Shown here: positions 1-20,024 of the stretch, in pieces
Position numbering within the stretch: position 1 is the first letter of the stretch
How the letters are laid out: each line of letters starts with the position of its first letter
NCBI GenBank assembly: GCA_038217285.1
Contig: JBBQPO010000090.1
Location: forward strand, 1 to 20,024
DNA length: 20,024 bases
Reading direction: 5' to 3'
Source of the DNA: Chthonomonadales bacterium
GTDB lineage: Bacteria; Armatimonadota; Chthonomonadetes; Chthonomonadales; Chthonomonadaceae
Program-made: the position numbers and the translations under genes
Notes under the pieces: model-generated
Database searches by the model: none
The model's input: only the letters and a program-made list of their open reading frames with translations
Told to the model about the DNA's origin: nothing

Positions 1-226
1 TTGACGTTTAGACTAAATTGAACCTTCAAACGCGGCCTAATCGAAGGCAAATGAGATCAAAAAGCATTTCCCGAAAGTTTTGCCAGGAATTTATGGCACT
101 TTGGAACAGCGAACGGGCTGTACCCAACTCTCTATAAATTCATAGCATTTCATTAGAGTTATGGTTTCCGATCTCAAATCGTCTTTTATCGCTGTTTCGG
201 ACAGGCGAAAATAGTCTAAACGTCAA
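1..226. mobile_element. Putative MITE / palindromic fold-back element with 15-bp perfect terminal inverted repeats
   Basis: 1-15 TTGACGTTTAGACTA is the exact reverse complement of 212-226 TAGTCTAAACGTCAA. Internal arms also pair symmetrically about ~114 (TGAGATC 52-58/GATCTCA 170-176; GAATTTAT 87-94/ATAAATTC 134-141; ACAGC 106-110/GCTGT 117-121). AT-rich, no listed ORF, no transposase. Left flank and TSD are not visible. Confidence 0.7.
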
Positions 227-514
227 TTCCCGAGAGCGGGCGCACTTGCCGGAAAGTTACCTCCCAACTATCAGCGTCGCACAAAGCAGGAAAATATTTG
301 TATTGGATTGTCTGGCTGGTCGGAAGCAGGGCTTGCATCGTGAACATCCCGCGCAGCGTGCCTGCAGTAACTCCTTAGGATCTGTGCATCTACTTCTCGA
401 CGCAAATTTATTTCACCACCTATACTTAATTAATCTATGCGAAAGCGACAAATGTGATATAGAGGACGAAAAATATTTCTTTGTGTCGCAAATCTGTGAT
501 GTGGTAGAGTCGCT

Positions 515-1444
515 TCATTCTCTCTGAAGGAGCCCGTAATGCCCAAGATCCATGTTATCGTCGAAACCTAGGATGGTCAATCCACCGAACAAATCTTCGA
601 CCCCCCAGCGGGAGGAATGGGAGAAAGAGATCCTGGGCTTTCTGTGGGTTGGCAACGTCGCGTCATACCTTTTGAGAAGGGACGCCATTGCCGTCTGGTG
701 CCGGTAGCTCACCATGACAAGCAATGATAGATTCTCCATTTCCCCTGTAAAATGTTGATTGGGATCCGCGCCATGCTGCAGGAGATAAGACGCCATTGAA
801 AGCCGATCTGTGCTCACCGCACAGAGAAGGGGCGTGGTGACGGAAATACAGTTGAGGCGACCGGTTGCGTTCGGATCGGCACCACGCATCAGCAGCAGCT
901 TGATAGTCGCCATATCGTTGGCCGCGCAAGCTTTTAACAGACACCTATCGAGCTTCATAGGACACGCGCCTTTTTCAAGCAACAGGAGCGCACTGGCACG
1001 GCTGTAGTCAAATTCGGAGGCTTCATCGACGAGCGTGTCTCCAACGATATCACAGACATCTGGTTGTGCCCCTTGATCGAGTAGGAGTTTAACGATCGGA
1101 GTAAGCTTCTCTTGCCTGCGATCATGAAGACCCATGGAGGCTTTAAAAGCTTGGATGAGAGCCGTTGGACGATAGCAAGACGGCTCTGGCCTATGGGTGA
1201 ACAGGCGCTGAAGATAGTCGCGCAGTGATGGCTGAGGCGAATAGGAACAATCCACGGCGTTGGGGGACGCTCCCGCACACAGCGTCTGTCGAACTGCGGC
1301 GACATCTAGTCGGCTGCAGGCGACGATGAGTTCCTGGTTCAGTCGTTGCTGTCGGATCTCACGGTAGACCGACGAGGCAGGGACCACAACCAGAATGGCA
1401 AGAGCGACGAGTACGAGAACGATAGGGATACTTTTACGATTCAT
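515..1444 (-). CDS. Membrane-anchored ankyrin-repeat protein (309 aa)
   Basis: N-terminal hydrophobic segment (IPIVLVLVALAILVVVPA). Several ankyrin-type motifs: IVKLLLDQGAQPD, TIKLLLMRGADPNA, TPLLCAV...MASYLLQHGADPN. Confidence 0.85.
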   Translation of the reverse strand: MNRKSIPIVLVLVALAILVVVPASSVYREIRQQRLNQELIVACSRLDVAAVRQTLCAGASPNAVDCSYSPQPSLRDYLQRLFTHRPEPSCYRPTALIQAFKASMGLHDRRQEKLTPIVKLLLDQGAQPDVCDIVGDTLVDEASEFDYSRASALLLLEKGACPMKLDRCLLKACAANDMATIKLLLMRGADPNATGRLNCISVTTPLLCAVSTDRLSMASYLLQHGADPNQHFTGEMENLSLLVMVSYRHQTAMASLLKRYDATLPTHRKPRISFSHSSRWGVEDLFGGLTILGFDDNMDLGHYGLLQRE

Positions 1445-1494
1445 TGGGCTGTCTCATCGTGACGCCGGGTGGCCAATAGTATGCCACTTCAGGA

Positions 1495-1893
1495 TCAACG
1501 GACCTCCGTCCTGCGAGTGCGATAGTATAGAGCCGCGAAGGACGTTGATTTTTCCGGAAAAGCAATCGGTTGGTTGAACCGATCATGCCACTGCCATTTC
1601 TTCATCTCTTCCAAGGTTATGAGGGGGCCGCCGGAATCGGCCTGTGGGATCGGTTTGGGCAGCGCTGCCCAGGAGTCCTCATCCGCTACCACATGCGTAA
1701 TTACGAGTGGGTCACCCGATGCCGTAAACAACTTCAGGCCTTCGGCGGATATGTGCCCTTGAAGCCGGTCTGTATCCTCGTGGATATTGGCAACGAAACG
1801 ACGGGATCCCCAGCCCAGAACGACCGATATGAGGAGTACAAGCCAGAAACGATTCCAGAAAACGAGTCGGCGTATCAGGTTTTCCTGTACCAC
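1495..1893 (-). CDS. Hypothetical protein with single N-terminal membrane segment (132 aa)
   Basis: GTG start preceded by AAGGAAG SD-like sequence. Hydrophobic FWLVLLISVVLGWG. Fills the gap between two same-strand genes. No family recognised. Confidence 0.6.
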   Translation of the reverse strand: MVQENLIRRLVFWNRFWLVLLISVVLGWGSRRFVANIHEDTDRLQGHISAEGLKLFTASGDPLVITHVVADEDSWAALPKPIPQADSGGPLITLEEMKKWQWHDRFNQPIAFPEKSTSFAALYYRTRRTEVR

Positions 1894-1949
1894 GGTTCTC
1901 TTCCTTTCAGCTTCGTTTACGAGAAAACCCTCTACACCGTCCCCCCCGA

Positions 1950-4076
1950 TTAACGCTGTGGGCCGATCTTACCGTGGTACCGAACCTCCGACCAGTCTTT
2001 GATGCCAATGATTCGCTTTGCGAACTCCGTAGCCTCTGCCTCTCTCGCCGTGCCTAACGCTTGATAGACGTACCAGATCGGTTTTTTGCCGAGCGGTTCG
2101 TCTTTGTCGTCGGGGAAGCGGCGCAGGCCGATGCGCAGTCCGCCTTCGCCCCGGTTATCGACCCAGTTGTGATAGTCGAAGACTTCAATCGTTTTTAGGT
2201 CCTTGTACTTGTTCCACGCATAGGCCATTCCGGCCGCCTGGTCGGTCAGAGACTTTTCGCTGTAGTCCATAGAGTTCAGGCCCTGCTCGGTCAGGTGCAC
2301 GGTGCGGGTCGCCTTCCCGAGGAACTGGGCGCGGGGCTGCCGGACCCAGGCATCGAGCACTTCGAGGTTCTTGTAGGTGATCTTCGGGGTGTCGAAGGTG
2401 TAGACGGCCTCGGTATCGGCCCAAACGCGGGGATCGAACAGGTTCTGCGGGTAGGGATGGAAGGCGAGGGCCCAGTCGAAATCGCCTTCGGCGGCGGAGA
2501 ACTCCAGCAGCAGATCCAGGATCTCACGTCCGGCATAGATATGCGTTGGGCGGATGTTCCAGTGGTGCTCCAGAGAGATAAACGCTTTCGAATGGGAGTT
2601 GTACTGCCGGGCGATGAGGTGGGCCACGCGCATCGAGCGGTGATAGAGGTCGGTATAGAGGAGGGGAGTCTTATCGCCGGCATTGGTCCAGACCCAGCCT
2701 GCATTTACCTCGTTGTGCAGGATCCAGTGATGGAGACGCCCGTACTTCTCATCCGGACGACTGTAGCGCTGGGCGAGAAAGTCGAGCGCGGCCGCGTAGG
2801 CTGCCAGGCCGTCCTCGCTCGATACGTTGGGCATGACGAAGATGCCGGAAGGGTCGGCGTCGGGGTGGGCGATGCGGTGGCTGAAACTGTCGGGAGGCGC
2901 GTTACCGCCCTGACCGAGCAGGATAATTGCCGAGACGACCAGATGGTGCTGTGCCGTCGCCTGGAGCGTTCGGTCCAGGTTCGCCACCGCGCGGTCTTCA
3001 GCGTACCAGGTGCGGCCCCCATATTGGAACGCGGTGCGGCCCGGCCCCGGCGTCGTCGAAAAGAGGCTGTTCAGCACGATGTTGACCGTCGCGGCGGAGA
3101 GATCGAGATCCGCTACATCGCTGATCGGCCGGTCGGCTCCGAACCCTCCAATGCCTTTTTTGTTGCGCGGCTTCTCCTCCGGAAGTGCGTTGAGCGCTTG
3201 AACGGTGTCGGGATAGCGGGCATGGGAGAGCAGTTCGAACGCGGTGCCGCTCCGTCTGGCGACCGCCCATCGGGCCAGCAGCCGGTCGAACGTATGGTCC
3301 CCGGTTTTGCGCTGCCGGTCGAGCGTGACCGCGAAATGGCCCCTGGCATCCGGGCGCAGTTCGACGACCGTGGGGAACTGCTTTGTTTCGGTAATATCGG
3401 CGTAGAGCGGCGCTTCTACCAGGCAGAGATCCGTGTGCTCGCCCGCGACCTCCCCAGTCACGACGACCTGCTGGTCGGTCACGGCGACGTTCGTCACGCG
3501 ACAGGGGTAGGTGTGGCGGAGATAGGCATGGAGACGGGCATCGCGCAGCCGCTCGGCCTCCCGCGAGGCCTCCCGACGGGCCGCCAACTGGGCCTCTTGA
3601 GGCGTCTGTTCGCGCAGCCGCAGGTTGCGCATCCGGATCGTTTTGCCGGCAAAGCCTCCGAAATCGAGCCGCAGTGTCTCTGCCTTGCCTGCCAATTTTT
3701 TCAGGATCGGCTGCAGATCGAGGGCGTAGGAGGACCAGCCCTCGCTGTTCGCGAGCCCCGCGACTCTAAGGCTGTGTTCCTCGGAAAGCGGCGGCAGGAC
3801 GAAGACCTGGAAATGATCGGTTCCAGTCGTGCTGAAAAAATCGAAGGCCAGCACATGATGCCGCTTCGCATCAAAGGAGGACGGCAGCTTCTCGGTAAAG
3901 GCGTAAGGGTCGCCGCCGGTCGTGCGGATCTCGTACTCGCCGCCCGCCTGGACACGCAAGGTCATGTCATGTCTATTACCGTCGTTTATCGTCAGCGGAA
4001 CCACTCCGCCCTGCGCCTGCGCCATTGTCGCTACTCCTGCCAGCATCAAAAGAATCAGCACGATTGTTTTCGTCAT
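1950..4076 (-). CDS. Secreted DUF5722-like protein, putative clan GH-A glycoside hydrolase (708 aa)
   Basis: Start moved to ATG 4076 (MTKTIVLILLMLAGVATMAQAQ signal peptide; purine-rich SD), which removes the overlap with the upstream gene. C-terminal half has KKG, HWILHNEVN (NE acid/base-like), AFHPYP and HLTEQG (nucleophile-like) motifs, as recalled for DUF5722. Confidence 0.75.
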   Translation of the reverse strand: MTKTIVLILLMLAGVATMAQAQGGVVPLTINDGNRHDMTLRVQAGGEYEIRTTGGDPYAFTEKLPSSFDAKRHHVLAFDFFSTTGTDHFQVFVLPPLSEEHSLRVAGLANSEGWSSYALDLQPILKKLAGKAETLRLDFGGFAGKTIRMRNLRLREQTPQEAQLAARREASREAERLRDARLHAYLRHTYPCRVTNVAVTDQQVVVTGEVAGEHTDLCLVEAPLYADITETKQFPTVVELRPDARGHFAVTLDRQRKTGDHTFDRLLARWAVARRSGTAFELLSHARYPDTVQALNALPEEKPRNKKGIGGFGADRPISDVADLDLSAATVNIVLNSLFSTTPGPGRTAFQYGGRTWYAEDRAVANLDRTLQATAQHHLVVSAIILLGQGGNAPPDSFSHRIAHPDADPSGIFVMPNVSSEDGLAAYAAALDFLAQRYSRPDEKYGRLHHWILHNEVNAGWVWTNAGDKTPLLYTDLYHRSMRVAHLIARQYNSHSKAFISLEHHWNIRPTHIYAGREILDLLLEFSAAEGDFDWALAFHPYPQNLFDPRVWADTEAVYTFDTPKITYKNLEVLDAWVRQPRAQFLGKATRTVHLTEQGLNSMDYSEKSLTDQAAGMAYAWNKYKDLKTIEVFDYHNWVDNRGEGGLRIGLRRFPDDKDEPLGKKPIWYVYQALGTAREAEATEFAKRIIGIKDWSEVRYHGKIGPQR

Positions 4077-4095
4077 TTGTCGTCTTCTCTCCCTC

Positions 4096-5430
4096 TCAGG
4101 CTTTGTAGATTGGGAGTTTCCAGGGCTTGCGGTATTCGCGGTGGTAGTAGATGCTGTCCTTGCCCGCCTTACCGACGATGTCCATCTTCTCCTTGCTGAA
4201 CTGCACGGACTCGCCCGCTTCGAGGGCGACATTGATCAGATGGCAGGTGATGGTCGTCTGCGCCATGGAGGCCAGGTTCGAGCGCGGCTGCTCGCGTGAC
4301 TTCACGCAGTCCAGCCAGTTCTGCCAGTGGTCGTTGGTGGCGGGAATGCGCTCTTTGGGGATCGGTTCGCCCTTGGGGTCCATGATGGACCATCCCCCGC
4401 GCGAAACCTGCAGCGTCTTGCCGTCCGCACTCACGAACTCCGTGCCGTGGTCCGGCTTTCCGGGCTGATCCCGGCCCGTCTCCCACTGCAGCAGGAAGTC
4501 GGGATCCTTGAACCGCATGATGGCTTCGACGGTGTCGGGGGTGTCGCGGTCGTCGTCCACGAAGGAGAACTTGCCGCCGAAGGCGCAGACCTCGGTCGGC
4601 ATCACCAGATCGGTGCCCTCGCTCATACCGAGCAGGCCGATGTCGATCATATGGACGCCCCAGTCGCCCGTCTTCCCGGTCCCGGTGTTCTTGAACCAGC
4701 GCCAGGCGTTGTGGACATGATTGGCGGCGTAGGGAAAGGCCGCCGCAGGGCCGGTCCACATATCGAAGTCGAGATTGGGCGGCGGAGTGGTCACGATTCC
4801 ACGTCCTGCGCCTCGCTCTTCGACTTTCCAGGCGCGGACTTTGACGATCTTGCCCAGTTTCCCGGACTTGACATAGTTTAGCGCGTTCGTGAAGACGTCC
4901 GTGCTGCGCTGCCAGGTGCCGACCTGAACGATCTTGTTGTAGTGCTTGACGGCGGCCGCCATCGACTTCGCTTCGGTGATATCGTGGGAGATCGGCTTCT
5001 CGCAGTAGGCGTCTTTGCCCGCCTCCACCGCGTTGATCAGGATCAGGGCATGCCAGTGGTCGGGTGTGCCGACGATGACCGCGTCGAGATCCTTGCGCTC
5101 CAGCATCTTGCGGTAGTCGCCGTAGAGGTCGGGCGCTTTGCCATACTTCGCCGTCACGTTCTTGATGTCGTTGGGCATCCGGTTTTTGTCCACGTCGCAC
5201 AGCGCGGCGACCTGCACCTCCGGCTTTTCCATCAGTTTGCCCATATCGACCGCGCCCATGCCGCCGCACCCGATCAGGCCGATGACCAGTTTGTCGTTCG
5301 CGCCTACACGTCGTCGGCGGCTCGTTGCTTCGGCATGGACCGGCAAAATGCCTGCCGCCAGACCTACGCCGACGAGACCCGCTCCCCCGAGTAGCTCCCG
5401 ACGCGACATACTCTCTTTTTCCGTACTCAT
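4096..5430 (-). CDS. Tat-exported Gfo/Idh/MocA family NAD(P)-dependent oxidoreductase (444 aa)
   Basis: Twin-arginine SRRELL plus hydrophobic stretch; Rossmann IGLIGCGGMG; DAVIVGTPDHWHA; YCEKP; VQVGTWQRS; DWGVHMID. GGAGG SD before the ATG. Confidence 0.93.
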   Translation of the reverse strand: MSTEKESMSRRELLGGAGLVGVGLAAGILPVHAEATSRRRRVGANDKLVIGLIGCGGMGAVDMGKLMEKPEVQVAALCDVDKNRMPNDIKNVTAKYGKAPDLYGDYRKMLERKDLDAVIVGTPDHWHALILINAVEAGKDAYCEKPISHDITEAKSMAAAVKHYNKIVQVGTWQRSTDVFTNALNYVKSGKLGKIVKVRAWKVEERGAGRGIVTTPPPNLDFDMWTGPAAAFPYAANHVHNAWRWFKNTGTGKTGDWGVHMIDIGLLGMSEGTDLVMPTEVCAFGGKFSFVDDDRDTPDTVEAIMRFKDPDFLLQWETGRDQPGKPDHGTEFVSADGKTLQVSRGGWSIMDPKGEPIPKERIPATNDHWQNWLDCVKSREQPRSNLASMAQTTITCHLINVALEAGESVQFSKEKMDIVGKAGKDSIYYHREYRKPWKLPIYKA

Positions 5431-5719
5431 GATTCCTCCCTGTTCGTTTCTCGTTTGCCACGGCGTCGCGACCGCCTGTCCGACGGAGCACGAGGGCTTC
5501 CGAGTGAAGGCAGCGTCTTACTCTCAGACAATCGACATGACGGTTGTTTCACCAACCAGCCCCCCTTCTACCTCCTTGAAATCCGGGTCCGCCGTTCGGA
5601 GAAGGGAGAACCCCTTGCGCGAAACGGATGGTTTCGGATACAATCACGGTGGATCCGGCTCCCACCGAACGCTGGCGTCGGCGTGAAGGTCATGGCCTGT
5701 AGAACGAAGGAAACCGCTT

Positions 5720-6919
5720 TTGCCGCTGTTATCGCATCTGGTGTTGCTGTTGATACGTAATGGGCGTCTGCTGGGCTGCCTGCTGACCGGCGGCGTCATG
5801 ATCGCCTGGTTCACCGGAACCAGCCTGCTCTTGCTGAATCGTCATCGTTATCGGCGTCTCTCCCGCATCGCGATACAGGCCGACGAGCGCGACAGTTTGC
5901 CAGCTCTCTCCGTACTGGTGCCCGCCTGCAACGAAGCCGCGACGCTGGAGCGCGCCATGCAGAGCCTGCTCGCGGTAGACTACCCGCGTATGGAGATCAT
6001 CGCGGTCAATGACAGATCGACCGACAGAACGGGCGACCTACTCGAACGCCTTGCGGCAGAAAATCCGCGTCTGCGAGTGCTGCACATCACCGACCTCCCG
6101 CCAGGTTGGCTGGGCAAGAACCACGCGCTCCATGTCGCCAGTCAGGAGGCGACGGGAGACTGGCTGCTGTTTACAGACGCCGATGTGGTCTACACGCCGG
6201 ATGCCCTGGTGCGCGCCGTCTCCTATGCGTGCCACGCGGGAACCGACCATCTGGTCGTCTCTCCGCGCATCGAGACCCGGGACTTCTGGGAGCGGCTGTT
6301 CGCCAGCTATTTCAGCCTGATGCTCAGTCTGCGTTGCCGTATCTGGGATGTCGCCGATCCTCGCCGCTCCGCCTATTTCGGTTTTGGTGCCTTCAATATG
6401 GTGCGTACAGCCGCGTACCGGGCTTTTGGCGGGCATGGCGCACTGGCGATGGAAGTGGCGGACGACACCAAACTCGGCAAGGTTATCAAGCGGCACGGTT
6501 TTCGTACAGAACTGGTGGATGGCAGCGATCTGCTTTCTGTGCGTTGGGTCATCGGATTTCGCGGCGTGATGCAGTGCCTGACCAAGAACGCTTTCGCCGG
6601 GTTCGATTTCAATACGCCCCGCATGCTGGTGGGCGTTTTCGGCTTGCTGATCACGGCCGTCTACCCGGTCGTGGCTCTCTTCTTACTTGCGCCCTGCCGT
6701 TGGCTGGCGGTCGGCGCACTGCTCGGCATGATGAGTGGGGCAGGCGCGATGCGCCGCGTCTCCGACGCCAACTCCGCCTACGGCCTTACCTATCCCCTCG
6801 CCGCGCTGATGCTGGTCTATATCATACTACACTCCACGTGGCTTGCCTGCAGTCGCCAGGGGATCGTTTGGCGTGGCACCCTTTATCCTCTGGACGAACT
6901 CAAAAAAGGGGTTGTATAG
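5720..6919 (+). CDS. Family 2 glycosyltransferase, membrane-bound (HpnB/CrtQ-like lipid/carotenoid GT type)
   Basis: LSVLVPACNEA, VNDRSTDRT, PPGWLGKNHAL, WLLFTDADV (DxD), FGAFNMV, VADD. N- and C-terminal TM segments; ends IVWRGTLY. Start uncertain (TTG 5720 or a later ATG). Confidence 0.88.
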   Translation: MPLLSHLVLLLIRNGRLLGCLLTGGVMIAWFTGTSLLLLNRHRYRRLSRIAIQADERDSLPALSVLVPACNEAATLERAMQSLLAVDYPRMEIIAVNDRSTDRTGDLLERLAAENPRLRVLHITDLPPGWLGKNHALHVASQEATGDWLLFTDADVVYTPDALVRAVSYACHAGTDHLVVSPRIETRDFWERLFASYFSLMLSLRCRIWDVADPRRSAYFGFGAFNMVRTAAYRAFGGHGALAMEVADDTKLGKVIKRHGFRTELVDGSDLLSVRWVIGFRGVMQCLTKNAFAGFDFNTPRMLVGVFGLLITAVYPVVALFLLAPCRWLAVGALLGMMSGAGAMRRVSDANSAYGLTYPLAALMLVYIILHSTWLACSRQGIVWRGTLYPLDELKKGVV

Positions 6920-7032
6920 CGCTCATCCGTACGCAAGCTTTCTGCCACTAATGGAACAGAACGACGTCTTGTCGGGCGAATCTGTATGCCCGGAAAAAAT
7001 AATTAAATTTTTCTAAGGGTAAGAAGGAATCC

Positions 7033-7058
7033 GAACTTAACCCGGTGAATGGTACGTC
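7033..7058 (+). promoter_or_regulatory. Putative ECF-sigma promoter GAACTT-N16-CGTC
   Basis: GAACTT 7033-7038, 16-nt spacer, CGTC 7055-7058. Preceded by an A/T-rich tract (~6994-7014) resembling an UP element. A similar motif occurs at 8488-8515. Confidence 0.4.
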
Positions 7059-7125
7059 GTAGCTGATTCATAAGCCACCATCAAGCTAAGTGTGCAGTCG
7101 AGGATGCTCCTGGTTTCCTCAGACA

Positions 7126-7154
7126 TTGCATATCGTGGTGGAATATGATATATT
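7126..7154 (+). promoter_or_regulatory. Putative sigma70 promoter TTGCAT-N17-TATATT with extended -10
   Basis: TTGCAT 7126-7131, 17-nt spacer, TG at 7146-7147, TATATT 7149-7154. Lies ~22 nt upstream of the strong SD at 7177. Confidence 0.55.
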
Positions 7155-7191
7155 GAAAGAACCTAATACACATGTGAGGAGGTGATTTGAA

Positions 7192-7443
7192 CTGAAAGAA
7201 AAAGCTGGTCCTGTGGTAATTGCAGTGGTAGTTATCATCGCTGTCCTGCTGATCGGGGGGCTCGGTTGGAAGTTCCTTGGCCCTGGGTCAAAGGATGGCG
7301 GATCCAACCCGTACGCGAATGGACATGCGGCTCCCGGCGGCGCGGGCGGTGGCCCTCCTGGTTCCGGCGGCGCGGGCGGTGGCCCTCCTGGTTCCGGCGG
7401 CCCCGGTTCCGGTGGCCCGAGTGCACCCGGCAGTGGAGGATAG
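7192..7443 (+). CDS. Small single-TM protein with Gly/Pro/Ser-rich tail (83 aa from CTG; 76 aa from GTG 7213)
   Basis: SD AGGAGGTGAT 7177-7186 followed by in-frame CTG at 7192, giving [30 protein letters not shown]... An in-frame TGA at 7183-7185 excludes an earlier start. Tail contains [10 protein letters not shown] repeats. Confidence 0.75.
7334..7401 (+). repeat. 30-bp exact tandem repeat (~2.3 copies) encoding [10 protein letters not shown]
   Basis: CCGGCGGCGCGGGCGGTGGCCCTCCTGGTT at 7334-7363 and 7364-7393, plus a partial copy at 7394-7401. Confidence 0.9.
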
Positions 7444-7514
7444 TCCACGGACGGCACTCTGCCCTCTTCTGTAAACTTACTCAAGTTGTTTTCTTCGAGA
7501 AAGGAGCGACCGAA

Positions 7515-8378
7515 ATGAATCGGCGCAACGTTAAAAGCCAATCCAACGGTGGATTTACTCTGATAGAACTGCTAGTCGTCATCGCTATTATCGCCATCCT
7601 GGCGGCTATTCTCTTCCCTGTGTTCGCACAGGCACGGGAGAAGGCGCGCACCGCCTCCTGCAGCAGCAACGCCCGACAGATGGGGCTTGCCATCAATATG
7701 TACAAACAGGACTACGACGAGCGCTTCCCGTTCGGCGGATGGCGTCCGCCGCCCGGCCCGAACGGCGGTACCGGCACCTGGGACTGGCAGAACTCGACCG
7801 CCCCTTATATCAAAAATAAGGGTGTCTACTTCTGCCCCAGCTCCACCGACGACAACGAGCAGGCCGATCCTACGAGCTGGAGCTGGAACCGCAACCCGGT
7901 AAGCTACCTCTATAACAATCAGCTCGGTCAGAACCGTACTCCGGTTTCCGACGCCGCTGTCACCCAGCCCTCCAACTGCTGGATGGTGCTTGATGGCCAC
8001 TCCGACTGGGGCTGCGATCAGGCCAACACCAACGCCTGCTACGGAACCGACTGGCTTGGTCGCCCGAAGACCATCTGGCTGCTCGAGGATACCACGTTCG
8101 GCTCCGCTGCCTCGCTGGTAACCGGCTGGCTCAGTTGGCAGGGATTCACCTGGGGCCTGCCTCGCCATAACGCCGGCGCCAACGTCTGCTTTGTGGACGG
8201 ACACGTGAAGTGGCAGAAGGTCGCGCCCTTCGATAAAGGCACGGCGTTTAACTCGAACAACAACAATATCATGAAGGGCAGCGGCGGTGCCGACAGCAGC
8301 CTGGAGCAGTTGTACCCCTACAACAAGGTCTGTATTCCGGACCAGAGCAACGCTGGCTGGAAATGGGGCATCAACTAG
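7515..8378 (+). CDS. Prepilin-type N-terminal cleavage/methylation protein with DUF1559-like domain and C-terminal H-X9-DG motif (287 aa)
   Basis: AAGGAG SD at 7501-7506, ATG 7515. [71 protein letters not shown] (H-X9-DG). Confidence 0.95.
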
Positions 8379-8409
8379 ACCTCTCTGCTGAAACCTCAGT
8401 TCGCCTGTG

Positions 8410-8441
8410 ACAGCCTGGAGGAATTCGTTCCTCCAGGCTGT
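8410..8441 (+). terminator. Perfect 14-bp stem hairpin with UUCG loop (terminator or mRNA-stabilising stem-loop)
   Basis: ACAGCCTGGAGGAA-TTCG-TTCCTCCAGGCTGT, 31 nt after the pilin-like stop. No clear poly-U tail. Confidence 0.7.
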
Positions 8442-8487
8442 TCCTCTGCACCGATATTCGGATCGGCCCGTTCGAGAGACCCGACCG

Positions 8488-8515
8488 GGAACTTTTTCTG
8501 CCCGATAAGGGCGTA
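8488..8515 (+). promoter_or_regulatory. Putative ECF-sigma promoter GGAACTT-N17-CGTA
   Basis: GGAACTT 8488-8494, 17-nt spacer, CGTA 8512-8515. Downstream of the hairpin and ~110 nt upstream of the first TPR gene. Confidence 0.45.
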
Positions 8516-8625
8516 TTCTGATTAGGCACCGCACTCGCCTCAGGCAGTTCTCCTTACTCCCTTCGACTTACCTGGGTAGAGTGTGTCCGCCATAAACATC
8601 GATTCAGAGGCACACACTTTTTGAG

Positions 8626-9909
8626 ATGACTATGGAGATCCTTGCAACTTTGGAAACCGCTCCACCGTCCAAGCCACGGACACGCCGCCTGATCGTTCTG
8701 TTCGTCGTTGGGCTGACAGCGATCATTGTCAGTCTCGGAGTGCGCAATAGCACCTGGGCGAAAGAGCGGCGTCTGAAGAACCTCGTCGTGGAAGATCTGG
8801 CTCTTTCCATCCATGATGAACCGAACGATCCCCTCACGTTCCTATACTACGGCTCCGCTCTGCTCAAAGCCAATGATCTGCCGGATAGCGAGCAGGCGTT
8901 TGAACGCGCCACCCAGCTCGATCCCAGGATGGCGCGTGCTTTTCTCGGGCTAGGCAGCGTTCAGTTCCGGCGAGGAGAGCTGCCGGCAGCACAAAAGACG
9001 TTCGAGACGGCGGTGACGCTCGACCCGAAAAGCACCGACGGCTATCTCGGGCTGGCGCAGGTCTACTATCAACAGGGGATGGCGGCGCATGCCGCCGCAC
9101 CCCTCCAAAAAATCGTGGCCCTAGAGCCGAAGAATGCCCCGGCCTGGTATTTTTTGGGTAAGATGTACGGCGAAGCCCACGAATCGGACAAAGCGCTCGA
9201 GGCGCTGCAGAAAGCCACGCAGTACGATCCCAAACAGGGGATCTATTGGCGCGACCTCGGACAACTGGAACGACACTACTCCCGAAATGCCGAGGCGGAG
9301 AAAGCCTTGACAACGGCGCTGCACTACAGTCCCAACGATTCCGTTGGCTACCTGTGGCTCGGCCAGCTCTATGCGCAGATGGGGGATTCGCCGAAGCTGC
9401 GCGGGCAAGCGGAACAGTGTTTCCTCTCAGCCATCGCCCGCGACCCTAAGATGCAAGATGCCTATCTAGGCCTCGGGCAACTGTATCAGCGCAGCAGCAA
9501 CTACTCCGCCGCTGTCACCTATTTCCGTAAGGCGTTCGAACTGGACAACTCCGACTCACAAGCGCTTCTCGCGGAAGGCCAGTGCCTGGTACAACTCGGC
9601 CGGAAGGCCGAAGGCCAACAGATGATTGCCGGCGCACAGGCGCTGGAAACCGCCAAACGGGATCTGGACTACATGCAGAAGCGCATCCTCGCCGAGCCGA
9701 AAACGCGTGAACTCCGCCTCCGTATGGCCCGCCTCTATCGCAAATATGAGAACTATACGGACGCCATCGGCCAGTATCAGGCCTATCAGCGCCTCGGCCC
9801 GGTCGATCCCATTGTCGAAAAAGAGTTGAACGACTACGGTATGGCGCTTCAAAAACAGGGCCTTTTGCGCGGAAACGCTCCTCCTCCCGCCCCAGTAGGG
9901 TCGCAATGA
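8626..9909 (+). CDS. Membrane-anchored tetratricopeptide repeat protein (TPR-1, 427 aa)
   Basis: N-terminal TM (LIVLFVVGLTAIIVSLGV). Many TPR motifs (AFERATQLDP...AFLGLG, AWYFLGKMY, AYLGLGQLY). ATGA overlap with the next gene. Confidence 0.92.
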   Translation: MTMEILATLETAPPSKPRTRRLIVLFVVGLTAIIVSLGVRNSTWAKERRLKNLVVEDLALSIHDEPNDPLTFLYYGSALLKANDLPDSEQAFERATQLDPRMARAFLGLGSVQFRRGELPAAQKTFETAVTLDPKSTDGYLGLAQVYYQQGMAAHAAAPLQKIVALEPKNAPAWYFLGKMYGEAHESDKALEALQKATQYDPKQGIYWRDLGQLERHYSRNAEAEKALTTALHYSPNDSVGYLWLGQLYAQMGDSPKLRGQAEQCFLSAIARDPKMQDAYLGLGQLYQRSSNYSAAVTYFRKAFELDNSDSQALLAEGQCLVQLGRKAEGQQMIAGAQALETAKRDLDYMQKRILAEPKTRELRLRMARLYRKYENYTDAIGQYQAYQRLGPVDPIVEKELNDYGMALQKQGLLRGNAPPPAPVGSQ

Positions 9910-11636
9910 CCGTCCGCAACCGCCTGGTTCTGTTTTTGTTGCTGACGTCTTGCTGCCTCGCGATGGGCTGTAACCGTGTCAAGCCGTCTGTCGCCGGTCC
10001 GCCTGCGAAAGGCAGCCAGGGGCTGCCCCCTAGGAACGGCATGGAACAGTATGCTGTGCCACTTCCGCCAGGTACGCAACCGTGGTTCGAAGATCGAGCG
10101 GTCGCCCTTGGTATCGATTTTAAGATGGGACACAACGGCAAGACGCCGCTGGATGTCCTCGAAATGATGGGGCCGGGCTGCGCTGTTTGTGACCTCGACG
10201 GGGATGGACACGCCGATATTCTGATCGTCGGGGAGACCGGGACGACGCCTGGAGGCCGCTGCGCTCTCTACCGCAACAACGGCGATGGCACCTTTAAAGA
10301 CGTGACCTCCGGAAGCGGACTGGAAGCGCCGGGGCTCTATATGGGCGTCGCGATAGCAGACATCGACAATGACGGCAAACCTGACATCCTGATTACCGGC
10401 TACGGCGTCGTGAAACTGTTCCGCAATCTCGGCCACTGCAAATTTCAGGACATTACAAAAGGCTCCGGCCTGGAAGCGAAGTCTCCGACAGACTGGGCCA
10501 CGAGCGCAGCCTTCGCCGACATCGACCGTGACGGTTTGGTGGATCTCTATGTCGGTCGGTATGTGATCTTCAATGACAAATCGCTCAAGTTCTGTGACTA
10601 TGGCATTCCCGCCTCCTGCGGCCCGATCTTCTACGATCCCCAGATCGGCAGTCTCTATAAGAACCTGGGACACGGCAAATTCCGAGATATTTCTCGGGCG
10701 TGGGGGCTGGACGCCAAAGGGAAGTGTCTCGGAGTGGCCTTCGCCGATGTCAACAACGATGGCTGGCCGGATCTCTACCTGGCCAACGACGAGATGCCAG
10801 GCGATCTCTTTATAAACGACAGGGGTAAAGGGTTTCACAACACCGGCACTGAGGCCGGCGTGGCTCTCTCCGGCAGCGCGCAGATGCAGGGCGCCATGGG
10901 CGTCGATTTCGGGGACTATAACCGGGACGGCAATCTCGATCTGTTCGTCACGACCTACGAGTTCGAGGCGAAGAGCCTCTATCGTAATAAAGGACAGGCG
11001 TTGTTCGGTATCGTCAGCGCAGAGACGGGCATCGGGCTGCCGACAGCCCCGTTTGTCGGGTTCGGGACGAAGTTCATCGATGTGCAGAACCGGGGATGGC
11101 TCGACATCGCTATCGCGAACGGCCATATCCACGACAATCAGGAGAAGATTGACAAACTGGGCCACTACAAGCAGCCGATGCAGCTCTTGATGAATGAGGA
11201 CGGCAAGACGTTTATAGATCGCACACGCGAGGCGGGGCCGGGCTTCACGACGCCCGGTGTCGGGCGCGGACTGGCCCTCGGCGACCTGAACGACGACGGC
11301 CTGGAAGACATCGTCATCACCGACCTGGAAGGTCCGGTGCGTGTGTTGATGAACCACTCGCCAGGGCATGGCAACTGGCTGCGCATTGGCCTGGAAGGCA
11401 CGAAAAGCAACCGGATGGGCCTGGGAGCACGGATCACGTTGACAGCCGGAGGCCAGACATGGATCAAAGAGGCGACGACGGGAGGAAGCTACCTCTCTGC
11501 CAGCGACCCTCGCGTCCATTTCGGCCTGGGCAGCCTGAACATAGTCGATAAGGTCGAAGTCCGCTGGCCGAGCGGCAGACAGAGCGTCGTCCGGAACCCG
11601 CATGTTCCCGGCGACCTGATGATACGAGAACCATAA
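9906..11636 (+). CDS. FG-GAP/VCBS-repeat + C-terminal ASPIC/UnbV domain (CRTAC1-family) lipoprotein (576 aa)
   Basis: Lipobox-like LAMGC. Repeated DxDxDGxxD motifs (DLDGDGHAD, DIDNDGKPD, DIDRDGLVD, DVNNDGWPD, DYNRDGNLD, DLNDDGLED). C-terminal SNRMGLGARI...GGSYLSASDPRVHFGLG...VRWPSG. Confidence 0.92.
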   Translation: MTVRNRLVLFLLLTSCCLAMGCNRVKPSVAGPPAKGSQGLPPRNGMEQYAVPLPPGTQPWFEDRAVALGIDFKMGHNGKTPLDVLEMMGPGCAVCDLDGDGHADILIVGETGTTPGGRCALYRNNGDGTFKDVTSGSGLEAPGLYMGVAIADIDNDGKPDILITGYGVVKLFRNLGHCKFQDITKGSGLEAKSPTDWATSAAFADIDRDGLVDLYVGRYVIFNDKSLKFCDYGIPASCGPIFYDPQIGSLYKNLGHGKFRDISRAWGLDAKGKCLGVAFADVNNDGWPDLYLANDEMPGDLFINDRGKGFHNTGTEAGVALSGSAQMQGAMGVDFGDYNRDGNLDLFVTTYEFEAKSLYRNKGQALFGIVSAETGIGLPTAPFVGFGTKFIDVQNRGWLDIAIANGHIHDNQEKIDKLGHYKQPMQLLMNEDGKTFIDRTREAGPGFTTPGVGRGLALGDLNDDGLEDIVITDLEGPVRVLMNHSPGHGNWLRIGLEGTKSNRMGLGARITLTAGGQTWIKEATTGGSYLSASDPRVHFGLGSLNIVDKVEVRWPSGRQSVVRNPHVPGDLMIREP

Positions 11637-12889
11637 TGACACCACTGCCTTCTTCCCGTAATCTGATTTTAGGACGTCTACTGCGGATCTGCGCCCTGCT
11701 GGCTCTGCCGGTAATCGTTCTCTATTTCGTCGCGCTGGCCGGACTGGCTTCGCATGATAACTGGGTCGACAAAACCTCTCTTTCCGATCTGCAGGCGCAG
11801 GTCGAAAAGAATCCGGACGATGCGGAGATGACTTTTAAGCTGGCCCATCGTATGGTCGGAGAGGGGAATTCGCGCGGCGCGTTTGTGCTGATGCAGCGCC
11901 TCGTGAAGCAACAGCCGAACTCGGTCACCTATTGGGAAGGCTATGGACGCTGTGCGGCTGCCAATAACGATATGCTGGAAGCGGTGCGCGCCTACCGACG
12001 TGTGCTGGAACTGAACCCCCGTGCGGCTCAGGCGCATGCCTATCTGGGCCAGATCGAAGTCAAGGCGGGGCTGACGACCGAGGGCCTCGTGGAGATCGAT
12101 ACGGCACGCAAGATCGATCCCAAGGTAGGGATAAACCTCGCCGTCTGGGCGGAGGCGCTGGTAAAAAATAAACGCCTGCAGGAGGCGTACGATGCCATCG
12201 TGACGTCTATCAGTATCGACCCGACGCAGGACAGCCTCTATCCGCTTTTCGGTCGCCTCGCGCCTCAGGTCGGCAAAGTGGACAATGCCCGGATGCTGCT
12301 CTGGCGGCGAGTCAGCGTCTCCGCCATGTATCCGACGGGGGAGGCACGGTCTGCGCTGGTACGCCTGACCCTGTCGCAGTCGCATGACGCGAAGACTCTT
12401 GCCGAGGACGAGGAGCTGGCCCGCGATGCCGTGCCGGGCAAGGTTGCGGATTTCAATGCGGCTCTGGCGGAGGTGCTGTTGGTGAAGAACGACCTGCGAG
12501 GAGCGCGAAAGACCCTGCTGGAAGGTCTGACTTATGGAAAAGACGATCCGGCCTGTCTGCGACTCCTGGTAAAGATAGCAGAGAAACAGGGTAAGACGGC
12601 GGAAGTCGCGCAGTGGCGCGCAAAACTTCCTTTAGAGCAGAGGGAAAGCGCCCAGGTCGTTGCCTTGAGGCAGTCCGTCGCGGCCGCGCCCGAAGACAAT
12701 ACGAAACGCATGGCGTTGGCACAGGCGCTTTACAAGGATGCGGAGTATGGCCCTGCCGCGGAGACCTGCCTGGAGATACTGCAGCGGCTTCCGAACGATG
12801 CGACCGCGTCGGCGCTGCTGGCCAAATCCCGCGAAGAGGCCATTCATAAACTCGCGCAGTCTCCCGAGGTTTTGGAAGGCAAGAACTGA
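11636..12889 (+). CDS. Membrane-anchored TPR protein (TPR-2, 417 aa)
   Basis: TAATG overlap with the upstream stop. N-terminal TM (ICALLALPVIVLYFVALAGL). TPR motifs (AVRAYRRVLELNPRAAQAHAYLG). Confidence 0.88.
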   Translation: MTPLPSSRNLILGRLLRICALLALPVIVLYFVALAGLASHDNWVDKTSLSDLQAQVEKNPDDAEMTFKLAHRMVGEGNSRGAFVLMQRLVKQQPNSVTYWEGYGRCAAANNDMLEAVRAYRRVLELNPRAAQAHAYLGQIEVKAGLTTEGLVEIDTARKIDPKVGINLAVWAEALVKNKRLQEAYDAIVTSISIDPTQDSLYPLFGRLAPQVGKVDNARMLLWRRVSVSAMYPTGEARSALVRLTLSQSHDAKTLAEDEELARDAVPGKVADFNAALAEVLLVKNDLRGARKTLLEGLTYGKDDPACLRLLVKIAEKQGKTAEVAQWRAKLPLEQRESAQVVALRQSVAAAPEDNTKRMALAQALYKDAEYGPAAETCLEILQRLPNDATASALLAKSREEAIHKLAQSPEVLEGKN

Positions 12890-12910
12890 CTTGCAGAGAG
12901 CAGCAGGAAA

Positions 12911-14041
12911 ATGGTGCGAGTGAACAGGATCCATGCCGTGGCGCTTCTGCTGACCTTGTTGTCGGTGGCTCTGCTGCTGCTGGCGGGTTGTACACACCGC
13001 GACACCCCTACGACGGTAAAGCCCGCTTCGGATGAGAGAAGCGAATTTGTCGGCAATAAGGCATGCGCGGAGTGCCATACCGCCGAATTCAAGTCCCACC
13101 AGGGCAGCCGACACGATCGTTCGCTGCAGGCCGCCACGCGTGCCGCCCTGGGTAGCCTGACGCCTGACCTGGGAGTCGTTCCCCTGGCAGGCTATGCGAT
13201 GGCTGAACGAGACGGCGCCTTGACCCTGGAACGCCAGGGATTGGGTTCTAAGAAGCCGGAGGCGCAGTCGCTTCAACTGGTGCTCGGCTCCGGCAAACTT
13301 GGCATGACGTTCGTCACTCTGCTTGGGGACGATACGCTCATGGAGACCCGGATGAGTTTCTTTCCGCCCTATCGGCTGTGGGATATCACACCCGGACAGG
13401 AGATCAAGATTCCGGGCGACGCTCCGTTCGGGCGGGCGCATTCGGGCAGGGAAGCGCACAACTGTCTGGGCTGCCATGCGACCACGGTGCCCTCGCATCT
13501 TCTGCAGCTTGCGCCACGCTTCTATGGCGTGGGATGCGAAGCGTGTCATGGGGCGGGGAACGCGCATATAGAGGCGATGCGGGCGAAAAAGTACGGCGAG
13601 CCGCACATGGAGCATCTGGCTTCGAAGTCGCCGACGCAGATCGACGAACTGTGCGGCAGGTGCCATCGTACCGCCAGAGATGTAGACCTCCAGAGCCCGG
13701 AAGTCAACCTTACCCACCGCTTTCAACCCTATGCGCTGCAGAGGAGCGCCTGCCGTACCAAAAGTAATGAGCCGCTTTCGTGTCTGAGCTGCCACAATGC
13801 GCATACCGACGTCAGCACCGACCTGAAAGCCTATGAGAGAGCCTGTCTGAACTGCCACGCCGCGCCCGGAACCGCGCGCCCGACGCGGATCGACCCGACC
13901 GCCCGGCAGGCGAGGGTCTGTCCTGTGAACAAGACGAGCGGCTGTGTTGGATGCCATATGCGGCCCAAACCAGCCTTCACCCAGACGACTATTCCTGCAC
14001 AGATGGCGGATCATCTTATCTCCATCGAGAAGAAGAAGTGA
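12911..14041 (+). CDS. Multiheme c-type cytochrome lipoprotein, 7 CxxCH motifs (cytochrome c554-like N-terminus; 376 aa)
   Basis: Lipobox LLAGC. Motifs CAECH, CLGCH, CEACH, CGRCH, CLSCH, CLNCH, CVGCH(M). FVGNKACAECH...SRH start and terminal DHLI. Confidence 0.9.
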   Translation: MVRVNRIHAVALLLTLLSVALLLLAGCTHRDTPTTVKPASDERSEFVGNKACAECHTAEFKSHQGSRHDRSLQAATRAALGSLTPDLGVVPLAGYAMAERDGALTLERQGLGSKKPEAQSLQLVLGSGKLGMTFVTLLGDDTLMETRMSFFPPYRLWDITPGQEIKIPGDAPFGRAHSGREAHNCLGCHATTVPSHLLQLAPRFYGVGCEACHGAGNAHIEAMRAKKYGEPHMEHLASKSPTQIDELCGRCHRTARDVDLQSPEVNLTHRFQPYALQRSACRTKSNEPLSCLSCHNAHTDVSTDLKAYERACLNCHAAPGTARPTRIDPTARQARVCPVNKTSGCVGCHMRPKPAFTQTTIPAQMADHLISIEKKK

Positions 14042-14042
14042 A

Positions 14043-15290
14043 TTGACGAATACGTCCCCGATCGACTCATCCCCTTCCCTGCCGCCTGCCGACCGTCGCG
14101 TTGGACGGATTCTGGTCGTCCTGCTGGTCTGCGCGGCGCTGGGCAGCGTGGTCTGGTGGTACGGCCCCGGTAACAGCGCGAACCGCTATAGCCGGATGTC
14201 TCTGCTAGATCTCAACCACACGCTGAATCGCGATCCGCACGACCGCGCTGCGGCGCGGATGCTAGCCCTGCGCCTCGCGCGGTCCGGCGATGCGGAGCTG
14301 GCCGAGCCAGCCCTGCGAAACTCCCTGCTTCTGAGTCCGAACGATCCCGAAGTGATGACGGGCCTCGGCGAGCTGATGATGGCGAAAAGGAGCTATCCGG
14401 AGGCGTTTCAACTGCTGAAGTCGGCGGCGGAACGGTTCCCGCACTATGGGCTGGGGCGCTCCGCCCTGGGGCGTCTCTACATGAAAAAAGGCTCCTATCT
14501 CCATGCCTCCACGGAGTTCGAGGCGGTGGTTGAACAGGATAAGAGTGCGGACGACGCCTGGTATCAGTTGGCGGTCTGCTACCTGGAGATGCAACAGTCG
14601 GCGAAGGCGCAGGCGGCGATCGATGCCGCCCTGCATCTGCAGTCGAACGAGCCGCACTATCTGGCGCTCAAAGGCAGTGTAGATGTCGCGGTCGGCAATG
14701 CCGGAGCCGGCATCGACGAAACCAAACGCGCCTCCGAGCTTGCGCCGCGGGATGTTCGGATCAACTCTACGCTCGTCAACCTGCTGCTGGCCCAGCATCG
14801 AAACGACGCCGACCTCGATCTCGCCGAGAAGTCCATAGGGAAGCTGGAACAGATGAACCCGGACTACCCTCTGCTACCCTATCAGCGTGGGGAGCTCGAA
14901 CGTCTGCGGCAGCATTGGGAACCCGCCGCGCACTATCTGGAGAGAGCGCTCCAGACGACGCCGCAACAGGATGAGGTCTACTTTTCGCTCAGTCAGGTCT
15001 ACCGCCGCCTGAACAGGATCCCTGACGCGGAGCGACTCATGAAACTCTATACCCGGCGACAGGACATACATCGCAAAATGGATGCCGTCCGAATCGATCT
15101 CGGCGCTCACACGGAGAATGCGATGCTCTACGCGAAGCTGGCCGACCTTCAGATGCAGATGGGGGATCGTCCTGCTGCCATAAGCAGCGTGAAGTCGGGT
15201 CTGATGATCGATCCGAAGAACGCTCTTTTGCAGAAATGGCTGCGTATTCTGGACCCGTCGACAAAAGTTGGGACAACGCCACCGCAATGA
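14043..15290 (+). CDS. Membrane-anchored TPR protein (TPR-3, ~415 aa)
   Basis: In-frame TTG at 14043, 1 nt after the cytochrome stop (the ORF-track start 13944 overlaps the cytochrome). TM ILVVLLVCAALGSVVWWYG. TPR motifs (AWYQLAVCY, VYFSLSQVYRRL). ATGA overlap with the next gene. Start approximate. Confidence 0.88.
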   Translation: MTNTSPIDSSPSLPPADRRVGRILVVLLVCAALGSVVWWYGPGNSANRYSRMSLLDLNHTLNRDPHDRAAARMLALRLARSGDAELAEPALRNSLLLSPNDPEVMTGLGELMMAKRSYPEAFQLLKSAAERFPHYGLGRSALGRLYMKKGSYLHASTEFEAVVEQDKSADDAWYQLAVCYLEMQQSAKAQAAIDAALHLQSNEPHYLALKGSVDVAVGNAGAGIDETKRASELAPRDVRINSTLVNLLLAQHRNDADLDLAEKSIGKLEQMNPDYPLLPYQRGELERLRQHWEPAAHYLERALQTTPQQDEVYFSLSQVYRRLNRIPDAERLMKLYTRRQDIHRKMDAVRIDLGAHTENAMLYAKLADLQMQMGDRPAAISSVKSGLMIDPKNALLQKWLRILDPSTKVGTTPPQ

Positions 15291-16930
15291 GACATCCCTC
15301 GTTAAGGTGGTTTCTGCTGCCCTGCCTGCTCTTCGCGGGATGCACCGGGAGGGTGAGCCCTCCGGGACGCATCGCCCCGATTCCTGTGCCGCCCACGTCT
15401 GCGGCCTCCTCTTCCCCGATCCGTTTCGAAAATGGGACTCAGAAGGCAGGGATCGACTTCTCGCTCGGGAATGCCGGACGGTCGCCGCTGAATATTCTGG
15501 AAACCTCGGGAGGCGGATGTGCCTTCCTCGACTACGACTCGGACGGCTGGCCCGATATTCTTCTGGTGGGGCCGCATCACGTCGCTCTCTATCATAACGA
15601 ACGCAACGGCACCTTCAAGAATGTGACGGCGCAGAGCGGGCTGGCGGCGGATCGAACCTGGATGGGCTGTACGGTGGGCGACTACGACGGGGACGGCAGA
15701 CCCGATATCTTCCTCACGGGCTACGGCTGTTATGCCCTCTATCGCAATCTGGGCGGAGGCAAATTCCAGGATGTGACGCGACAGAGCGGAATCGCCGGGC
15801 TGGAGTGGAGCATGAGCGCGGCCTTCGCCGATTTTACCGGCTCGGGACGGCTTGACCTGTTCGTCTCGCAGTATGTCCATTTCGACGCTCGTTCCAATCA
15901 GATCTGTGAGGTAGGCCGGACGCGCTCGGCCTGTGGCCCAGAAGTCTATGAAGCCCTGTCCGGCAAGCTGTTTCGCAATCTAGGCCAGGGCAAATTTCAG
16001 GCGGCGCCCTGGAAGGACACTGGCAAGACGTGGGGCGTTCTGGCCTCCGATCTGCTCGGCACAGGGCATCCTGCGCTCTACGAAGCCAACGATATGATGC
16101 CGGGGGATCTCTGGACCCGGCAGGGCAAAGGCTGGAAAAATGTCGGCCCGGACAACGGTACCGCTTATGATGGGCAGGGCCACTTGCAGGGCGGGATGGG
16201 CGTGGATTCGGGCGACTACAGAAACGAAGGGCGGTTGAGCCTGGTCGTCACGACCTACTTTGCGCAGCCGATCAGCCTCTACCACAACGATGGCAATGGC
16301 CTGTTCACCGTGGCGAGCGGCCCCAGCAATCTGGGCCCGCCAACGACGCCCTTCGTAAAATTCGGCGTCGGCTTCACCGACCTCGACAACGACGGTTGGC
16401 TCGATCTCATGCTGACGAACGGTCATGTCCGTGACAACGTGCATACCTTCGATTCGGCACAGAATTATGCCCAGCCGCTGCAGGTCTTCCACAACATGCA
16501 GGGACAGTTCGACGACGGTTCGGCAGTGTCAGGCATTGCGAACCTGCGCGCTGTGGGGCGGGGGATGGCGTTCTCGGATTTCGATCACGATGGCAAGGTG
16601 GATGTTCTGGTCTGCAATCTGGAAGGAAAGGCGATGCTGCTGCACAACGTCACGCCGACGGCGAACCACTGGCTGGAAGTGCGGCTTCAGTCCAAAGGCA
16701 GCAACCGGTTCGGCCTGGGCGCTCTGGTGACCGCGAAGGTCGGGAGCCTCTCGATGCTGCGTGAAATCCGCACCAGTGGCAGCGTCCTCTCCGCCTCCGA
16801 CCCTGTCGCGCATTTCGGCCTTGGCTCCGCCACCGGCCCCGTCGCCCTTTCCATTCGCTGGCCCGACGGCAAAAAACAGCGACTGTCCGTCTCCAAAATA
16901 GACGCCTCCCTCACCGTCTCTGCCCCCTGA
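15287..16930 (+). CDS. Second FG-GAP/VCBS + ASPIC/UnbV (CRTAC1-family) lipoprotein (547 aa)
   Basis: Start at ATG 15287 (ATGA overlap) gives MRHPSLRWFLLPCLLFAGC with a lipobox. DYDSDGWPD, DYDGDGRPD, DLDNDGWLD, DFDHDGKVD. C-terminal SNRFGLGA...SGSVLSASDPVAHFGLG...IRWPDG. Paralog of 9906-11636. Confidence 0.92.
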   Translation: MRHPSLRWFLLPCLLFAGCTGRVSPPGRIAPIPVPPTSAASSSPIRFENGTQKAGIDFSLGNAGRSPLNILETSGGGCAFLDYDSDGWPDILLVGPHHVALYHNERNGTFKNVTAQSGLAADRTWMGCTVGDYDGDGRPDIFLTGYGCYALYRNLGGGKFQDVTRQSGIAGLEWSMSAAFADFTGSGRLDLFVSQYVHFDARSNQICEVGRTRSACGPEVYEALSGKLFRNLGQGKFQAAPWKDTGKTWGVLASDLLGTGHPALYEANDMMPGDLWTRQGKGWKNVGPDNGTAYDGQGHLQGGMGVDSGDYRNEGRLSLVVTTYFAQPISLYHNDGNGLFTVASGPSNLGPPTTPFVKFGVGFTDLDNDGWLDLMLTNGHVRDNVHTFDSAQNYAQPLQVFHNMQGQFDDGSAVSGIANLRAVGRGMAFSDFDHDGKVDVLVCNLEGKAMLLHNVTPTANHWLEVRLQSKGSNRFGLGALVTAKVGSLSMLREIRTSGSVLSASDPVAHFGLGSATGPVALSIRWPDGKKQRLSVSKIDASLTVSAP

Positions 16931-16983
16931 CCCGTCGTGCTTAAAGGGCAGGCGCAGGCCCTCCTTGGGGCTGGCATTTCCGC

Positions 16984-17805
16984 TTATACAAGGCGTCTCC
17001 AGAAGGCGCCTGCGAAGTCGACGGTCTCGATCTTTTCCTGGATACCATGCTGCGCGCGATAGTCATCGACGGCCTGACGACAGGGTTCCAGCATCTCATA
17101 GTCGTCGATGATAACGAAGCCGCCGACCGAGAGCTTGGGGTAGAGAGCGTTCAAGCCGTCCAGGGTCGATTCGTACATATCGCCGTCCAGACGCATCACC
17201 GCCAGTTTCTGCATCGGAGCCGTGGGCAGCGTGTCGCGAAACCAGCCCTTGAGAAACTTCACCTGATCGTCCAGCAACTCGTAGCGGGCAAAGTTCCCCT
17301 GGACCTGCTCGACGGAGATCATTAGCTCCTTCATGGTGTGGTAGGGAATGTCGGCGTCCTGGGGGTATTTGGCGTTGTCGGGCGGCGGTAGACCTGCGAA
17401 CGAGTCGGCGACATAGACCGTCCGGTCGGCAACGCCGTGCGCCTTGAGAAGGGCGCGCATAAAGATCGCCGCGCCTCCGCGCCAGACGCCGGTTTCGATG
17501 AGGTCGCCGGGGATGTCGTCTGTCAGCGCGGTTTCGACGCAGTACTGGATGTTGTCCAGCCGTTGCAGGCTTAACATCGTCTGACCATCGGTTGGCCAGT
17601 CTCGGCCCGAAAGCCGCCTTTCCGGATCGAACTTCTTGGGACGTACAACTTCAACGCCTCCGGTGCGGATCGCCTTGAAGATCAACTGCTTCAGCAGTCC
17701 CCGCGGCGCGGTGTAAACGACCTCTTTGTCGCCATAGATCATATTCAAGAGGGAGCGCTTCATGAGATTGAGATAGAGCGTACAGCAGTCGTCCAATATT
17801 TTCAC
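16984..17805 (-). CDS. TylF/MycF/NovP-family (macrocin-type) SAM-dependent O-methyltransferase (273 aa)
   Basis: PGDLIETGVWRGG, ADSFAGLP, KGWFRDTLP, MRLDGDMYEST, GGFVIIDDY. Confidence 0.93.
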   Translation of the reverse strand: MKILDDCCTLYLNLMKRSLLNMIYGDKEVVYTAPRGLLKQLIFKAIRTGGVEVVRPKKFDPERRLSGRDWPTDGQTMLSLQRLDNIQYCVETALTDDIPGDLIETGVWRGGAAIFMRALLKAHGVADRTVYVADSFAGLPPPDNAKYPQDADIPYHTMKELMISVEQVQGNFARYELLDDQVKFLKGWFRDTLPTAPMQKLAVMRLDGDMYESTLDGLNALYPKLSVGGFVIIDDYEMLEPCRQAVDDYRAQHGIQEKIETVDFAGAFWRRLV

Positions 17806-17951
17806 CTGAGATCGTTCGTGGGGTTGGGCAGGCTTATATTTCGCGTATGTAGCGGTCGAATTCCTCCTTCCGTTACCGTCGGCGCGGCACCGTACTGTTC
17901 TCCCAAATCAGGGTTTCACTTCTCTTTCGCCCCTCCCGGCGGCATCGGAAT

Positions 17952-18692
17952 TCAGGCCGTGTGGAGGGCGGCCGCTTCGTTGCGTTCGGCGATGGCTTTC
18001 AGGTGCGCGGCGCGCTCCTTGGCCCCGGCGATATGATAGAGATCCGCGAAGATCAACAGCACGATCAGCCCGAAGATCCAGGCCCCGATGATGTCGGAAA
18101 ACCAGTGGACCCCGATATAGATACGGGTGAAGCTGATGCCGATGGGGGTGAGGGCCAGTACCGCCGTCCAGAAACGACGTCGCGGGAGGTCTTTGATGTA
18201 GGTCCAGGCGAGATAGGCCAGGAATCCGTAGACGATCACCGAACCCATGGCATGGCCGGAGGGAAAACTGTCTCCTGGTTCCGGAAAGAGAATTCGTACC
18301 AGGCTCGCCACCGGACGGGGACGATGGACGATCAGTTTCAGGAGCATATTCAGCGGCAAGCCGAGCAGCGTCAGCAGGCTGAAAAGCGCGGCCCGAGGGC
18401 GCCTGGCCTGCTTGAGAACCACAGCCGCCCCGATGCAGAGCAGGGTCATGAACAAGCCGTTGCCGAGCGTGGTGACAAAGAAGGCTATATAGTCACGTAC
18501 ATCGGTGTGGCCCTCTTGCACTTCGCGCGTGATGGCGGTATCGTAGTGCAGCAGCCAGGGGGTGCGGGCAAAAAACGCGAGCCCGCAAAACAGCACGAGC
18601 AGAAGGATTATAAGCCCAAGAGCCCGAGTCTGGCGGTGCCGAGCTGCGGGCGGCGGACTGTCCAGGGTGGTCGGTTGCGTGGTCGATTGCAT
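17952..18692 (-). CDS. PAP2-family membrane phosphatase (undecaprenyl-diphosphatase-like; ~246 aa)
   Basis: PAP2 motifs KLIVHRPRP, SFPSGH, TRIYIGVHWFSD; multiple TM helices. Start placed at ATG 18692, which has GGAGG upstream (alternative start 18755). Confidence 0.9.
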   Translation of the reverse strand: MQSTTQPTTLDSPPPAARHRQTRALGLIILLLVLFCGLAFFARTPWLLHYDTAITREVQEGHTDVRDYIAFFVTTLGNGLFMTLLCIGAAVVLKQARRPRAALFSLLTLLGLPLNMLLKLIVHRPRPVASLVRILFPEPGDSFPSGHAMGSVIVYGFLAYLAWTYIKDLPRRRFWTAVLALTPIGISFTRIYIGVHWFSDIIGAWIFGLIVLLIFADLYHIAGAKERAAHLKAIAERNEAAALHTA

Positions 18693-19085
18693 AGAACGAA
18701 CCCTCCGATACGATTCTTCCGGGATAACTGGTAGAGAAACGGGCCGTACCGACATCGGGTTCCCGAATTTGCACCCTCGCCAGGGTTCCGAGTGCCATCT
18801 CTGAGGAAAGTCTCAATCGGACTGAACGTATTCTCAATATCGCTGCGAGTATACCGACGTGTGACCTTTAGCTTCGGCTTCGTTATCTACCTTCTCTCCC
18901 GGATAACTCCTATTATCTTGGAGGAAATTCCGTTTCCGTGTCCAATTTGAGATTGCACTTCGGCTTCGTCCAGAAGGGCAAATCTTAGTCAACCACCTTC
19001 GGGCCTTTCTTCAGGCGACCACCGAATGTCCGACTATGCGGGTCGCCGCCTCTTCGACGAGGGCGACAGAAGCGAGGTTCTGGTT

Positions 19086-20024
19086 ATGAACGTATGGGGA
19101 TTTCTAGCTGTCTTCAGTCTGCTCGTGTTAAGCAGTGTTCAGGCGCACGGGGCGAAGTTGAGCTTCTTGGACAACGGGGTGATTCGGGTCGGGGTGGACC
19201 TGGAACAGGGGGGAACCATCACCTGGGTATCGGCCTCCGGGTCGGAGCGTAACGTGATCAACGCGCACGACCGGGGACGGCAGATACAGCTCTCCTTCTA
19301 CTCCGGCCCGCAGCCGTTCGGAACCGCACATCCGGACTGGAAAAACTGGCCCTGGAACCCTATCGGGACCGGGGATGTCTACGGTCACGCCAGCACGGTT
19401 CTCAAGCACACCAACGACGGGAAGACGCTCTACACGCGGAGCATTCCCCTCCAATGGGCCCTGAACAATGTGGCGGGCGAATGTACGTTCGAAACCTGGA
19501 TCACGCTGGATGGCGCGACGGCACATATTCGCAACCGCCTTGTCAATTATCGCCCGGACACCACGCAGTACCGCGCCTTCGATCAGGAGCTACCTGCGCT
19601 CTACACCATCGGGAAACTGCACCGTCTGTTCACTTACGACGGCGACCGGCCCTATACACAGGCCCCGCTTCGGCAGGTGGAGAACGACGGCCCGCCCTGG
19701 ACCTCCTGGAAGGCGACGGAGCACTGGGCCGCACTGCTGGACAACGACGGCTGGGGACTGGGAATCTATCATCCCAACCTTTTCTCGTTCATTGGCGGCT
19801 TCCACGGCAAGCCCGATACCGGCGGCCCGACCGACGATCCGACAGGCTACATCGCCCCGGTGCGCCAGGAGATCTTAGATCACAACATCGTCTACGACTA
19901 CGACTATGTGCTGATCCTCGGCAAACTGGAAACCATCCGTGCCTATGCCACAACACATCGACCACGCGACACCCGCCCGGACTACGTTTTCGCACACGAC
20001 CGGCAGCACTGGACCTATGTAAAC
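19086..20024 (+). CDS. Secreted hypothetical protein, truncated by window end (>313 aa)
   Basis: Not in the ORF track because it has no stop in the window. Manual translation is open to the end: MNVWGFLAVFSLLVLSSVQAHG (signal peptide) AKLSFLDNGVIRVGVDLEQGGTITW...NVINAHDRGRQIQLSFYSGP...WPWNPIGTGD...QELPALYT...TEHWAAL...GYIAP. GAGG SD upstream. Confidence 0.8.
   Translation, partial: MNVWGFLAVFSLLVLSSVQAHGAKLSFLDNGVIRVGVDLEQGGTITWVSASGSERNVINAHDRGRQIQLSFYSGPQPFGTAHPDWKNWPWNPIGTGDVYGHASTVLKHTNDGKTLYTRSIPLQWALNNVAGECTFETWITLDGATAHIRNRLVNYRPDTTQYRAFDQELPALYTIGKLHRLFTYDGDRPYTQAPLRQVENDGPPWTSWKATEHWAALLDNDGWGLGIYHPNLFSFIGGFHGKPDTGGPTDDPTGYIAPVRQEILDHNIVYDYDYVLILGKLETIRAYATTHRPRDTRPDYVFAHDRQHWTYVN

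What the first reader, a model, noticed from the sequence alone, without database searches (positions are those of the whole stretch)
7192..16930. Candidate uncharacterised envelope system: pilin-like DUF1559 + three [TPR + lipoprotein] modules (ASPIC/UnbV propeller, multiheme cytochrome, ASPIC/UnbV propeller)
Seen: eight co-oriented genes, all with export or membrane signals (TM, prepilin leader, lipoboxes). The last six alternate strictly TPR/CRTAC1-like, TPR/7-heme cytochrome, TPR/CRTAC1-like, with overlaps or tiny gaps (ATGA 9906-9909, TAATG 11634-11638, 21 nt, 1 nt, ATGA 15287-15290), suggesting translational coupling. Established: each family is common in Planctomycetota/Armatimonadota/Acidobacteriota but largely lacks a functional assignment; FG-GAP-type repeats form Ca2+-binding beta-propellers. 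Inference: a stoichiometric extracytoplasmic complex that couples a variable pilin-like recognition subunit to redox chemistry, e.g. oxidative substrate processing or surface electron transfer. I know of no characterised system with this arrangement, but I could not check the literature.
Basis: partly seen in the sequence, partly recalled or inferred. Interest (0 to 1): 0.8.

Follow-up and report, generated by a model that had tools for sequence, protein, structure and literature searches.

The report
Conserved pilin-TPR-propeller-cytochrome envelope gene block
An Armatimonadota bacterium keeps eight envelope genes together (a pilin-like protein, three membrane-anchored TPR scaffolds, two calcium propellers and a seven-haem cytochrome), and the same building blocks recur, often fused, in other phyla, which gives several large families of unknown function a reproducible context but not yet a function.

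Summary
The eight genes, their families, the seven CXXCH motifs and the overlaps or tiny gaps are as described.

The block is not a chance arrangement. The same seven-gene order recurs in two same-genus genomes and in another genus. Shorter DUF1559-TPR-CRTAC1 cassettes, with or without the cytochrome, recur many times in the window's own genome and in relatives. TPR+CRTAC1+cytochrome also sit together in Acidobacteriota, and less often in Planctomycetota.

Each "TPR + partner" pair also exists elsewhere as one fused protein in the same N-to-C order. That supports physical pairing.

The cytochrome models confidently as a shortened OcwA/MccA-type multihaem protein.

Function is inferred, not shown. 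My best reading is a membrane-tethered periplasmic redox unit. A conserved hairpin after the pilin gene suggests separate dosage for the pilin.

I found no description in the literature. Earlier notes of this scan reported a similar module in planctomycetes. I could confirm that only partly.

The parts
7213..7446 (+). g1: small membrane protein with one hydrophobic helix, an NPYAN motif and a Gly/Pro-rich tail.
   Evidence: Sequence and translation. No Pfam or NCBIfam hit. A like ORF (helix, NPYAN, G/P tail) sits directly upstream of the DUF1559 orthologue in another genus (L036 4248-4577). Only 2 of 62 DUF1559 genes in the own genome have such a neighbour. It holds a 30-nt tandem repeat at 7334-7401.
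7515..8378 (+). g2: prepilin-type DUF1559 / H-X9-DG protein (pseudopilin-like)
   Evidence: PF07963 N_methyl (E 1.2e-8), PF07596 (47.8 bits, cut-off 23.3), TIGR02532 and TIGR04294. Residues 14-38 are invariant across 20 cassette-linked relatives.
8409..8442 (+). 15-bp GC-rich hairpin after the DUF1559 gene, terminator- or attenuator-like
   Evidence: Fold of 8376-8480: -44.5 kcal/mol, z -4.75, 0 of 200 shuffles as good. A hairpin at the same place, with a different sequence, occurs in L036 (z -5.99, followed by a U-rich run) and in L035. The simple terminator scan did not call it because the U tract is weak.
8626..9909 (+). g3 TPRa: N-terminal membrane helix plus a periplasmic TPR domain
   Evidence: Pfam TPR families; N-terminal hydrophobic stretch; stop overlaps the start of g4 (ATGA).
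9906..11636 (+). g4 CRTAC1a: lipoprotein, FG-GAP calcium propeller plus UnbV_ASPIC domain
   Evidence: FG-GAP_3 4e-46 and UnbV_ASPIC 1.9e-20. Matches human CRTAC1 9etn at E 2.6e-18 over residues 427-559. DxDxDG columns are conserved in 29 relatives.
11636..12889 (+). g5 TPRb: membrane-anchored TPR protein
   Evidence: Pfam TPR families. The orthologue sits in the same position in L015/L035, L016 and L017/L036.
12911..14041 (+). g6: heptahaem c-type cytochrome lipoprotein with an OcwA/MccA-like fold
   Evidence: 7 CXXCH, all conserved in 16 and 102 relatives. AF2 model pLDDT 91.7. OcwA 6i5b: Foldseek E 2.9e-7, and VIA Z 15.5, rmsd 3.4 A, 268 residues aligned.
14043..15290 (+). g7 TPRc: membrane-anchored TPR protein (TTG start 1 nt after the g6 stop)
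   Evidence: Pfam TPR families; sequence. It is 43% identical over residues 24-355 to the N-terminal half of the 983-aa fused protein P0121.
15287..16930 (+). g8 CRTAC1b: lipoprotein, FG-GAP propeller plus UnbV_ASPIC
   Evidence: FG-GAP_3 8.6e-40 and UnbV_ASPIC 3.2e-15. 41% identical to g4. 61% identical to the C-terminal half of P0121.

Best explanation
This is a real, conserved envelope gene block of a Chthonomonadales-type Armatimonadota bacterium. It is built from three 'tether + partner' pairs.

Each TPR protein is held in the inner membrane by one N-terminal helix. It acts as a periplasmic scaffold for the lipoprotein encoded next to it: a CRTAC1-type calcium beta-propeller (twice) or a seven-haem cytochrome (once). 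A pilin-like DUF1559 protein and a tiny membrane protein are encoded just upstream. They are probably expressed at their own level.

The most likely working is as follows. The OcwA-like cytochrome, which appears to have fewer conserved distal ligands than haems, is a membrane-tethered electron-transfer or reductase unit. The TPR scaffolds keep it next to the two propellers. Electrons then reach, or leave, a substrate or partner bound by the propellers in the periplasm.

Odds for each step:
- Conserved module: shown.
- TPR-partner pairing: strongly inferred from fusions, about 0.8.
- Redox coupling between cytochrome and propellers: inferred, about 0.35.
- Role of the pilin-like protein as a delivery or anchoring fibre of a type II secretion or type IV pilus-like machine encoded elsewhere: inferred, about 0.3.
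For: Synteny:
- The full order DUF1559-TPR-CRTAC1-TPR-CYT-TPR-CRTAC1 occurs in G002, in G003 (contig-limited) and in G011, which is a different genus.
- None of the window's flanking genes is kept there, so the block itself is the conserved unit.

Recurrence:
- 12 of 20 cytochrome loci in relatives carry CRTAC1 in the fetched piece, 14 carry TPR and 10 carry DUF1559.
- Own-genome cassettes lie on C34, C132, C133, C170 (two), C218 and C249.
- Adjacency counts are 9 of 18 and 9 of 18.
- In G019, 5 of 9 UnbV loci have a Pfam DUF1559 hit within 5 kb, or 6 of 9 with the tblastn hit.

Other phyla:
- In Acidobacteriota, 4 of 7 listed loci have CRTAC1 beside the cytochrome: L042, L043, L044 and L050.

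Fusions:
- About 76 of the 120 best longer relatives of CRTAC1b carry TPR Pfam families (my count of the listing). CRTAC1 lies C-terminal in every example printed except P0188 and the mixed P0158.
- P0121 fuses orthologues of g7 and g8.
- 16 of the best 150 relatives of the cytochrome profile are 554-654 aa with the cytochrome at the C-terminus. 5 of 6 tested have N-terminal TPR.
- 13 of 15 longer relatives carry TPR, and 11 of 13 distant loci are single CYT-TPR frames.
- In the own genome, C160 and L050 show [multihaem-TPR fusion] followed by CRTAC1.

Cytochrome:
- Model pLDDT is 91.7. OcwA scores Z 15.5, OmhA 12.6 and MccA 10.0.
- Only H68, H219, H298 and H368 are invariant outside the motifs, and M350 is nearly invariant, for seven haems.
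- OcwA has two five-coordinate haems and reduces nitrite, hydroxylamine and iron oxides (PMC6703420, passages read).

Machinery for prepilins exists elsewhere in the genome: one prepilin peptidase, three secretins and several T2SSF genes.
Against: - Most CRTAC1 cassettes lack a cytochrome: 15 of 18 loci in the own genome. The propellers therefore do not generally need one.
- 6 of 20 cytochrome loci in relatives have none of the partner families nearby. Some sit beside DUF1501, a thioredoxin/DsbD-like protein or other genes instead.
- In one Planctomycetota genome, 0 of 18 CRTAC1 loci had a DUF1559 hit and only 4 had TPR.
- Among 13 full-length planctomycete cytochrome loci, only 2 had CRTAC1.
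- No quinol dehydrogenase or other electron entry point is encoded in the window.
- The genome has few multihaem genes: 7 ORFs with 4 or more CXXCH, plus the one on C178.
- No conserved redox motif was seen in the CRTAC1 alignment. The Cys in GxGC is replaced in 9 of 29 sequences.
- The TPR part of a TPR-cytochrome fusion is not detectably similar to TPRb (E 0.039).
- P0121 rests on one 5-kb contig and could be a frameshift artefact.
- Haem ligation was inferred from conservation only.
- There are no expression data.
Confidence: 0.45

Rival explanations
1. Generic, non-redox surface or periplasm capture cassette. DUF1559 pseudopilin plus TPR-tethered CRTAC1 propellers bind a polymer or ligand (calcium-dependent binding). 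The cytochrome is only one of several interchangeable passengers that use the same TPR tether, with no electron flow to the propellers.
For: - The cassette without a cytochrome is the common form.
- TPR is fused to very different partners: CRTAC1, cytochromes, and a GDSL-lipase-like region in L155.
- Ankyrin replaces TPR in 4 of 120 fusions.
- The flanks of the cassettes vary: a LacI regulator, a lactonase, glycoside hydrolases.
- An earlier scan note (e1-4275412) describes changing enzyme partners. I did not check it.
Against: - The cytochrome-CRTAC1 adjacency recurs in two phyla with different gene orders. That is hard to explain for an unrelated passenger.
- [multihaem-TPR fusion] followed by CRTAC1 recurs independently in C160 and L050.
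- A published study also notes CRTAC1-family genes inside clusters of haem-bearing hydrazine-synthase homologues (PMC12758564, passages read).
Confidence: 0.3
2. Extracellular or outer-surface electron transfer. The OcwA-like cytochrome is a terminal reductase for insoluble or external acceptors (or for iron assimilation). The pilin-like protein and the propellers serve as its surface anchor.
For: - The closest solved folds are cell-surface terminal reductases of Gram-positive metal reducers: OcwA Z 15.5 and OmhA Z 12.6 (PMC6703420).
- The near-identical DNA occurs in sediment metagenome runs. One run holds 0.94 of the sampled words and may be the source sample.
Against: - The window has no porin-cytochrome conduit, no periplasmic decahaem and no quinol oxidase gene.
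- The genome holds few multihaem genes.
- The protein is a lipoprotein of a bacterium with secretins, so probably a diderm, and nothing shows surface exposure.
- It lacks two of OcwA's nine haems and its long C-terminal helices.
Confidence: 0.12
3. Periplasmic detoxifying reductase (nitrite, hydroxylamine or another small oxidant) that merely shares an operon with structural envelope proteins.
For: - OcwA and its NrfA/MccA relatives reduce small N- or S-oxyanions.
- Conserved distal ligands are fewer than haems.
- Stand-alone homologues sit beside methionine sulfoxide reductase and thioredoxin/DsbD-like genes (L026, L025).
Against: - There is no CXXCK or other known catalytic signature.
- TPR tethering and CRTAC1 adjacency are not explained.
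- No assay exists.
Confidence: 0.1
4. The adjacency has no functional meaning: it is a product of local duplication of abundant paralogous families.
For: The families are very large in these genomes: about 60-68 DUF1559 loci and 18 CRTAC1 loci. Cassettes could spread by duplication.
Against: - Order and tight junctions are kept across genera at 44-67% protein identity while the flanks change.
- The same pairs are fused into single proteins in other phyla.
Confidence: 0.03

Closest known systems
OcwA of Thermincola potens (PDB 6i5b), with OmhA (6qvm) and MccA (4rkm): NrfA-related multihaem reductases
   Same: It is the best structural match of g6: Z 15.5, rmsd 3.4 A, 268 residues, 24% identity, and Foldseek E 2.9e-7. 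g6 also has a beta-sheet domain between haem 1 and haem 2 (strands at residues 72-178). OcwA and MccA share such a domain (PMC6703420). Conserved distal ligands are fewer than haems, as in OcwA with its two open haems.
   Different: - Seven haems, not nine.
- No long C-terminal helix bundle.
- A lipoprotein, probably of a diderm, not a wall protein of a Gram-positive.
- Encoded with TPR tethers, CRTAC1 propellers and a pseudopilin-like gene.
- No biochemical data.
Database proteins with fused architectures: TPR-CRTAC1 ('FG-GAP-like repeat-containing protein', 'CRTAC1 family protein', JGI label 'enediyne biosynthesis protein E4') and cytochrome c554-TPR / TPR-cytochrome ('tetratricopeptide repeat protein')
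   Same: They have the same domains in the same N-to-C order as the gene pairs g3-g4, g7-g8 and g5-g6.
   Different: Here the pairs are split into a membrane-anchored TPR protein and a separately lipid-anchored partner, and three pairs are joined in one block. The fused proteins are themselves uncharacterised, and their names are automatic labels.
Gene clusters of hydrazine-synthase homologues in non-anammox bacteria that enclose a CRTAC1-family FG-GAP gene (PMC12758564)
   Same: This is a published case of a CRTAC1-family gene linked with periplasmic multihaem (c554-domain) proteins (passages read).
   Different: The window has no HZS alpha or beta-gamma homologue. Its propellers carry no haem motif, and its cytochrome is OcwA-like.
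Type II secretion pseudopilins and type IV pilins (GspG, PilA) and the DUF1559 / H-X9-DG expansion of Planctomycetota
   Same: g2 has the prepilin leader and the invariant N-terminal helix. A prepilin peptidase, secretins and platform proteins are present in the genome. DUF1559 is described as the largest paralogue group of unknown function in Planctopirus, 68 copies (PMC10632474, passage read).
   Different: No assembly ATPase, platform or secretin lies in the window. The globular part could not be modelled (pLDDT 54). The function is unknown.
Earlier notes of this scan on planctomycete modules (e1-4097231, e1-4275412, e1-5270706)
   Same: They describe heptahaem-TPR-CRTAC1-DUF1559 or DUF1559-lipoprotein-TPR-CRTAC1 modules, and they also name OcwA/OmhA as the nearest structures.
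   Different: They concern other phyla and other DNA, and they are unchecked AI notes. My own test in Planctomycetota found the full set only in L145, and TPR-TPR-CRTAC1 next to a divergent cytochrome in L155, out of 13 loci. It found none in 18 CRTAC1 loci of G041.

Membership tests
Type IV pilin / T2SS pseudopilin superfamily (g2) | N-terminal prepilin cleavage/methylation motif followed by a hydrophobic helix with Glu at +5 | tested here: met
   PF07963 at 34.6 bits (cut-off 21.2) and TIGR02532 at 32.3 bits (cut-off 16.3). [10 protein letters not shown]... is invariant in 20 relatives.
Type IV pilin / T2SS pseudopilin superfamily (g2) | Alpha-beta pilin fold of the globular domain | tested here: inconclusive
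   The AF2 model has mean pLDDT 54.4 and only the N-terminal helices are confident. No fold search was run on it.
Type IV pilin / T2SS pseudopilin superfamily (g2) | Prepilin peptidase and assembly machinery available | tested here: met
   Own genome: PF01478 1 match, PF00263 3 matches, and PF00482 15 matches in about 8 frames. None lies in the window.
DUF1559 / H-X9-DG family (g2) | SBP_bac_10 region and the C-terminal H-X9-DG motif | tested here: met
   PF07596 at 47.8 bits (cut-off 23.3) and TIGR04294 at 26.6 bits (cut-off 19). H218, D228, G229 and H230 are conserved.
CRTAC1 / ASPIC-UnbV family (g4, g8) | FG-GAP-type repeats followed by a C-terminal UnbV_ASPIC domain | tested here: met
   Both proteins score above the Pfam cut-offs for PF13517, PF01839 and PF07593. 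g4 matches human CRTAC1 9etn at E 2.6e-18 over residues 427-559 only.
CRTAC1 / ASPIC-UnbV family (g4, g8) | Calcium-binding DxDxDG loops | tested here: met
   D96, D100, G101, D104 and further D/G columns are invariant or nearly so in 29 sequences. Calcium binding itself was not tested.
OcwA / NrfA-related multihaem cytochromes (g6) | Shared haem-domain fold with conserved CXXCH motifs | tested here: met
   Z 15.5 to 6i5b, 12.6 to 6qvm and 10.0 to 4rkm. All 7 motifs are conserved.
OcwA / NrfA-related multihaem cytochromes (g6) | Nine haems and a C-terminal three-helix bundle (OcwA proper) | tested here: not met
   There are 7 CXXCH. No helix longer than 12 residues follows residue 190 in the model. 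The alignment covers OcwA residues 42-432.
OcwA / NrfA-related multihaem cytochromes (g6) | Five-coordinate (open) catalytic haem(s) | not testable with these tools
   The only lead is that four His are invariant outside the motifs and one Met is nearly invariant, for seven haems. No haem-loaded model or spectroscopy is available.
MtrCAB-type porin-cytochrome conduit | Outer-membrane beta-barrel plus periplasmic and surface decahaem cytochromes encoded together | tested here: not met
   None of the 8 genes or the 9 flanking ORFs scanned has such a domain.
Hydrazine-synthase-like clusters with a CRTAC1 gene (PMC12758564) | Homologues of the HZS alpha and beta-gamma subunits (haem-bearing propeller proteins) flanking the CRTAC1 gene | tested here: not met
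   The propellers here have 0 CXXCH. The only haem protein is OcwA-like.
Type II secretion / type IV pilus biogenesis operon | Assembly ATPase, platform protein and secretin next to the pilin genes | tested here: not met
   No such Pfam family occurs in the window.

The most novel reading that the evidence does not exclude
The DUF1559-TPR-CRTAC1 cassette is a previously unrecognised, cross-phylum envelope machine. In this reading, pseudopilin-like fibres hand captured material to membrane-tethered calcium propellers. In the cytochrome-bearing version seen here, an OcwA-like seven-haem reductase carries out redox chemistry on that material, or passes electrons outward. That would be a pilus-coupled periplasmic redox and capture system with no characterised counterpart, and it would give first functions to DUF1559, to bacterial CRTAC1 and to the TPR-cytochrome fusions.
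Probability: 0.2. Interest if true: 0.85.

Novelty: new variant of a known kind. Interest (0 to 1): 0.58.

Why it matters
DUF1559 pseudopilin-like proteins, bacterial CRTAC1/UnbV propellers and cytochrome c554-TPR proteins are each very large families with no assigned function. Their size is shown by three counts:
- about 60 DUF1559 copies in this genome;
- 5,976 longer CRTAC1 relatives at E<=1e-20 among the candidates scored;
- 1,223 cytochrome representatives at E<=1e-30.

A gene block that ties them together, is conserved between genera and is echoed by fusions in other phyla gives concrete, cheap experiments. Examples are pairwise binding of each TPR protein with its neighbour, spectroscopy of a seven-haem OcwA relative, and knock-outs in cultured carriers.

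If the redox reading holds, it would describe a new way of holding a multihaem reductase at the membrane in aerobic, saccharolytic soil and sediment bacteria that are not known as electroactive.

Tried and rejected
- **Complex prediction.** CRTAC1a (residues 50-576) with DUF1559 (36-287), each with my own alignment: no answer, score 0.00. This is neither support nor evidence against binding.
- **Expression.** No RNA holder was listed for window 7150-16950.
- **DUF1559 structure.** The model had pLDDT 54.4 and was unusable.
- **Selenocysteine lead from earlier notes.** Among 121 Planctomycetota genomes searched with P0122, I counted 7 hits flagged '1 TGA' in the rows listed. I fetched and inspected six. 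In all six the TGA lies at the C-terminal end of the CRTAC1 homology, so it is an ordinary stop. This says nothing about a redox-active residue.
- **Earlier findings by sequence.** The look-up with CRTAC1a returned an unrelated Poribacteria note. There are no notes on this genome.
- **My GC-based gene caller.**
  - A first version picked antisense shadow ORFs and was replaced.
  - The replacement fails on loci of about 50% GC (L027, L028, L044, L046, L145, L150, L153, L154), so their gene content was read from tblastn only.
- **Flanking genes of the window.** These are an ankyrin protein, DUF5722, a TAT-signal Gfo/Idh/MocA oxidoreductase, GT2, a TylF methyltransferase and PAP2. None is conserved next to the orthologous blocks, so I leave them out of the system.
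- **Mapping OcwA's His-His distal motifs onto g6.** The profile search aligned only short stretches.
- **Literature.** Searches for DUF1559 with pilin, DUF1559 alone, UnbV/ASPIC, multiheme with tetratricopeptide and FG-GAP, CRTAC1 with bacteria, and Armatimonad with multiheme cytochrome found no description of this arrangement. Supplements were not read.

Full report
**What is there.** The window is one whole 20,024-base contig (C90) of a 6.2-Mb assembly in 459 contigs.

On the + strand between 7.2 and 16.9 kb lie eight co-oriented genes:
- g1, a small membrane protein with a Gly/Pro-rich tail, 7213-7446. The first standard in-frame start is GTG at 7213.
- g2, a prepilin-type DUF1559 protein, 7515-8378.
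- TPRa, 8626-9909.
- CRTAC1a, 9906-11636.
- TPRb, 11636-12889.
- A cytochrome, 12911-14041.
- TPRc, 14043-15290 (TTG start).
- CRTAC1b, 15287-16930.

The junctions are as reported: a 4-nt ATGA overlap, a 1-nt TAATG overlap, a 21-nt gap, a 1-nt gap and a second ATGA overlap. Pfam and NCBIfam confirm every family above its curated cut-off. The cytochrome has seven CXXCH motifs.

Export signals were read by eye from the N-termini; no predictor was run. They are lipobox-like motifs in both propellers and the cytochrome, one hydrophobic helix in each TPR protein, and the prepilin helix in g2.

**Who carries it.** Names attached by public sources to close relatives of the cytochrome, and to contigs with the same gene order, are Chthonomonadaceae, Chthonomonadales and 'Chthonomonas sp.' of the Armatimonadota. 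The genome has secretins, a prepilin peptidase and several T2SSF platform genes. A diderm envelope and pilus or pseudopilus machinery are therefore plausible.

**Is the arrangement conserved?** Yes.
- The cytochrome was found in 14 of 41 related genomes including the window's own. By family that is 12 of 24 in its own family, 0 of 2 and 1 of 14 in two sister families.
- I fetched 20 loci around these hits and mapped the window's eight proteins on them.
- The complete order DUF1559-TPRa-CRTAC1a-TPRb-CYT-TPRc-CRTAC1b is present in G002. It is present in G003 up to the contig end, and in G011, which belongs to another genus. Public copies of two of these contigs show the same order (L035, L036).
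- Shorter versions occur: DUF1559-TPR-CYT-CRTAC1 in L021, L022 and L023, and DUF1559-TPR-CRTAC1-CYT in L018, L024 and L030.
- Of the 20 loci, 12 carry CRTAC1, 14 carry TPR and 10 carry DUF1559. Six carry none of the three (L019, L025-L028, L031).
- None of the window's flanking genes is found next to the orthologous blocks, so the block itself is the conserved unit.
- A small ORF with the same design as g1 (helix, NPYAN, G/P-rich tail) precedes the DUF1559 gene in G011. Only 2 of 62 DUF1559 genes in the own genome have such a neighbour.

**A multi-copy cassette.** The window's own genome holds 18 CRTAC1 loci and 62-68 DUF1559 loci.
- DUF1559-TPR-CRTAC1 cassettes lie on contigs C34, C132, C133, C170 (two), C218 and C249. 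TPR-CRTAC1 pairs lie on C160, C219, C417 and C453.
- Nine of 18 CRTAC1 loci have a DUF1559 hit within 5 kb, against about 0.10 expected per locus. Nine of 18 have a tblastn TPR hit within 500 nt, against about 0.012 expected.
- In the nearly closed genome G019, 5 of 9 UnbV_ASPIC loci have a Pfam DUF1559 hit within 5 kb. The count is 6 of 9 with the tblastn hit seen in L032.
- Paralogous cassettes and related genomes are not independent, so the binomial tails overstate the case. The direction is nonetheless clear.
- Only three CRTAC1 loci in the own genome sit with a multihaem gene: the two in the window and C160. The cytochrome is therefore an accessory of a subset of cassettes.

**Other phyla.** A pattern scan of one genome per species returned 80 loci.
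- Apart from Armatimonadota, the full-length relatives at 31-34% identity are from Acidobacteriota. In 4 of the 7 Acidobacteriota loci listed (L042, L043, L044, L050) the cytochrome lies beside CRTAC1 and TPR genes, without DUF1559.
- In 251 sampled Planctomycetota genomes the cytochrome profile hit 30 at E<=1e-20.
- Of 13 full-length planctomycete loci fetched, 9 had a DUF1559 hit within the 20-kb piece but only 2 had CRTAC1. L145 has DUF1559 x2-CRTAC1-TPR with a divergent cytochrome. L155 has TPR-TPR-CRTAC1 divergent from the cytochrome.
- In one planctomycete genome (G041), none of 18 CRTAC1 loci had DUF1559 nearby and 4 had TPR.
- The tight module is therefore well supported in Armatimonadota and Acidobacteriota, and only loosely in the planctomycetes I sampled.

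**Fusions (Rosetta-stone evidence).**
- Among longer relatives of CRTAC1b, 5,976 scored E<=1e-20 among the candidates examined. Of the 120 best, about 76 carry TPR Pfam families by my count of the listing, and 4 carry ankyrin repeats instead.
- Where I located the domains, CRTAC1 lies in the C-terminal half behind about 390 residues. Five of the 120 have the opposite order.
- P0121 (983 aa) joins an orthologue of TPRc (43% identity over residues 24-355, including the membrane helix) to an orthologue of CRTAC1b (61%). It rests on one short contig, so an assembly artefact cannot be excluded. The many distant fusions do not depend on it.
- For the cytochrome, the exhaustive profile search found 1,223 representatives at E<=1e-30. 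Sixteen of the best 150 are 554-654 aa with the cytochrome at the C-terminus, and 5 of 6 tested have TPR in front. That is the order of g5-g6.
- More distant relatives show the reverse order, cytochrome then TPR. This holds for 13 of 15 longer relatives and for 11 of 13 loci checked as single frames. The other 2 of the 15 are fused to different beta-propellers.
- On C160 in the own genome and in L050, a multihaem-TPR fusion is followed directly by CRTAC1.
- Together these results make physical pairing of each TPR protein with its neighbour the simplest reading, and they place the TPR between cytochrome and propeller.
- A caveat: the TPR part of one TPR-cytochrome fusion shows no significant similarity to TPRb. 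The parallel is therefore one of architecture, not shown orthology.

**The cytochrome.**
- All seven CXXCH motifs and the lipobox Cys are conserved in 16 and in 102 relatives.
- The AlphaFold2 model is confident (pLDDT 91.7, pTM 0.83) and has a beta-sheet domain between the first and second haem motifs.
- Foldseek ranks OcwA first (E 2.9e-7). The second-look aligner gives OcwA Z 15.5 (rmsd 3.4 A, 268 residues), OmhA 12.6, MccA 10.0, and NrfA and c554 about 6.
- According to the passages I read in PMC6703420, OcwA is a nine-haem terminal reductase with two five-coordinate haems and one His-Met haem. It shares a beta-sheet domain with MccA, and it reduces nitrite and hydroxylamine as well as iron oxides.
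- g6 lacks two of the nine haems and the long C-terminal helices, so I do not file it as OcwA proper.
- Outside the motifs only four His are invariant and one Met is nearly so, for seven haems. This hints at one or two open haems but does not show them.

**The propellers and the pilin-like protein.**
- The 29-sequence CRTAC1 alignment shows conserved calcium-loop Asp/Gly columns, a probable disulphide pair (C230, C238) and an ANGH motif. It shows no conserved redox motif.
- The DUF1559 proteins share an invariant N-terminal helix and the H-X9-DG end, with a highly variable middle.
- The DUF1559 gene is followed by a strong hairpin (z -4.75). A hairpin of different sequence occupies the same spot in two orthologous loci, once with a U-rich tail.
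- I read this as separate dosage of the pilin-like protein, as is usual for major pilin genes. That comparison is recalled, not tested.

**How it most likely works.**
- Shown: a conserved block made of recurrent parts.
- Strongly inferred: TPR proteins anchored by one helix hold the lipoprotein encoded beside them.
- Inferred with moderate to low confidence: the OcwA-like cytochrome exchanges electrons with something bound by the two propellers, and the DUF1559 protein is a fibre subunit that delivers material or anchors the assembly.
- Against a general redox role: the many cytochrome-free cassettes, the cytochrome homologues that sit beside unrelated genes (DUF1501 in L026 and L040, thioredoxin/DsbD-like in L025), the lack of an electron entry gene in the window, and the small multihaem complement of the genome.

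**Literature and earlier notes.**
- My searches found no description of this arrangement.
- The nearest published observation is a CRTAC1-family gene inside clusters of hydrazine-synthase homologues with c554 domains (PMC12758564, passages read).
- DUF1559 is mentioned as the largest paralogue family of unknown function in Planctopirus (PMC10632474).
- One study notes 'multiheme cytochromes of unknown function' in hot-spring Armatimonadota (PMC11788075).
- Earlier AI notes of this scan describe similar modules in planctomycetes. I treated them as leads and could confirm them only in part.

**Verdict.** The modular reading is supported and sharpened by fusions. The functional reading remains open. 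This is a new variant among membrane-associated multihaem systems, and possibly something further from anything known.

Noticed in passing
window 8409-8442; L036 5519-5660; L035 420-445: A strong GC-rich hairpin directly follows the DUF1559 gene in three orthologous loci. Its sequence differs between them, and in L036 a U-rich run follows it. It is terminator- or attenuator-like.
   Followed up: partly
window 7334-7401: An exact 30-nt tandem repeat (2.3 copies) lies inside the small g1 gene and duplicates a [10 protein letters not shown] stretch of its Gly/Pro-rich tail.
   Followed up: partly
window 515-1444 (-); G000 C218 6246-7793 (L119): Ankyrin-repeat proteins lie near two CRTAC1 cassettes. 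In addition, 4 of the 120 best longer CRTAC1 relatives are ankyrin-CRTAC1 fusions. Ankyrin may be an alternative scaffold to TPR.
   Followed up: no
window 4096-5430 (-); G000 C22 4649-6091 (L160): Two Gfo/Idh/MocA oxidoreductases with twin-arginine-type N-termini were seen. One is 1.7 kb from the block. The other lies directly beside a gene for an 890-aa protein with four CXXCH motifs, one c554 domain and TPR repeats. Exported dehydrogenases could be electron donors for such cytochromes.
   Followed up: no
L026 9124-10575; L040 1126-2541: Stand-alone homologues of the heptahaem cytochrome are followed by DUF1501 genes in two related genomes. In L026 a methionine sulfoxide reductase gene follows as well.
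   Followed up: no
G000 C17 (L123 2783-5786): One CRTAC1 paralogue lies directly downstream of a type II/IV secretion ATPase (PF00437) and of ABC-transporter genes.
   Followed up: no
G000 C83 2674-8519 (L158); C55 (L159 4758-10001): There are two operons that each begin with a pentahaem protein of about 250 aa followed by a protein of about 1,030-1,060 aa. By gene order and size they look like alternative complex III. This was not tested with Pfam.
   Followed up: no
G265:C105:62945-64015: A full-length planctomycete homologue of the cytochrome carries one in-frame TGA. It is either a pseudogene or a recoding event. I did not examine it.
   Followed up: no
G000 C178 (L002 1372-3525, -): A paralogous seven-CXXCH cytochrome sits in a 718-aa frame with a long N-terminal extension that has no Pfam hit.
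   Followed up: partly
PDB copy, chain 6r2q_A: The best profile hit in the solved-structure search is a 333-aa multihaem chain labelled 'Cystathionine beta-synthase'. The label looks wrong for that chain.
   Followed up: no
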